DNA from: Chloroflexi bacterium UBA4730
GTDB taxonomy: Bacteria; Chloroflexota; Limnocylindria; P2-11E
Length of the DNA: 64,000 bases
Reading direction: 5' to 3'
NCBI GenBank assembly: GCA_002404155.1
Contig: DHJC01000081.1
Location: 4,520-68,519 of the forward strand
The notes below the pieces were generated by a model, which was given only the letters and a program-made list of their open reading frames with translations, had not been told where the DNA came from and ran no database searches. Made by a program: the position numbers and the translations under genes. Of this stretch, positions 1-64,000 are shown piece after piece (within the stretch, counting starts at the first letter, position 1; every line of letters begins with the position of its first letter).

Positions 1-400
1 ATGGCGCGAACAGGGACGCGTCCAGCTCCCCCGCGATCGATGCGAGCAGGACGGCCTTCGGCGCGGTGACCGCGCGGCCGACGTCGGTGCGTGCGATCGG
101 CGCAGCCCTCGCGCGCAACCGCAGCGTGCGACGGCCGGTGGTGTCGTAGGTGAACGCGAACGTCGTCGTTACGTCGCCGGGAAGCACGCGGAGCGCGATC
201 CCGAGCTCCTGGCAGAGCGTCTCCAGGGCGTCGCGCTCCTTCGGTCCGGCACGCGTCACGAGCGTCACGGCCGCGCCGAGCTTGGCCGCGGTCGCCGCGC
301 CGTAGAGCGCGGAGCCGCCCAGCCGCCAGCGCCCGTCGGGGAACTCATCGCGTGCGGTGTGGCCGATGGCGAGGAACGGGATGCGCGCGGCCTTAGACAT
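1..400 (-). CDS. PfkB-family carbohydrate kinase, N-terminal part (gene runs off window start)
   Basis: Minus-strand translation from ATG at 400 gives MSKAARIPFLAIGHTARDEFPDG..LGGSALYGAATAAKLG..VTLVTRAG, a typical ribokinase/PfkB N-terminus. Start lies 2 nt downstream of the ychF stop. Confidence 0.55.
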   Translation of the reverse strand, partial: MSKAARIPFLAIGHTARDEFPDGRWRLGGSALYGAATAAKLGAAVTLVTRAGPKERDALETLCQELGIALRVLPGDVTTTFAFTYDTTGRRTLRLRARAAPIARTDVGRAVTAPKAVLLASIAGELDASLFAP

Positions 401-1499
401 TGAAAAGTACGTTGATCACGTCGCCGTCAGCGACTTGATAGGTCTTGCCCTCCGTGCGCAGCTGACCCTGCTTGCGCGCGTTCGCCTCGCTGCCGGCCTT
501 GAGCAGCTCGTCCCAGCGAATGACCTCCGCACGGATGAAGCCGCGCTCGAGGTCGGAGTGGATCGCGCCGGCCGCCTGCTGCGCGGTCGAGCCCTTGAAG
601 ATGGTCCACGCACGAACCTCGTCCTCGCCCGCGGTGAAGAACGAGGTCAGCCCGAGCAGGTCGTACGTCGCGTGGACGACCCGATCCAGTGGCGCCTCAG
701 CGAGCCCGAGCTCGGCGCGAAACGTGCTCGCCTCCTCGGCGGGCAGCTCCGCGATCTCCGCCTCGATCTTCGCGCACACGGCCACGACCGCGGTACCGCG
801 ATGCATCGTGGCCGCGGCGCGCAACGGCGCGAGCACGGCATCGGGAGAGGCGACGTCGCCCTCGTCCACGTTCACCACCACGAGCTGCGGCATGAGGGTG
901 AGGAACCGGTAACCGCGGATGAGCCGCTGCTCCTCCGGCTCGACCTCGAGATCGCGCAGCGGCGTCTCCGTCTCGAGCGCCGGCTTCGCGCGCTGAAGGA
1001 ACGCGAGCTCGCGCTCCTTCGCTTCGCGATCCGGCCCCTTCGCACTCCGCATCTCGCGCTCGAGCGAGTCGAGGCGCCGCTCGACGATCGCGTGGTCCGA
1101 GAACAGCAGCTCGAGGTCGAGCGTCGCCATGTCGCGCAACGGATCGACCGACCCCTCGGGGTGCGGCACCGACGGATCGGCGAACGCGCGAACGACGTGC
1201 ACGAGCGCGTCCGAGTTGCGAAGATCGCCCAGCTTCTTCGGGCTGATCCCCTCGCCCGGCGTAGCGCTCTTCGCGAGGCCCAGGTCGCGATACGTGATCT
1301 CGGCGAAGGTCGTCTTCTTCGGCTTGAACAGCGCGGAGAGCTTGTCGACGCGCCCGTCGGGGACCTTCGCGACGCCGATGTTCGTCTCGCCCTCGGCACC
1401 GGCGAACGCCCCGGTCGGCGCATGGCCACCGGTGAGGAGATTGAACAGCGTGGTCTTCCCGCCGTAGGCGAGCCCGGTGATGGTCGAGCTGAGATTCAC
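393..1499 (-). CDS. ychF: Ribosome-binding ATPase YchF (Obg-family GTPase)
   Basis: C-terminal 368 aa of ORF 393..2096 carry the G1 P-loop GLAYGGKTTLFNLLTG, the YchF core and a TGS C-terminus (GDVINVLFNV). GTG start at 1499 overlaps the murI stop (GTGA). The Arg-rich upstream part of the ORF is a GC artefact. Confidence 0.9.
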   Translation of the reverse strand: MNLSSTITGLAYGGKTTLFNLLTGGHAPTGAFAGAEGETNIGVAKVPDGRVDKLSALFKPKKTTFAEITYRDLGLAKSATPGEGISPKKLGDLRNSDALVHVVRAFADPSVPHPEGSVDPLRDMATLDLELLFSDHAIVERRLDSLEREMRSAKGPDREAKERELAFLQRAKPALETETPLRDLEVEPEEQRLIRGYRFLTLMPQLVVVNVDEGDVASPDAVLAPLRAAATMHRGTAVVAVCAKIEAEIAELPAEEASTFRAELGLAEAPLDRVVHATYDLLGLTSFFTAGEDEVRAWTIFKGSTAQQAAGAIHSDLERGFIRAEVIRWDELLKAGSEANARKQGQLRTEGKTYQVADGDVINVLFNV

Positions 1500-2320
1500 C
1501 CGAGTGAGGCCTGCTCGACCGCAGGCAGGTCCTCCCCGAAGATCGCGCGCGCGACCCCGCGGAACCGGTCCGTCGGCCCGGTCGCGAACACGCGATGCCC
1601 AGGCGCCCCGGTCGTCCGGACCAGCCGGTGCGAGAGCAACACTTCGCGCACCGCGAGGGCCGTCGTGGCCGCGGAGTCCACGACACGCACGCCCGGCCCG
1701 GCGACGCGCTCGATGACGCCTCGCAGCAGCGGGTAGTGCGTGCAGCCAAGCAGCAGCGTGTCCACGACCGGCTGCACGACGCCGCCCTCGGTGAGGAGCG
1801 GCTGCACGTAGCCGCGCACCGCCGCCTCGGCCTCGGCGCTGTCGGCCTTCCCACTTTCGACGAGCGGCACGAGGGCCGGACACGCCTGCTGGATGACGTC
1901 GGCCAGCGGATCGAGGTCGCGGAGGGCCCGCGCGTACGCGCCTGAGCGGACCGTGGCCGTCGTCGCGAGCACGCCGATCGATCGCCGAGCGGACGCCGAG
2001 ATCGCGGCGGCCGCGCCGGGCCGGACGACGCCGATGATCGGAACGCGCGACTCGTCGCGGACCACGTCGAGCGCGACGGACGTCGCCGTGTTGCACGCGA
2101 GGACGATCAATTTGCAGTCGCGCGCGCTGAACCAGCCGAGGGCCTCGCGAGTGAAAGCGACGATCTCATCCGCGGGTCGGGGTCCGTACGGCATGCGCGC
2201 CTCGTCCCCGAGATAGATGGTCGACTCGCCGGGAAGCTGGCGGCGCATCTCGCGCAACACCGTGAGCCCGCCGACGCCGGAGTCGAAGACCCCGATGGGC
2301 AGATCTGCGGCCTCGGTCAC
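1496..2320 (-). CDS. murI: Glutamate racemase
   Basis: 274-aa ORF with IGVFDSGVGGLTV, ACNTA and GCTHYP motifs. 4-nt overlaps with both neighbours. Confidence 0.9.
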   Translation of the reverse strand: MTEAADLPIGVFDSGVGGLTVLREMRRQLPGESTIYLGDEARMPYGPRPADEIVAFTREALGWFSARDCKLIVLACNTATSVALDVVRDESRVPIIGVVRPGAAAAISASARRSIGVLATTATVRSGAYARALRDLDPLADVIQQACPALVPLVESGKADSAEAEAAVRGYVQPLLTEGGVVQPVVDTLLLGCTHYPLLRGVIERVAGPGVRVVDSAATTALAVREVLLSHRLVRTTGAPGHRVFATGPTDRFRGVARAIFGEDLPAVEQASLG

Positions 2321-3426
2321 CGCTTCCGTTGCTGGCTGACGAGCGCGTTCGCGAGGTTCGCGACCGCCTGCGACACCGGCGCGTTCGCGTTCGAAAGGAC
2401 GAACGGAGCCTGCTTGTTGTTCGACTCGCTCACGAGCTTCGAGTCGGACGGGATCTCACCGACGACCGGCAGGTTGAGCGCGTGCTCCATGCCGCCCTTG
2501 GACAGGCCGGCGGTCAGGTCGGACTGGTTGACGACGAGCAGCAGCGGCTTCTGACCCTTGTAGCCGAGCGCCTCGAAGGTGTCGATGGCCGATCGCGTGT
2601 TCGCGATCGTGGAGCCCTGGTACGTGATGATGATCAGGATCACACTGGCTGCGTCGAGGATCGCGAGCGTATCCTCCGACAATCGAGCCGGCGTGTCGAC
2701 GATCACGTAGTCGTGGTTGCCGGCGAGCAGCCCAATCGCGTTCGTGAGCTCGCTCACGGCCACGAGATCGGCCTCTTCGGGCCGCGGCGGCGCGAGGAGC
2801 ACATCGATACCGCCGGGACCTTCCCAGATCGCCTCCGCCAGCGTGCCGCGCATGGCGGCGCCGGCCGGCAGATCCACGATCGAGCGCGTCGCCGGCGGAA
2901 CCGGCAGCAGGTGACGTACCGCACCGAACTGCATGACGCCATCGAACAGTGCGACCGACGCGCCGTTACGGCGCAGCACGCACGCGAGGTTGACCGCGAT
3001 GGTGGTCTTGCCGGTCCCGCCTTTCGGCGAATAGACGGCGATGATCTGGCCGCCGCCCTCGTGTTTCCCGCCTCTCGTGCCGCCAAGCGCCGACGCGAGC
3101 TCGTTCGCGCCGCCGGGCAGGACGAACACCGCGTCGATCCCCTGTTCGGGCCGCGGGTCCACGGGCCGCTGCGGCACCGTGACGACGACGATCCGCGTCC
3201 CCGGCGACGCCGCGCGGATCCGCTTCGCGACGTCGAATCCGGTGACCTTGCCCTGGAGGAGCGCGTCCACCAGGACCACGTCCGGCTTCTCTGTCTTGGC
3301 CTGGGTGATGCCGGCCTCAGCCTGGCCCTGCACGCCGGCGACCTCAACGTCCTTCTCGCGCGCGAGCATGCTCTTCAGGTGCTCCGCGACCTGGGGCAGG
3401 TCTTCGATGAGAAGGACTCGCTTCAC
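2317..3426 (-). CDS. Response-regulator receiver domain fused to ParA/MinD-like ATPase (CpaE/TadZ-like)
   Basis: N-terminal REC fold (MKRVLLIEDLP...PDVVLVD). C-terminal deviant Walker A IIAVYSPKGGTGKTTIAVNLA with ParA/MinD core. Stop overlaps murI start. Confidence 0.8.
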   Translation of the reverse strand: MKRVLLIEDLPQVAEHLKSMLAREKDVEVAGVQGQAEAGITQAKTEKPDVVLVDALLQGKVTGFDVAKRIRAASPGTRIVVVTVPQRPVDPRPEQGIDAVFVLPGGANELASALGGTRGGKHEGGGQIIAVYSPKGGTGKTTIAVNLACVLRRNGASVALFDGVMQFGAVRHLLPVPPATRSIVDLPAGAAMRGTLAEAIWEGPGGIDVLLAPPRPEEADLVAVSELTNAIGLLAGNHDYVIVDTPARLSEDTLAILDAASVILIIITYQGSTIANTRSAIDTFEALGYKGQKPLLLVVNQSDLTAGLSKGGMEHALNLPVVGEIPSDSKLVSESNNKQAPFVLSNANAPVSQAVANLANALVSQQRKR

Positions 3427-3437
3427 GTTCGGCGAGT

Positions 3438-4121
3438 CTAACGATGGCCCCGGCGCAACGTCGCGGCCGCAGCGATCGCGATGACCCCCATCGCCACGAC
3501 GAACGCGAGCCCGACCCTCAGGGTCACGCCGTACCAGTACGGATCGGGGTATACCGCGAGCAGGTTCGAGTCCGCGTCGAAGAGGAAGTTCCCCTGCGGG
3601 AACAAGACCTGGTGGAACAGGAGGAACAGCGGGTCGAACGCCACCGCCGCTCCGACCGCGACGACGGCGGCGCCCGCGCCGGCGGCGACGGCCGCGGCGC
3701 GGAGCAGGGCGAACGCCGCCCGCCGCCCACGCTGCGCGACCCGCGCGACGAGGAGGATCGCGGCGATCCCGCCGATCGCCGCGGCGACCTCGAACGCGAC
3801 GAACACCCGTCGCACGTCGGCCATGTGGGCGTACTCGTCCGCCGTGAAGAGGACGACCCCGGGCTCGCTTGGTGGGGCGTCCGCGCGGCCGCTGACGTAG
3901 GCGAGCCAGCGCTCGTGCAGGTCCAGCAGGCGCGGCAGCTCGACCGGCTCCGTCCTCGACACGCCGCGGTCATCGGCGATGTGGAACGTCGCAGGCGCGA
4001 AGCCCGTATCGCGCGCAAGCGCCTCGTACGTGCTCGGCCCGGCGAAGACGAGCGCGAGCGTCACGAGTCCCGCGACCGCGAGCGCAATCGCGAGCACCGC
4101 GATCTCCCAGCGCCGCGTCAC
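3438..4121 (-). CDS. Integral membrane protein (DUF1461/TIGR01906-like)
   Basis: Hydrophobic 227-aa product (IAVLAIALAVAGLVTLALVFAG...YWYGVTLRVGLAFVVAMGVIAIAAA). GTG start at 4121 overlaps the stop of the upstream epimerase (GTGA). Confidence 0.6.
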   Translation of the reverse strand: MTRRWEIAVLAIALAVAGLVTLALVFAGPSTYEALARDTGFAPATFHIADDRGVSRTEPVELPRLLDLHERWLAYVSGRADAPPSEPGVVLFTADEYAHMADVRRVFVAFEVAAAIGGIAAILLVARVAQRGRRAAFALLRAAAVAAGAGAAVVAVGAAVAFDPLFLLFHQVLFPQGNFLFDADSNLLAVYPDPYWYGVTLRVGLAFVVAMGVIAIAAAATLRRGHR

Positions 4122-5140
4122 GCGCGTCGAAGCACCCCGAGGCCAGGTCGCTCGCTGAACACGAATCGGCCACGCTCCACGGGCACCGCGATGAACGGAT
4201 CGTCGACGATGAGCAGGTTGCCGTCCAGGTCGGCCCACTCCACGGCGGGTGCGAGATGCGCGGCGGCGGCGATGGCGACGCTCGTCTCCGCGGCCCGGCA
4301 CCCGAGCATCACCTTCAGACCGAGCTCGTGCGCCCGCTGGATCATGGCTCGGCCCTCCGCGATGCCGCCACATTTCTGGAGCTTCACGTTGATCCCATCG
4401 CAGGCGCCGGCGAGCCGGTCGACATCAGCGAGGCGCACCGCCGCCTCGTCTGCGACGATCGGGAGCAGGCTGTGCTCCCGCACGTGACGAAGACCCTCGA
4501 GGTCCGCGGGCGCGACCGGCTGCTCGACGAACTCGAGGCCGAACGGCGCGATCCGCTCGATCCGGGCCGGCGCTTCCTCGGCCGTCCACGCCCCATTGGG
4601 GTCCACGCGGATCGCGCCATCGAAGACCCGCCGGATCCCGTCGAGGATCGCGACATCGTCCCCGTGTCCGAGCTTGACCTTGAGCACGCTGAATCCGGCT
4701 GCCTTGGCCGCAGTCGCTCGCTCGGCCATGAGCGCGGGCTCCGCGATCCCGATCGTGAACGATGTCGGCGGCGCCTCCGCCGGCGCCAGCCCGAGGAACG
4801 TGCGCAGCGGCTGGCCGGCCTCCTGCGCAGCCCGGTCGTGCCCGAGCACGTCGAGCGCGCACGCGGCAGCGCCGCCATGCGGGAATCGGGCATCGAGACG
4901 CGCACGGAGGGTCGCGAGATCGCGCGGATCCTCGGGCACGCAGTCGAACGCGCCGCGGACGTCCGCCTCCAACGACTCGCTCGTCTCCCCGAAGAACGGG
5001 TCCGCGGACGCTTCCCCGTAGGAGATGCGCCCGCCGTCGTCAAGCTCGACGAGCACGACACGCTTCTCCGTCCGGACGGCGCGCGAGATCGCGAACGGAA
5101 CGGCGAGATGCACGTCGACCGTGCGCACGGTGAACCTCAT
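4118..5140 (-). CDS. Enolase-superfamily dipeptide epimerase / N-acylamino-acid racemase (DgcA-like)
   Basis: 340-aa product from MRFTVRTVDVHLAVPF... with KVKLG, metal ligands and a catalytic-Lys region typical of MR/MLE-family L-Ala-D/L-Glu epimerases. ATG at 5140 overlaps the DUF1611 stop (ATGA). Confidence 0.8.
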   Translation of the reverse strand: MRFTVRTVDVHLAVPFAISRAVRTEKRVVLVELDDGGRISYGEASADPFFGETSESLEADVRGAFDCVPEDPRDLATLRARLDARFPHGGAAACALDVLGHDRAAQEAGQPLRTFLGLAPAEAPPTSFTIGIAEPALMAERATAAKAAGFSVLKVKLGHGDDVAILDGIRRVFDGAIRVDPNGAWTAEEAPARIERIAPFGLEFVEQPVAPADLEGLRHVREHSLLPIVADEAAVRLADVDRLAGACDGINVKLQKCGGIAEGRAMIQRAHELGLKVMLGCRAAETSVAIAAAAHLAPAVEWADLDGNLLIVDDPFIAVPVERGRFVFSERPGLGVLRRA

Positions 5141-6198
5141 CGGACCAGTCCCGCGGCCAATCGATCGGAGCCTGCCGCGCCTTCGCGGACCGGGTCGGCC
5201 GCCGGGAGGCCCGTCGCGGTCCCGGCCGCTTGGACCGCGCGCCTGGCCGCGCCCAGGTCGAGCGCGCTGGTGTTGAGCGCGATCCCGACGACGGGGACCC
5301 GCGTGCCCGCCGCGCGGCTCCAGGTGGCCGCATCCTCGTAGAGCCGCACGAGCTCGGGAAGCGGCTTCAGCGAGAGCCCGGGGAATCCTTTGACCTCCGC
5401 ACGCGACGCGTCGTGGCACAGGACCAACAGGTCCGGGGCGCTGCCGTGCAGCAGCCCGAGGGTCACGCCGGAGAAGCCGGGATGCGTGAGCGAGCCCTGG
5501 CCCTCGACGACGACCCAGTCGGCCCGCTCGGCCGCGTCGCAGACCATTTGCTCGGCGGCACCCGCGATGAAATCCGCGACCACCGCATCGATGGAGATGC
5601 CCTCGCCCGCGATCGCGATCCCGGTCTGACCGGTGGCGACGAACGCGGCGCGCTTCCCAGCGCGCTCCAGCGCGCGCACGAGCTCGAGGGCGACCGTCAT
5701 CTTCCCCACTGCGGCGTCGGAGCCCACCGTAAGCACCACGCACGTTGCCGCTCGCCGCTGACGATGGCCGCCGATCGGGAGATCCGCCGGCGGTTCGCGG
5801 AGCTCGCGGACCCGACCGCCGCCCCGCTGCGCGGCGTCGCGCAAGGCCGGGTCCGCCAGCACGCGCTCGTGCAGCCCATTCCAGACCTCGAGGCCCCTGC
5901 CCAGCGCGTCTGCGAGCAGCGGCCGGTATGAGTCGGCGATGCGGCCCCCTGGCGCGGCCGTGCCGATCAGCAGGACCGTGGCGCCGCGGGCGATCGCCTC
6001 GAGGATCGTGCCAACGACCGGCACGCCCCGGCCGACGCCGATCGCGTCCGCGCTATCCGTCCCGGCACGCGTCGAGTCGACGACGGCAACGACCGGATAC
6101 GGCGCGTACCGCAGGACCCCGATCGCCGTCTTCGCCGTCTGGGGCGTGAACAGGCCCTCGGCGAGGATCGCGACGCGGCGCGGGTCAGACACCGGCAT
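5137..6198 (-). CDS. DUF1611 protein (DgcN-like N-acetyltransferase family)
   Basis: 353 aa with the characteristic VLTVGSDAAVGKMTVALEL P-loop-like motif of DUF1611. Adjacent to an enolase-superfamily epimerase, as in dgcN-dgcA pairs. Confidence 0.75.
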   Translation of the reverse strand: MPVSDPRRVAILAEGLFTPQTAKTAIGVLRYAPYPVVAVVDSTRAGTDSADAIGVGRGVPVVGTILEAIARGATVLLIGTAAPGGRIADSYRPLLADALGRGLEVWNGLHERVLADPALRDAAQRGGGRVRELREPPADLPIGGHRQRRAATCVVLTVGSDAAVGKMTVALELVRALERAGKRAAFVATGQTGIAIAGEGISIDAVVADFIAGAAEQMVCDAAERADWVVVEGQGSLTHPGFSGVTLGLLHGSAPDLLVLCHDASRAEVKGFPGLSLKPLPELVRLYEDAATWSRAAGTRVPVVGIALNTSALDLGAARRAVQAAGTATGLPAADPVREGAAGSDRLAAGLVR

Positions 6199-7765
6199 CG
6201 CGGCCGAGACGAAGGAACCGCCCGGGCCGCTCGGCGAGCGTCTCGTCGCCGTGCGTTACGACCTCGCCGTTCACGATGACGTGATCGATGCCGGTCGGGT
6301 AGCGGTGCGGGTCGTCGTACGTGGCGGTGTCGATGATCCGGTCCGGATCGAACACCACGAGATCGGCCCAGGCGCCTTCGCGGACGACCCCGCGATCGCG
6401 CAGCTTCAGCCGCGAGGCGGTCAGCGACGTCATCTTCCGCACGGCGTCCTCGAGCGTGATGATGCCCGCATCGCGCGCGTAGTGACCGAGGATCCGCGGG
6501 AACGTACCGTACGAGCGCGGGTGCGGCTTCCCGAACGAGAGCGGTCCGTACGGCGCGTTCGCGCGCGAATCGCTGCCCGCGCACACCCAGGGCTTCGCCA
6601 TCACGTACCGGACGTCGGCCTCGTCCATCGAGTGGTGGATGATGTCGATCGCGCCGTCATGTTCGATGAGCGCATCGCAGGTCCATTCGAGCGGGTCCTT
6701 CGTCGCCGCCGCGGCGAGGGCGGCGACGCTCTTCCCGGACCAGTCCGGATGGTGCATCGCGCGAGCGATCACGATGTCTGGCCAGTTCCGCTCGGTCTCG
6801 GTGTACTCACCGCGGATCCGTTGCCGGACCGCCGGATCCAAGAGGCGCCCGCAGAGGGCCATCGAGCCGCCGGCGTGGGCCCACTTGGGGATCGTCACCG
6901 CGAGGCCGGTGGACGACGCCGTGTAGGGGTACTGGTCGGCGATCACGTCGACGCCGTCCGCCTGGGCTCGCTCGATCATCGCGGTCGATTCCTTCACCTT
7001 GCCCCAGTTGCGCTTCTGCGAGGCCTTGTGGTGCGAGAGCTGCACCCGGACCCCGCTCCGCCGGCCGATCTCGAGGTTCTCGTCGATGGCGGCGAAGAGC
7101 TCGTCGCCTTCGTTCCGGATATGGCTCGCGTACAGCCCGTCGCGTTCGCGAACGATCGTCGCGAGCGCGCCGATCTCAGCGCTGGTCCCGTACGCGCTCG
7201 GCGGATAGATCAGCCCGGTCGAGAGGCCGATCGCGCCATCCTCGAGGGATTTCGCGAGCAGCGCCTTCATCGCCGCGAGCTCGCCGCCCGTCGGCGGCCG
7301 GTCATCCGCGCCCATGACGCACATCCGCAGGGTGCCGTGGCCCACGAACGAGCAGAAGTTGATGGCGGTGCCGGACCGGTCGATCGCGTCCGCGTACTCG
7401 CCGAACGAGCTCCACGTGCGCTCGAGGTCGTAGCGTTTGATGTCGCGATCGAGCTCCTCCGCGGCCAGGCCCATGACCGGCGCGGACGCGCCGCCGCAGT
7501 TCCCGGCGACGACGCACGTGACGCCCTGATGCACCGTGCTCTCGAGCGCCGAGTTGATCAGGACGGATTCGTCCGAGTGCGAGTGGATGTCGATGAATCC
7601 CGGGCTGACGACCCGATCGCGCGCGTCGATCGTGCGGGCGCCGAAGCCGCTGCCGACCTCGCCGATCCCGACGATACGGCCGTCGCGGACGGCAACGTCC
7701 GCGCGGCGCCGCGCGGCGCCGGTGCCGTCGATGACCTGCCCGCCGCGGATGACCAGTTCGGTCAC
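6185..7765 (-). CDS. N-acyl-D-amino-acid deacylase (D-aminoacylase, amidohydrolase superfamily)
   Basis: 526 aa. N-terminus LVIRGGQVIDGTG...SPGFIDIHSHSD matches the HxH metal site, and overall length and motifs match D-aminoacylase. Confidence 0.85.
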   Translation of the reverse strand: MTELVIRGGQVIDGTGAARRRADVAVRDGRIVGIGEVGSGFGARTIDARDRVVSPGFIDIHSHSDESVLINSALESTVHQGVTCVVAGNCGGASAPVMGLAAEELDRDIKRYDLERTWSSFGEYADAIDRSGTAINFCSFVGHGTLRMCVMGADDRPPTGGELAAMKALLAKSLEDGAIGLSTGLIYPPSAYGTSAEIGALATIVRERDGLYASHIRNEGDELFAAIDENLEIGRRSGVRVQLSHHKASQKRNWGKVKESTAMIERAQADGVDVIADQYPYTASSTGLAVTIPKWAHAGGSMALCGRLLDPAVRQRIRGEYTETERNWPDIVIARAMHHPDWSGKSVAALAAAATKDPLEWTCDALIEHDGAIDIIHHSMDEADVRYVMAKPWVCAGSDSRANAPYGPLSFGKPHPRSYGTFPRILGHYARDAGIITLEDAVRKMTSLTASRLKLRDRGVVREGAWADLVVFDPDRIIDTATYDDPHRYPTGIDHVIVNGEVVTHGDETLAERPGRFLRLGRDAGV

Positions 7766-8940
7766 TTCGCGCGGGCGGGCGTGAACGCGGCCTTCGCCTG
7801 CTTCAGCAGCTCGGGGCGCCCGAGGAGGTCGATCGCGGTGAACGCCAGCGCTTTGGCCGCGACGTGCATCGTCTCGAGCGCGCGGGGCGTCCGCGCGGCG
7901 GCTGCGAACTCTCGCGAGTGCCAGGGCACGCGATCGTCGCTCACGGACAGGAACGGATGGATCGACGGGATGACCGAGCTGATGTTCCCCATGTCGGTCG
8001 AGCCGGAGGTCTCGCCCGCACGCCGCGACCCGAGCTCGCGGCCGAGCCCCCGCGCATTCTCGAAGAACGCCGTCGCCATCGGCTGGTTCGTCGTGACCAT
8101 GTCCATCGCTTCACCCCACTCGTAACGCAGCTCGCACCCGGTCGCCGTCGCCGCACCCTCGAAGCACGCGAGCACGCGTCTGCGCAGATCGCCGAGATAC
8201 GACGGATCGGCGGCACGCACGACGATCTTCGCCGCGGCGCGCTCGGGGATGATGTTCGACGCCTGGCCACCGTCGGTGATGATCCCGTGGATGCGCGAGT
8301 CGCTGCGCACGAGCTGGCGGAGCGCGGACATCGCGCCCCACCCGAGCATGAGCGCGTCGAGCGCGTTCACGCCGGCGTACGGCGACGCCGCGGCGTGCGC
8401 GGCCTTGCCGCGAAATTCGATCTGTAGCACCCGCAGCGCGACCATCAACGGATCGAGTACGTCGGCGTCGGCGGGATGGAACATCATCGCGGCGTCCACG
8501 CCGTCGAAGACGCCGGCGGCGTGTAGCCTCACTTTTCCGGCTCCGCCTTCCTCGGCGGGCGTGCCGATGAGACGGACGCAGCCCTTGAGCTCGGTCGTGA
8601 CGGCAGCGACCCCCAGATAGGCGCCGACCCCGCTCGTCGCGATGAGGTTGTGGCCGCAGCCGTGGCCGATCCCGGGCAGGGCGTCGTACTCGGAGCAGAT
8701 CGCGACCGTCGGGCCGCTGCCGTTCTTCGTCTCGGAGACGAACGCCGTCTCGACGCCGCCCGCGCCCCGCGTAATCGGCAGGCCCTGTTCGGCGATGTAG
8801 TCGGCGAGTGCCAACGACGCGAAGCGCTCCTCGTATCCGAGCTCGGGGTGATCGTGGATCGCGAGCGCGAGGCGGTCGAGCGCGGCGGCGGCCTGGTCGA
8901 TGCGCGCGGCGGCGCGCTGCTTCAGTGGCTGGAGATCCAT
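7762..8940 (-). CDS. M20-family amidohydrolase (N-acyl-L-amino-acid amidohydrolase / hippuricase-like)
   Basis: 392 aa from MDLQPLKQ.. with HDHPELGYEE, AICSEYDALPGIGHGCGHN and GTPAEEGGAGK motifs. ATG at 8940; stop overlaps the D-aminoacylase start. Confidence 0.8.
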   Translation of the reverse strand: MDLQPLKQRAAARIDQAAAALDRLALAIHDHPELGYEERFASLALADYIAEQGLPITRGAGGVETAFVSETKNGSGPTVAICSEYDALPGIGHGCGHNLIATSGVGAYLGVAAVTTELKGCVRLIGTPAEEGGAGKVRLHAAGVFDGVDAAMMFHPADADVLDPLMVALRVLQIEFRGKAAHAAASPYAGVNALDALMLGWGAMSALRQLVRSDSRIHGIITDGGQASNIIPERAAAKIVVRAADPSYLGDLRRRVLACFEGAATATGCELRYEWGEAMDMVTTNQPMATAFFENARGLGRELGSRRAGETSGSTDMGNISSVIPSIHPFLSVSDDRVPWHSREFAAAARTPRALETMHVAAKALAFTAIDLLGRPELLKQAKAAFTPARAK

Positions 8941-8965
8941 CGGCGCTGCGAGCGTATCGGAGAAG

Positions 8966-9172
8966 TCAGGCCCGCCGCGTCGAGAGCACGACCTCCGCAG
9001 CGACGAACGGCACGACGACGAAGACGAGGGTGAGCGGCGTGAGCCCATCGAGCACCCGCAGGAGTGCGACGAGCGCGAGGACGCACCCGACCATCGCCCC
9101 GCGGCGCAGCCCGCGAGCGACGGCCGCATCGCGCTTGGTGCCGCGGCTAGCCCTGCGCGTCGACGCCGACAC
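8966..9172 (-). CDS. Small hydrophobic (membrane) protein; start uncertain, frame open to ~9320
   Basis: GC3-rich open frame between rmuC and the M20 gene encodes ...LLAIAAAGVAIVAFTVATRDPDGPLSVGLVVAGAAITAGALAALALVSAS...MVGCVLALVALLRVLDGLTPLTLVFVVVPFVAAEVVL. The only canonical start is GTG at 9172. Confidence 0.25.
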   Translation of the reverse strand: MSASTRRASRGTKRDAAVARGLRRGAMVGCVLALVALLRVLDGLTPLTLVFVVVPFVAAEVVLSTRRA

Positions 9173-9318
9173 GAGCGCCAGTGCGGCGAGCGCGCCGGCG
9201 GTGATCGCGGCACCCGCGACGACCAGCCCGACGCTCAGCGGTCCATCGGGATCGCGCGTCGCGACGGTGAAGGCGACGATGGCGACCCCGGCTGCGGCGA
9301 TCGCGAGGAGCGTCCCGG

Positions 9319-10500
9319 TCAGCGGTCGTCCCCCCGGGCCACGAACGGGAGGCGCCGCAGGGTGCTCTCCTCCTCGCCGGTGAGCGGAAGCGTTCCCTGC
9401 TCCGCGCTCCCAAGCGGCCGTCCAACAGCTTCGATCGCGTCCGCGGTCCGATTGAGACCGTGCAGGGAGTCGGTGTGCTTCTTTGTCGCGTTGCGCAGGT
9501 GGTCACCGAGGGTGTCGTACGCCGAGCGGAACTTTTCCAGCTCGAGCGCCGCGCGCCGCAGTCCTTCCTGCAGCTCGCGCGACCGCTCCTCCATCGCGAG
9601 ACCGCGTAGTCCGAGCGAGACCATTTGCAGATACGCCACCAGCGTGTTCGGCGAGGTCGGAAGTACCCGACGCTCCGCGCAGTAATCGCTCAGGTCCGAT
9701 TCGGCGATCGCGGCTTCGTAATACACGCCTTCCGCGGGGAAGTACAAGAACGCGTAGTCGATGGTTCCTTCCGCGGGCGAGATGTACTTCGCGACCGCGT
9801 CGACGTGGCGCTTCACCTGCTGGATGAAGGCCCGCCGCCGCGCGGCGCGCTCCGCATCGTCACGTGCCGTGCTCATGGCATTGAACGACTCGATCGGGAA
9901 TTTCGCGTCGATCGGCACGAGGCGTCCCGCGAACCGCACCACCGCGTCGACGCGCGAGCCGTCGCGGTAGCCGTACTGGAGCTCGAACGCGCCGACCGGG
10001 AGGTTGTCCGCGAGCACGCGCTCGAGCATCACCTCGCCGAACCCGCCACGCAGCTTCGGCGCGCGGAAGAGGTCGTGCAGCGACCCGACGTCCTTCGCCA
10101 GCTCGCCGATCCGCGCGCTCTGCTCGCCCAGGGTCGCGAGCTTCACCCCGAGCTCGCCGAGGGTGCGCTGCGTCGAGCCGGACTGCGTGAGCAGCTGCTG
10201 CTCGGTGGCGCCGAGCGAACGTTGCACGTCGCTCCGCAGCTCGGCGAGGGACTGGGTGTTGGCGCCGCGAAGCTCGGCCATGGTCTGCTGAAGGAGCGCT
10301 ACGTCTGCGCGCATCCCCTGCTGCAGGAGCGCGAGCGGGGTATCCGCAGGGCGGCGCCGCGCCAGGACGACGGCGACGACGACCGCGGCGATGGCCGCGG
10401 CCGTGATCGCGGCGGCGAGGATCTCCACGCTCGAATCCTCCTTCCCTCGGCCGATCGGCAGCCCGCCCATGCTAGAACGAGTGTTCGATTGATACCACAA
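9319..10500 (-). CDS. rmuC: DNA recombination protein RmuC
   Basis: 393 aa with an N-terminal TM segment, a coiled-coil region and the RmuC nuclease-like C-terminus (FPIESFNA...VAYLQMVS). Confidence 0.85.
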   Translation of the reverse strand: MWYQSNTRSSMGGLPIGRGKEDSSVEILAAAITAAAIAAVVVAVVLARRRPADTPLALLQQGMRADVALLQQTMAELRGANTQSLAELRSDVQRSLGATEQQLLTQSGSTQRTLGELGVKLATLGEQSARIGELAKDVGSLHDLFRAPKLRGGFGEVMLERVLADNLPVGAFELQYGYRDGSRVDAVVRFAGRLVPIDAKFPIESFNAMSTARDDAERAARRRAFIQQVKRHVDAVAKYISPAEGTIDYAFLYFPAEGVYYEAAIAESDLSDYCAERRVLPTSPNTLVAYLQMVSLGLRGLAMEERSRELQEGLRRAALELEKFRSAYDTLGDHLRNATKKHTDSLHGLNRTADAIEAVGRPLGSAEQGTLPLTGEEESTLRRLPFVARGDDR

Positions 10501-10535
10501 TAGATATCAGACGCCATGTCACTAGGGTCCGCCGG

Positions 10536-11762
10536 GTGCCCGAGCCGCTGACCCGGACGAAGACTGCCCTTTACTCTGCGGGTTCGATCGGCGCGGGCGC
10601 ATTCTTCGCCTTCAACAACTTCGTCCTGCCGCAGCTCCTGAAGGCCGCTGGCGCGGGTGACCTGCTCATCGGGCTGCTGTCGAGCACACGGAGCATCGAG
10701 GGCGCCATCATCCAGCCGACCGTCGGCGCGCTCTCGGATCGCACACACGGCCGGTTCGGCCGGCGGCGGCCGTTCATCGCGCTCGGCATCCCGCTGTCAG
10801 CGGCATTCTTCCTCTTCGCCGCGACGCAGCACGACGTGCTCGGACTCACCGTCGGGATCTTCCTCTTCTCGATCTTCTTCAATGCCGCAGCCGACCCGTA
10901 CGTCGCGCTCCTCGCCGACATCACGACGCTCAGCGAGCGCGGGATCCTCCAGGGCGTCTCGACAGCGATCCAGCTAGCCAGCCAGGTGGCGTTCCTCCTG
11001 CTCATCTCCACTGCGGCCGGGACCGGCGGGATCCCGGCCTGGTCGTATCTGCTGGTCGCCGGGCTCATGGTCATCACCTTCGGGATCACGGTCGGAGGCG
11101 TCCGCGAGCCGGCGGTCGTCGACGTCACCGAGACCCGCGTGGGCCGCCGCCGCTACCTCGCCGAGCTCACCGAGCATCGGCAGGCGCTGCGCTACCTCGG
11201 CGCGATCTTCGTGTTCATGGTCGGCTTCAGCGCGGTGCTCCCCTACCTGACCCTGTTCATCACCGTCGATATCGGGGAGACCGAGCCGGTCGCGCTGGCC
11301 CTTGCCGCCGGAACGCTCCTCGTCACGGCAGTGGCCGCGGTCGCGTTCGGCACGCTCGCCGACCGCATCGGGACGAAACCGGTGCTCGTCGTCGGCTGGA
11401 TCCTGCTCGCGATCGCGGCATTCGGAGGGATCATCATCCAGCGGCTCCCCGAGACGATCGCGGTCGTGGTGCTGGCCGGCATCGGGAACGGCGCGGCCAC
11501 GGCCGCCGGGTGGCCGCTCCTTGCGGCCCTCGTGCCGCCCGAGAAGACCGGGGTGTTTGCCGGCCTCAAGGCGGCCGCCGAATCGGTGGCCATCCCGGCA
11601 TCAGTGGTCGTGGCCGCGGAGCTCTTCCTTCCCCGTTTCAGCTACCGGGGCGTTTTCGTGCTGCTCGCCGGCGCGATCCTCATCGCCCTGTTCATCCTCG
11701 TCCGTTTCGTCCGTCCGCCAGGCCGCGACGGCCCGCCCGCGACCGCGACAGCGATGTCGTGA
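10536..11762 (+). CDS. MFS transporter
   Basis: 408 aa with 12 predicted TM segments and an MFS-type GRFGRRRP loop after TM2. Confidence 0.85.
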   Translation: MPEPLTRTKTALYSAGSIGAGAFFAFNNFVLPQLLKAAGAGDLLIGLLSSTRSIEGAIIQPTVGALSDRTHGRFGRRRPFIALGIPLSAAFFLFAATQHDVLGLTVGIFLFSIFFNAAADPYVALLADITTLSERGILQGVSTAIQLASQVAFLLLISTAAGTGGIPAWSYLLVAGLMVITFGITVGGVREPAVVDVTETRVGRRRYLAELTEHRQALRYLGAIFVFMVGFSAVLPYLTLFITVDIGETEPVALALAAGTLLVTAVAAVAFGTLADRIGTKPVLVVGWILLAIAAFGGIIIQRLPETIAVVVLAGIGNGAATAAGWPLLAALVPPEKTGVFAGLKAAAESVAIPASVVVAAELFLPRFSYRGVFVLLAGAILIALFILVRFVRPPGRDGPPATATAMS

Positions 11763-11874
11763 TCCGCGACATCGATGTACGGGATCGCGCCCAGGTCTTT
11801 GCGGCCGGGTGCGTCCCTGGCTGCAACCAACTTTGGATGCGTCTTTTCGCAACGACAGTCTGGCCAGGCGATCG

Positions 11875-14838
11875 CTAGGCCACGACGCCCCGCACTTGCC
11901 GCGCGCTCCACGATTCGGTGCAGATGGCGTTGTAGGGACACTGGATGCAGGTGCGCGCTTCGGGCCGCTCCGGTTCCGCGGGGAACTGCCGCGCTCGGAT
12001 CTTCCCGGCGGTCGAGGTGATCACAGCGGCGATCGCGCCCATCGCGTCGGGCGTCGGCTTCACCTCACCGCGCTGTCCGGTCTCGAGGAACACCAGCGCG
12101 GTCTTCGCCGGCAACTCGCCGAAGGTCTTCTGGTAGGCGAGGGCGTAGACCGGGAGCTGCATGTTCTTCGCGGCTCGGCGCTGCGGGGTGTCTTCCTGGC
12201 CATCGAGAACGCTGCTCTTGTAGTCCGCGACCTCGACCCCATCGGCAGTCTTGTCGACGCGGTCCCATTGGCCGACGACTCGATCGTTCCCGAGCATGAA
12301 CGAGAACCGCTGCTCGACCAGCTCCGGCGCAGGTCTGCCCTGCTCATCCTCGAAGAAGCGGCGGAGCGCGACGAGCCCAGCCTCGAACCGCTCGCTCTCG
12401 TGTTCGGGCGAGATGAATCCCCCGCCGACCCACGATGAGCGAAAGGTTGCCTCAAGCTCGGAGAGCCCCAGATCGTGGCCCTCCTGCTTGCGGCGCAGGA
12501 AGTGTGCGACGGCGCGGTGAAGCGCCTTGCCGTAGACCATCGGCGGCGTGTCCAGCACCGGGATATTGAGTACGTGGGCGAACCGGTAGCGGAGCGGGCA
12601 GCGCCGGTAGTCGTCGATCTCGGTGTACGAGAGGGTCAGCACGTTGTCCGCACCGAGGCGCGGCAGCGGGCTATCGACCTCGGTCGGCGCGACGGCGAAT
12701 CGCTGCAGCTCGTCATACGCCGCAAGTCGCACGCTCCTCGCGGCCGGGCGGCGGCCGAGGGCCTCGCCGATGAACCGGCTTGGGCGGTGACCGCGGGTCC
12801 CGCCGTAGTCGGTCGCGCTGGTGAAGAAGAACGCGTCCTTCGCCCGCGTCATCGCGACGTAGGCGAGCCGGCGCTCCTCGGCGACGTGGCGGTCGCGGTC
12901 GCTTTGGGGCGTGCGGGCTAGGCCCTCGGGCAGGCGAAGATCCGGCAGCCGCAGGCTCCCCGGCAGCCGTTCCTCCGTCGCGACGACGAGGTACACGACG
13001 CCGAACTCGAGCCCCTTGGCCTTGTGGACGGAGAGGACGTTCACCGCCGACTCGGACTGCTCGAAATCGGCGGCGGCGGGATCGTCACCCGCCTCCCGAA
13101 GGAGCTGGAGGTGCGGCACGACGAACGACGCGCGGTCCGTGGGCAAGGCTTTGCCGGCGCTTTGAACGAGGCGGAGAAACTTCGCCACGTTGCGGCCCTG
13201 CTCCTCAGCGAGGGCGGAATCCGGATCGCGGTAGCGATCCAGCAGCTTCGATCGCTCAAGGAAGTCGAATAGCAGCTCCGCGGTCGTGCGCTCCGCGGCG
13301 CGCGCGGAGTACAGCTCGAGGTCGTCGATCAGCTTCTTCGCGGCGGCCACCGCGTCCGTGGAGAAGCCGGGGGCCTCATCGCGAGCGACCTCCTCGAACA
13401 GATCGCGGAGCGGCCGCTGCCGGCGGGTCTGGGCCTCGGCGAGCTTCGCCAGCTCGGCGGGCGGGAACGCGTACAGCGACGACGTCGCGAGGAAATAGAC
13501 GTGCGGCGAGTCCGAAGGCGAAGCGACGGCGGTCAGGAACGACACCAGCAGCCGGATCTCGTCGCGGTCGTAGAGCTGGCCCCCGCCCGAGAAGTGCGCC
13601 GGGAGGCCCCGGCGGGCAAGGGAGTTGAGGACGCGCGTGGCGTCGGAGTTGTTCCGGACGAGCACCGCGAAGTCGCCGAGCTTCCGCCCGGTCTTGATCG
13701 CCGCGTCGGCGATCCGGTCGGCGACGGCCTCGGCTTCCTCTGCCCCGCTCGCGAACTGAAGGTGGTCGACCTCGACGGCCTCGCCGGCCGGGCGGCCCTG
13801 CAGCTTCTTGTCGATGCCGAGGCGGTCCTCGAGCCGGTCGGGGTTGTTCCGGATGAGCGCGTAGGCCGCGTCCAGGAGCGCCTGGCCTGATCGGCGGTTC
13901 TCCACCAGGGTGACCACCTTGGCGTCGGGGTAGGCCGCCCGGAACGCATCGAAATTCGACAGCGTCGCGCCACGCCAGGCGAAGATCGACTGGTCGTCGT
14001 CGCCGACCACCGTGAGATTGCGGTGCGCCGCGACCAGGCGCTCGATCAGCTTGAACTGGGCGTCATTGGTGTCCTGGAACTCGTCGACCAGGACGTATCG
14101 GTAGCGCTCGGCGAGCCGGCGCGCGGCCCCGGGATGGTGCCGGAGGACGCGCAGGGAGAGGGCGATCTGGTCGCCGAAATCGATCACCCCGGCCCGCTCC
14201 TTCAGCGCCGTGTACGCGGCGTAGGTCGCCGCGAGCTCGGCCTGGGCCTCGGCTTCGTCGCGGGTGGCGTCGTCGCCGGCTTCGTCCACCATGTTCCTGG
14301 CGAAGGCCACGTAATCCTCAGGGGCGATGTCATCGTCGCGGGCGCGCCCGAAGAGGTCGAGGAGAGCGCGCACATGCCGGACCGGGTCCCCGGCCGGCCG
14401 GTAGCGCTTCAGGGGAAGGTCCGAGAACAGGTGCTCGCGGACGAAGATGACCTGTTCGGCCGGCGAGAGCACGCGCAGCTCGCCGGCCCGCCCGAGCTCG
14501 AGCGCGAACTCGCGGAAGACCTCGTCCCCGAACGAGTGGAACGTTCTGATCGCGGCGTCGTTGAGACCGAGCGGGGTGTAGAGGTCGACGCGCTCCTGCA
14601 TCGTCGCGGCGGCCTTCTCGGTGAACGTGAGGGCCAGGATCTGATGGGGCTTCGCCCGTCCGGACGCGATGAGGTGGACGATCCGCGCGGTGAGAACATG
14701 GGTCTTGCCGGTGCCGGCCCCGGCGACGATGAGCAGCGGACCTTCGCCGTGCTCGACCGCTTCGCGCTGCTCGGCCGTGAGGGCTCGGAGGATGTCCGGC
14801 CGCTCCTCGCCCAGCGGGAAGCTGAGCTGCTCGGTCAC
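11875..14838 (-). CDS. UvrD/PcrA-family ATP-dependent helicase fused to C-terminal PD-(D/E)XK (Cas4/AddB-like) nuclease with Cys cluster
   Basis: Walker [15 protein letters not shown], helicase motifs ([16 protein letters not shown]), and a C-terminal nuclease domain with ...[10 protein letters not shown]... GTG start at 14838 overlaps the trmFO stop (GTGA). Upstream ORF extension is an artefact. Confidence 0.85.
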
Positions 14839-16217
14839 GGGATGGCGGCGAGCGCGTCGGGCTGCGGGTCGGACTCGGCCATTGCGACCACGCTCGGTGC
14901 GACCAAATCCGGTCGCGAGGCGACGAAGCGCGCGAACGACGCCCGGGCCCGAGCCAGGTGGGCGCGGGCCCGCTCGCGTTTGTCCGCCCGGCGAAGCGGT
15001 TCGTCGAGCGGCGGGAAGAGTCCCCAGGTGGCGTTCATCGGGGCGAACTCGCGTTGCGGCGTCGTGACATACCGGACCAGCGCGCCGATCGCCGTGTCGT
15101 CCGGGAACACGACATCCCCCTCCCCGGCCACGCCCGCTGCGACGTTGAGGGCCGCGACCAGGCCGCTCATCGCCGACTCGAGGTAGCCCTCGACGCCGAC
15201 CAGCTGCCCCGCGAGGGAGGTCCGCGGCGCAAAGCGCAGCCGGTGCGACGGGCCGAGCAGAGCGGGCGAGTTCACGTACGTGTTGCGGTGCATGACCCCG
15301 AGCCGGGCGAACTCCGCGGTGGCCAGCCCCGGCAGGGAGCGGAAGATCCGGCGCTGCTCCGGCCAGCGGAGGTTCGTCTGGAACCCGACGAGGTTGTAGA
15401 GATCGCTCGCCGCGTCGTCCGGGCGGAGCTGCACCACGGCGTAGGGGCGCCTCCCGGTCTTCGGATCGACGAGCCCGAGCGGCTTCAGCGGACCGAACCG
15501 GAGCGTCTCGGGACCGCGGCGGGCGAGCTCCTCCACAGGCAGGCAGGCCTCGAACCACATCGTCTTCTCGAAATCGCGTAGCTCCACCTGCTCGGCGCCG
15601 ACGAGCGCGGCGACGAAGGCCTCGTAGGCCGGGCGGTCCAGCGGGATGTTCAGGTAGGCGTCGCCGCCCTTCCCGTAGCGCGACGCCCGGAAGAGGACGC
15701 TGTGGTCGAGGGACGCACCGACGACGATCGGAGCGGCCGCGTCGAAGAAGTGCAGGTGCTCCTGCCCGGTGAGCCGCTCGATGGCCAAGGCCAGGTCCGG
15801 CGACGTGAGCGGGCCGGTGGCGATGATCGTCGTTCGCGCAGGGTCGATCGCCGTGAGCTCGCCACCGACCCGCCGCACACCCGCATGGGCGAGCCCCGCC
15901 TCGACCGAGGACGCGAAGGCGTCGCGGTCGACGCTCAGATCCTGCCCCGATGGCACGCGGGCGCCATCGGCTGCGCGAAGGACGAGCGAGCCGAGCTGGC
16001 GCAGCTCCTCTTTCAGGAGGCCGGCGGCGACCTCGGGCACGTCGGACTTGAAGGAGTTCGTGCAGACGAGTTCGGCCGGCCGCGCGGTCCGGTGGGCCGG
16101 CGTGGTCTTGTTCGGCCGCATCTCGAGGAGTTCGACCGGGATGCCGCGCCGCGCGAGCTGCCAGGCCGCTTCGGACCCGGCCAGTCCTGCACCGACGACC
16201 AGAACGGATTCGCTCAT
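14835..16217 (-). CDS. trmFO: Methylenetetrahydrofolate--tRNA-(uracil-5-)-methyltransferase TrmFO
   Basis: 460 aa from [22 protein letters not shown] (FAD-binding GxGxxG). Full-length TrmFO/Gid homology. Confidence 0.9.
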
Positions 16218-16227
16218 CCGTTCTATC

Positions 16228-17688
16228 CTAGGTCCGGGCGTAGCGCTCCGCGAGCGCGACGAGCGTCCTGACCGACGGACCCTGCGGCCCCTTCGGCGAA
16301 TGCGACCGGTCGCGGTCGCTCCAGAAGGTCCCCGCGATGTCGAGGTGCGCCCACTCGGTGCCGTCCTCGACGGCGGCATCGAGGAACGCCGCGGCCTTGA
16401 TCGCGCCGCCCTCACGGCCGGCGCTGTTGGTCAGATCGGCGATGTCGCTCTTGATCTCGTCGCGGTACTCGTCGGTGAGCGGCATCGGCCACAACCGATC
16501 CCCCGCCTCGACGCCGACGCGACGGACCTCGTCGACGAAGGAGTCCGGCTTTCCGAACAGGCCGCTGAAGTGGTTCCCGAGCGCGACGGCGATCGCGCCG
16601 GTCAGCGTCGCGACGTCGACGACCCGCGTCGCGCCTTCGCGCTGCGCGTACGTGATGCCATCCACCAGGACAAGGCGGCCTTCGGCGTCGGTGTTGATGA
16701 CCTCGACGGTCTTGCCACTCATGCTCGTGAACACGTCGCCGGGCTTCGTCGCCCCACCGCCTGGCAGGTTCTCGGTGCACGGAGCGACCGCGATGACGTT
16801 GACCTTTGGCTTGAGCGCGGCGATCGCGGTCATCGCGGCGATGACCGAGGCCGCGCCGGTCATATCGGCCTTCATATGGTGCATGCCCTCGGCAGGCTTG
16901 ATCGAGATGCCGCCGGAGTCGAAGGTGATGCCTTTCCCGACCATCCCAAGGTCGAAGCCCTTGCCGCCGCGGCCGCGGTAGCGAAGAACGATGCACTGCG
17001 GCGGCTCGTGACTGCCCTGCGCGACCGAGAGGTAGCTGAACATCCCGAGGCTCTCGCATTTCTTGCGGTCGAGCACCTCGATGTCCAGGCCGGCCTCCTT
17101 CGCGAGCGCGCGAGCCTCCTGCGCGACGATCGTGGGCGTCATCTTGTTCGCGGGCTCGTTCGCCATGCGGCGGGCGAGGTTCACCGCCTGGCCGACGGCG
17201 TCGCCGCGTCGGATCGCATCGCGGACGTTCCCTTCGGCGACGATGCTCACGGTCGAAAGCGGCGGCAGCCGGCGCTCCTCAGGCTTGCTCCGGTGCGCTT
17301 CGGGCCGCCACATCGCGAAGTGGGCGCCCTCGACCGCGGCTTGAACGGCCCGCGCCTCGCCGATCGTCCCGTCGACGTAGATCGCGGCGGTCTTCGCGTC
17401 GGTCTTCCAGAGCGACTTGATGCCGGCGCTCGCGATGTTCCGGGCGCGCTCGGCGTCGTACTCGGCACGTTTTCCGGCGCCGACGACGACGACACGGCCT
17501 TCCTTGTCCCCGCCCACGTGGGTGAACACGTTGTAGAGGCTCGCGGCGCCGCGCTCTCCGGCAAGACGCTCCACGATCGCGCGCTTGCCGCGCGCGAGAG
17601 ACTTCGGTGCCTGCCTGTCGTCGAACAGCGGGACGATCGTGACGTCGGCCTGGGCCGCGTCGGCCGGGCGAACGGCGCGGAACTTCAT
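16228..17688 (-). CDS. pepA: Leucyl aminopeptidase (M17)
   Basis: 486 aa carrying the M17 signature NTDAEGRLVL and metal ligands. ATG overlaps the selB stop (ATGA). Confidence 0.9.
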   Translation of the reverse strand: MKFRAVRPADAAQADVTIVPLFDDRQAPKSLARGKRAIVERLAGERGAASLYNVFTHVGGDKEGRVVVVGAGKRAEYDAERARNIASAGIKSLWKTDAKTAAIYVDGTIGEARAVQAAVEGAHFAMWRPEAHRSKPEERRLPPLSTVSIVAEGNVRDAIRRGDAVGQAVNLARRMANEPANKMTPTIVAQEARALAKEAGLDIEVLDRKKCESLGMFSYLSVAQGSHEPPQCIVLRYRGRGGKGFDLGMVGKGITFDSGGISIKPAEGMHHMKADMTGAASVIAAMTAIAALKPKVNVIAVAPCTENLPGGGATKPGDVFTSMSGKTVEVINTDAEGRLVLVDGITYAQREGATRVVDVATLTGAIAVALGNHFSGLFGKPDSFVDEVRRVGVEAGDRLWPMPLTDEYRDEIKSDIADLTNSAGREGGAIKAAAFLDAAVEDGTEWAHLDIAGTFWSDRDRSHSPKGPQGPSVRTLVALAERYART

Positions 17689-19631
17689 TGCCTCTCCCCT
17701 TCGTGGCTGCGAGCGCCATGGATCGCGCGATGGAGCTGCTGGTGGCTGGTAGCGGGATCGTGGATGAGGACGCGATCATCGCCCACGCGTCGCGTCAGGC
17801 CATGATCGTCGAGGAATTGTAGCAACGGAAGGACGTGCTTCCGGCTCGATCCGGTGAGATCGCGTGCCTTCGCGACGGTCATCGGGCCATCCTGCAGTGC
17901 GTCGATGATCGCGTCGCCGAATCGTTCGACCGCGTCTGGCAGGAAGACGCCGTCCGTGCCGACCCGGATCAGGTCGCCGCGATCGGCGAGGGCCACCAGG
18001 ACCTCGAGATCGATCCCGTGGTCCCGCCGCAGCGTCACCGCGCTCGGCGGCTGGAGCGGGGCACGCGCCAATGCCGCGCGGGCGCCGGTCCAGCGGGCCT
18101 CTTGCTCCGCGGTGAGCGCCGGCGTGTGCGCTGGCAATGCGAGCGCGCTCCCGCGCTCCGCGATGCGGCCATCCGCGACGAGCCGCGCGACGAGCGCGGC
18201 ATAGCGCTTCGGCGGGAGGTCGAGCGCGCTGCGGACCTCCTCGCGCGACGCGCCGACGCGAAGCGGCGCCTTGCGATGGGCCATCGCGAGCGTGCGCTCG
18301 ACGCGCGTCGCGAGGGTCTCGAACGCCTCGCGCGAGATCGCCGCATCGGCGAGCGGGACGGCGCGGCCCTCGGCGACGAGGGCGGCATATGCGGCATCGC
18401 GCTCCGCCGCATCGAGGCCGCTGCGCTCCCCTGCCTCGGCCGGCGTTCGGGGCGGGTCGAACGAGGCGAGCAGCCGGTCCGCGGCCGAGGGCGCGCTCCG
18501 GCGTTCGAGCGCGGCAACCGCATCGGCTCGGGTGCGGGTCCGTTCGCCCGTCGTGTCCGCGATCACGCCGCCGCCGAGCGTCTCGGATGGCGACGGCCGC
18601 CGGACCACGAGCCGGTCGCCGACCGCGGCCGCGAGCGGCGTCACGAGACGCAGCTGCACCCACCCCGTTTCGCCGGGACCGATCGCGCGACCTTCCAGCA
18701 CCGAGACGCGGGCGATGGCCTCGGCGGTGCCGGCGTGCACCCGGACGGTGTCGTCGTGCTCGAGCGGCCCGCTCACCTCCGCCAGCACTGACAGCCGCAC
18801 ACCGAGCAGCGACGTGGGCCTGAGCGCGCCGGGCTGTACCAGGACCATGCCGCGCGCGAGCGCGTCCTTCTCGATGCCGGCGAGGTTCGCCGCCACGCGC
18901 GAGCCGGCCCGGGCGATCTCGATCGCCCGGCGGTGGGTCTGCAGCCCGCGAATGCGCCCGCGCAGCCCGCCCGGCACGACCTCGACCTCCTCGCCGACGC
19001 GGACCGATCCGTCGACCAGGGTGCCGGTCACGACGGTGCCGAACCCGGTCATCGTGAAGGCGCGATCGATCGGCAGGCGTGGCCGGCCGAGGTCCCGGCG
19101 CGGCGGGGCCGCGCCCAGTACGGACTCGAGCGATGCGAGCAGCTCGTCGAGCCCGCGGCGCGTCGTCGCCGACACCTCGAGGATCGGTGCGTCCGCGAGC
19201 GGGGTCCGTCCGAGCGCCGCGCGCACCTCGGCTCGCACGAGCGCGACCCATTCGTCATCGACCAGGTCACGTTTGCTCAGGGCGACCACGCCGCGGTCCA
19301 CTCCGAGGAGCTCGAGGATCGCGAGATGCTCGCGGGTCTGGGGCATCACGCCCTCGTCGGCCGCCACCACGAGCACCACCGCGTCGATGCCGCCGATCCC
19401 GGCGAGCATGTTGCGGATGAAATCCTGATGGCCGGGCACGTCGACGATGCCGACGTCCGCGCCGCCCGGCAAGGTCAGCCACGCGAAGCCGAGGTCGATG
19501 GTCATGCCCCGCTCTTGTTCCTCGCGAAGCCGGTCGGGGTCGATGCCGGTGAGCGCGCGGATGAGCGTGGACTTTCCGTGATCGACGTGGCCCGCCGTTC
19601 CGACGACACGGATCGGCGCATCGCCGGTCAT
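17685..19631 (-). CDS. selB: Selenocysteine-specific elongation factor SelB
   Basis: 648 aa. N-terminal EF-Tu-like GTPase (GHVDHGKSTL, DVPGH, SKRD) followed by C-terminal winged-helix SECIS-binding domains. Confidence 0.9.
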   Translation of the reverse strand: MTGDAPIRVVGTAGHVDHGKSTLIRALTGIDPDRLREEQERGMTIDLGFAWLTLPGGADVGIVDVPGHQDFIRNMLAGIGGIDAVVLVVAADEGVMPQTREHLAILELLGVDRGVVALSKRDLVDDEWVALVRAEVRAALGRTPLADAPILEVSATTRRGLDELLASLESVLGAAPPRRDLGRPRLPIDRAFTMTGFGTVVTGTLVDGSVRVGEEVEVVPGGLRGRIRGLQTHRRAIEIARAGSRVAANLAGIEKDALARGMVLVQPGALRPTSLLGVRLSVLAEVSGPLEHDDTVRVHAGTAEAIARVSVLEGRAIGPGETGWVQLRLVTPLAAAVGDRLVVRRPSPSETLGGGVIADTTGERTRTRADAVAALERRSAPSAADRLLASFDPPRTPAEAGERSGLDAAERDAAYAALVAEGRAVPLADAAISREAFETLATRVERTLAMAHRKAPLRVGASREEVRSALDLPPKRYAALVARLVADGRIAERGSALALPAHTPALTAEQEARWTGARAALARAPLQPPSAVTLRRDHGIDLEVLVALADRGDLIRVGTDGVFLPDAVERFGDAIIDALQDGPMTVAKARDLTGSSRKHVLPLLQFLDDHGLTRRVGDDRVLIHDPATSHQQLHRAIHGARSHEGERQ

Positions 19632-19723
19632 TGCACGCCGGGCGCCGGACCGCAGGTCGCGAACAGCGCCGGCACGACGACGAAGGCGAGCAGCAAAAGG
19701 CCGATGATCCAGAGGGCGAGCAC
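19628..19723 (-). CDS. Candidate 31-aa hydrophobic micro-ORF coupled to the selB start (speculative)
   Basis: GC3-rich frame between ridA and selB encodes VLALWIIGLLLLAFVVVPALFATCGPAPGVQ*. Its TGA overlaps the selB ATG (ATGA). Start codon (GTG) is not verified. Confidence 0.2.
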   Translation of the reverse strand: MLALWIIGLLLLAFVVVPALFATCGPAPGVQ

Positions 19724-19764
19724 GATCCCGGTGGCCCGCAGCGGGAGCGGCTGCCGGTGGTCCG

Positions 19765-20172
19765 CTACTTCACGCGGATCGCGACGCACTCGATCTCCAC
19801 CCGGAAGCCGCGCGGCAGTGACGCGACCCCGACGGTCGACCGGGCGGGCCGGTGCTCGCCGAACCGTCTCGCGTAGACCTCGTTCATCGCCGCGAAGTCC
19901 GCCATGTCGACGAGGAACACCGTCGTCTTCACCACGTGTGCGAGATCCGACCCGGCCGCGTCCAGCACCGCGGCGAGGTTGTCCAGCGTGCGCTCGGTCT
20001 CCGCCGCGACGTCGCCTCTTCGGTTCTCGCCCGTCGCGGGATCGATGGCACCTTGCCCGGCACAGAACACGAGCTCTCCGGCGACGATCGCCTGGCTGTA
20101 CGGCCCGATGGCCTTCGGTGCGCCGTCGGTCGCGATGCTGCGGATCTCGGTCGGCATATTCGGCCTTTCCAT
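19765..20172 (-). CDS. ridA: RidA/YjgF-family reactive intermediate deaminase
   Basis: 135 aa with typical RidA/YjgF sequence (APKAIGPYSQAI...TTVFL...RSTV). Confidence 0.85.
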   Translation of the reverse strand: MERPNMPTEIRSIATDGAPKAIGPYSQAIVAGELVFCAGQGAIDPATGENRRGDVAAETERTLDNLAAVLDAAGSDLAHVVKTTVFLVDMADFAAMNEVYARRFGEHRPARSTVGVASLPRGFRVEIECVAIRVK

Positions 20173-20174
20173 TC

Positions 20175-21536
20175 CTATGAGGTCCTTCCGCTACGGTCCA
20201 CGAGCGCGCCAATCACGGCGGCTACCAGCGGCTCGTCCTGCTCGGGCAGCACGCTCCGCAGGTCGAGCACGACGCGATCGTCGATGATCCGCGAGATCAC
20301 CGGCGGATCGGCCCTTCGCAGCGCGCCGACGGCGCGCGCCGCGGACGAGGCCGAAAGGGCAACGCCGCGCGACGGCTGGGTCTCCTCGGGCAGCGATCCC
20401 CCGCCGACGGTCGACCTGGTCTCGACCACCGCTGCGGGGATGCCGGCGGCCTCGAGCCGCGCCGCGAGCACCTTCGCGCGCTTCGCGAGCCGGGCGGGTG
20501 TCTCGGCGATCAGCCGCCACACCGGGAGCGTCTCGAGCGCGGTGCCGTCGCGGTAGGCCGCGACCGTCGCCACCAGCGCCGCGATGGTGAGCTTGTCCGG
20601 ACGGAGCGCGCGCATCAGCGGGTGCGTGCGCAGTTTCGCGATCGCCTCGGCACGGCCCGCGACGATGCCGGCCTGCGGCCCGCCGAGCAGCTTGTCCCCG
20701 CTGAAGGTCACCACGTCCGCGCCGTCGCGGATGGCCTCCTGAACGGTCTCCTCGCGTCCGAGACCGAATCGCGCCGTATCGAGCAGCGTGCCGCTCCCGA
20801 GGTCGTGGATGAACGCGACGCCGCGCTCGCGCGCGAGCGTCGAAAGATCCGGTGACGCGGCCTTCGCGACGAAGCCACGCAGCGTGAAGTTGCTCGCGTG
20901 CACGCGGAGAATGGCGCCCGTCTTCTCCGTGATGGCGTTCGCGTAGTCGCGCACATAGGTGCGGTTCGTGGTCCCGACCTCGACGAGCTTGGCGCCGGAC
21001 CGCGTGAGCACGTCGGGGATCCGGAAGCCGCCGCCGATCTCGACGAGCTCGCCGCGCGCGACGATGACCTCGCGCTTGCCCGCGAGTACTGCGAGCGCCA
21101 GCAGGACCGCCGCCGCGCCATTGTTTGCGACGACCGCGTCCTCGGCCCCCGTGACCTCCGCGATGAGGCGCGCGGCGTGGCCGTGCCGCTCGCCGCGCGC
21201 GCCGCGTTCGAGGTCGTACTCGACGCTCACCGTGCCGCTTGCGTCGCGGATCGCTACGAGCGCAGCGTCGGAGAGGGGGGCCCGGCCGAGATTCGTGTGG
21301 AGCACGACGCCGGTCGCGTTGATCACCCGCCGCAGCGTGGGCGCGTCGCCCTTCGCGATCCGGTCGCGGGCGAGCTTCGCGTAGGCGGCGGCATCGAGGA
21401 TCTCGCTGCCGGCCGTGCGGGCGGCCGCGAGGACCTCGCGCACCGCCGTCGTGAGGCGCCTCCGATCGGACAGGTCCTCCGGCGATGCGCGGAGCACGGC
21501 ATCGACCGACGGAACGCGACGTCGTGGATCGGTCAT
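20175..21536 (-). CDS. selA: L-seryl-tRNA(Sec) selenium transferase SelA
   Basis: 453 aa from MTDPRRRVPS.. with the PLP-Lys region FSGDKLLGGPQAG and the SelA N-terminal domain. ATG at 21536 overlaps the upstream stop (ATGA). Confidence 0.9.
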   Translation of the reverse strand: MTDPRRRVPSVDAVLRASPEDLSDRRRLTTAVREVLAAARTAGSEILDAAAYAKLARDRIAKGDAPTLRRVINATGVVLHTNLGRAPLSDAALVAIRDASGTVSVEYDLERGARGERHGHAARLIAEVTGAEDAVVANNGAAAVLLALAVLAGKREVIVARGELVEIGGGFRIPDVLTRSGAKLVEVGTTNRTYVRDYANAITEKTGAILRVHASNFTLRGFVAKAASPDLSTLARERGVAFIHDLGSGTLLDTARFGLGREETVQEAIRDGADVVTFSGDKLLGGPQAGIVAGRAEAIAKLRTHPLMRALRPDKLTIAALVATVAAYRDGTALETLPVWRLIAETPARLAKRAKVLAARLEAAGIPAAVVETRSTVGGGSLPEETQPSRGVALSASSAARAVGALRRADPPVISRIIDDRVVLDLRSVLPEQDEPLVAAVIGALVDRSGRTS

Positions 21537-22423
21537 GCGGTGAGCACCGCGAGCGCGCCTGGACGCACCTTGATCGCGACCTCGCTCGCGTGGATCACCT
21601 CGCCGTCGATCTCGACGGCGACGCGCCGGTCGAGCGCAATGTCGACGGTCCGCGCGCGGATGGCTTGGATCGTCGTGCCGTTGTGGTGCGTGCCGCGATA
21701 CAGCCGCGCGAGCGCGCCGAGGGTCGCGAGCTTTCCGAGCTCCGTGGCGATGGTGAGATCGAGCCACCCGTCATCCAGCGCGGACTTCGGCGCGGGCTGC
21801 ATCCCGCCGCCGAAGTAGCGGCCGTTCGACGCGACCACGATGAGGTGCCGCCCTTCGCGCGATTCGCCGTCGACGGTGATCCGCATCGCTAGCGCCTTGT
21901 ACAGGGCGATCGCGCCGAGCGCGCCGGCGAAATAGCCCAGCGTGGATCCAACGTAGCGCGAGCTGCCCTTCACGCCTTCCGCCACGACCCCGTCGATGCC
22001 TACGCCGGCGGCGTTCACAAAGACCCGTCCGTTGAGCTCACCGACGTCGATCACCCGGCGCCTGGCCTTCGCGAGGAAAGCCGGAACGTCGCGCAACCGC
22101 TTCGGATAGCCCAGGCTGCGCGCGAGGTCGTTCCCGGTGCCGAGCGGATAGAGGCCGAGCGCGGTCGTCGTGCCGACGAGCCCGTTCGCGATCTCGTTCG
22201 CGGTCCCGTCGCCGCCCGCGGCGATGACCGTCGCGTAGCCGTCATCCGACGCCTCCGCCGCCAGGCGCGCGGCCTCGGCCGGTGCCGGGGTGACGAGCAC
22301 CTCGATGTGCATGCCGGCGTCGCGGAACGTCTTCGCGAGGGTCGTCGCGAGGTTCCGCCCCCTTCCGTGCCCGGCCTCGGGGTTGAGGATCGCGATCGCG
22401 CTCGCCGCGCCGTTTTGGCTCAT
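21533..22423 (-). CDS. Diacylglycerol-kinase-family lipid kinase (YegS/DagK-like)
   Basis: 296 aa with DAGK_cat motifs (AILNPEAGHG, AAGGDGT, PLGTGND). Confidence 0.85.
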   Translation of the reverse strand: MSQNGAASAIAILNPEAGHGRGRNLATTLAKTFRDAGMHIEVLVTPAPAEAARLAAEASDDGYATVIAAGGDGTANEIANGLVGTTTALGLYPLGTGNDLARSLGYPKRLRDVPAFLAKARRRVIDVGELNGRVFVNAAGVGIDGVVAEGVKGSSRYVGSTLGYFAGALGAIALYKALAMRITVDGESREGRHLIVVASNGRYFGGGMQPAPKSALDDGWLDLTIATELGKLATLGALARLYRGTHHNGTTIQAIRARTVDIALDRRVAVEIDGEVIHASEVAIKVRPGALAVLTA

Positions 22424-22902
22424 TGCAGTGCCGCGCGGATCGCCTGCTGCTCCTCATCCGACAGCGCGTGCTTCGAGCGTCCATTCGTGACCTGTTTCGC
22501 GAAGATCCGCGTTTCGGCCCGCCCGTGGAGACTCGATACGACGATGCCGGTACCGCCCTGGTCCAGCAGCGCGATGGCGAACGACTGGTCCCCGCCGCTG
22601 TCCTGGAACGGGTTGAAGCGGACCACGCCGACCTTCTGCAGCGCGAGCCGGGATGACGCTTCGAGCTCACGCTCGAGCGCGTTGAGCGCGTCGACCCGGG
22701 ACGCGAGCTGCTCGATCCGAGTCGCCTGGCCGGCCAGGACCTCATCAAGGCCCGTCGTCCCGTTGTCGCTGAGGATCCGCCGCAGGCGGCTCCGCAGGCG
22801 GGCCTCAGAGCGCTGGAGGAAGGCGAGCCAGGCAGCCAACCCCACCACCGCGAGCACGAGCGCGATCACGGCGCCTGACAGCACGGACGGCTCGAGCGGC
22901 AT
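22420..22902 (-). CDS. DUF4446-family protein (N-terminal TM helix)
   Basis: 160 aa from MPLEPSVLSGAVIALVLAVVGLAAWLAFL..., then a coiled-coil and a conserved C-terminal region. Stop overlaps the lipid kinase start. Confidence 0.6.
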   Translation of the reverse strand: MPLEPSVLSGAVIALVLAVVGLAAWLAFLQRSEARLRSRLRRILSDNGTTGLDEVLAGQATRIEQLASRVDALNALERELEASSRLALQKVGVVRFNPFQDSGGDQSFAIALLDQGGTGIVVSSLHGRAETRIFAKQVTNGRSKHALSDEEQQAIRAALQ

Positions 22903-22942
22903 GCCGCAGATACGGTAGCCGTTCCCGTATCCTTGGCCTCTC

Positions 22943-23257
22943 ATGGCGAAGAGACAGCGACGGAGCACGCGCGAGCGCCGCGCCAGTGCGGGGAGCGCGC
23001 GGCCGGCGGAGCACGACCGTCCGGTGACGACCACGAGCGCGACGCGTCGCTCGTACAGCGGGTCGCAGCGACCGGGGTCGCCGGTCCGTGCGGGTGCGGC
23101 ACGCGCCGTCGGTGAGCCCTCCGCGGTCCTCGAGCGCGAAGCCGTACGGGAGCGAACCTACGTGACTCGGGACTTCCGCCGCATCGGCATGGTCGTCGCG
23201 ATCATGGTGGCCCTGCTCATCGTGAGCGACGTCGCGGTGAACGCCCTCCTGCCCTAG
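22943..23257 (+). CDS. Hypothetical small tail-anchored membrane protein
   Basis: 104-aa ORF with a basic N-terminus and a C-terminal TM segment RIGMVVAIMVALLIVSDVAVNALLP. No recognisable family; coding status uncertain. Confidence 0.25.
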   Translation: MAKRQRRSTRERRASAGSARPAEHDRPVTTTSATRRSYSGSQRPGSPVRAGAARAVGEPSAVLEREAVRERTYVTRDFRRIGMVVAIMVALLIVSDVAVNALLP

Positions 23258-23328
23258 CCAGAGCGATCAGGCCAGGCGGTTCCCCCGACCAGGAGCATCC
23301 GCGTCCTAAACTCAGACCTCCACGCGAC

Positions 23329-23401
23329 GGACCCGTGGCTCAGCGGTTAGAGCACTCGGTTCACATCCGAGGGGTCGCTGGTTCGAATCCAGCCGGGTCC
23401 A
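23329..23401 (+). tRNA. tRNA-Val (anticodon CAC)
   Basis: GGACCCG/CGGGTCC acceptor stem, GCTC-AGCGGTTAG-AGC D arm, CTCGG-TTCACAT-CCGAG anticodon arm, GCTGG-TTCGAAT-CCAGC T arm, discriminator A. CCA not encoded. Confidence 0.85.
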
Positions 23402-24760
23402 CGGAAGGTACCCCTCGGCTTGCCGCGTAGCGGCCCTTCCCGTCGCGAGTCGCGGTCAGGTAGGTGCGCACAGTAGGCGCCGCGATCGCTGCGATCATCC
23501 GCCGCAACTCGGGCCGGATGACGAGCTCCATCCCGTCGTCGGCGAACCGGATCTCGGTCACCAGCGCGTCGATGATCGCCCGGCGCGTCTCGCGGGTCAT
23601 GTCGGGCCACGCGTCGACGACCGCCAGGTAGCGTGCGACGTCGCCGACCGTCGCGTTAATTGCCGGTGCCGTCGCGTCGAGAACCGTCCGGGCCTCGCGT
23701 TTCTCGGTCGCGTAGTCGTCGTCGCTCAGGTCCCCGAGGAGGTACAGCCGGCGCGCACGCTCGAGCCGCGCCTCGGCTACGCGACGCCGCCGCGCTCCGT
23801 CGTCGGCCGCTGGCTTCACCCGGACGAACGCGGCAAGGCGCGTCCGACGATCAGCGTCGAGATGCCACGTCCGCAGCCACGCGACGAACTCCGCCTCGAG
23901 GACCGCCTCGCTGCGTTGGAACGGCGTGCCACAGCCCGGGCGCGAATGCAGCAGCCGGTGATCGATGACGCCATCCGGCCGCGCCGAGCGACGACCCCAG
24001 AGCGGCTGCCCACACGTCGCGTGGCGAGCGCGGGACGTGAAGAGGTAGAGCCCGCGCTCGGCAGGCGTGCCGCGGCGGCCGCGGCGCTCGCGGCGCAGGC
24101 GCTGGATCGCGTCCCAGGTCCGTCGGTCGACGAGCGCGGGCGCGATGCCGGTGCGCTCCTCGCCCTTGCGGCGGGTCACGCCGATGGCAATCGGGTTCTT
24201 GAGGACCTCGAAGACGACGGTCGCGTCGAATGGCCGACCGCGCACCCGATGCGACGGATCGCGGCCTCGTCGTCAACGAGCGCGATCGCCGTTGCGGTCG
24301 CGTCCGACCAGCGGTAGCCCCACGGGAGCGTGCCGCCAGGTAGCCCGAGGCGCGCGAACCTCGCGGCGTAGCCGTCGCGGATCCGGTCGGTGAGGTCGCG
24401 CGAGTACTGCGCGTTGAGCACGTGGAGGATGCCCTTCTGCAGCGCGCCGCGGCGATCGTCGGACCAGATGCCCTCGCGGGCGTAATAGATCCGCGCGCCA
24501 GCGGCGCGGAGCGTGGCCTCGTACGTGAACGCGTCGGCTTCGTTGCGGGCGAACCGCGACGTGTCGTACACGACCAGGACGCTGAACCGGTGCTCACGCG
24601 CGTCGGTGACCATCCGCTGGAAGTCCGATCGCTTGAGTGTGCCGGTGCCGGAGATGAGGTCGGAGTACTCGGCGATGATCTCGAGGTGCAGTTCCGTGGC
24701 GGCGCGCGGGGCAGTCCCGGTGCGGCCGCTCTCGGCGTACGCGATCTTATGAGCGCGCCG
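23402..24760 (-). pseudogene. Large serine recombinase (phage/ICE integrase), frameshifted; reads into tRNA-Val 3' end
   Basis: ORF 24176..25102 carries the resolvase catalytic region (VLVVYDTSRFARN). ORF 23361..24245, in another frame, carries the recombinase domain (VVFEVLKNPIAIGV...) and zinc-ribbon region. The frames overlap by about 70 nt, so there is at least one frameshift. The N-terminal Ser-motif region is also degenerate (IAYAESGRTG). Confidence 0.7.
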
Positions 24761-25203
24761 GCCGCCCCGCTTGCTCCCGACCTCGAACAGGCCCTGAAGC
24801 GCCTGAAGCTCCGCGCGGTGCGGCAGCTCGCACCGGAGGTGCTGCAGACGGCGAAGGTCCAGCGCTGGGCTCCGGAGGAGCTGCTGCGTACGCTGGTCGA
24901 GGCCGAGATCGCCGCGCGCGACCAGGCCAACGAGCGGGCCCCGCTGCGCGTCGCGGCCTTCCCGGTGCGCAAGACCCTCGACGAGTTCAAGGTCCAAGAG
25001 AGCGCGGTGCCGCAGCCGACCTTCGCGTATCTCGCCTCGCTCGAGTGGATCCGGGGGGAGGTCGCGCCGCGTACCGCGCTGATCCGCGACCAGCTGCGGC
25101 AACGACCGGTGGCCTGCTCACGACCTCCGCTGCAGCGACGCTCCGCGTGAAGCCCGACCGCTATCCGCCGGACCGGCCGGCCAGGCGCGTCGGGTAGGGC
25201 TAC

Positions 25204-26136
25204 GTGCAGCTCGCTACGTTCGTCGTGCCTACGACGGGGATGGTCGCGACCGGGGCGGTCGAGAGCGGCACCGTCCGTCTCATCGGCCCAGGTTCGCTCG
25301 GTGATCGTCTTCGGGCCCAGCTGGCGCTGAAGCCCGCGCCGGATGCGCCGGTCTACCCACTGAATGCGCTGCGGCTTTTGGCACCCGTGCCGGAACCTCC
25401 CAGCGTGCGCGACTTCTACGCCTTTGAGCAGCACGTCCGTGCCGCTCGCAAGCTACGCGGTCTGGAGATGTCCCCGACTTTCTACGAACTGCCAGTGTTC
25501 TATTTCAGCAATCCGGCAGCGATCTTCGGGCCGGACGCTGTCATCCCTATGGCACCCGGCACCCAGGAACTGGACTTCGAGCTGGAAATCGGACTGGTCA
25601 TCGGACGGGGCGGACGGAACATCCCGGTCGAGCGCGCATGGGAGCACGTGCTCGGCCTGACGATCATGAACGATTGGAGCGCACGCGACCTCCAGCGGCA
25701 GGAGATGAAGCTCAACCTGGGCCCGGCCAAGGGCAAAGACTTCGCCACCTCGATCGGGCCTTGGCTGGTGACACTGGACGAGCTGCGCGATCGGCTGGAG
25801 AAGGACCGTCATGACCTCACAATGGTCGCCCGCGTTAACCGGCGCGAGTTGTCCCGTGGCAACGTCAAGGACGCGTACTGGAGCTTTCCGCAGATGATCG
25901 CGCACGCCTCGCGAGGGGCGACGCTCCGGCCAGGCGACTTGATCGGCAGCGGTACGGTCGGCACGGGCTGCATTCTCGAGCGGCGTCCGGAGAACACGGG
26001 AGGCTGGCTCAAGCCTGGCGACGAGGTCGAGTGCGAGATCGAGCGTCTGGGCATCCTGCGCAACCGCATTGCTGCGCCAGACGAAAGCTATCACCTATTG
26101 CCTGACCCGAATGCACCGGACACGGTCGCCGACTGA
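25204..26136 (+). CDS. Fumarylacetoacetate hydrolase (FAH) family protein
   Basis: 310 aa with FAH-fold motifs (GKDFATSIGPW, metal-binding E/D residues). Confidence 0.85.
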   Translation: MQLATFVVPTTGMVATGAVESGTVRLIGPGSLGDRLRAQLALKPAPDAPVYPLNALRLLAPVPEPPSVRDFYAFEQHVRAARKLRGLEMSPTFYELPVFYFSNPAAIFGPDAVIPMAPGTQELDFELEIGLVIGRGGRNIPVERAWEHVLGLTIMNDWSARDLQRQEMKLNLGPAKGKDFATSIGPWLVTLDELRDRLEKDRHDLTMVARVNRRELSRGNVKDAYWSFPQMIAHASRGATLRPGDLIGSGTVGTGCILERRPENTGGWLKPGDEVECEIERLGILRNRIAAPDESYHLLPDPNAPDTVAD

Positions 26137-26587
26137 CCGGGAGTGGGCCGCGTAGAGGAACCGACCGTGCGAGTGTGGTCAACGGTCGACGGCACGCCCG
26201 CCGGAAGATCACCTGATTCTCGCCGGCACCTTGGCCCCGCTCCTCATTCACTGCAGGCCTCTTGAAGGAACCGGGTCGGCGGTCGGGTCCTCTCGGGCGA
26301 GCGATAAAACCCCGGGCCGCAGCCGGGTAACCCCACGAAAGTCTCGGAAAGGGCCGCGCTGACGCTCGGCAACCCCCCGGGGAAACCCCGCAACCTATGC
26401 CCGGTAGGGGCGGGTCGCGCTGGCAACCCTAGCGATCGATCCCTGCGACCCTGCCCGCGGCACGGGGAACCCCGCGCTCGTGCCAGTCGACGAGGGCCGG
26501 CTCGTGTCGGCGACGCCGCGGCCGGGATGGCTCGACTACATCGAGCGAACCGGCGTCCTCAGCGTGGGCGCGCCGGTTTTGGTCGGG

Positions 26588-26633
26588 AGGCGTCGGCGGG
26601 AATCGAACCCGCGATGAGGGTTTTGCAGACCGT
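26588..26633 (-). repeat. tRNA-Cys-like 3' fragment (anticodon arm CUGCAAA, T arm GCGGG-TTCGATT-CCCGC, acceptor 3' strand, U73) lacking a 5' half: att-type scar
   Basis: Seen directly on the minus strand inside a 680-bp non-coding gap. No complementary 5' acceptor strand nearby. Flanked at 26640–26700 by a motif also present at 61120–61170. Confidence 0.35.
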
Positions 26634-26820
26634 CTCTTCAGCGACGTAGCTGCTTCGATCACCTTACTGAGTCAGATGAGCAAATGGTTTGCCACACCAG
26701 TGTCGCCGGTGCGCTCGCCGAGCCCCAGAACGCTGCCGCCATGAACGGTCGAGGGAATCGATTCGTACGAGGATCCTGCACTAGGCATCGTCACGCACGA
26801 CGGTGCGCCCTCGGCGCAAC

Positions 26821-27414
26821 TCAGCTCAATGTGGGGAGCCAGCTCGATCGTCGCGATTCGTACGCGGCAATCGAGTCGACGTGGGTGAGGCTCAGCTCGA
26901 TCTCGTCCTGTCCGGCGAGCAACCGCGCCTGCCAGGAGTCAGCCAGTGGGAACGGCGCGCTGTACCGAAGCGCGGCGACGGTGACCTCGCGCGCCTCCAC
27001 GCTCACGGAGATTTCGAGGGTCGGGTCGGCCTCGACCGCCGCGAGCAACTGCGCCACGTCCAGCTCCGGCAGCTCGGCGAGCACCAGTCCGATGCCGAGG
27101 CCATTCGAACGGAAGATGTCCGCGAAGCTCGGGGCGATGATCGCGCCGAACCCCCAGTCCGCGAGGGCCCAGGCGGCGTGCTCGCGCGAGCTGCCGCAGC
27201 CGAAGTTCGCTCCGGCGACCAGGATCTTCGCCCCGCGAAAGCGGGCGTCGTTCAGCACGAACGCGGGATCGGCGCGCCACGCCTCGAACAGCCCGGCGCC
27301 GTAGCCGGTGCGTTCGATGCGCTTCAGCCAGTCGCTCGGGATGATCTGATCGGTATCCACGTCGCGCCGATCGAGCGGAAGGGCTCGGCCGGTGACCTGC
27401 CGCACCGGGTTCAC
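26821..27414 (-). CDS. leuD: 3-isopropylmalate dehydratase small subunit
   Basis: 197 aa from [26 protein letters not shown]... GTG at 27414 overlaps the leuC stop (GTGA). Confidence 0.9.
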
Positions 27415-28814
27415 GAGAGGTCCGCCGGCGCCGCGAAGTGACCCGCGATCGCCGTGGCCGCCGCGACCGCCGGCGAGACGAGATGCGTTCGCGCTCCGGG
27501 TCCCTGGCGGCCCTCGAAGTTGCGGTTCGATGTCGACGCGATGCGTTCGCCGGACTTCGCGACGTCGTCGTTCATCCCGAGGCACATCGAACAGCCGGCG
27601 ATGCGCCACTCGAACCCCGCATCGCGAAAGATCCGATCGAGGCCCTCGGCCTCGGCCTGCGCCTTCACCGCCATGGATCCTGGGACCGCGAGCGCGCGGA
27701 TGCCCCGGCGCACGCGCCGGCCACGCAGGACCGCCGCCGCGGCCCGGAAGTCCTCGATCCGGCCGTTCGTGCAGGACCCGAGGAACACCGTATCGACCGC
27801 GATGTCGCGCATCGCGGTCCCCGGCCGCAGATCCATGTACGCGAGCGCCCGCCGTGCACTGTCGCGCGATGCGTCATCCGCGAGGGTCTCGGGATCAGGG
27901 ACGCGATCGTCGATCGCGACGGACTGGGCCGGGTTGGTCCCCCACGTGACATATGGACGCAGGAGCCGCGCGTCGATCCGGACCTCGCGGTCGTACCGGG
28001 CATCGGCATCGGTCGGCAGCCCGCGCCAATGATCGAGCGCCCGCTCCCAGGCTGCGCCCGTCGGTGCGTGCGGGCGGCCCTCCAGGTACGCGAACGTGAC
28101 CGCGTCGGGGGCGATCATGCCGGCACGCGCACCGGCCTCGATGGACATGTTGCAGACGGTCATCCGCCCTTCCATCGAGAGGGCCCGGATCGCCTCGCCC
28201 CCGTACTCGACGAGATGCCCGATCCCGCCGTGCACGCCGATCCGGGCGATGATCCCAAGGATGAGATCCTTCGCCGTCACGTCGGCGGGCGCTGGACCGT
28301 CGAGGCTAACCGCCATCGTCTTCGGCCGCGGCCGCGCGATCGTCTGGGTGGCGAGGACGTGCTCGACGTCGCTCGTGCCGATGCCGAACGCGATCGCACC
28401 AAATGCGCCGTGCGTCGAGGTGTGGCTGTCGCCGCAGACGATGACCATTCCCGGCTGGGTGAGCCCGAGCTGCGGCCCGATGACGTGGACGATGCCCTGA
28501 CCCGGATCGCCCATCGGGAACAGGCGGATGCCGAACGCGGCGCAGTTGTGTGCGAGCGTGGCGATCTGCCGGGCCGAGTCGGGATCGGCGATCGCGCGAT
28601 CCGCCACGGTCGGCGTGTTGTGATCCATCGTCGCGACCGTCAGCTCCGGTCGGCGCACCCGGCGGCCCGCGAGTCGCAGGCCCTCGAACGCCTGCGGTGA
28701 GGTCACCTCGTGCACGAGGTGGAGATCGACGTACAGGAGGTCCGGTCCGCCGGCGGCGCGGTGGACGACGTGCGCCTCCCAGACCTTCTCGGCGAGCGGA
28801 CGGCCGGTCGTCAC
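27411..28814 (-). CDS. leuC: 3-isopropylmalate dehydratase large subunit
   Basis: 467 aa from [15 protein letters not shown]... with aconitase-family motifs ([12 protein letters not shown], Fe-S Cys). GTG at 28814 overlaps the ilvA stop. The 780-aa track ORF is over-extended. Confidence 0.9.
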
Positions 28815-30048
28815 GCGAGCGGCTGCACGTCGAGCAACTGCTCGGCCGGGAAACCCGAGCGGCGCACGAGCGCGAGGACCTCCTCGGCATGCGCGGTATC
28901 GCGGGTGTCCACGATGACGTCGAGGCCGACGCGTCCGAGCGTCGTGTACGGCCCGAGCCGATCGATCCCGACGTGAAGGATGTTGATGTGCTCGCCACCG
29001 AGGATGCCAGTGAGCTCGTGCAGCTGTCCGGGCCGGTCGTCGAGCCACGTCCGGAACGCGAGGTACCGGCCGGCGCTCGCGAGTCCTTGCTGCAGGACCT
29101 TGCCGAGCAGGTTCGGGTCGATGTTGCCTCCACTGACCACGACGCCGAGGCGCTTGCCCGCGAGATCGCCCGGCGCGTCGAGGACCGCGGCCAGGCCCGC
29201 GGCGCCGGCGGCCTCGGCAAGCAGCTTGTGTCGCTCGAGGAGCAGGACGATCGCGCGCGCGATGGCCTCGTCCGTCACGATCCGCATCGTCACGCCGTGG
29301 GCCCGGGCGATCGCTACGGTGCGCGCCGCCGGCTCGCGAACAGCGATGCCGTCCGCGATCGTCGCCGCACCGCCGCGGGTCGGCGAGCCGGTGGCGAGGG
29401 TATCCGCGAACGCGCGAGCGCCGGCGGCTTGCACCCCGATGAGCCGCGCGCCGGACCGGGCCTCTGCGATCGCCAGCGCGGTGCCGGCAAGGAGGCCACC
29501 GCCACCCACCGGCACGACGATCGCGTCGAGGTCGGGAAGGTCCTCGAGCATCTCTCGCGCGACGGTCCCCTGCCCCGCGATCACCGTCGGATCGTCGAAC
29601 GCGTGGATGTAGACCGCGCCACGCTGCGCCGCGAGCTCCCGCGCGGCCGCGAACGCTTCGTCGTAGCCGTCGCCCGTCACGACGACGTCCGCGCCAGCGC
29701 GCTGGATCGCGGTCAGCTTCGCGAGCGGCACGCCGCGCGGAAGGACCACGCACACCCGGATCGCGAGCATCGCCGCGGCCACCGCTACGCCCTGCCCGTG
29801 ATTGCCGGCGGATGCCGTCACCACGCCGCGGGCCCGTTCCACGCCGTCGAGGGCGAGGAGGCGCGCCATCGCGCCACGCAGCTTGAACGCACCGGTCCGC
29901 TGGAGATTCTCGAGCTTGAGGTGGACCTCGCAGCCTGCCAGCGCCGAGAAGTCCGGCGAGTGCACGAACGGCGTCCGCTCGACACGGCCGGCGATCGCCG
30001 CGGCGGCAGCGGCCACGCTGGTCGCGGCAACCGGCGCGGCAGCGACGC

Positions 30049-30052
<4 letters not shown>
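28811..30052 (-). CDS. ilvA: Threonine ammonia-lyase (biosynthetic threonine dehydratase) with C-terminal ACT-like domain
   Basis: 413 aa with the PLP-Lys motif [15 protein letters not shown], a GxGGGG loop and a C-terminal regulatory domain. Confidence 0.9.
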
Positions 30053-33470
<3,418 letters not shown>

Positions 33471-33517
33471 CTAGACGACCGCGCGCAGAGCCGTGTCGAT
33501 GACCCGGACGCGCCGGC

Positions 33518-33712
33518 TCATATCCACATCGGCAGGTCGGAATCAGGGTGGCGGTAGGCCTCGACACAGATCGTCATGAGCTGGATGTCGCTGAGCTCTT
33601 CGGGGACGAAGCCATAGCGCGTGACGAGCGCATGGGCCTGGCCGAGCTGTTCGTCACCGAAGCGCATGCCCAGGCGCGCGAGCCTTTCGCGGAATAGCTC
33701 CTTGAGGTCCAC
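33518..33712 (-). CDS. Hypothetical 64-aa protein between ilvC and leuA
   Basis: GTG start shares one nucleotide with the ilvC TAG stop. GC3-rich codons. No recognisable domain ([46 protein letters not shown]...). Confidence 0.35.
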   Translation of the reverse strand: MDLKELFRERLARLGMRFGDEQLGQAHALVTRYGFVPEELSDIQLMTICVEAYRHPDSDLPMWI

Positions 33713-34761
33713 TACACGACCTCCGCGGGCTCGCGCTGTTGCGTGGCGGCCGCGGCCTCCGGACCGAATTCGCGCTTCGGGAGCCAGGGCATCATCGCTC
33801 GCAGCGAGCGGCCGACACGCTCGATCTGCGAGTCCCGCTCCTTCGCGCGCGTCGCGAGCAGCTCGGGCGCGCCGTTTCGGGCTTCGGCGATCCAGCGCTT
33901 CGCGAAGCTGCCGTCACGGACCTCCGCGAGGATGTCGCGCATCGTCTGACGCACTCGCTCGTCGATGACCCGCTTTCCCGACACGTAGTCCCCGTACTCC
34001 GCCGTGTCGCTCACCGAGTAGCGCATGTACGAGAGCCCGCCTTCATACATCAGGTCGACGATGAGCTTCATCTCGTTCAGGCACTCGAAGTACGCGATCT
34101 CGGGTTGATAGCCGGCGTCGACGAGGGTCTCGAAGCCGGCCTTCACCAGCTCGGAGATGCCGCCGCAGAGCACCGCCTGCTCACCGAACAGGTCCGTCTC
34201 GACCTCCTCGGCGAACGTCGTCTCGATGACGCCCGCCCGCGTCGAGCCGACGGCGCGGGCGTACGCGAGGGCGGTGCGCTTCGCGTGACCGCTGGCGTCC
34301 TGATGCACCGCGACGAGCGCCGGCACGCCCTTGCCTTCGACGAACAGCTCGCGCATCCGGTGCCCCGGGGCCTTCGGCGCGATGAGCACGACGTCGATGT
34401 CCGGTGAGGCCTCGATCTCCTTGAAGTGCACGGAGAACGCGTGCGCGACCACGATCGTCTTGCCGCGGCCGAGCGACGACGCGATGGTCTCGTACACCGC
34501 GCGGTGTTTCGGATCCGGGACGAGGATGACCACGATGTCGGCGTTGCGCGCCGCGTCGGCGACCTCGCGCACATCGAAGCCGTCACGCTCCGCGACCGCC
34601 CAGCTCTTGCTGCCGGCGGCAAGGCCGATCACGACCTCGCACCCGCTGTCGCGAAGGTTCTGGGCGTGGGCGTGGCCTTGGCTCCCGTACCCGATGACCG
34701 CGATGGTCTTTCCCGCGAGCGCTCGGGGGTCCGCGTCGTTGTCGTAGTAGATCGTGGCCAT
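33712..34761 (-). CDS. ilvC: Ketol-acid reductoisomerase
   Basis: 349 aa with the NADP-binding [17 protein letters not shown] motif and class-I KARI length. Confidence 0.95.
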
Positions 34762-34781
34762 CTGCTGCCTCCTCAGTTACT

Positions 34782-35027
34782 TCAGGCTGCGTCGTCGCGC
34801 AGCCGCGCGGTGCGCACATCGACAAGGGTGCTGAACTGCTTGAGCGCAAGCGCCGCTTCCTGCGGCACGGCGCCGGCGCGGATGCGGACCGACCAGCGGC
34901 CATCGCCCGCGATGTCGGCGCAGAAGGACCTGACGCCGAGGCCCCGTCGGCGCACGACCGAGAGGACGCGCTCGATTGCACCCGGGACCGCGTCGACGGT
35001 GAGCTCGAAGGTGTGCTGCGGGTCCAT
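34782..35027 (-). CDS. ilvN: Acetolactate synthase small (regulatory) subunit, short ACT-only form
   Basis: 81 aa from MDPQHTFELTVDAVPGAIERVLSVVRRRG..., an ACT fold. ATG shares one nucleotide with the ilvB TGA. Shorter than the usual ~165-aa IlvN. Confidence 0.65.
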   Translation of the reverse strand: MDPQHTFELTVDAVPGAIERVLSVVRRRGLGVRSFCADIAGDGRWSVRIRAGAVPQEAALALKQFSTLVDVRTARLRDDAA

Positions 35028-36736
35028 CAGCGCGCCGGCTCCTCGATGAGGTCCGCGTTCGCGCCGCCCGGCGGCACGATCGGCCACACATTGGCCTCGC
35101 GCTCGATGCGGATGTCGAGCACCACCGGCCCCGGATGCGCCTTCGCTCGCGAGAGCGCCGGGCCGAGCTCGCTGCGCCGCTCGACGCGAAGACCGAGCAC
35201 GTCGTACGCGTCGGCCAGCTTCACGTAATCCGGGCTGCTGATCGGCGTCTGCGAGATCCGGCCGTCGTGGAAGAGCTGCTGCCACTGGCGGACCATGCCG
35301 AGGTACCCGTTGTTGAGGATCGCGAGCTTCACCGGCGTGCTCTCTTGCACGGCCGTCCCGAGCTCGTGGATCGTCATCTGGGCCCCGCCGTCGCCGGCGA
35401 TCGCCCAGACCTCCGATGACGGGCGACCCAGCTGCGCGCCGATCGCGGCCGGGAGGGCGTAGCCCATGGCCCCGAGGCCGCCGGACGTGAGGAAGCGGTC
35501 GGGGTGCGTGAGCCGGAGATGCTGTGCCGCCCACATTTGGTGCTGGCCGACATCCGCGACGAAATACGCGTCGTCGCTCGCCGTCTCGCGGATGGCGCGC
35601 ACGACGACCCGCGGCGGGAGCTCGACCCGATCCTCGTACGCCGCGAGGCGCGGTCGGGTGCGCTCCGCCGTCGCGCGGGCGCGCCACTCGGGACGGGAGA
35701 CGGGCTCGAGGCGCGCCGCGAGCGCGAACAGCACGGCCGCGGCGTCGGCGACGATGCCGATCGCGGTCGGGACGTTCTTTCCGATCTGGGTCGGGTCGAT
35801 GTCCGCATGGATGATCTGGGCCCCGGCCGCGAAGGCGCTGATCTTCCCGGTCACTCGATCATCGAACCGAAGGCCCACTCCGAGGAGCACATCCGCCTCG
35901 TTCACCATCCGGTTGGCGTTCGCGCTGCCGTGCATCCCAAGCATCCCGGACGCGAGCGGATGATCCTCGGGCAGCGCCCCGATCCCGAGCAGCGTCGTGA
36001 CCACCGGCGCGTCGATCCGTTCGGCGAGGGCCCGGAGCTCGGCGTGCGCTCGGGCGAGCCGGACCCCGTGGCCCGCGACGATCACCGGACGCTTCGCGCG
36101 AGCGAGGAGGGTCGCCGCGCGGTCGAGCTCCCGTGGATCGGCCCCGGACGGAGCCCGAACCTCGGGGGGTGGTGTCGACCGCGCGGCGAGCATGCGGATC
36201 TGGATGTCTTTGGGAATGTCGACGACGACCGGGCCGGGACGGCCCGCGCGGGCGACCGCGAACGCGCGATGGATCGTCGGCTCGATCTCGTCGACGCGGC
36301 GGACGAGATACGAATGCTTCGTGATCGGGCCGGTCAGGCCGATGACGTCGGTCTCCTGGAACGCGTCGCGGCCCATGAGCGGCATGGAGACCTGGCCCGT
36401 GATCGCGACCACAGCAACGCTGTCCATGTACGCGCAGGCGAGTCCCGTGACGAGGTTCGTCGCGCCTGGACCCGAGGTCGCCACGCACACCCCGACGCGC
36501 CCGGTCGCGCGCGCGTAGCCGTCGGCCATGTGGGCGGCGCCCTGCTCGTGTCGGACGAGCACGTGGTGGATGCGCGGGTGATCGGGCAACGCGTCGTAGA
36601 GCGGGAGGCACGCGCCGCCGGGATAGCCGAATACGACATCCGCGCCCGCATACTCCAGCGCGCGCCACACGAGATCGGCGCCGCGGTGTGCGACGGCATC
36701 CGCCTCGGGCATCGCCGTCTTCGCCAGTGTCGCCAT
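35027..36736 (-). CDS. ilvB: Acetolactate synthase large subunit
   Basis: 569 aa, ThDP enzyme with the GDG...NN motif (IAGDGGAQMTIHELGTAVQESTPVKLAILNN) and an FAD-binding middle domain. Confidence 0.9.
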   Translation of the reverse strand: MATLAKTAMPEADAVAHRGADLVWRALEYAGADVVFGYPGGACLPLYDALPDHPRIHHVLVRHEQGAAHMADGYARATGRVGVCVATSGPGATNLVTGLACAYMDSVAVVAITGQVSMPLMGRDAFQETDVIGLTGPITKHSYLVRRVDEIEPTIHRAFAVARAGRPGPVVVDIPKDIQIRMLAARSTPPPEVRAPSGADPRELDRAATLLARAKRPVIVAGHGVRLARAHAELRALAERIDAPVVTTLLGIGALPEDHPLASGMLGMHGSANANRMVNEADVLLGVGLRFDDRVTGKISAFAAGAQIIHADIDPTQIGKNVPTAIGIVADAAAVLFALAARLEPVSRPEWRARATAERTRPRLAAYEDRVELPPRVVVRAIRETASDDAYFVADVGQHQMWAAQHLRLTHPDRFLTSGGLGAMGYALPAAIGAQLGRPSSEVWAIAGDGGAQMTIHELGTAVQESTPVKLAILNNGYLGMVRQWQQLFHDGRISQTPISSPDYVKLADAYDVLGLRVERRSELGPALSRAKAHPGPVVLDIRIEREANVWPIVPPGGANADLIEEPAR

Positions 36737-36764
36737 CGCGGTCGCCTCCTTCTCTCAAGCTGGA

Positions 36765-36800
36765 AATGAAGGAGCCTCCCGTTGCCGGGAGGCCTTCGCT
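36765..36800 (-). terminator. Attenuator terminator hairpin upstream of ilvB (GAAGGCCUCCCGG-CAAC-GGGAGGCUCCUUC + AUUUCC)
   Basis: Perfect 8–12-bp GC-rich stem 30 nt upstream of the ilvB RBS AGAAGGAGG. Its 5' half is complementary to the leader-distal CUGGGAGGC segment. Confidence 0.6.
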
Positions 36801-36823
36801 CGTCAGGTGCGTGGTGTGTGCCG

Positions 36824-36898
36824 CTAGCCTCCCAGCCGTCTCCCGTCGCCCTCAATAAGGACGATGCCGATAAGCGAAACGACGACGAGGCGGCGCAT
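36824..36898 (-). CDS. ilvB attenuator leader peptide MRRLVVVSLIGIVLIEGDGRRLGG (24 aa)
   Basis: ATG at 36898, TAG at 36824. 12 of 24 residues are Val/Leu/Ile. Followed by an antiterminator segment (CUGGGAGGC) and the terminator hairpin. Confidence 0.6.
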   Translation of the reverse strand: MRRLVVVSLIGIVLIEGDGRRLGG

Positions 36899-36987
36899 CT
36901 GAACGGACCATGACGGACGCGCGCAGGCTGCGTCAACGGCCCACCGAAAGTCGGTGCACGTTGCACAGCCATGACGGCCAAGACCGA

Positions 36988-37683
36988 TCACGACGCGAGC
37001 TGGTCGAGAGCGGTCTGGCCCAACACGGCGAGGTACAGCGTCATGCGCTGGTCGGCGTCCTCGAGGTCAGCGCCCGTGAGCTCGCCGATCCGCTTCAGGC
37101 GCTGTCGCACGGTGTTCCGGTGCAGGAACAGCGCCCGGGCCACGCCGTTCACGCTGCCGTGGGCGCGCAGGAACTCCTCCAGGGTGCGCAGCTCGTCGCG
37201 CTGCGCGCGTTCGGCGAGCGGGCCGAGGATCGCTTTACAGAAGCTGCGGATCTCTTCTGTCGGCCGGCCGAGCACGAAGCAGTACGGGCCAAGGTCGCCG
37301 AACGCGGTGATGCGGCCATGGCCATACAGCGCGCGGCCCAGTCGTACCGCCTGTTCCGCATGCAGCGCCACGAGGCGCAGCGGGTGCTGGCGGTCGCGCG
37401 GTCCGCCAACCCCCACGGACAGCGTCGTGTCGCCGAGGCGCTCGCCGACCGTGGTTCGCAGCGCCTCGGCCGCGACGCGGGGATCGCTTTCCGCGGAGAG
37501 CCGCTGGACCGCGATGATCGTCGGGCCGCGCGTGCCGATGAGCCGGGCGTCCGGCGGGAGCGCAGCAAGGACCGCACGTTGCAGCAGGCGCATGCCGCTC
37601 GACGGCGCGCCCTGGAACGCCAGCGCGTACGTCCGCGATGCCGCGGTCTCCAGCGGCGTCGCTCGCTCCGGCCGCGGGTCCAT
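36988..37683 (-). CDS. PucR/CdaR-family transcriptional regulator (C-terminal PucR HTH)
   Basis: 231 aa with the C-terminal LRTLEEFLRAHGSVNGVARALFLHRNTVRQRLKRIGELTG motif. Confidence 0.75.
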   Translation of the reverse strand: MDPRPERATPLETAASRTYALAFQGAPSSGMRLLQRAVLAALPPDARLIGTRGPTIIAVQRLSAESDPRVAAEALRTTVGERLGDTTLSVGVGGPRDRQHPLRLVALHAEQAVRLGRALYGHGRITAFGDLGPYCFVLGRPTEEIRSFCKAILGPLAERAQRDELRTLEEFLRAHGSVNGVARALFLHRNTVRQRLKRIGELTGADLEDADQRMTLYLAVLGQTALDQLAS

Positions 37684-37707
37684 CGCCGCGCTCCTTTCTC
37701 CGCCTGG

Positions 37708-37740
37708 AAACGAAAAGACCTCCCGTTCCTGGGAGGTCCT
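37708..37740 (-). terminator. Attenuator terminator hairpin upstream of the PucR-family regulator
   Basis: 8-bp GC stem GACCUCCC/GGGAGGUC followed by a U-rich tract. Leader-distal GCUGGGAGG can pair with its 5' half as an antiterminator. Confidence 0.55.
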
Positions 37741-37766
37741 CTGCGGTGTCGGTCTCGGTGGTCGCG

Positions 37767-37853
37767 CTACGCGGTGTTGGCGTTCCTCCCAGCATCGTTC
37801 AAGCCCCCGATAAGGAGCTCAATCACGATGATGTGAAGGACGACGGACCGCAT
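37767..37853 (-). CDS. Second BCAA-rich leader peptide MRSVVLHIIVIELLIGGLNDAGRNANTA (28 aa) upstream of the PucR regulator
   Basis: ATG at 37853, TAG at 37767. Run of VVLHIIVIELLI. Downstream terminator GACCUCCCAGGAACGGGAGGUC + UUUUCGUUUCC at ~37708–37740. Near-duplicate of the ilvB leader region. Confidence 0.6.
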   Translation of the reverse strand: MRSVVLHIIVIELLIGGLNDAGRNANTA

Positions 37854-37938
37854 CGCCAGAACGGTACCACCGCTTGCCTGCTCGGCCAAGCCTCGATCCA
37901 CGACGCGGTCCGGGATCGATACCCGACCGGGGGCGGCG

Positions 37939-38580
37939 CTAGTAGGTCCGGCCACGCTGCCGCGCGATGTCGAAGCTGGCCGTTCTGGCGACCGCCATGA
38001 CCGCCATGACCCCGGCCTGCACAGGGTCACTGACGATGAGATCCGCCGCCTTCGGCGCCGAACCGGCCATATTCAGGCTCACCACCAGAATGCCGTGCCG
38101 CCGGACCTCTTCGACCGCGGCGGTGATCTCGCCGCCCATCAGCGCGCCCGCGAGCACGAGGGCCACGGCCCGCGGCAGTCGCGCGACCGCGCGGACCGCC
38201 GCCGCGAGGGTCTGCTCCCCCACGATCGGGATCGTGTCGATGCTGATCTTCTCGCCGCGGATGTTGTGGCGGTCGGCCTCCGAGATCGCGCCGAGGGCCA
38301 CCTGGCCGACCTGGGCCCCGCCGCCCACAACGATGATCCGCTTGCCGTAGACCTCGGCCATCGTGGGCACGATCTCGACCTGCGCGAGTACATCGAGTGC
38401 CCGGAGATCGGCGACCAGTCGGTCGATGTCCGCGCCGGACGGTAGGTCGATCTCGACATGGACCCGGGCGCGCTCGCCGCGCTCGGGGATCTCGATCCCG
38501 GTGATGTTCCCGCTGTGGGCAAGGATGACAGTCGTGATCGCGTGGAGCGTGCCCGGCCGGTCCACGCCTTCGCACACGAG
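37939..38580 (-). CDS. ACT-domain protein with C-terminal Rossmann-like (CoA-binding/DRTGG-like) domain
   Basis: N-terminal ACT segment VCEGVDRPGTLHAITTVILAHSGNITGIEI...; C-terminal RIIVVGGGAQVGQVALGAI... Start taken as GTG at 38580; upstream ORF part is Arg-rich artefact. Confidence 0.55.
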   Translation of the reverse strand, partial: LVCEGVDRPGTLHAITTVILAHSGNITGIEIPERGERARVHVEIDLPSGADIDRLVADLRALDVLAQVEIVPTMAEVYGKRIIVVGGGAQVGQVALGAISEADRHNIRGEKISIDTIPIVGEQTLAAAVRAVARLPRAVALVLAGALMGGEITAAVEEVRRHGILVVSLNMAGSAPKAADLIVSDPVQAGVMAVMAVARTASFDIARQRGRTY

Positions 38581-38759
38581 CGCGACGCAGCTCGGCGCGG
38601 TGGCGCCGGGTCGCTCAGCCTGCGGCAATCGACGTAGTAAGCACCTCGACACCGGCCGTCGCAAGCCCCGTGCACGGTGCACACCGCGACGATGGACCCG
38701 GGGCCGAGGATCGTCGATGACGCGCGTTGGGCACGTGCTCCCATCGATAGACTCGACGC

Positions 38760-39578
38760 GTGCCCATCTGCGCGATCCTCTTCGACCTCGACAACACCCT
38801 GCTGCTCGAGGACGAGGCGACGGAGGACGCACTCCGACAGACGTGCGCGCTCGCGGCACGGCGGGCCGGCGTCGACGCGCGGCCCGTCCAGGTAGCGGCA
38901 CAGGAGGCCGCGGACGCGCTGTTCCGCGCTTCGCCGACCTTCGCCTACGCCGACGCGATGGGAATCTGGTGGGGCGAAGCCCTCTGGGGCGATTTTGCCG
39001 GCGACCAGAAGGGCCTCGTCGCGCTGCGAGCCTTCGTACCCGGCTTCCGCCGCGAGGTCTGGAGCCGCGCGCTCTCAGCCGCGGCCGTCACCGACGAAGC
39101 GCTCGTCGACGAGCTGGCGGCGGCGTACCCCGCCTTGCGCCGCGCGCTCCGCCCGATCGACCCCGAGGCGGACGCCACGCTCGACGACCTCGGCCGCGAT
39201 CACCGGCTCGCACTGGTGACCAACGGCGCGCCCGACCTACAGCGCGAAAAGCTCGCAGGGACCACGCTCGCCGGGCACTTCGCCGCGATCGTAATCTCGG
39301 CCGAGGTCGGCGCCGGGAAGCCCGACCCGCGGATCTTCCGTGCCGCGCTGGATGCGCTCGACGTCGCGAGCACGGATGCGGTGATGGTCGGCGACAGCCT
39401 GGAGCGAGACATCGCCGGTGCCCGGCGCGCGGGGCTGCGCAGCGTCTGGCTCGACCGCGCGGGCGGCGGCGCGAGCGGCGGCCCGGTCGTCCCTGACGCC
39501 CGGATCCAAACGCTCGGCGAGCTGCGCACATCGTTGATCGGCCTCGAGCGCGTCGACGCGTTCCCGCAGCCGGCGTGA
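38760..39578 (+). CDS. HAD-superfamily hydrolase (subfamily IA)
   Basis: Motif I AILFDLDNTLL, motif II LVTNG, motif III K...GDS.ERDI. Confidence 0.8.
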   Translation: MPICAILFDLDNTLLLEDEATEDALRQTCALAARRAGVDARPVQVAAQEAADALFRASPTFAYADAMGIWWGEALWGDFAGDQKGLVALRAFVPGFRREVWSRALSAAAVTDEALVDELAAAYPALRRALRPIDPEADATLDDLGRDHRLALVTNGAPDLQREKLAGTTLAGHFAAIVISAEVGAGKPDPRIFRAALDALDVASTDAVMVGDSLERDIAGARRAGLRSVWLDRAGGGASGGPVVPDARIQTLGELRTSLIGLERVDAFPQPA

Positions 39579-40771
39579 AGGGCGCGCTGCCGCGCGGCTT
39601 CCGCGACATCCTGCCCACCGAAGCACGTGAGCTCCAGGCGATCGAGCGCACGCTCATGAGCGCCTTCGCGCAGTACGGGTACGTGCCGTTGGAGCCGCCG
39701 ACCGTGGAGTTCGCAGAGAGCGCGGTCACGGTCGACGAGCGGCGGACGCTGCGGTTCCTCGATCGGGACGGCCGGCTCCTCGCCCTCCGCCCGGACGTGA
39801 CGACTGCGGTGGCGCGGGTGGTCGCGCAGCGCTACCGGCAGGCCGACGCCACGCTGCGGCTCGCGTACTTCGCGCCGATCTTCCGTGAAGAGGCCTCGAT
39901 GCGCGGATCCGAACGCGAGTACGACCAGGCGGGCGTCGAGCTCATCGGCGACCCAACGCTGCGCGCGGATGCCGAGGTGATCGCGCTCCTCGCCGACGCG
40001 CTCGCGCGGTGCGGGCTGCTCGCGGCGGACATCGACATCGGCCACGTCGGCTTCGTCGATGGCTTCATCGCGGAGCTGCCGGCCGACGCGCGCGATGCGG
40101 CCGGCGCCGCCGCGCGTTCGGGCGACCTGGTCGGCACCGTCTCGCTCGCGCGCGCCGCCGGGATGAGAGCGGTCCGGATCGCGGCGCTCGAGCGCGGCCT
40201 CCGGCATCGCTCGACCGATCTCGCCGCTCTCCGCGCCGACGCGCCCGCCGCGTCGCAGCGCGCCCTGGACACGCTCGATACGCTCCGGCCGCTCCTCGAG
40301 GCGGCCGGCGTCGGCGGGGCCATCCGGTTCGATCTCGGATTCATCCCGGCGCTCCCCTATTACACCGGCGTCGTGTTCCAGGTCACCGTCCCGGATCTCG
40401 GATTCCCCATCGCCACCGGCGGACGGTACGACGGGCTCCTCGCCCGGTTCGGCGCCGATCGCGCGGCCACCGGCTTCGGTATCGCGGTCCCGCATCTGCA
40501 CCAGGCCCTCGTGACGGCCGGTTGGCAGGCGCCGGCGGGATCGCCACTGCTCGTGCTCGCGCCGGATGACGGCGACGATGCGGCCACCCTCAGCGTCGCC
40601 GCGGCCCTGCGCGCCGCGGGGATCGCGGTCGCGATCGGGGACGTCGCCGAGAGCGCGGGGCAGGACGTCCGCCGCGCGCGGGTGATCGACGAGGCGCACC
40701 TCGAATACGAAGGCGTCGTGCGCGCGCTCGACGCGGTCATCGCAGTATTGACCGCTGGCGAGCCCCGGTGA
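39575..40771 (+). CDS. hisZ: ATP phosphoribosyltransferase regulatory subunit HisZ
   Basis: 398 aa HisRS-like catalytic core without an anticodon-binding domain (LPRGFRDILP..., motif 2/3 remnants). 4-nt overlap with short-form hisG. Confidence 0.85.
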   Translation: MKGALPRGFRDILPTEARELQAIERTLMSAFAQYGYVPLEPPTVEFAESAVTVDERRTLRFLDRDGRLLALRPDVTTAVARVVAQRYRQADATLRLAYFAPIFREEASMRGSEREYDQAGVELIGDPTLRADAEVIALLADALARCGLLAADIDIGHVGFVDGFIAELPADARDAAGAAARSGDLVGTVSLARAAGMRAVRIAALERGLRHRSTDLAALRADAPAASQRALDTLDTLRPLLEAAGVGGAIRFDLGFIPALPYYTGVVFQVTVPDLGFPIATGGRYDGLLARFGADRAATGFGIAVPHLHQALVTAGWQAPAGSPLLVLAPDDGDDAATLSVAAALRAAGIAVAIGDVAESAGQDVRRARVIDEAHLEYEGVVRALDAVIAVLTAGEPR

Positions 40772-41409
40772 GGCCGCTCCGCATCGCCCTGGCCCAGGGC
40801 ACATTGTTGGCCGACACCCGCGTCGCGCTCGCCGCAGCAGGCTTCGCGACCGACGCCCTCGCCGACGGCGGCCGCCGCCTCGTCGTCCCGGGCGCGGATG
40901 TCGAGTACGTGCTCGCCCGTCCGAGCGACGTGCCGACCCACGTCGCTCACGGTGCCGCGGACGTCGGCATCGTCGGGAAGGACGTGCTGCTCGAGAGCGA
41001 CGCCGAGGTCCTCGAGCTCGTTGATCTCAAGTACGGGCGGTGCCGCTTCGTCGTCGCGGCGCCCACGGACTTCATCGATCGCTCCCTGGACGAGTACCGG
41101 CACCTCGGCTCGCTCGAGGTCGCGACGAAGTACCCACGCGTCGCCGAACGACACTTCCAAGGCCGCGGGATCCAGGTCGAGATCATCAAGCTGAGCGGGT
41201 CGGTGGAGCTTGCCCCGCAGGTCGGCCTCGCCGATTGGATCGTCGACCTCGTGAGCACCGGTCGGACCCTGAAGGAGAACGGCCTCGCGATCATCGAGGA
41301 GATCGCGGTCTGCACCGCGCGGCTCATCGCGAACCGGGTGAGCTACGCGCGCGATCGCGAGCGCATCGCCGCGCTCGCGTCCAAGCTCGAAGCGTGGGCT
41401 GCGCGATGA
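40768..41409 (+). CDS. hisG: ATP phosphoribosyltransferase, short form
   Basis: 213 aa HisG_S with a PRPP-binding loop (DLVSTGRTLKENGL). Confidence 0.9.
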   Translation: MRPLRIALAQGTLLADTRVALAAAGFATDALADGGRRLVVPGADVEYVLARPSDVPTHVAHGAADVGIVGKDVLLESDAEVLELVDLKYGRCRFVVAAPTDFIDRSLDEYRHLGSLEVATKYPRVAERHFQGRGIQVEIIKLSGSVELAPQVGLADWIVDLVSTGRTLKENGLAIIEEIAVCTARLIANRVSYARDRERIAALASKLEAWAAR

Positions 41410-42659
41410 GCGGCCAAATCAGCCGGATCGGCGACCTCGCGGCGTTTCGCCGGGACGTGACGCGCCGTCGCGCGACCGCCGTCTTCGACGCGGCGGTGCT
41501 CCGGGCGACGCGACGAACGATCGCGGACGTCCGCCGGCGCCGCGATACCGCTGTCCTCACGAACGTGCGCCGGTTCGACCACGCCGGAGCGCGGGCCGGT
41601 GATCTCTGGATCGACGCGCGAACCCTTCGGTCCGCGGCCCGACGGTGCCCGCCCGAGCTGCGATCGGCGCTCGATCGCTCGTACGAGGCGATCCTCGCAT
41701 TCCACCGCAAGCAGCGGCCGACGCCGATCGCGCATCGCGGCGCCGCGTTCCGCGAGGTGCTCGTGCCACGGCCGCTCGCGCGGGTCGGGGGGTGCGTCCC
41801 ACGTGGCACGGTCGGGTATCCCTCGACCGCGCTGATGATCGGCGTGCCCGCTCGGGTTGCGGGTGTCGGCGACCTCGTGCTCGTGTCGCCGATGCCCGCC
41901 GACGGCAGCGTGGATCCGGCGCTCGCCTACGCGGCGACGAAGATCGGCGCGCGCGGTCTCTACCGCGCCGGCGGAGCGGCCGCGGTCGCGGCGCTCGCCT
42001 ACGGCACCCGGACGCTCGAGCGCGTCGACAAGATCGTCGGGCCCGGCAACGCGTACACCACCGCCGCGAAGTGGCTGGTCTCGGCCGACGTCGGGATCGA
42101 CGCGCTTCAGGGGCCGAGCGAGCTCGTGGTCATCGCATCGAAGGACGCGGATCCCGCGGCGATCGTCCTCGATCTCGAGGCTCAGGCCGAGCACGGCGGC
42201 CGGCCGTTCGCCGCGCTGCTCAGCGACGACGAGGGGATCCTCGCCGTGGTGCGTGCCGTCGTCTCCCGTCTCGACCGTGGCGATCGCGCGATCGGCCTGT
42301 ACCGCGTGCCGTCGCTCGCCGCGGCCGTGGAGGCTGCGGCGTTCGCGGCGCCGGAGCACCTCCACCTCGCGGGGACCCGCGCTGCGCGGCTCGTCGGGCG
42401 GACCCGCAACGCCGGCGCGGTCTTCGTCGGCACCCGGACGGCCGTGGCCTTCGGCGACTACGTCGCCGGCTCGAATCACTGCCTGCCGACGGGCGGCACG
42501 GCGCGGTGGGCATCGCCGCTACGGGTCGAGGACTTCGTCCATTGGACGACGGTGGTGACCGCGGGTCCGGACGTCGCCGCGGCCGCACGCGCCGGTGCGG
42601 CGATCGCGAAACACGAGGGGATGGACTTCCACGCGGCCTCGATGGAGCTGCGCGGCTAG
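41406..42659 (+). CDS. hisD: Histidinol dehydrogenase
   Basis: 417 aa from MSGQISRIGDL..; ATG overlaps the hisG stop. Conserved Zn/NAD residues (GPGNAYTTAAK, HCLPTGGTAR). Confidence 0.9.
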   Translation: MSGQISRIGDLAAFRRDVTRRRATAVFDAAVLRATRRTIADVRRRRDTAVLTNVRRFDHAGARAGDLWIDARTLRSAARRCPPELRSALDRSYEAILAFHRKQRPTPIAHRGAAFREVLVPRPLARVGGCVPRGTVGYPSTALMIGVPARVAGVGDLVLVSPMPADGSVDPALAYAATKIGARGLYRAGGAAAVAALAYGTRTLERVDKIVGPGNAYTTAAKWLVSADVGIDALQGPSELVVIASKDADPAAIVLDLEAQAEHGGRPFAALLSDDEGILAVVRAVVSRLDRGDRAIGLYRVPSLAAAVEAAAFAAPEHLHLAGTRAARLVGRTRNAGAVFVGTRTAVAFGDYVAGSNHCLPTGGTARWASPLRVEDFVHWTTVVTAGPDVAAAARAGAAIAKHEGMDFHAASMELRG

Positions 42660-42677
42660 CGATCATCGCCGCAGCGC

Positions 42678-43781
42678 GTGTGGCAGGCTATGAAGGTGAG
42701 CGACCGGCTTCCCCGCCCGCGACCTGATCTCGCGACGTTCCAGGCGTACCGCACCCAGCAGATGGCCGCCGACGTCAGGGTGCACGCCAACGAATGGGCC
42801 GAGCCGAATCCGGTCAGCGCCTACCTGAGTGCGGCCGAGCTTGACGACATCCTCCTCAACCGCTACCCGACCGCGCTCGCGAGCGCGGAGCTGCGCGAGG
42901 CGCTCGCCCGGCGCCTCGGCGTCAGGCCCGATCAGCTGATCTTCGGGAACGGCAGCAACGAGGTGCTCCTCAGCACGTTCCTCGTCTTCGGCGGGCACGG
43001 CCGCAGCACCTTGCTCTTCCAGCCGACCTACTCGATGCACGCCCGGCTGGCGCAGATCGCCGGCGGGACCGTCGCCGAGGAGCACATCGGTCTTCCGTAT
43101 CTGCTGACCGAGCAGCGCGCGCTCGCCGCGCTGGATCGGGTGCGGCCGCAGATCGTGTGCTTCACGACGCCAAACAATCCGACCGGCAACTTGATCGACG
43201 ACGCGGTCATCCTGGCGGCGGCGGAGCGGTACCCGGAGATGCTGGTCTTGGTTGACGAGGCGTACAGCGACTTCGCGGGCAACACGATCATCCCGGCGAT
43301 ACCGGGGCATCCGAACATCGTTGTCACGAAGACGTTCTCAAAGGTCCGCGCGGCGGCGGGCCTGCGGCTCGGCGTGCTCATCATTCACCCGCGCGTCGCG
43401 GAGATCTTCCGCGCGGTACAGCTGCCGTACAACGTCAGCCCGCTCACCACCGTCGTCGGCGGTCGGATCGCGCAGCGCGAGGACGATGAGCGACGGCGGA
43501 TCGCGCAGTGCGCCACGGAACGCGACCGCGTGTACGCCGCGCTGCGGCGCGCCGCCGGAGTGGAGGCCTTCCCGTCGGTCACCAACTTCATCCTGTTCCG
43601 GCTCGCCGATCGCACGCCCGCGGAGGTGCACGCGAAGTTCCTCGCGCACAGCATCCTGCTGCGCGACGTCTCGTCATGGCCGGGCTGCGCCGGCTGCCTC
43701 CGGGTGTCCATCGGCACGCCGGCCGAGAACGACCGGGTCATCGCGGCGATCGACACGGTCTTCTCCGCGGTGCGAGCGTGA
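42678..43781 (+). CDS. hisC: Histidinol-phosphate aminotransferase
   Basis: 367 aa class-II aminotransferase with PLP-Lys in TFSKVRAAAGLRLG. Confidence 0.9.
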   Translation: MWQAMKVSDRLPRPRPDLATFQAYRTQQMAADVRVHANEWAEPNPVSAYLSAAELDDILLNRYPTALASAELREALARRLGVRPDQLIFGNGSNEVLLSTFLVFGGHGRSTLLFQPTYSMHARLAQIAGGTVAEEHIGLPYLLTEQRALAALDRVRPQIVCFTTPNNPTGNLIDDAVILAAAERYPEMLVLVDEAYSDFAGNTIIPAIPGHPNIVVTKTFSKVRAAAGLRLGVLIIHPRVAEIFRAVQLPYNVSPLTTVVGGRIAQREDDERRRIAQCATERDRVYAALRRAAGVEAFPSVTNFILFRLADRTPAEVHAKFLAHSILLRDVSSWPGCAGCLRVSIGTPAENDRVIAAIDTVFSAVRA

Positions 43782-44380
43782 CCGCCGCGCGCGCGGGCTC
43801 GCGATCGCGGAAGACGAAAGAGACCGACGTCGCGGTCACGCTGAAGCTCGACGCGACGGGCCAGGCCCGCGTCTCGACGGGCATCCCGTTCATGGATCAC
43901 ATGCTCGAGCTCATGGCGGTCCATGGGCTCATCGATCTGACCGTGAAGGCCAGCGGGGATCTGCCGGTCGACCAGCACCACACCGTCGAGGATCTCGGGC
44001 TCGTGCTCGGTCGCGCGCTCGATGAAGCACTCGGCGATCGCGGCGGCATCGTCCGGTTCGCGTCGATCACCCTGCCGATGGACGAATGCCTCGTGAACGT
44101 GGCTGTCGATCTCGGCGGCCGCCCGGCATTCGCCTACGACCTCAAGCCGTCGGAGCGGATCGTCGGCAGCTTCGACACGACGCTGATGCCGCACTTCCTC
44201 GAGTCGCTCGCCCAGACCGGCCGGCTCACGCTGCACGTCACCCAGCTCCGTGGCGGCAATCCGCATCACCTGCTCGAGGCGACGATGAAAGCGCTCGGCC
44301 GAGTCATCGACGCCGCCGCCCGGCGGGATCCGCGACGCGCGGGCAAGGTCCCATCCAGCAAGGGCCGCGTGGGTGCGTAA
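43778..44380 (+). CDS. hisB: Imidazoleglycerol-phosphate dehydratase
   Basis: 200 aa from GTG overlapping the hisC stop. IGPD motifs (KETDVAV, MDHMLELMAVHG, HHTVEDLGL). Confidence 0.9.
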   Translation: MTAARAGSRSRKTKETDVAVTLKLDATGQARVSTGIPFMDHMLELMAVHGLIDLTVKASGDLPVDQHHTVEDLGLVLGRALDEALGDRGGIVRFASITLPMDECLVNVAVDLGGRPAFAYDLKPSERIVGSFDTTLMPHFLESLAQTGRLTLHVTQLRGGNPHHLLEATMKALGRVIDAAARRDPRRAGKVPSSKGRVGA

Positions 44381-44383
44381 GGG

Positions 44384-45010
44384 ATGATCGCGATCGTCGA
44401 CTACGGCGTCGGCAATCTCGCGAGCGTTCGGAAGGCCTTCGCCGCCGTCGGCGCGCGGGCCGAGCTGGTCAGCGACCCTGCCCGCCTGCGCGACGCGACG
44501 GCGGTCGTGCTGCCCGGGGTCGGGAACTTCGGCCACTGCTCCCGGGAGTTCCACCGCTTCGGCTTCGCGCCCGAGCTGCGCGGCGCCCGCGAGCGCGGTG
44601 TCCCGATCCTCGGCATCTGCGTCGGTATGCAGCTCCTGTTCGAGGGGAGCGATGAGGACCGCGGCGAACCCGGTCTCGGCTTCTACCGCGGATCCGTCGT
44701 CAGGCTGACCGGTGTGCCGCGCGTCCCCCAGATCGGCTGGAACGCCGTGAGGAAGATCGGCGATCACCCGTGGCTTCGCGACGTCGCGGACGGCGATCAC
44801 TTCTACTTCGTGCACAGCTACGCCGCGGAGACTGCCGAGGACGTCGTGCTCGGGACGGTGGACTACGGCGGGGAACGCCTCGCGATCGTGGGAGGTGACG
44901 GTCTCCTCGGGGTGCAGTTCCACCCGGAGAAGTCGGGGGCCAACGGCCTGCGGCTGCTGCGGGCCTTCGCCACCGCGGACGCGGCTGTGGTCACGAGCGG
45001 ACACCGCTGA
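44384..45010 (+). CDS. hisH: Imidazole glycerol phosphate synthase, glutamine amidotransferase subunit
   Basis: 208 aa class-I GATase with the catalytic triad context GICVGMQ and HSY. Confidence 0.9.
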   Translation: MIAIVDYGVGNLASVRKAFAAVGARAELVSDPARLRDATAVVLPGVGNFGHCSREFHRFGFAPELRGARERGVPILGICVGMQLLFEGSDEDRGEPGLGFYRGSVVRLTGVPRVPQIGWNAVRKIGDHPWLRDVADGDHFYFVHSYAAETAEDVVLGTVDYGGERLAIVGGDGLLGVQFHPEKSGANGLRLLRAFATADAAVVTSGHR

Positions 45011-45783
45011 TGCTCACCAAGCGCATCATCCCGTGCCTCGACGTGATGGACGGCCGGGTCGTGAAGGGCATCAACTTCGCCGACCTGCGCGACGCCGGCG
45101 ATCCGGTCGAGCTCGCCAGGCGCTACGACCGCGACGGTGGTGACGAGCTCGTGTTCCTGGACATCACCGCTTCGGCCGAACGGCGGCGCACGGTCGTCGA
45201 TCTCGCGGCGCGGGTCGCGGACGGGCTGTTCATCCCATTCACCGTCGGGGGTGGGATCGGCTCCGCGGACCTCGCGGGCGAGATCCTCCGCGCGGGCGCC
45301 GACAAAGTCGCCGTCAACAGCGCCGCGGTCCGCGACCCCGGGCTCATCTCCGAGATCGCCGGCCGCTATGGCTCGCAGGCGACCGTGCTCTCCATCGACG
45401 CACGGCGGAGCGGAGACCACTGGGAGGTGGTCATCGACGGCGGCCGGACCGCCGTCGGCCGCGACGCGATCGAGTGGGCGAAGGACGCGGTGTCCCGCGG
45501 CGCGGGAGAGATCCTCCTCAACAGCATCGATCGCGACGGCACGAAGCTCGGCTTCGACCTCGCGCTCACCGCAGCCGTCGCGGAGGCGGTCGCGGTGCCG
45601 GTCATCGCCTCCGGCGGCGCGTCGTCGGCGCAGGACTACGTCGATCTCTTCCAGCGGACGCAGGCGGACGCGGGCCTCGCGGCATCGATCTTCCATTACA
45701 GCGAGCTCAGTGTGGGCGGCGTGAAGGAGGTCCTTGCGGCCGCGGGTGTCCCAGTGCGTCCGCGCGAGCGGGCCTTCGCATGA
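45010..45783 (+). CDS. hisF: Imidazole glycerol phosphate synthase, cyclase subunit
   Basis: 257 aa TIM barrel (RIIPCLDV, ...GGGI...). It follows hisH directly, with no hisA/priA between them. Confidence 0.9.
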
Positions 45784-46394
45784 ACATCGCGGATGTGCGC
45801 TTCGACGAGCGCGGCCTCGTTCCGGCGATCGTGCAGGATGCGGGCACCGGCACGGTGCTCATGCTCGCGTGGATGGATCGCGAGTCGATCGAGGCGACCG
45901 GGCGGACCGGCGAGGTCCACTTCCACAGCCGCTCGCGCGACGCCCTCTGGTGGAAGGGCGAGACGAGCGGCAACACGCTCCACGCCGTCGAGCTGCGGAC
46001 GGACTGCGACGGGGACGCCATCCTCGTCCGCGCGCACCCGAAGGGGCCGGTGTGCCACACCGGCAAGGCGACGTGCTGGGGGGACGATCCGGCGCCGCCG
46101 CTCGCGCGGACCCTCTCCGAGCTCGCCGCGCTCCTGCGGGAGCGCAAGCGCGAGCTCCCCGAGCGCTCGTACAGCGCGGAGCTGTTCCGGAAGGGACGCG
46201 GGGCGATCGCCCAGAAGGTCGGCGAAGAGGCGCTGGAACTCGCACTCGCGGCCGTCGCGGAGTCGCCGGAGCGAGCGCTCTCGGAATTCACCGATGTCGT
46301 GTACGCGCTGCTGGTCCTAGCGACGGAGCTCGGGATCGGGGCTGACGATGTCGTGCGGTCGCTCGCGGAGAAGAAACGGGCCGCAGCCCAATGA
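45780..46394 (+). CDS. hisI: Bifunctional phosphoribosyl-AMP cyclohydrolase / phosphoribosyl-ATP pyrophosphatase
   Basis: 204 aa. N-terminal HisI (LVPAIVQD, CHTGK.TCW) and C-terminal HisE (ELPERSYSAELF...). ATG overlaps the hisF stop. Confidence 0.85.
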   Translation: MNIADVRFDERGLVPAIVQDAGTGTVLMLAWMDRESIEATGRTGEVHFHSRSRDALWWKGETSGNTLHAVELRTDCDGDAILVRAHPKGPVCHTGKATCWGDDPAPPLARTLSELAALLRERKRELPERSYSAELFRKGRGAIAQKVGEEALELALAAVAESPERALSEFTDVVYALLVLATELGIGADDVVRSLAEKKRAAAQ

Positions 46395-46545
46395 CCGGAT
46401 CGCCGCGCGTCGTGAAACTCGGCATCCTCGGCGGCGACGGAATCGGTCCGAGGTCGTCGAGGCGGCAGTGGTGGTGCTCGAATCCGCTGCGCCTCGGCCA
46501 GCAGGACGCGCGGCTCAACGGTGTCGTACGAGCGCTCTGATATAA
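46391..46545 (+). pseudogene. 3-isopropylmalate dehydrogenase (leuB-family) 5' fragment, frameshifted and truncated
   Basis: ATG overlaps the hisIE stop (ATGA). MTGSPRVVKLGILGGDGIGP then a 1-nt frameshift to EVVEAAVVVLESAA; homology ends ~46490. The IS21 end lies immediately downstream. Confidence 0.6.
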
Positions 46546-46765
46546 AGGAGACCCTCCGACAGCGACTAGTGGTGGTTGGCTTGATCGCCGCGCACTGTCA
46601 ACGGCGGCCGAAAAGTGACCCACCCTCGGCGGCCGAAAAGTGACCCACCCAAGCCGGGTGTCGTGGTACCCCGCGCGTCGATCCGTCGCCGCTGCGTCGC
46701 TCTGAGCGGCCCGTTTTCCGGTCCGTGGCGCTCGGACGCGTTCCGCGTGGCGCTGGCGACGGATC

Positions 46766-47545
46766 TCAGCGCAGCTGCGCGTTCTCGTCGGGCCGCAGGC
46801 GGGCGCCAGCGAGCTCCTTGCCGCGCAGTCGATAGCTGTCGCCCTTGAGCGAGAGGATCTCGGCGTGGTGCACCAGGCGATCGATCATCGCCGTGGCCAC
46901 GACGTCGTCGCCGAACACCTCGCCCCAGGCCGAGAACGGCTTGTTGCTCGTCATCACCAGCGAGGCCCGCTCATAGCGGCTCGAGACGAGGAGGAACATC
47001 AGGGTGGCGGCCGCGGGATCGAAGGGCACGTACCCGACCTCATCGACGATGACCAGCGGGACCCGGCCGAGCCGCCGCAGCTCCTCGGCGAGCTGTCCGA
47101 GGCGCTGGGCGTCGAGGAGCCGGGCGACCCACTCCGTCGCGGTGGCGAAGGCGACCCGGTGCCCGGCGAGGCAGGCCCGGATCCCAAGCGCGATCGCGAG
47201 GTGGGTCTTCCCGGTGCCGGGCGGGCCGAGCAGCACGACGTTCTCTTTCCCGAGGAGGAAGTCGAGCTGGGCGAGGTGCAGCGCGACCTCTTTCTTCACG
47301 CTCCGCTGGAAGCTCCAGTCGAACTCCTCGAGGGTCTTGCGGCTGGGGAAGCGCGCCGATCGGATCCGCGCGTCGCCGCCGTGGGCCTCGCGCGAGCTGG
47401 TCTCGCTCGCCAGGAGCGCCTCGGCGAAGCGCTCGTATGTCCACTCCTCGGCTCGGGCCCGCTCGGCGAGCTTCGGGAGGGCCCGGGCCGCGGCCGGGGC
47501 CTTGAGCGACCGGAAGCGGTGGGCGAGCTCGGCGGTCTGGGTCAT
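46766..47545 (-). CDS. istB: IS21-family helper ATPase IstB
   Basis: 259 aa with Walker A LLGPPGTGKTHLAIAL and Walker B LVIVDEVGY. Confidence 0.9.
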   Translation of the reverse strand: MTQTAELAHRFRSLKAPAAARALPKLAERARAEEWTYERFAEALLASETSSREAHGGDARIRSARFPSRKTLEEFDWSFQRSVKKEVALHLAQLDFLLGKENVVLLGPPGTGKTHLAIALGIRACLAGHRVAFATATEWVARLLDAQRLGQLAEELRRLGRVPLVIVDEVGYVPFDPAAATLMFLLVSSRYERASLVMTSNKPFSAWGEVFGDDVVATAMIDRLVHHAEILSLKGDSYRLRGKELAGARLRPDENAQLR

Positions 47546-47895
47546 CCGGGGATGAGCGCGTCATATCGCGCAAGGGCCCGCACCTCGACCAGCGGCGGCG
47601 CCGCGCGCCGCTCGCTCAAGATCCGCGCGTGCGCGGGCGCGGTGATCGTGCGATAGCGGGCGAAGGTCCGGAGGTGCCGCGCGACGAGCTCACCGGTGTC
47701 GAGCGCGACGGCAGCGACCTCGCGCGACGAGACGTGCAGCTCGACCCGCCGACCGACGCAGGTTGGATCGAGCGAATAGTCATTGGTGTCGACGCGCGCG
47801 TACGGCTGCGGCGGCACGCGCAGGACCGAGCGCCGGTCGAGGTCCGGGAGCGGCGCGGGCAGCGGCCGGAGCTGCTCGGATGCGTTCCAGGTCAC
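47542..47895 (-). pseudogene. IS21 transposase IstA, C-terminal fragment only
   Basis: A 117-aa ORF overlaps the istB start by 4 nt, as in IS21 istA-istB. Only the IstA C-terminal region is present (~117 of ~400–500 aa). Confidence 0.65.
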
Positions 47896-48169
47896 GCCGG
47901 TTGAGCACGCGATCCACGAGATAACCCTTCTCGACGTCGCGCGCCTTGCACTCTGCCGCGTTCATTGGGCGCAGGACGATGCGGAACGAGCCCACTCGGA
48001 CCCGCAGCCAGGTCCCCTTTCCCTCCAGCGATACGACATCGAGGTTATCGGGCCATGGCTCGGCGCTGAGCTCCTCCATCACAACGCGCTTGATCTCTGC
48101 ACCGACCGGCGTCTTGAGCAGCTTGGCCAAATCCTTCTGCGCAGATGAACTGAGGTCGACTCGGGCCAT
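47780..48169 (-). CDS. RelE/ParE-family type II toxin (3' end fused to or disrupted by the IS21 junction)
   Basis: Toxin core ...GTWLRVRVGSFRIVLRPMNAAECKARDVEKGYLVDRVLNRRDLE. The Ala/Pro-rich tail after ~residue 97 reads into IS sequence. Confidence 0.7.
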   Translation of the reverse strand: MARVDLSSSAQKDLAKLLKTPVGAEIKRVVMEELSAEPWPDNLDVVSLEGKGTWLRVRVGSFRIVLRPMNAAECKARDVEKGYLVDRVLNRRDLERIRAAPAAARAAPGPRPALGPARAAAAVRARRHQ

Positions 48170-48178
48170 TGGGCGTCG

Positions 48179-48490
48179 TTAGCGGCCGCGCTTGGCGGCT
48201 CGTTTCGCCAACTTGCGCGGCCGCGGTTGCGCGTTGAAGAAGGCGCCGGCCTCGATCGTCCGTCCAGCCCGGCTTTCCCGGTCAGCCACCGCTCGACTGC
48301 GCACGAACTCGGGCAGGTGCGCGAGCGCCCAGTCCTCCAGCGCCGACGCCGTGCTCGCCGCATCGAGGGGCACCAGCACAGCCACCGGGTGGCCGGACCG
48401 GGTGATGACCGCTGGACGGCGGGTATCTACCACCCCCGCGACGACCGCACTGGCGCTGCGCCCCAGTTCCTTCACGTTCACCACGCTCAT
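48179..48490 (-). CDS. Phd/YefM-family antitoxin
   Basis: MSVVNVKELGRSASAVVAGVVDTRRPAVITRSGHPVAVLVPLD, the classic Phd/YefM N-terminus. Palindrome GGTACGTACC...GGTACGTA lies just upstream (48500–48540). Confidence 0.8.
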   Translation of the reverse strand: MSVVNVKELGRSASAVVAGVVDTRRPAVITRSGHPVAVLVPLDAASTASALEDWALAHLPEFVRSRAVADRESRAGRTIEAGAFFNAQPRPRKLAKRAAKRGR

Positions 48491-48826
48491 CTCGGCACCT
48501 CCGTCTCGATACGTACCATAGTACATACTCAGGTACGTACCGTCTCGCGGGCCATTCATGGCGGCCCAGGATCCAATGCCCGACTACTGGCTTCGCCAAA
48601 TCCACCGAGACTCGCCATTCCCGCCTTGCCATTTCGGTGCGGCAGTCTTCGCTTCATGCTGCGGCCTGTCCGGTCGCGACCTCCTTTCGAGGTTTCAACG
48701 TGACGCTTCGACGTCGGGGTCTCCCCCTTCGCCGGCCACTTGCTACGGGGCTTCCTGGTCGTTAGCCCGGCGGGACTCACACCCGCCGGTGATCGAGCCC
48801 TTCACAGGGCACACGTGGATTCAGGC

Positions 48827-49501
48827 TTAGAGGTCGAGGGCCTCTGCCAATCCAACCGCGATCATCGCCATGTCTTGTGTGAAGAACTGGCTCGGCCTTG
48901 GCCGGCTCTGCCGCTGATCGAAACGAATCGTGGCGTTGGGCAAGAACGTCGAGAGCACGCAAACGGCTTTGCTCCCGTCGGAGAGAACCGGAAACCCTTG
49001 GCCGCCTCGATTGGGGCTGGTTGTAGTTCTCACGCAGATCGCGCCTCCGACAACGCGGTTGTAGTCGTCGCGGCTGACGACGACGCGCCGTTTTGTTTGT
49101 GGCGGGATACCCGCTGGCGGACCCGCGTAGTAGATCTGGGACCAGTGGGGGTAGTTGATCGGTCCGGGGACCGCGGACGGTGCATGTGGAGGTGTCCCTG
49201 TCAGCCTGGGTATCGCGAGCACATCGCGTACGAAATCCTCAACGGGTCGCAGCTGCACCGCAGTGAGGTTGCCGATCGCGTTTAGGAGCGTGGCCTTGGG
49301 AGTAGCGAAGAGCGGACCGGCGAAGGCGCCCGTGGCAGGAATCGCGATCCGTCCGGTCCCGGCCTCGTCATAAACGAGCGCGCCGCTGACGTCCTGGGTG
49401 TCTGCGTCATTCCACTGATCGTTGGTGAGGAGCAGGTATCCAACAGCACCAGACGCGGCCGGAGATACGAAGAAATAGATCGTTCCTCGCCGAATGGCCA
49501 C
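48827..49501 (-). CDS. Tandem-duplicated MazF/PemK-like toxin (two Kid-fold repeats in one 224-aa polypeptide)
   Basis: Residues ~5–100 (RRGTIYFFVSP...LLTNDQWN...) and ~120–224 (SQIYYAGPP...KRRVVVSRDDYN...GAICVRTTTSP...QFFTQDMAMIAVGLAEALDL) each resemble a complete MazF/PemK domain. Confidence 0.6.
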   Translation of the reverse strand: MAIRRGTIYFFVSPAASGAVGYLLLTNDQWNDADTQDVSGALVYDEAGTGRIAIPATGAFAGPLFATPKATLLNAIGNLTAVQLRPVEDFVRDVLAIPRLTGTPPHAPSAVPGPINYPHWSQIYYAGPPAGIPPQTKRRVVVSRDDYNRVVGGAICVRTTTSPNRGGQGFPVLSDGSKAVCVLSTFLPNATIRFDQRQSRPRPSQFFTQDMAMIAVGLAEALDL

Positions 49502-49507
49502 GCGCCG

Positions 49508-49765
49508 CTAGACGCCGCCCGCTTCGATGGTCCACTGCGTGGTCTGGAGCACATCCTCGTGCAGGTCGTCGTCGCCGGCCCACGCTGCGTACAGCGAAGC
49601 CCGCTCCTGTTGGCGGTGCTGGAGAAGGCGGAACTCGATGCCGTCCCGGGCAAGCTCAGACACCACCGTGCCGATCGGCGCTTCAGCGGCGAAGCCAAGC
49701 GCCCGCTGCTGGGCGCGCGCGGTCCTGAAGACTTCCTCTGCGATGCGGACTTGGCGACCGGGCAT
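49508..49765 (-). CDS. Putative cognate antitoxin of the tandem MazF (unknown family)
   Basis: 85-aa ORF (MPGRQVRIAEEVFRTARAQQRALGFAAEAP...) ending 7 nt upstream of the toxin start. Acidic C-terminus. Confidence 0.4.
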   Translation of the reverse strand: MPGRQVRIAEEVFRTARAQQRALGFAAEAPIGTVVSELARDGIEFRLLQHRQQERASLYAAWAGDDDLHEDVLQTTQWTIEAGGV

Positions 49766-49931
49766 CTTGCTTGCCTCCTGTAACAAATCGTGTGACTAAC
49801 CTGCACCAGATACTGCCACACCCGTGCCACTGCCGCAACGGCCAAATTAGGGCCCTTTTCTCGAGAGATCGACTCCGACCCGTGCGCTGTGAGCGTGCGC
49901 CAGGGCCTTGACCGTGGACCAAAGTCAGGCG

Positions 49932-50024
49932 CTCGCCTCGAGCCAGTGTCGGTGCTCGGCTGCTGTTAGGGCGTCAACTCGGAGGCGTGTCGCGCTGACC
50001 CGAATCCAGCCGGGTCCACGGAAG
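49932..50024. repeat. att-like repeat copy A: ~70-nt arm plus a 24-nt copy of the tRNA-Val 3' end (cgaatccagccgggtccacggaag)
   Basis: Positions 50001..50024 are identical to tRNA-Val 23384..23407. The arm (ctcgagccagtgtcggtgctcggctgctgttagggcgtcaactcggaggcgtg..gctgaccc) recurs at 51221..51288 and partly at 60981..61017. Confidence 0.6.
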
Positions 50025-50137
50025 TCAGAGCATGAGAGAACCGACCGCTCGTCTGATCGTGAAGCGAACCTCATCTCGAACTCGGCGAGGCGTAAAGCGA
50101 GCGCGGTGCTGAATCCTTGCTCCGCCGGCCCAGAGAG

Positions 50138-50683
50138 TCACCCGTCCTGGTCGACCGCGTCCATGTCCTCATCGTCCGCCGAGTCTGGCCGGGTCCGCCC
50201 GTACTGATCCGGTAGCACACCCCAGCCGAAGATCGGGACGATCTCGTGGGGCATCCGGCCATACTCCTCGATTGGATCAGCGTCGCCGCGAAGCACGGTG
50301 CAGCGGTGCTCCCAGCCATCGCCGAAATCGAACAAGTACTCGAACGAATCCCCCACCCCGAGCTCCGCTGCCCCGAGGGTCATCCTGCTCTCGTCAATCT
50401 CGTTCTCGTCGTCTCTGAACTCATCCGTATCAGCCATCCCGATCACACGGCCGTCTGAGAGGCGGAACTCGTGCAGGTGCGAACGGTCCCAGCGTGCGAA
50501 TGCGCGGTCGATCGCCGTCGCGAGCTCCGCGAACGTGTGGGTAGTGCTTGCGAGCAAGTCCCGGCCAGGCGGAGGCGAGAGTGATGCGCCACCCCTGGCC
50601 ACGAGCGCGACACGCAGGATGATCCAGCGCCGAGCGATCGGCGCTCGCGCGGTGATTCTCACTGCGCGCCTGCGCGCTGGCAT
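50138..50683 (-). CDS. pRiA4b ORF-3-like family protein
   Basis: Contains the family-typical DFGDGWEH motif. ATG shares one nucleotide with the hicA stop. Confidence 0.7.
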   Translation of the reverse strand: MPARRRAVRITARAPIARRWIILRVALVARGGASLSPPPGRDLLASTTHTFAELATAIDRAFARWDRSHLHEFRLSDGRVIGMADTDEFRDDENEIDESRMTLGAAELGVGDSFEYLFDFGDGWEHRCTVLRGDADPIEEYGRMPHEIVPIFGWGVLPDQYGRTRPDSADDEDMDAVDQDG

Positions 50684-50892
50684 CAGCGCGCCTTCCGTCC
50701 GCTGTCGGACCAACTCCAGAACTCGTCCCGAGAGACCTCGAGGTCGCGCATGAGGCGACTCAGGGCCTGCGGCCAGAACCCCTGGGACGGATGGCAGTGG
50801 ACGGCGACCTTCTTTCCGGATCGATTCGTGACCATGAGCTGCGGAGAGCCTTCACCTCGCAGGTCTGTTCCGAAGAACTTCAGGAGGTTCAC
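50683..50892 (-). CDS. hicA: HicA-family toxin (start may be a non-ATG codon slightly upstream)
   Basis: LKFFGTDLRGEGSPQLMVTNRSGKKVAVHCHPSQGFWPQALSRLMRDLEVSRDEF matches the HicA pattern (GF..R..GSH..., V.VP.H..L..GTL..IL...G.S.EEF). Confidence 0.65.
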   Translation of the reverse strand: MNLLKFFGTDLRGEGSPQLMVTNRSGKKVAVHCHPSQGFWPQALSRLMRDLEVSRDEFWSWSDSGRKAR

Positions 50893-50942
50893 CAGCTCCC
50901 GATACTTGAGCTCGGGGAGCGATGGCAGCTATGCGCCTCGGC

Positions 50943-51140
50943 TCAGAGTCGGATCAGCTCGACGTGTCGATCGGTCGCCCGCCGCGGCTCCTCCAGCAAG
51001 TCGGGGTAACGCGCCAGGAGCGCGCGAAGGTTGTCCTTTGCGTCCGCCTCAGTGGAGCCCTGTGCGGTGGCCCTCACCTCGGGAGCGAAGGCGATCCAGC
51101 CGTTCTCGCCCGCCCGCTCGGTCGTTATCGCGAGTTCCAC
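50943..51140 (-). CDS. hicB: HicB-family antitoxin
   Basis: MELAITTERAGENGWIAFAPEVRATAQGSTEADAKDNLRALL..., an RNase-H-like HicB N-domain, immediately upstream of hicA. Confidence 0.65.
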   Translation of the reverse strand: MELAITTERAGENGWIAFAPEVRATAQGSTEADAKDNLRALLARYPDLLEEPRRATDRHVELIRL

Positions 51141-51220
51141 GCATTCCTCCTAGGCCGGCGCTTGCTCAACACAGGATATCGCCGCGCCTCGCCCTCCTAC
51201 CTCCGACTTGGCTCTACGCG

Positions 51221-51288
51221 CTCTTCGAGCCAGTGCCGATGTTCGGCCGCTGTTAGAGCGTCAACCCGGAGGCGTGATGCGCTGACCC
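51221..51288. repeat. att-arm repeat copy B (no tRNA core); overlaps the 3' end of the PHP gene
   Basis: About 85% identical to the copy A arm over ~70 nt. Diverges where copy A has the tRNA-derived core. Confidence 0.5.
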
Positions 51289-52640
51289 GACCGCCGCCAG
51301 AGCGGACTGGTGAGGGCCTGCAGTTCGCCGCGATCGTCCGAAAGCTGCGCGCGCACGTAGGCCGCATCGCGCGGGACCGTGTAGCTCTCGGTCCATTCGT
51401 CCACGCCGGTAACAGCCGACGCCGCGATGGAGCCGACGTCCGTGATGAGCAGCATCGCCGCGCCTTGTCCGCCGCGCACGCTGACGCGCACCCCGTCCCC
51501 GCCGGGCTCGAGGTACAGCTGCGGCCCCGCGGGCGACGCCGAGACGAACGTCCGCGCCCCGCGGAGCGCGTCCAGGATCGTGTGCCGATCGAGCCGAGGG
51601 CCGGCAGCCACCCAGGTCGTCGGCGTACCGAGACGCTGCGCGTGTCGCGGGTCGGGATCGTGAGCACGCAGCAGGTGCGTATCGCTGCCGCCGACCGCGG
51701 CGAGCCGTGCCCCTGCACGGAGGCGCGCCTCCCAAAAGCCGACGGCGATCGAGTTCAGGCCCCACGGCCCATTCCAGACCTCCACCGCGTGGATCGATCG
51801 CACTGTCGGGTACTCCCAGGGCGGACCGAACGGCTTCGGATGGTTCACGCTGACGAACGCGCCCGCGGCCGCCGCTTCGGCCATCGCCCGTTCGACCGCA
51901 GACGACTCGGGGGTCCTGAATTCCCACCACCGATCGGTCCCCCAGGCGTTCCAGTGCCCGCCGTAGGTCGTGACCTCGACGCCGGGCACGACGACGGGAG
52001 CACCGTTTCCGCCCGATCCGTACTCCGCGTGGTGCTGGATGTTGTTGTGGTCGGTCACGCCGAGGAACTCAAGGCCCGCCTCCGTGGCCGCATGCAGCAT
52101 CTCGCTCGGCCACGAATCACCGTCCGAGTAGCGGGTGTGGCAGTGCAGATCACCGCGCCACCAACCGGCCCGCGCGGCGGGGAGCTCGGGTCGCCGCGGG
52201 ATCCCCGTTCGCACGAGATCGTTCGGTGGAGCCGCAATCCCGAGGTCGCAACGTACCTCGACGCGCCAGTCGCAACCGCGCGGGCCGACCTTGTACAGGC
52301 CAAGAAGGACGTTCCAGGTCCCGGCGAGGATCGGGCCGGGAGCGTAGGGCGGGGTCGCCCAGTCCTCTCCGATGACGAGCTCGAGCTTGTTGCTCCCGCT
52401 CCACCCGCGGAAGCCGACACTCCCAGTACCGGTCCCTCGCGGATCGAAGATCCCGATATCGAGCGTGTTGCCGCCGAACAGCGCCGGGTCCGAGTCGATC
52501 TGATCGGTGTACTCGTAGCGGATGTGGAGCTGACGATGACCCGGCCCGATCTCGAACGGCACGAGCGAGTACCGCTTCTCGTCCACCGCGGTGAAGCGCC
52601 CGTTGAGGACGAGATCCGGCGCGCGGAGCGCCTCGGTCAA
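51261..52640 (-). CDS. PHP-domain metallophosphoesterase/hydrolase
   Basis: 459 aa with a PHP signature (GDLHCHTRYSDG, ...TDHN..., GGSDTH). Start (TTG) overlaps the ABC ATPase stop by 4 nt. Confidence 0.8.
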   Translation of the reverse strand: MTEALRAPDLVLNGRFTAVDEKRYSLVPFEIGPGHRQLHIRYEYTDQIDSDPALFGGNTLDIGIFDPRGTGTGSVGFRGWSGSNKLELVIGEDWATPPYAPGPILAGTWNVLLGLYKVGPRGCDWRVEVRCDLGIAAPPNDLVRTGIPRRPELPAARAGWWRGDLHCHTRYSDGDSWPSEMLHAATEAGLEFLGVTDHNNIQHHAEYGSGGNGAPVVVPGVEVTTYGGHWNAWGTDRWWEFRTPESSAVERAMAEAAAAGAFVSVNHPKPFGPPWEYPTVRSIHAVEVWNGPWGLNSIAVGFWEARLRAGARLAAVGGSDTHLLRAHDPDPRHAQRLGTPTTWVAAGPRLDRHTILDALRGARTFVSASPAGPQLYLEPGGDGVRVSVRGGQGAAMLLITDVGSIAASAVTGVDEWTESYTVPRDAAYVRAQLSDDRGELQALTSPLWRRSGQRITPPG

Positions 52641-53695
52641 TGGAACGCGCTGCCGCTCGATCGGTCGAAGAGCCGGATCGCGCCCGGCTCGACCGCAAGG
52701 TGCACCGTGCTCCCGGGCTGTGGGCGGACCGCGGGCGCCGCGCGGACCTTCAACGCCTTCTCGCCAACGCGGACGTCGACGATGACCTCGCTTCCGAGCG
52801 GCTCGACGGCGACGACCTCGGCCGCCTGGCCCGCGGTTCCGATCGCGATGGCCTCCGGGCGCAGACCGACCGTGAGCTCGCGGGCCGAGTGGTCACGCGT
52901 AAGCGGCGCGGGCAGCCGCCATCCGTCCGCGGCGACAAGCGTGTCGCCGTCGCGCGTCACCTCGAGGAGATTCATCGGCGGGCTACCGATGAATTCGGCG
53001 ACGAAGAGATTCGCCGGATGGTCGTAGACATCGTCCGGTGTCCCGATCTGCTGCAGCTCGCCGGCGCTGAGGATCGCGATCCGGTTCGCGAGACTCATCG
53101 CTTCCGCCTGATCGTGGGTCACGAAGACCATCGTCGTCTCGAGCTGGCGCTGGAGCGTCTTGAGCTCGGTCCGCGTGTGCACCCTGAGCTTGGCGTCCAG
53201 GTTCGAGAGCGGCTCGTCCATGAGGAAGACCCGGGGCTCGCGGACGATCGCGCGCGCGAGCGCGACCCGCTGCTGCTCGCCGCCCGAAAGCTGCGCGGGC
53301 CGTCGCGGGAGCAGATGTGCGATGCCCAGCATGTCCGCGACGTGGTCGACCCGCTTGTCCTGCTCGGCCCGGCTCATCTTGCGGAGCTTCAACGGGTAGC
53401 GGATGTTCTCGCGCGCCGAAAGATGCGGGTACAACGCGTAGCTTTGGAAGACCAACGCGACATCGCGGTCCTTCGGCTCCCGGCCGACCACGCTCGTCCC
53501 GGCGATCCGGATGTCGCCCCGGTCCGGCTCCTCGAGGCCGGCGAGCATCCGCAACGCGGTCGTCTTCCCGCACCCCGAGGGGCCGAGGAGCACGAGCAGC
53601 TCCCCATCCGCGATGTCCAGGGAGAGGCCGCGCACGGCAGGCGCGCCCTGCGCGGCGAACTGTTTCCAGACGTCCTCGTATTCAACCCGAGCCAC
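52637..53695 (-). CDS. Sugar ABC transporter ATP-binding protein (MalK/UgpC-like)
   Basis: Walker A GPSGCGKTT, signature LSGGEQQRV, Walker B FLMDEPLS, C-terminal TOBE domain. GTG start shares one nucleotide with the permease TAG. Confidence 0.9.
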   Translation of the reverse strand: MARVEYEDVWKQFAAQGAPAVRGLSLDIADGELLVLLGPSGCGKTTALRMLAGLEEPDRGDIRIAGTSVVGREPKDRDVALVFQSYALYPHLSARENIRYPLKLRKMSRAEQDKRVDHVADMLGIAHLLPRRPAQLSGGEQQRVALARAIVREPRVFLMDEPLSNLDAKLRVHTRTELKTLQRQLETTMVFVTHDQAEAMSLANRIAILSAGELQQIGTPDDVYDHPANLFVAEFIGSPPMNLLEVTRDGDTLVAADGWRLPAPLTRDHSARELTVGLRPEAIAIGTAGQAAEVVAVEPLGSEVIVDVRVGEKALKVRAAPAVRPQPGSTVHLAVEPGAIRLFDRSSGSAFH

Positions 53696-54573
53696 TAGAG
53701 ACCCCTCGTGCTGCTCATGAGCCCGCGGACCATGAGCCGCCGCGCACCAATGAAAACGGCCATGACCGGGATGAGATACAGGATCGCCATGGCCGCGATG
53801 ACGCCGTACTGCACCTCGGTGTAGCCGCCCTGATTGCGCATCGCTTCGTAGAACGCGAGCGGCACGGTCTTCATGCTCTGCTGATCCACCAGGATGATGA
53901 CCATGAGCACCTCGGCCCACGCGCTGAGGAACGATAGCCCGGCCGCGATCCCGAGACCGGGTCGCGCCAGCGGCAGGACGATCTCGATGAGCGCGCGCAG
54001 CTTCGTTCGCCCGTCGAGCCACGACGCTTCCTCGAGCTGTCGCGGCACCGAGTCGAAGAACCCCTTCATGAGCCAGACGAGGAATGGCAGCTCGATGGTC
54101 GCGTGGATGAGGATCAGGCCGAGGTAGCTGTTCCGGAGGCCGAGCTGCCGCGCGAGCCCGTAGATCGGAACCATGGTCGCCGACAGCGGCATCGTCTGCA
54201 GCAGCAGGACCGCGTAGGTGATCCAGTCCTTGCGCCGCAGCTCGATGCGCGAGAGCGAGTACCCGGCAAACGACACCGTCACGACGACGAGCAGCATCGT
54301 CGCGACCGAGACGAACACGCTGTTGCCGAGCGCGATCCCGAAATCGTGCTCGGTGAAGATGCGGATGAAGTTGTTGAACGTCGGCGCGGACGGCCAGTGG
54401 ATGTACGCAGTCGCGTTCTCGTCGAACGCGGCGCCGAACAGCCACAGGAACGGCGCGAGGAAGAACGCGCTGACCGCGACGAACGCGAGATGGATGAGCA
54501 GCCACTCGAGCGGGTGCGCCCGTGGGCGCCGGGGCGCGTTGGTGCGGACCATCGAGCGAGCTGCCGCGGTCAT
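53695..54573 (-). CDS. Carbohydrate ABC transporter permease (MalG-like)
   Basis: 292 aa, 6 TM, with the EAA-type loop EEASWLDGRTKLRALIEIVLPLARPG. ATG overlaps the upstream permease stop (ATGA). Confidence 0.85.
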   Translation of the reverse strand: MTAAARSMVRTNAPRRPRAHPLEWLLIHLAFVAVSAFFLAPFLWLFGAAFDENATAYIHWPSAPTFNNFIRIFTEHDFGIALGNSVFVSVATMLLVVVTVSFAGYSLSRIELRRKDWITYAVLLLQTMPLSATMVPIYGLARQLGLRNSYLGLILIHATIELPFLVWLMKGFFDSVPRQLEEASWLDGRTKLRALIEIVLPLARPGLGIAAGLSFLSAWAEVLMVIILVDQQSMKTVPLAFYEAMRNQGGYTEVQYGVIAAMAILYLIPVMAVFIGARRLMVRGLMSSTRGL

Positions 54574-55502
54574 GCCCGGGCCCTCGACCAGCGAAGGTAG
54601 AACACGGCGAAGCTGAGGTTGAGGGCGAGCATGGCCACCGCGATGGTCGATCCGTATCCGACCTCGTGGGCCTGGAACGCCTCGTGATAGGCGTACAACG
54701 CGATGACCTCGGTCTGGAAGGAGGGGCCGCCGTTCGTGAGCACCTGGATGACGATGAACGTCCCGAACGTGGACATGGTGATCGAGAGGAGCGTCAACGC
54801 CACGATCGGCCGGAGCATCGGCAAGGTGTGATCCCAGAAGCGGCGCCAGGCGTTCGCGCCGTCCACGCGCGCCGCCTCGTAGACGTCGCCGGGCACGGTG
54901 CGTAACGCGCCGAGGAAGATGAGCATCGTGAACGCCGTGCCTCGCCAGACGTTCGCGATGATCACGGCGAGCATCGGGGCCTGGCCGAACCAGTTCACCG
55001 GCCCGAGTCCGAACAGTCCGAGCGCCACGTTCAACGATCCGTAATAGAAGTCGAACATCGCGACCCAGAGGAATCCCGCGATGAGGGTGGGGTCGACCCA
55101 CGCCAGCAGCACAGCCGCGTACACGAAGTTCGCCGCACGGAAGCCGCGATGCTGCGCGTGATCGATGAGCAACGCCAAGCCGAGGCCGAGGATGAACTGC
55201 CCGATGATCGCGGACCCGACGACGAACACGATCGAGTTGACGATGACCCGCGCGAAGTCCGGGTCGCCGAACAGCCGCGTGTAGTTGTCCAGCCCGACAA
55301 AGCGCGGGTTCGCCGCATCGATCCCGACGAGCGCCCGGTTGGTGAAGCTCGAGCCGAGCGCCCAGAGGGCCGGCCCGACGAAGAAGAGTGCGAGGAGCAG
55401 CGCCGCGGGGGTAAGCCCGGCGAAGTACAGCCGGTTCCGCTTGAACGTGCGCCCAAGGCCGATGGAGCGGGGGCCGATGGCCCCCGCTCCGGCGACCGTC
55501 AC
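54570..55502 (-). CDS. Carbohydrate ABC transporter permease (MalF-like)
   Basis: 310 aa, 6 TM, with the EAA loop YEAARVDGANAWRRFWDHTLPMLRP. Confidence 0.85.
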   Translation of the reverse strand: MTVAGAGAIGPRSIGLGRTFKRNRLYFAGLTPAALLLALFFVGPALWALGSSFTNRALVGIDAANPRFVGLDNYTRLFGDPDFARVIVNSIVFVVGSAIIGQFILGLGLALLIDHAQHRGFRAANFVYAAVLLAWVDPTLIAGFLWVAMFDFYYGSLNVALGLFGLGPVNWFGQAPMLAVIIANVWRGTAFTMLIFLGALRTVPGDVYEAARVDGANAWRRFWDHTLPMLRPIVALTLLSITMSTFGTFIVIQVLTNGGPSFQTEVIALYAYHEAFQAHEVGYGSTIAVAMLALNLSFAVFYLRWSRARA

Positions 55503-56863
55503 GACTGGGTGGTGACCTTGTCCGCGCCGACGGCCTGCTTGAGGTCATCGGTGTACCGCTGGGCGCCCTCGGTCGCCGAGACCTCGCCGGCCGCGACGCG
55601 CGCGGTCGCCTTCTGGATCGCCTGCTGGACCTTCGGGTACGCTGCGTCGACCGGCGTGAACTTCGCCTTCGTCAGCGCCTCGGTCGACGCGACCAGGTAC
55701 GGGTCGGCCTTGAACTCGGCAACGTTGGCCGAATCGGTCCGTGCGACGGGGTGCGGGTCCTCGATGTTGAGCTTGGCGACGATGTCCTTCGTGTTGACGG
55801 CCTTGATGAACTCCCAGGCGCCCTGCTTGTTCTTGCTCTTCGCGGTGATGTACCAGCAGGTCCCGGGACCCCCGACCGTGAACGACGGCCCGCCGCTCTC
55901 GGTGGGGTGGAGGTTGTAGCCAACGTTCGCTTGGGTCGCGGCCTTGTCCTTGGCCGCCCATCCGCCGTAGACCCAACCGCCCTCGAAGAGCAGCGCGAGC
56001 TGGCCGTTCCCGATCTTCTCGCGCATCGCTGTCCAGGGCTTGGTCGCGGTGAGGATGTCCTTTGGGCTGAGGCCGTCGCCGTAGGCCTTCGCGTAGTAGG
56101 CCATGACCTTGCGCGTGGCCGGGCTGTCCCCGATCCACTTCCCGCCTTGGTCCTGGAGCTGGCCACCATAGGCCCACAGGAGCGGGACGAACGCATGATC
56201 GGCGGTGCCGCCGGAACCGGCGGGACCCGCGTAGAGCGCGTACGGGAGCACGTTGGGCAGATTCGCCTTCTTGACGGCCGCGGCGGCGTCGAGGATCCCC
56301 TGGACGTTCGCCGGCTTCCAATCGGCGGGCAGCCCCGCCTTCTGCAGGTCGTCCTTCCGGTAGTACAGCCACCGCATGTCAAGGCCGTACGGGATGGCCC
56401 AGACCTTTCCCTTGTAGCTCACGCCATTCTTGACGGAATCCGGGTAGTACTGCCATTCGTCCCACTGCTTGACGTAGTCGTCCAGCGGTTCGATGTAGCC
56501 CGCATCCGCAAGCTCGCCGATCAGGTTGCCGCCGACGTGGGTGACATCGGGCACATCGCTACCGTCGAGCCGCAGCAGCAGCTTCGTGTAGTAGTCGTCG
56601 CTGTTGATCTTCTGGAGATCGATCGTCACGGCGAGGCCCGAGAACTGCGCCTTCAGCGCGGCCGCCGCCTGCTCGACGTACTTCGGCTTGAACCCTGCTT
56701 CATCGGGGTAGGACACCGTGATCGTCCCGGAGATCTTGCCCCCGGTCGCCGCAGCACCACCACCGGTCGTCGCCGGTCCGCACGCCACGACGACACCGGT
56801 CGCCGCGGCGATCTGTAGGAAACGTCGACGCGAGACCGCCATCCGCTCGAGGTCGCTCATCAT
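55499..56863 (-). CDS. ABC transporter extracellular sugar-binding lipoprotein (Tat signal)
   Basis: SRRRFLQIAAATGVVVACG twin-arginine/lipobox signal followed by an SBP_bac_1 fold. Start taken at MMSDLER (56863). Confidence 0.85.
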   Translation of the reverse strand: MMSDLERMAVSRRRFLQIAAATGVVVACGPATTGGGAAATGGKISGTITVSYPDEAGFKPKYVEQAAAALKAQFSGLAVTIDLQKINSDDYYTKLLLRLDGSDVPDVTHVGGNLIGELADAGYIEPLDDYVKQWDEWQYYPDSVKNGVSYKGKVWAIPYGLDMRWLYYRKDDLQKAGLPADWKPANVQGILDAAAAVKKANLPNVLPYALYAGPAGSGGTADHAFVPLLWAYGGQLQDQGGKWIGDSPATRKVMAYYAKAYGDGLSPKDILTATKPWTAMREKIGNGQLALLFEGGWVYGGWAAKDKAATQANVGYNLHPTESGGPSFTVGGPGTCWYITAKSKNKQGAWEFIKAVNTKDIVAKLNIEDPHPVARTDSANVAEFKADPYLVASTEALTKAKFTPVDAAYPKVQQAIQKATARVAAGEVSATEGAQRYTDDLKQAVGADKVTTQS

Positions 56864-56946
56864 TTTCCTCCAAGGCCGCGTTCGCTCAGGCCGTGAACCC
56901 GGCACGGGCCGAACGATAATCCCGGGTTGGCGCTAGTGTCCTGTCG

Positions 56947-58230
56947 ATGTCGCCCGACACCCAGAAGATCGCGGCGGCGGCACGCCGCGCCCTCAGCGAC
57001 AACCGGCAGTCGGGAACATCGGGCTGGGACGGGAAGCGCTACGACTTCGTCTGCCCGTCCGGGACGACCTATCCCTTCCAGTGGCTGTGGGACAGCGCGT
57101 TCCACGCGATCGCGCTATCGCATGTCGATCCCGCTCTGGCGAAGCAGGAGCTGCGGTGTCTATTGCAAGGTGCGCAGCCGGACGGGTTCATCCCGCACAT
57201 GCTCCTGTGGGAGAAGAACGCGCACGAGGCGGCGCTCCGCGAGTACTCCATCACCTTGCTGCACCCGTACTTCACCTCGATCACCCAGCCGCCGGTGCTC
57301 GCGCGCGCGATCGAGCGGGTCTACGAGGCCTCCGGTGACGTCGGGTTCCTTCGCGACGTCCTGCCGCCGACGCTCCGGTTCTTCCGCTGGTTGAAGGCGC
57401 AGCGCGACCCGGATGACGACGCGCTCATCGCCACGATCCAGCCGGATGAGTCGGGGCTCGACGCGAGCCCGAAGTACGACGCTGCCATGGGTGTGCCGTG
57501 GGACCCGCCCGAGGCGACTCTCCCCGCGCTGACCCGCTCCATGGACCGGCTCTTCGCGGAGTACGAGCCTCTGCGCGGCGATCCGGCGCGGATCCTCTCG
57601 CTCGATCGGTTCGTGTGGGAGGACGTCATGGTGAACACGATCTACGCCGACGGTCTCCGCCGGCTCGGGCCGCTCTGCCGCGCCGCCGGCTACCCCGAGG
57701 CCGAGGCGCGCGAGTTCGAGGATCGCGCGACGCGCGTCCGGTCGGCGCTCGAGACGAAGTGCTGGGACGAGAAGGCCGGCGTGTTTTGGGATCTCTCGGG
57801 GTGGCGCGAGGAACCGGCCCGCACGCTCACCTTCTCGTCCCTGTTCCCGCTCGTGCTCGCCGACCTCGACCCGCGAAAGGCCGCCCGGCTCATCGACGAG
57901 CACCTGTTGAACGAGCGCGAATTCTGGCTCCCCTACCCGATCCCAAGCACCGCGGCATCCGAGCCGACCTTCGACCCGGGGTGGCGAACGAAGACGACCT
58001 GGCGTGGTCCGACCTGGGTCGCGATCAACTGGTACCTCTACTGGGGCCTGCGTGAACACGGCAGAGCGGACATCGCCACCGAGCTCGCGCGGCGGACGTT
58101 CGAGATGGTCGAGCGCGCTGGCATGCGCGAATTCTTCGACCCGCGCACCGGCGCCGGCGAGGGAGCATCGAGCTTCGGCATGTCGACGCTCGTCCTCGAT
58201 CTCATCGCGGCAGAGCACCTTCCGTCGTGA
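56947..58230 (+). CDS. GH63/GDE_C-like (alpha/alpha)6-barrel glycoside hydrolase (glucosyl-/mannosylglycerate hydrolase-like)
   Basis: 427 aa with YPFQWLWDSAFHAI and TTWRGPTWVAINWYLYWGL motifs typical of GH63/trehalase-like catalytic domains. Divergent from the sugar ABC operon. Confidence 0.75.
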   Translation: MSPDTQKIAAAARRALSDNRQSGTSGWDGKRYDFVCPSGTTYPFQWLWDSAFHAIALSHVDPALAKQELRCLLQGAQPDGFIPHMLLWEKNAHEAALREYSITLLHPYFTSITQPPVLARAIERVYEASGDVGFLRDVLPPTLRFFRWLKAQRDPDDDALIATIQPDESGLDASPKYDAAMGVPWDPPEATLPALTRSMDRLFAEYEPLRGDPARILSLDRFVWEDVMVNTIYADGLRRLGPLCRAAGYPEAEAREFEDRATRVRSALETKCWDEKAGVFWDLSGWREEPARTLTFSSLFPLVLADLDPRKAARLIDEHLLNEREFWLPYPIPSTAASEPTFDPGWRTKTTWRGPTWVAINWYLYWGLREHGRADIATELARRTFEMVERAGMREFFDPRTGAGEGASSFGMSTLVLDLIAAEHLPS

Positions 58231-58637
58231 CAGCGCGGACGGCAGCCGCCCGAGACCCGGCGCCATCGTTCTCGACGACGTTCGCGGAGGTGCGCTGATG
58301 CTCGGCCGGCTGCGTCACAGCTCGCACCTGCGGATCCACCCCGCGACGTGGCTGCAGGGCGGTCGCGCCAGCACGGGCACAGGCCCCGGTCCTGCTCCAG
58401 GCCGGTCGTGGGCTGGTTGATCTTGACGACACCTGCCTGGATCCGGTCGTCGTGTCGACACTCATGCCGCGCGCGGCGGCCCGTTCCGCGCGGTCGAGGA
58501 TCGTCGCCTCCTCGTCGAGCGTGGAGTGCTCGGTCTCATCGGTTCGTGTCACGATCCAACCTCCGGTGATCGCAACTCTCGCAGCCTCCTCCCCGAACGC
58601 TTAGCGGGGCTCGATGGGCCCGGGGTGGCCGCTCGTC

Positions 58638-59177
58638 TTACGGCTCGTACGTGTGCATCGACTCGATGCCGAACGCGCGGTTGAAGCGCGCCCGGTAGTT
58701 CTCCATGGCGATGGAGCCGGCGAGCTCGACGATCTGGGCGTCGGTGAAGTGAGCCCGCACGGCGTTGAAGACGGCGTCGGTCACGTCGGCCGGCGTCGCG
58801 CTCATCGCTTCGGCCAGGGCGAGCGCCGCCCGCTCGGGCTCGTCGAAGAGCCCGCTGTCGCGCCACCCGCCTACCGCGGCGATCTTCTCCGCGGAGGCGC
58901 CACCCCGGCTGCTCCCGGCAGCGTTCGTGTCCATTCAGAAGGGGCAGCGGACCATCTGCGCCGCGCGCAGCTGCACGAGCCCGCGGAGCTGGGCGCTGAG
59001 CTTCCCGCTCTTCGCGGGGGCCGCCCCGAGCGCCCGGCTCGCCTCGAGGATCGGCGGACAGTGGGCCTGGATGCCCACAGAGTCGAGGGTCCGGCCGAAG
59101 GTCTTCGCCGATTGCTCCAGGATCGGCCGCACCTCGGGCGGCGCTTCGTCGGTGGTCAGCGGACGGAGGCGCGGCAT
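58638..59177 (-). CDS. AhpD/carboxymuconolactone-decarboxylase-family selenoprotein candidate (in-frame UGA at 58935–58937; CPFU replaces the family CxxC)
   Basis: ORF 58935..59285 (true start ATG 59177 with RBS AGGGAGA) and ORF 58638..58934 are the same frame, separated only by TGA: ...[21 protein letters not shown]...[22 protein letters not shown]... The CMD-family consensus here is AQINGCAYCIDMH. A GCUGC-CGGGA-GCAGC hairpin lies 12 nt after the UGA. selA and selB are in the same window. Confidence 0.65.
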
Positions 59178-59282
59178 CTTTGCTTCTCCCTTTCGCCGAA
59201 GTGGTCGATGGGAGCGTAGACCGCGAAGGCGCCGCCCGCCCCGCTGTACAGCAGCACGCACGTCCAGACCTCCAATCCGACA

Positions 59283-59584
59283 CATGGCCGAGCGCCGATG
59301 AGCTGCGCCAGATCTACTCGACCAAGGGCCTCGATGGCGCTGAGGGAACGATCGCGTACTGCCGCATCGGCGAACGAAGCTCGCACACCTGGTTCGTCCT
59401 GAAGTACGTCCTCGGTCAGGAGAAGATCCGGAACTACGACGGGAGCTGGATCGAGTACGGCAGCCCCATCGTCGCGCCGATCGAGAAAGGGACGTGCCGG
59501 GTGAGCCTCCTTGAGCACGTCACGCGTTCCGGCGCGTGCCACCGGCATGGCTCTTGGCTGGAGGTGACGGTTACGATGCACTGA
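59283..59584 (+). pseudogene. Rhodanese (SseA-like sulfurtransferase) C-terminal fragment
   Basis: Only the last ~95 aa are present (...[25 protein letters not shown]...[13 protein letters not shown]...). The fragment begins exactly at the selenoprotein gene start; no in-frame N-terminal domain. Confidence 0.5.
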
Positions 59585-59742
59585 TGCAGCGCCGGCATCG
59601 CGATTGGCCACGCGGGCGGGTCACGCCGCGTCTCCGCCGCCTGTGCGATCGTGGCGCGCGCTGCGTCGGCGGTCTCAGCGCCTGTTCGAGGTAGTCGCGA
59701 CCTGATCCCGCGTCCCTCGACTATGGCGCTGGAGCTTTTGGA

Positions 59743-60459
59743 ATGTTCGCATCCGCTGCCACCCCGATCGTACGCCGCGCCGACCCGTACCACGACACCG
59801 ACATCATCGACGCGCGCGCCCCGCGGTTCAACCAGACCATCGTCGCGACCGTCTCGCTCCTCGCCGTCGGGCTCGGCTGGTGGCCGCTGCTCGGCGTCCT
59901 TGCGGCCCAGCTCGCCCTCGGGCTGCGCTTCGGCCGCCGCTACTGCGTGCCCTGCGTGCTGTACTTCGAGCTCGTGCAGCCGCGGTTCGGCGAAGGACCA
60001 CTCGAGGACTCCCGGCCGCCACGGTTCGCGAATCTCCTCGGCGCGATCTTCCTTGGCGCCGCGACACTCGCCTACGCGCTGGGATCAACCGCGATCGGTG
60101 CCACCCTGGGCCTCATCGTCGCGGCGCTCGCGACCCTCGCGGCGACCACCGGCCGCTGCGTCGGCTGCGAGCTGTACAAGATCGACGCGCGCATCCGCGG
60201 GATCCGCTCGCACGTGCTCGATCGGATCGACCCCGGCGATCTGGACACCACCGTCGCCAGGGCGATCGTCGAGTTCACCCATCCGCTCTGCACCGAGTGC
60301 CAGAGGCTCGCTCGCGATCTCGAGGGGCGCGGGGAGCGGGTCCTCACGATCGACGTGTCCCGTCGGCCCGAGCTCGCCCGGAAGTACGGCATCGCGGTCG
60401 TGCCGGTCGCGGTCCGTATCGAAGGCGATGGGCGGGTCGTGGAGCGCATCGCCGGCTAG
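59743..60459 (+). CDS. Membrane-domain (DUF4395-like, CxxC-containing) protein fused to C-terminal thioredoxin-fold domain
   Basis: N-terminal hydrophobic region with CVPC and CVGC. C-terminal IVEFTHPLCTECQRLARDLEG...IAVVPVAVRIEGDGRVVERIAG, thioredoxin-like with CxxC. Confidence 0.7.
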   Translation: MFASAATPIVRRADPYHDTDIIDARAPRFNQTIVATVSLLAVGLGWWPLLGVLAAQLALGLRFGRRYCVPCVLYFELVQPRFGEGPLEDSRPPRFANLLGAIFLGAATLAYALGSTAIGATLGLIVAALATLAATTGRCVGCELYKIDARIRGIRSHVLDRIDPGDLDTTVARAIVEFTHPLCTECQRLARDLEGRGERVLTIDVSRRPELARKYGIAVVPVAVRIEGDGRVVERIAG

Positions 60460-60464
60460 CTGAG

Positions 60465-60860
60465 GTCTCCATAGATCTGGGACACACGCCACCGGTCTAG
60501 CCAGTCCAGCGGCGCGAGGCCTCCGAGGGCGATGTGCGGACGCTCGGCGTTGTAGTCGGCGACGAAGAGCGCGACGGCAAGGTCGCGCTCGGCTTCGGCA
60601 TGGAACGTCTGGCTGAACAGGCACTCGCCGCTCCTCGGGCGTCAGCGTCGCCTCGTCGAGCTGTGTCTGCCGAAAGCCGGCCCCGAGACGCCTTAGGAAC
60701 TTCTTGATCTTCCGGAGGTCCATACGGACACCGCGAAGACGCGCGACGAGTTGAAGGTCGCTGCTGAGTAGTTCCTCCGTCTCCCACTCGTCCGCGATGC
60801 GCTTGCCGGAAGCATCGCCGAGCTCATTCAAACGGCCGAGGAACGTCCTGCCGGAGCTCG
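60465..60860 (-). pseudogene. DDE (rve/IS481–IS3-type) transposase remnant with large internal deletion
   Basis: C-terminal ...FHAEAERDLAVALFVADYNAERPHIALGGLAPLDWL... and a separate N-terminal HTH-like piece (...LSSDLQLVARLRGVRMDLRKIKKFLRRLGAG...) in different frames. Catalytic core missing. Confidence 0.5.
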
Positions 60861-60980
60861 GCGGGCTTCGGCGTCGGTCATGCGAGGTTGTGAATAGACG
60901 AACGTTCTCGACGCTGACTATGTCGGTCGGCCCGGTGGGCAGCGTCGAGTTGGGACTGCAGCTTCTCGGAGTTGCTTCAC

Positions 60981-61190
60981 GCGCTGACCTCGAGCCAGCG
61001 GGCGTGCTCGGCGGCGGATAGTTCATCGACGACAGCGCAGGGGTCTGTCGCACCGGCCCGAATCCAGCCGGGCCACGGAAGTTAGGGCAACGTCCCATCA
61101 CGGAAGTTAGGGCAACGTCCCATCGCTGACTGTGAGTCATCTGAGCAATGGTTTGCCAGACCATTGCTCTACCAGCTGAGCTACCTCGGC
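60981..61190. repeat. Composite att scar: partial arm repeat, tRNA-Val 3'-end-like core (61059–61081, 1-nt deletion), 25-bp tandem direct repeat (61074–61098, 61099–61123), and a tRNA 5' fragment on the minus strand (61142–61190)
   Basis: cgaatccagccggg-ccacggaag matches tRNA-Val 23384–23407. cacggaagttagggcaacgtcccat occurs twice in tandem. Minus strand GCCGAGGTAGCTCAGCTGGTAGAGCA-ATGGT-CTGGCAA-ACCAT has acceptor, D and anticodon arms but no T arm. Confidence 0.55.
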
Positions 61191-61233
61191 GAGTGTCGGC
61201 CGCAATTTCAGAAGTCGCGTCGAGAGCCGCCAG

Positions 61234-62403
61234 CTACAGGTCGGCTCCCAGCTCGCGAGGCGGAAGGACGCGCACGAAGTATTCGCGACCGAGCATCTCG
61301 TGGAGCATCGATTGAGGGAAGAGCTCGGGCTGGATCGGGAATTGCGTGCGGTGGGCCGCGATCGCGCGGATCTTCTGGTCCACGTGCGCGGACACATCGA
61401 TGGCGGTCGTCGGCTGCTCCCCCGGCCAGTCGGCACGCTCCACGTCGGCCGGATCAGTCAGCGACGCTGCGGGACCACGTCCAGTGAACAGGGTCGGCGC
61501 CGCAGGTGAGAAGACCAGGCACGTCACCGCGTCGACGGCGATCACATGAGCGGAGCGTGGCTGCTCGTACACGAGCGCAAGCTCGCCGAAGAACTCGCCC
61601 GGACCGAGATGTCGCAGCGTGCGAAGCTCGCCCGGTGTGGGCTCCTCAGCCACCTGCGCCGCTCCCGAGACGATGAGGAACAGGCTCTTTCCGACCTCGC
61701 CCTGCTCGACGATGTACGTCCCGGCCGGGAACCAGCGGACCTCGATGAAGTCCCCGGCGTAGCGCAGCGTCGTCGATTCCTCGGCGAACAGGGACAGCGA
61801 CCGAACGAACTCCGGACCGCCGCGAAACCGGGCCTCGAGCGAGACGAGCCATCGCGCGAGCCGGTCGAGCATGAGCAGTCGACTGCGAGCGAAGTGGCTG
61901 TGGTACAGACGCGCCGCTCCGTGGGGTCGCCCGTACGTGTCCGTCCCGTCATATGCGAGCGTGAACGCTCGCCTCGTAGCCGCGCTGATGGTCACGTGAT
62001 CCGGATGGCCGTACGCACCGTCCTCGCCGAACGTGATGACGACGTTGGGCTGGAAGTCCCCGATGGCGTCGGCGACCGAGCGGACGAGCACATCGAAGTC
62101 GGCCTCCTGGAGCCGGCCATCGATGTAGTCATGGCAGACGACGTGCTGGACGCCCAGGATCGCGCACGCTCGTCGCAGCTCCTGTTCGCGGACGGAACCG
62201 AGCGTGTGGCGGGTGGCGGCACGCGCATCGCGGATCTGACCCGCTTGGCCACGGGTCGCGGACAGCACCATGGCCTCGGCACCTCGGGCGGCATACTTCG
62301 CCAAGGTCCCTCCGGCGACGAACACCTCGTCGTCAGGATGGGCGAAGACCCCGAGGATGCGCATCCGGTCCGTCGACGCGTCGCCGTTCGGCGCCAAAGC
62401 CAT
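61234..62403 (-). CDS. PIG-L/LmbE-family N-acetylglucosaminyl deacetylase with an embedded cyclic-nucleotide-binding (CAP-type) domain
   Basis: N-terminus ILGVFAHPDDEVFVAGGTLAKY...HPDH (PIG-L metal site). Residues ~220–320 resemble a CAP-family cNMP-binding domain (GTYIVEQGEVGKSLFLIVSGAAQV...GPGEFFGELALV). C-terminal LmbE segment (KIRAIAAHRTQF). Confidence 0.75.
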   Translation of the reverse strand: MALAPNGDASTDRMRILGVFAHPDDEVFVAGGTLAKYAARGAEAMVLSATRGQAGQIRDARAATRHTLGSVREQELRRACAILGVQHVVCHDYIDGRLQEADFDVLVRSVADAIGDFQPNVVITFGEDGAYGHPDHVTISAATRRAFTLAYDGTDTYGRPHGAARLYHSHFARSRLLMLDRLARWLVSLEARFRGGPEFVRSLSLFAEESTTLRYAGDFIEVRWFPAGTYIVEQGEVGKSLFLIVSGAAQVAEEPTPGELRTLRHLGPGEFFGELALVYEQPRSAHVIAVDAVTCLVFSPAAPTLFTGRGPAASLTDPADVERADWPGEQPTTAIDVSAHVDQKIRAIAAHRTQFPIQPELFPQSMLHEMLGREYFVRVLPPRELGADL

Positions 62404-62630
62404 CGCGCCGGTACGTTAGCAGTCGGTGCTCGCGCGAAGCGTGCCACTACTTGAATGCCGTCGGTAGCCCTCCAGCAGGCGCCGTCGGATGGCGCCCGCA
62501 CATTCCAGTACGTGAGCGACGGAAGCCCCTGACCCGCACGCCGACTGCTGGGATAACGGCCTTCGCTTTTCGCGTACTCCGCGAGCACCACCGAGCAACG
62601 GCTTCCCTTGGGTCGCGTAACGCGACGACC

Positions 62631-62819
62631 TCAGCCGCTGCCGGCGCGCTGTTCCGGCTGATCGTCCTCGACCCGGCACATCACATATGGCCAGCGAGAG
62701 TCGAGGTCGTATTCCTCGAGGCGACGGCAGCCGAGGCAGGTTTCGACGTCGACGGCCATCCCGCGGATTGGGCAGTACACGAGCGCGTCCTCGTCGATCA
62801 GGTGCTTCGCTTTGCTCAT
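62631..62819 (-). CDS. Hypothetical small Cys-rich protein (possible zinc ribbon)
   Basis: MSKAKHLIDEDALVYCPIRGMAVDVETCLGCRRLEEYDLDSRWPYVMCRVEDDQPEQ...; four Cys. Coding status uncertain. Confidence 0.25.
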   Translation of the reverse strand: MSKAKHLIDEDALVYCPIRGMAVDVETCLGCRRLEEYDLDSRWPYVMCRVEDDQPEQRAGSG

Positions 62820-63017
62820 GGCGGCCGCATCTGCGACCGAACGATGGCGACGCCCGACCACCCCGGCGAGCGCCATTCGGCCCGATCCCATGGGGCCGAA
62901 CGGCTACTCGATGAGGCCGTGCTGGAGGCGTGGTCCTTACCCGGTGTCCTGGGGTCGTCGACGGCCCCGGAGAGCCTCCGCGGGCGGATCGCTTCCGCCG
63001 AATCCCGGCCAAACGCC

Positions 63018-64000
63018 CTACCCGCGCGCGGCGAGCGCCTCGTCGATCGCATGCGCGGCGCGCTTGCCTGCGCCCGCGGCGAGGATCACGGTCGCGGCGC
63101 CCGTGACGGCGTCGCCGCCCGCGAAGACGAGCGGCTTCGGCGTGCGCCCGGTCTCCTCGTCGGCGACGAGGCAGCCTTCCTTCGTCGTGAGGAGTCCGGA
63201 GGTCGTCCGGGTGAGGAGCGGGTTCGGGGTCGTCCCGATCGCGAGGACGACGTTGTCCAGCGGGATCGTGACCTCTTCGCCAGGGATCGGGACCGGGCGC
63301 GCACGACCGGACCGGTCGGGCTCGCCGAGCTGCATCTTTTGGCAGCGCAGTCCGGTGACCCAACCATCGGCGCTCCCCACGACCTCGAGCGGGCTCGTGA
63401 GCCAGTGGAACCGGACACCCTCCTCGATCGCGTGGCCGTACTCCTCGACGCGAGCGCTCATCTCCTTCTCGCTGCGCCGGTAGACGATCATCGCCTCCTC
63501 GGCGCCCATCCGGAGTGCGGTCCGCGCGGCGTCCATCGCGGTGTTCCCCGCCCCGATCACGGCGACGCGCTTCCCCACGTTCACAGGGGTGTCCGTCTCG
63601 GGGAAGTCGTAGGCACGCATGAGGTTCACTCGGGTGAGGAACTCGTTCGCCGACATGACCCCGTTGAGGTCCTCGCCGGAGATGCCGAGGAACTGCGGCA
63701 GCCCCGCGCCGGTGCCGACGAACACGACGGTGTAGCCGAGCCGGCTGAAGAGGTCGTCCAGCGGGAGCGTCTTGCCGATGACGACATTGCAGACGATCTC
63801 GACGCCGAGGCCCTTGAGCACGCCGATCTCCCAGTCGAGGATCGCCTTGGGCAGCCGGAACTCGGGGATGCCGTAGCGGAGCACGCCGCCGGGCGCGTGG
63901 AGCGCCTCGTAGACCGTGACGGGGTAGCCCAGCCGGGCGAGCTCGCCGGCGCAGACGAGCCCGGACGGCCCCGAGCCGATGACCGCGATCTTCTTCGGGC
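63018..64000 (-). CDS. Glutamate synthase small subunit (GltD)-like FAD/NAD(P)-binding oxidoreductase, C-terminal part (gene continues past window end)
   Basis: Two dinucleotide-binding motifs (VVFVGTGAG, VAVIGAGNTAMDAART) and a C-terminal GltD-like region. ORF open to the window edge. Confidence 0.8.
   Translation of the reverse strand, partial: PKKIAVIGSGPSGLVCAGELARLGYPVTVYEALHAPGGVLRYGIPEFRLPKAILDWEIGVLKGLGVEIVCNVVIGKTLPLDDLFSRLGYTVVFVGTGAGLPQFLGISGEDLNGVMSANEFLTRVNLMRAYDFPETDTPVNVGKRVAVIGAGNTAMDAARTALRMGAEEAMIVYRRSEKEMSARVEEYGHAIEEGVRFHWLTSPLEVVGSADGWVTGLRCQKMQLGEPDRSGRARPVPIPGEEVTIPLDNVVLAIGTTPNPLLTRTTSGLLTTKEGCLVADEETGRTPKPLVFAGGDAVTGAATVILAAGAGKRAAHAIDEALAARG

Follow-up and report, generated by a model that had tools for sequence, protein, structure and literature searches.

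The window analysed here, a 64,000-nucleotide stretch of contig DHJC01000081.1 from Chloroflexi bacterium UBA4730, carries on its minus strand a two-gene locus that we describe as a tandem MazF/PemK toxin gene and its presumptive antitoxin gene. The toxin gene (48827..49501) begins with GTG, encodes 224 amino acids and ends with a TAA stop at 48827-48829; its assignment draws on the list of open reading frames, on homologs, on an AF2 model and on Foldseek. An earlier note on this DNA had described a single open reading frame here, and its reading of the sequence is confirmed: the translation contains RRGTIYFFVSP, YLLLTNDQWN and ALVYDE, and the motifs listed for the second half (SQIYYAGPP, RRVVVSRDDYN, ICVRTTTSP and QFFTQDMAMIAVGLAEALDL) were all found in it as well. 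We divide the protein into an N-terminal MazF-like repeat with the full fold (residues 1-100; 49202..49501, minus strand), delimited by profile matches to MazF4 and PF02452; a Pro-rich connector (residues 101-117, TGTPPHAPSAVPGPINY; 49151..49201, minus strand), delimited by the AF2 model and family composition; and a C-terminal MazF-like repeat that is presumed catalytic (residues 118-224; 48830..49150, minus strand), delimited by a C-half profile, PF02452 and hhalign. By exact look-up, HAF09865.1 and HAL25561.1, both named "hypothetical protein" in records from a Chloroflexota MAG, match the toxin protein exactly, and 14 contigs from several sources carry the identical protein.

Directly upstream lies the presumptive antitoxin gene (49508..49765, minus strand; 85 aa, identical with HAF09866.1), which is recognised by synteny, by a family alignment (A5) and by its isoelectric point (pI), and whose stop codon falls 6 nt before the toxin GTG. 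Its start is likely the ATG at 49765, with a Shine-Dalgarno sequence, AGGAGG, 9 nt upstream (49774-49779, minus strand). The open reading frame as listed has 92 aa and a TTG start; because homologs and the NCBI record have the 85-aa form, this version is probably too long. The gene is preceded by a conserved 5' leader or promoter region (49766..49848, minus strand), of which ~85 nt are shared with the homologous locus L003 and beyond which the two sequences are unrelated. Within the leader, direct repeats of TG(T/C)GGCAGT at 49812-49820 and 49829-49837 (minus strand), 17 nt apart, are a tentative candidate for an operator. No sigma-70 consensus promoter was found in a scan, a negative result that says little for Chloroflexota.

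The arrangement recurs wherever the toxin was seen in context. A small gene of 78-107 aa lies directly upstream of the toxin in nine of nine contexts, separated from it by 0-6 nt or overlapping it; the partners are those of L001/L002 (85 aa), L003 (85), L004, L005, L006 (91), L007 (78), L008 (97), L009 (88), L010 (107) and a JGI contig (85). The flanking genes are unlike in each toxin context examined. DNA homology to L003 extends from ~85 nt upstream of the antitoxin ATG to exactly the toxin stop codon, limits that define a cassette of ~1.0 kb (49848 to 48827, minus strand), and the operon has a GC content of 64% versus 70% for the window. An adjacent, co-oriented and conserved partner within varying flanks is the organisation of a type II toxin-antitoxin system, and from these comparisons we read the locus as a mobile two-gene toxin-antitoxin cassette. 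The patch around it holds other mobile and toxin-antitoxin genes, among them a Phd/YefM module, an IS21 remnant, a PRiA4_ORF3 gene and a HicA/HicB-like pair.

Homologs and coding status of the toxin

A word-indexed search recovered nine close full-length homologs of the toxin (222-243 aa, 49-97% identity; alignment A1). A HMMER profile search, exhaustive over 1.84 billion cluster representatives (50% clustering), gathered 74 proteins at E<=1e-3, of which 67 are at E<=1e-10; most are 220-245 aa long and matched over their full length, and 55 full-length members (212-248 aa, down to 24% identity) make up the alignment referred to as A2. Among the shorter entries inspected, P0019, P0026, P0066 and P0069 are N-terminally truncated with the C-terminal helix of the first repeat still present, and P0077 and P0081 are short proteins that match the C-repeat only. 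The hosts so far known for the tandem family are Chloroflexota. A tblastn search for the tandem toxin on plasmids gave no match, and viral predicted structures (BFVD) gave one-domain PemK-like matches only, with query TM <=0.38.

One metagenome protein, P0082 (128 aa), is a complete single-domain relative of the C-half only, with the pattern KRFVIVS...VRLTTSPNR...GFP. The tandem may have arisen from a stand-alone protein of this type, and P0082 fits an origin by duplication of a lone MazF.

Relative to the L003 homolog (89% identity), the toxin codons include 42 synonymous and 25 residue-changing differences, with synonymous/non-synonymous counts of 19/14 in the N-half and 20/8 in the C-half; the frame is under purifying selection, and both halves contribute. 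Together with the full-length homologs and an AF2 pLDDT of 94.7, these codon differences identify a real coding frame. The source is a metagenome-assembled genome, and it could be argued that assembly joined two neighbouring MazF genes, or one MazF gene and an unrelated open reading frame, through a frameshift or the loss of a stop codon. However, the identical protein stands on the 14 contigs of several sources, all 55 of the homologs, from independent samples, are single open reading frames with the same connector, and the single chain folds in AF2 at the pLDDT just given. We therefore give an assembly artefact practically no weight, and a fusion by sequencing error is refuted by the 55-member family alignment. 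Nor are there two genes split by a sequencing-error stop, a possibility that the earlier note had itself raised: every homolog is one open reading frame, and the Pro-rich connector is conserved.

Homology and predicted fold of the two halves

Taken as single sequences, the whole toxin and each of its halves match nothing in Pfam, NCBIfam, PADLOC or the PDB (phmmer), even at E<=10, and a BLASTP comparison of the N-half with the C-half is not significant (E=1.9). The motifs on which the earlier note had relied are thus out of reach of curated models for this sequence, and its assignment as a tandem MazF rests on family profiles. Positions 4-100 of the A2 profile, the N-half, match residues 7-105 of MazF4 (5XE2) with an E of 2.5e-9, and the same half matches MazF6, MazF9, MazF7, S. 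aureus MazF, B. subtilis EndoA/YdcE and B. anthracis MoxT in the PDB at E 1e-7 to 1e-3. Weaker second matches of this profile fall on the C-half, and overall the family profile finds ~20 distinct MazF PDB sequences at E<1e-3. A profile built from the C-half only (A3) matches residues 4-104 of MazF4 (E 1.9e-6) and residues 27-112 of E. coli MazF (E 0.028).

Scans of family members against Pfam lead to the same assignment. PF02452 (Pfam PemK_toxin) is matched by 27 of 51 N-halves (best E 6e-6) and 25 of 51 C-halves (best E 7e-7) when these are scanned alone, and by 38 of the 55 whole proteins (best E 7e-11); membership in this MazF/PemK profile thus holds at the family level and is sub-threshold for the window toxin alone. 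When the N-halves are compared with the C-halves by hhalign, the two align end to end over 100 columns with 98% probability (E 2.3e-13), and a second run gave 97.6% (E 4.5e-12).

The earlier note had seen a MazF pattern in both halves, and the MazF4 profile matches, the PF02452 counts and the alignment of N- with C-halves assign each of them independently to MazF/PemK. Of the checks that it had suggested, the separate domain scan of the halves failed for the window sequence by itself and succeeded for the halves of family members; the internal self-alignment, likewise, was negative by BLASTP and positive by profile-profile comparison in hhalign. That only one half is MazF is ruled out by the separate MazF4 and PF02452 matches for the N- and C-halves. 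On the strength of these profile comparisons, we read the toxin as an internal duplication of a MazF domain, detectable only with profiles because single-sequence comparison of the halves reaches no better than E 1.9.

The predicted structure repeats this layout. With the 55 sequences of A2, AF2 modelled the chain at pLDDT 94.7 and pTM 0.91, and every segment scored at least 50; an earlier run with only 10 close homologs had reached a pLDDT of 50 and left the C-half unmodelled. The model shows the beta1-beta2-alpha-beta3...alpha topology twice: beta1 at residues 7-10 of the N-repeat and 122-130 of the C-repeat, beta2 at 21-24 and 135-141, the alpha element at 28-32 and 145-151, beta3 at 37-44 and 153-160, later strands at 52-54, 59-68 and 73-78 in the N-repeat and at 178-188 in the C-repeat, and the C-terminal helix at 81-94 and 208-221. 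Residues 101-121 between the repeats are without regular secondary structure, and the segment from L95 to W120 spans 19-25 residues and is 23% Pro across the family. In a Foldseek search of the PDB, the best 50 matches are all MazF chains, the first being MazF-mt3 (5HK0; E 1e-4). Target TM scores for the MazF matches are 0.62-0.78 and query TM scores are 0.34-0.40; these query values indicate that each MazF match covers one repeat. The Kid/MazF SH3-like barrel with its C-terminal helix is therefore present by both AF2 and Foldseek. The pTM of 0.91 argues indirectly for a fixed arrangement of the two repeats in the model, and we infer that they would pack within one chain in the manner of a MazF dimer.

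Asymmetry of the repeats, proposed mechanism and known relatives

The two repeats differ first in their catalytic positions. K137, encoded with R138 by the codons AAA CGG (49088..49093, minus strand), aligns with R29 of E. coli MazF and Lys19 of MazF4, the position of the general acid/base; T160, with codon ACA (49022..49024, minus strand), aligns with T52 of E. coli MazF and T48 of B. subtilis, the transition-state stabiliser. In A2, position 137 is K in 54 of 55 members and position 138 is R in 53 of 55, and T160 is T in all 55, the sole invariant column of the family. In MazF toxins the catalytic Arg (or Lys) follows the beta1-beta2 loop, and the catalytic Thr (or Ser) comes after beta3. 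Catalysis by MazF depends on Arg25 and Thr48, and MazF4 has Lys19 in place of the Arg (PMC7354611). In the N-repeat, V20 aligns with R25 of the S. aureus type and with the MazF4 Lys, and Y44 aligns with T48; across the 55 members the first of these columns varies among V, S, I, A, L, R, G and K, and the second among R, Y, V, G, T, A, S and L. The catalytic Arg/Lys and Thr pair is thus present in the C-repeat and lost from the N-repeat.

The repeats differ, moreover, in charge. The pI of the window toxin is 4.7 for its N-half and 9.8 for its C-half, and the family medians are 4.96 and 9.61, respectively. An N-half pI below that of the C-half is found in 52 of 55 members, and an acidic N-half accompanies a basic C-half in 45 of 55. 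The earlier note had anticipated an asymmetric active site or RNA-binding cleft, and the family agrees with it both in the catalytic equivalents, conserved in the C-half only, and in the charge difference between halves in those 52 members. Subfunctionalisation is the simplest reading of these differences: the C-repeat would bind and cleave RNA, and the N-repeat would be kept under selection as a structural partner.

In an alternative reading, the tandem repeats would pair with their counterparts in a second chain, head-to-head or domain-swapped, to give a dimer of tandems with two C-C or N-C grooves. Canonical MazF subunits meet in homotypic interfaces, and a connector segment of 19-25 residues could allow either arrangement. 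A pTM of 0.91 over a two-domain chain of 224 residues, however, implies a fixed intramolecular arrangement, and the loss of catalytic residues and reversal of charge in the N-half of nearly all members are a better fit to a dedicated hetero-partner. We consider pairing between chains unlikely, and retain packing of the two repeats within one chain as the preferred reading.

The upstream partner, the 85-aa protein, has a pI of 5.0, its C-terminal 31 residues have a pI of 4.05, and this acidic last third bears a conserved Tyr and Trp (YAAWAGDDDLHEDV). Partner proteins can be aligned across the family (A5); G24, G42 and Y59 are invariant in them and a (Y)xAWAxDD-acidic segment is conserved, and a word-indexed search with the 85-aa protein found only five close relatives. 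It has no match in Pfam, NCBIfam or PADLOC (single sequence at E<=10, and family profile against Pfam), and its profile gives only chance coiled-coil matches in the PDB (geminin, E 0.3). A DNA-binding N-terminal domain of the known MazE/PemI/Kis type (AbrB or RHH) was not recognised in it, and the pattern of its N-terminus can be read as strand-helix-helix and RHH-like. The suggestion that a short acidic open reading frame upstream is the antitoxin is therefore upheld as to its strict synteny and its pI, and finds no support in family assignment.

These features also bear on the function of the toxin. The MazF/CcdB fold might have been kept by a protein that is no longer an RNase toxin and now serves, after domestication, as a regulator binding RNA or DNA, or else poisons gyrase as CcdB does, with a partner of another type; CcdB, a gyrase poison, shares the Kid/CcdB fold superfamily with MazF. 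This would suit a window protein that falls under all curated family thresholds and an upstream protein unlike any known antitoxin. Against it, every profile and fold match is to a MazF/PemK/Kid RNase, with CcdB absent; no residues of the family are better conserved than those at the catalytic Lys/Arg and Thr positions; and the two genes together have the behaviour of a mobile cassette amid other toxin-antitoxin modules. We judge such a change of function to be quite improbable, and continue with the tandem as a predicted RNase.

Overall, we think it likely that the locus is a tandem-MazF toxin-antitoxin cassette working roughly in the following way. One chain with two MazF-fold domains and a ~17-residue Pro-rich connector probably replaces the canonical MazF homodimer. 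The basic C-repeat, through K137-R138 and T160, would bind and cut single-stranded RNA, and the acidic N-repeat, having lost both catalytic residues, would be a non-catalytic partner that forms the opposite wall of the inter-repeat groove; the result would be a single active site and a single groove for RNA or antitoxin per molecule. MazE places its C-terminal segment in the groove of the MazF dimer, and the 85-aa partner would neutralise the toxin in a similar manner, by inserting its acidic Tyr/Trp C-terminal segment into the groove. Its N-terminal part would dimerise, bind the leader repeats and probably repress the operon. RNase activity and toxicity are here predicted from sequence, and the antitoxin function and binding mode of the partner are proposed by analogy. 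The more specific claim, of an obligately asymmetric single-chain MazF in which an enzyme repeat is joined to a charge-reversed pseudo-subunit, with one site and an antitoxin of an unclassified family, stands for us at an even chance.

Canonical MazF is a symmetric homodimer of ~110-aa subunits and is employed in biotechnology as a sequence-specific RNase. Closest to the tandem by profile is MazF4 (M. tuberculosis Rv1495; PDB 5XE2, 5XE3), the best match of both halves over the full length of MazF4, which shares with the C-repeat a VR(L/T)TT motif and the use of Lys instead of Arg as general acid/base (K137 here). MazF4, however, is a single domain of 105 aa that forms a homodimer with two equivalent sites, whereas the tandem holds two diverged copies in one chain and keeps the Lys/Thr pair only in the second. 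The best structural match, MazF-mt3/MazF6 (M. tuberculosis Rv1991c; 5HK0, 8ZWS, 9IKD), has a similar beta1-beta2 loop motif (GPPSGSQPAKRRP vs GPPAGIPPQTKRR); in Foldseek it reaches E 1e-4 with a target TM of 0.75, a query TM of 0.38, an rmsd of 2.6-2.8 A and 21-23% identity, but it too is a single-domain homodimer and spans only roughly half the query. E. coli MazF/ChpAK, Kid/PemK and B. subtilis EndoA (PF02452) have in common with the tandem the SH3-like barrel, the C-terminal helix, the catalytic Arg/Thr positions and a translationally coupled upstream antitoxin gene, and differ from it as symmetric homodimers of ~110 aa. MazE, Kis and PemI (AbrB or RHH type) are recognisable families, none of which the 85-aa partner matches. 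CcdB differs in turn: CcdB chains are absent from the profile and fold matches, and the residues conserved here are those of the MazF RNases.

In open-access full-text literature, we found no description of a tandem, fused, single-chain or duplicated MazF/PemK, and MazF surveys mention none. In databases the members are called "hypothetical protein", with one exception under a generic MazF name; that one, "mRNA-degrading endonuclease toxin of MazEF" (JGI), came from a profile search of a 5.8-billion-protein index, which otherwise added little. Either half falls short of curated thresholds, which is why members carry a hypothetical label or are annotated with one MazF domain. The tandem MazF is an architectural departure from the homodimeric MazF within the MazF/PemK family, and not a new kind of system. 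It presents a conserved natural family in which the dimer is encoded in one chain, with one repeat devoid of catalytic residues and reversed in charge, and implies that one predicted active site per dimer-equivalent suffices under selection. If this is correct, the family is a natural version of an experiment on whether MazF needs both sites of its dimer, and each side of the RNA cleft is free to evolve, or to be engineered, on its own, for instance towards recognition sequences that are longer or not palindromic. The tandem family would then offer a ready asymmetric scaffold to study and engineer RNA recognition, and would add an unclassified antitoxin family.

Neighbouring mobile and toxin-antitoxin genes

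Several further features lie on either side of the cassette. About 40 nt downstream of the toxin stop and upstream of the Phd/YefM gene, positions 48654-48788 (minus strand) give a full-length match to Rfam RF02003, group-II-D1D4-4 (91.6 bits, gathering 49; E 7e-20). Neither D5/D6 nor other intron models were found in 46000-53000, and no reverse-transcriptase open reading frame is adjacent to the match; it thus appears to be a lone piece of a group II intron. As a part of the cassette it is ruled out by its absence from ten homologous loci.

A second toxin-antitoxin module (47780-48559, minus strand) comprises a Phd/YefM antitoxin gene directly downstream of the toxin (open reading frame 48179-48559, minus strand; Pfam E 8e-9), with its start probably near 48496, followed by a RelE/ParE-like open reading frame of 129 aa (47780-48169, minus strand) that has no Pfam match. 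The 3' end of the latter overlaps a truncated IS21 IstA fragment, so that the insertion may have changed the C-terminus of the RelE/ParE-like product. The IS21 remnant itself (46766-47895, minus strand) consists of an intact IstB gene (46766-47545; Pfam E 6.5e-76) and the C-terminal part only of IstA (47542-47895, minus strand; Mu-transpos_C_2, E 5e-18). Just upstream of it, at 46602-46651 (plus strand), is a 25-nt tandem duplication in perfect register (CGGCGGCCGAAAAGTGACCCACCC[T/A], 96% identity), which could be a target-site or terminal-repeat feature.

On the other side of the cassette, a 74-nt direct repeat occurs at 49930-50003 and 51217-51290 (plus strand; 85% identity), the only two copies in the window, with none expected by chance. 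The copies flank a 1.3-kb segment with a PRiA4_ORF3-family gene (50141-50713, minus strand) and, by sequence reading, a HicA-like open reading frame (50686-50892, minus strand) and a HicB-like one (50946-51140, minus strand). The two copies may mark both ends of an inserted element, or they may be a repeated regulatory or terminator region.

Follow-up and report, generated by a model that had tools for sequence, protein, structure and literature searches.

Selenoproteins with a CxxU motif in the AhpD-like group were described in 2005 from the Sargasso Sea by Zhang et al. (PMC1088965), who reported both AhpD-like proteins (COG2128/TIGR01926) and CMD-domain proteins with this motif. In the GOS data of 2008 (PMC2398784), the AhpD-like 1 family was abundant, with 299 selenocysteine (Sec) sequences and 902 Cys homologues, and the AhpD-like selenoprotein family is listed in a 2026 review (PMC13188914) and in BSepDB. 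In AhpD itself the redox motif is part of a proton relay, Glu...CxxC...His, the Glu and His of which are Glu36 and His55 in the numbering of PA0269 (PMC3141380).

We analyzed a 64-kb stretch of DNA from a Chloroflexota genome (64,000 nucleotides, hereafter the window), in which two ORFs of the minus strand, 58935..59285 and 58638..58934, lie in the same frame with only the TGA 58937-58935 between them. The preliminary description of this DNA had noted this arrangement and had proposed that the two ORFs are one gene for a CxxU selenoprotein, and both the sequence and the ORF list bear the arrangement out. Our analysis makes it very probable that the locus is a single gene for a 179-residue AhpD-like (CMD-superfamily, YciW-related) thiol/selenol oxidoreductase, in which the UGA at codon 81 is recoded to selenocysteine. 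The window protein shares with the AhpD-like CxxU family the CMD/AhpD fold, a length of about 180 aa and Sec at the second position of CxxC, and in both cases the wider family includes Cys homologues and the UGA is immediately followed by a small SECIS hairpin. That is, the window gene is an unannotated new member of a selenoprotein family known since 2005, and the novelty implied by the preliminary description does not hold (PMC1088965). The features of the locus and of the Sec machinery are collected in Table 1.

Table 1. Features of the candidate selenoprotein gene and of the selenocysteine machinery in the window
Feature	Position	Strand	Basis or remark
AhpD-like/CMD-family candidate selenoprotein gene	58638..59177	-	179 codons and TAA (58640-58638); motif C78-P-F-U81
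In-frame UGA, predicted selenocysteine codon (residue 81)	58935..58937	-	Conservation and CxxC alignment
Predicted bacterial SECIS core hairpin	58908..58922	-	5-bp stem GCUGC/GCAGC, 5-nt apical loop CGGGA
Putative Shine-Dalgarno-like GGGAG	59186..59190	-	8 nt 5' of ATG 59177; suggested by direct reading
selB, selenocysteine-specific elongation factor	17685..19631	-	GTP_EFTU, domain 2, SelB beta-barrel, SelB winged-helix 2 and 3
selA, L-seryl-tRNA(Sec) selenium transferase	20175..21767 (ORF limits)	-	PF03841 SelA, E 2e-128, profile 1-366/367

The true start of the gene is most likely ATG 59177 rather than ATG 59285, because the product then opens with MPRLRPL, as the database homologues open with MPRIRPL, because a GGGAG lies 8 nt upstream, and because the GC3 value falls upstream of about 59177. 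Over 180 nt on each side of the TGA, the GC3 value was 0.95 (before) and 0.93 (after). In a six-frame scan of the 64 kb, this was the sole TGA flanked by a coding signature both upstream and downstream. A scan for promoter and terminator consensus sequences around the gene found nothing.

The joined protein matched the Pfam CMD family (PF02627) with an E-value of 1.4e-12 and a score of 47.9 bits, where the cut-off is 23. Of the two halves taken alone, the N-terminal one gave no Pfam match, and the C-terminal one reached 17.2 bits on the same model, under the cut-off. The AlphaFold model of the joined protein, built from a 24-sequence alignment, was all-helical (pLDDT 95.5, pTM 0.90). When this model was compared with the PDB by Foldseek, the matches at E ≤ 0.001 were AhpD-like proteins only, with query-normalised TM-scores of 0.69-0.85; they include Bmp8 (6ohi), D. 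radiodurans AhpD (6k40), 2prr, PA0269 (2ijc/2o4d) and Atu0492 (2gmy). For 6k40, 6ohi, 2prr and 2ijc the TM-scores are 0.72-0.85. The claim that the two ORFs together reconstitute a CMD/AhpD protein is thus supported, since only the joined protein passes the Pfam cut-off and its predicted fold is AhpD-like.

The position of the TGA in this fold agrees with the earlier proposal that it stands at the second redox Cys of the family. In the alignments to PDB homologues with CxxC, the stretch MVRCPF[U]MDTN of the window protein faces INGCAFCVDMH of 2gmy and INGCAYCVNMH of PA0269, so that the TGA stands opposite the second Cys. In the AlphaFold model, C78 lies in the turn preceding the helix 83-91. 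The motif CPFU[M/I]D[T/S]N and the helix ENYRARFNR are conserved in the clade to which the window protein belongs.

In order to clarify whether the TGA is a property of this one contig or of the family, we compared the locus with its relatives. A scan with one genome per species gave 413 relatives, and the best 80 of them were fetched for the comparison of the TGA and of the sequence that follows it. The TGA stood at the aligned codon in 80/80 of these best 80 of 413 relatives, at identities of 39-80% and in at least eight phyla. The groups represented in the best 80 of 413 are Chloroflexota, Alphaproteobacteria, Acidobacteriota, Binatia, Deltaproteobacteria/Thermodesulfobacteriota, Rokubacteria/Methylomirabilota, Verrucomicrobiia and Planctomycetota, and the best match was a Ca. 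Limnocylindria MAG (Chloroflexota) with 80% identity. In the relatives where the read stretch reached the next stop, the frame runs on for 96-116 codons after the TGA. The residue after the TGA varies among the relatives, being M, I, L, V, A or Q.

A protein search gave a corresponding picture. Its results include over 100 clusters, 98-115 residues long, that begin exactly at the residue following the TGA, and most of the named ones come from Chloroflexota or Dehalococcoidia MAGs; a small number of entries are full-length and show W, R or C at the Sec site. When the C-terminal half was used as the query of an exhaustive HMMER search, 1949 cluster representatives were returned at E ≤ 0.001, and the top 150 were examined. 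Among these top 150 of 1949, 76 begin at or after the Sec site; the other 74 are longer, and in about 50 of them the aligned residues read CxxC. The TGA loci and their distant CxxC relatives thus form the classical Sec/Cys pair. The comparison with homologues for which the preliminary description had called gave TGA in 80/80 loci (best 80 of 413) and Cys in the more distant homologues.

These data bear on the possibility that the gene is really split, that is, that translation stops at the UGA and re-initiates at the adjoining AUG, giving polypeptides of 80 aa and 98 aa that form one CMD fold. An ATG does follow the TGA in the window and in many Chloroflexota relatives, and gene callers report the 98-aa ORF. 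In other relatives, however, the codon after the TGA is ATT/ATC/ATA, CTC/CTG, GCG, GTG or CAG, which are mostly not start codons, and a Shine-Dalgarno motif is absent before the post-TGA codon. Moreover, the break would hit the catalytic residue exactly and remove it. Since the residue after the TGA varies in this way, termination and re-initiation cannot explain the family, and we regard a split gene as very improbable for the window locus.

A read-through that needs no selenium would also give a full-length product, by a near-cognate or suppressor tRNA (Trp, Cys, Arg) or by a lineage-wide reassignment of UGA. It could draw on the W found at the Sec site in public database translations and on the genuine Arg and Cys variants. 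When two of the full-length W entries (loci L001 and L004) were checked at the DNA level, the codon was TGA in both; the W is a table-4 style translation, and we rejected the Trp homologues as sense-codon relatives. The two Trp versions checked come from short contigs on which genes were called with a table that reads TGA as Trp. The related proteins in public metagenome protein sets that show Trp at this site are P0001-P0005 and P0017. The genuine sense variants are one Arg entry (CGG, locus L089) and one Cys entry (P0012, TGC, with the motif SPFCMD). In the window itself, TGA is the stop codon of 17/24 other Pfam-supported genes, and therefore UGA is not generally reassigned. The presence of selA and selB and the location of the TGA at the redox Cys position, a typical place for Sec, also speak against a selenium-free read-through, to which we assign only a very small chance.

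The Arg variants form a sub-clade (P0006-P0010, P0013, P0016 and the locus L089) with the motif C-[PEA]-F-R, the codon in L089 being CGG. Some 9 residues downstream, the members of this sub-clade have a further Cys (…AAC/VAC/ATC/ANC…), which may be a redox residue relocated after the loss of Sec.

We then consider the RNA that follows the UGA. The hairpin GCUGC CGGGA GCAGC, which had been proposed as a bacterial SECIS 12 nt 3' of the UGA, was confirmed in sequence and in position (58922-58908): there are 12 nt from the UGA to the stem, which starts 13 nt after the UGA, and the loop begins 17 nt after the UGA. According to the bSECIS model (PMC13188914), the apical loop has 3-9 nt with a G in its first two positions, the upper stem has 4-16 bp, the distance from the UGA to the loop is 16-37 nt, and the minimum free energy is -7.5 kcal/mol or lower. 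The window hairpin has this geometry (a loop of 5 nt with G at position 2, a stem of 5 bp and a spacing of 17 nt), and its energy in context, -7.4 kcal/mol, is borderline against the threshold, with a pairing probability of about 1.6%. The 48-nt region prefers another, GC-rich structure of -16.3 kcal/mol, which is not conserved in the related locus L006. Folding of the hairpin region showed no signal against shuffled window sequence (z = 0.25), and no match to an Rfam SECIS family was found in 58000-62000, even at E-values up to 10. Because the fold of the window sequence alone is weak, we take the support for the hairpin from the comparison of genomes and not from thermodynamics.

In this comparison, which covers the window and the best 80 of 413 relatives, a hairpin was present at the same offset in 81/81 sequences. 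The register of a 5-bp stem and a 5-nt loop was found in 50/81, and a register of a 6-bp stem and a 4-nt loop in 28/81, with unrelated stems such as GCAUCC/GGAUGC, GCGUC/GACGC and UCAUUCC/GGAAUGA; in the other 3/81 the hairpin is shifted by one position. The 81 hairpins fall in three classes of stem sequence. In the first class, the pair 16:30 is GC in 28 sequences, AU in 9, UA in 3, UG in 3 and CG in 2, and the pair 15:31 is CG in 18 and UA in 16. The covariation score was reached by 0/500 shuffles, and every slid register scores lower. Furthermore, column 18, a synonymous third codon position, is T in 46/46 sequences, including the window with its GC3 of about 0.93, and the two Ser codons after it are nearly always AGC-AGY. 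The invariant T and these Ser codons are therefore a pointer to selection on the RNA. In the one example of each that was compared, the Arg homologue (CGG) and the Cys homologue (TGC) were both without a tight hairpin. Thus the proposal of a bacterial SECIS stands as regards geometry, conserved position and covariation, but the hairpin by itself folds no better than shuffled sequence.

That the TGA is a nonsense mutation or a sequencing or assembly error inactivating an ordinary CxxC AhpD-like gene, for which one could cite the single base that separates TGA from TGC or TGT, the existence of Cys homologues and the decay of the locus seen in the adjoining rhodanese remnant, is effectively refuted by the TGA at the same codon in 80/80 independent genomes across phyla (best 80 of 413) and by the covariation of the hairpin conserved after it, the coding signature after the TGA also being intact and the C-terminal half strongly conserved, and it is the least probable of the readings considered here.

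The machinery for decoding UGA as Sec is partly encoded in the same window. The preliminary description had stated that SelA and SelB are present, and full-length Pfam matches agree with this (Table 1); the true start of selA is probably downstream of the ORF limit. Between selA and selB lies an ORF of about 140 codons (19765-20190, minus strand) with a GC3 of 0.89 and no Pfam match. No selC (tRNA-Sec) was found in the 64 kb by ARAGORN or by Rfam at the gathering threshold, nor in 17-24 kb by Rfam at an E-value threshold, and no selD was found among the Pfam-scanned ORFs of the 64-kb window. A tRNA-like 5' half at 61099-61190 (minus strand), with acceptor, D and anticodon arms, scored 30.5 bits on the Rfam tRNA model and was not called by ARAGORN. 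It was considered as tRNA-Sec and rejected, as it is a 5' fragment whose anticodon loop is CUGGCAA. Two perfect tandem copies of 25 nt come after it at 61074-61124, and the whole (61074-61190) could be the attachment-site scar of an integrated element.

Taken together, the conserved TGA, its place at the second Cys, the hairpin and the presence of selA and selB support the candidate CxxU selenoprotein. On the recoding reading, we infer that the gene works as follows. SelB with Sec-tRNA(Sec) would be recruited by the stem-loop within the coding sequence, 13 nt after the UGA; Sec81 would be inserted, and translation would run on to the TAA (58640-58638). The redox centre of the product would be C78-x-x-U81. 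If the protein behaves like the CxxC AhpD-like proteins, its U81 selenolate would attack an oxidised substrate or partner, for which disulfides, sulfenic acids, hydroperoxides and other electrophiles come into question. Cys78 would resolve the intermediate by forming the selenenylsulfide U81-C78, which a cellular thiol reductant would then reduce.

To clarify where the window protein stands in its superfamily, we compared it with the described families. On TIGR01926 (peroxidase-related enzyme), it scored 54.3 bits against a cut-off of 81.8 (E 1.3e-14, positions 1-173/178), and because this score is under the cut-off we place it in a diverged clade. With NF053654 ('GroundWater_YciW', a YciW-related (seleno)protein) it shares its length and end-to-end homology (positions 1-175/179, E 9e-34). 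It reached 116.7 bits against the equivalog cut-off of 310, however, so that it falls outside the equivalog, and nine relatives tested gave 108-174 bits. As these scores are under the cut-off, the NCBI pipeline would not name the clade from this model. It is consistent with such scores that NCBI records of MAGs split the gene into pieces of 80 aa and 98-101 aa. The expectation that gene callers would report two fragments is thus realized in the public records, with pieces of 80 aa and roughly 98 aa.

As to structure, the window protein is predicted to share the all-helical fold of M. tuberculosis AhpD, PA0269 (2o4d/2ijc) and D. radiodurans AhpD (6k40). The query-normalised TM-score was 0.72 against 2ijc/2o4d and 0.85 against 6k40, and the redox motif lies on the same helix-turn-helix element. 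The structure of M. tuberculosis AhpD was a poor match to the model, with an E-value above 0.3. The best Foldseek E-value, 4e-7 with a TM-score of 0.82, was obtained with the tetrabromopyrrole debrominase Bmp8 (6ohi/6ohj). In sequence, Bmp8 matches over residues 6-169 with E 6e-8, and its C-x-x-C is aligned to C78/U81. The identity is only 20%, however, no bmp gene context is present at the window locus, and the likeness is no better than that to generic AhpD-like proteins.

A difference from AhpD concerns the proton relay. In the alignment, the positions of Glu36 and His55 of PA0269 are occupied by Gly66 and Asn85 in the window protein; that is, the Glu...CxxC...His relay of bona fide AhpD is absent from it. 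An AhpD-type function is therefore uncertain, and we conclude that the window protein is AhpD-like in fold and redox motif and is not a bona fide AhpD. The His at +4 is missing from most of this subfamily, many Cys forms included. That Sec might allow the protein to do without the His/Glu relay was considered and dropped as a Sec-specific feature, since most Cys forms of the subfamily are likewise without the His at +4. No peroxiredoxin match that would indicate ahpC was found among ten ORFs scanned across 50-64 kb, and in the relatives whose loci were examined the neighbouring genes are unrelated to ahpC.

The preliminary description had placed the gene in a redox/selenium neighbourhood, with a truncated rhodanese next to it and a thioredoxin fusion just downstream. 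Both genes are present, but they lie on the upstream side of the selenoprotein gene and on the other strand. The match of the rhodanese ORF (59180-59584, plus strand), which is divergent from the selenoprotein gene, to the 277-residue thiosulfate sulfurtransferases is confined to residues 202-276 of these (3aax, E 5e-27). The remnant of this two-domain enzyme at 59267-59584 (plus strand) comprises the last ~75/277 residues and keeps the active-site loop CRIGERS, its 5' two-thirds being missing. The loss of these two-thirds, with the opposite-strand selenoprotein gene at the breakpoint, suggests an insertion or rearrangement at this locus. The gene at 59743-60459 (plus strand) is a DUF4395 domain (E 9e-28) fused to a C-terminal thioredoxin-like domain with the motif CTEC, and its thioredoxin match is weak (PF00085, E 1e-4, just under the cut-off). 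In the relatives examined, the neighbours differ from one another and are unrelated to those in the window; no conserved gene context that hints at a function was found there. The neighbourhood is thus not a conserved linkage, and because the neighbours of the relatives differ we read the rhodanese/DUF4395 context as a coincidence or the scar of a rearrangement, not as a module.

Elsewhere in the window, there are signs of mobile elements at 46766-48788, namely a group II intron D1-D4 RNA (48654-48788, minus strand; RF02003, 91.6 bits) and an IS21 IstB-like ATPase (46766-47545, minus strand), and the GC content falls to 0.65 at 48-50 kb. A tRNA-Val(CAC) at 23329-23402 adjoins an ORF for a serine recombinase (Resolvase) at 24176-25102, and the region 23329-25102 may be an integrated element.

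One could go further and regard the clade with the motif CPFU[M/I]D as a distinct, almost Sec-only YciW/AhpD-like lineage that is without the Glu/His relay and may act on a substrate other than AhpC. On this reading, it appears to have been passed on horizontally as a stand-alone gene between Chloroflexota, Alphaproteobacteria, Acidobacteriota and Binatia of soil and groundwater. The Sec-only part of this reading rests on the TGA in 80/80 loci (best 80 of 413), down to 39% identity; as a whole, we think that the reading is improbable. By analogy, one possibility for the function is that the protein would be a selenol-dependent reductase of small electrophiles, akin to the Bmp8 debrominase.

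If the reading as a distinct lineage were true, the current annotation models would systematically miss the CPFU[M/I]D clade. Public MAGs show the window gene and hundreds of its relatives either as two fragments, labelled hypothetical or "CMD family", or with a Trp at the active site that is spurious, and therefore the selenoproteome counts are too low for Chloroflexota and for other soil and groundwater phyla. A CxxU AhpD-like selenoprotein is to be expected in a genome with selA and selB, and the main value of the present finding is a correction of annotation.
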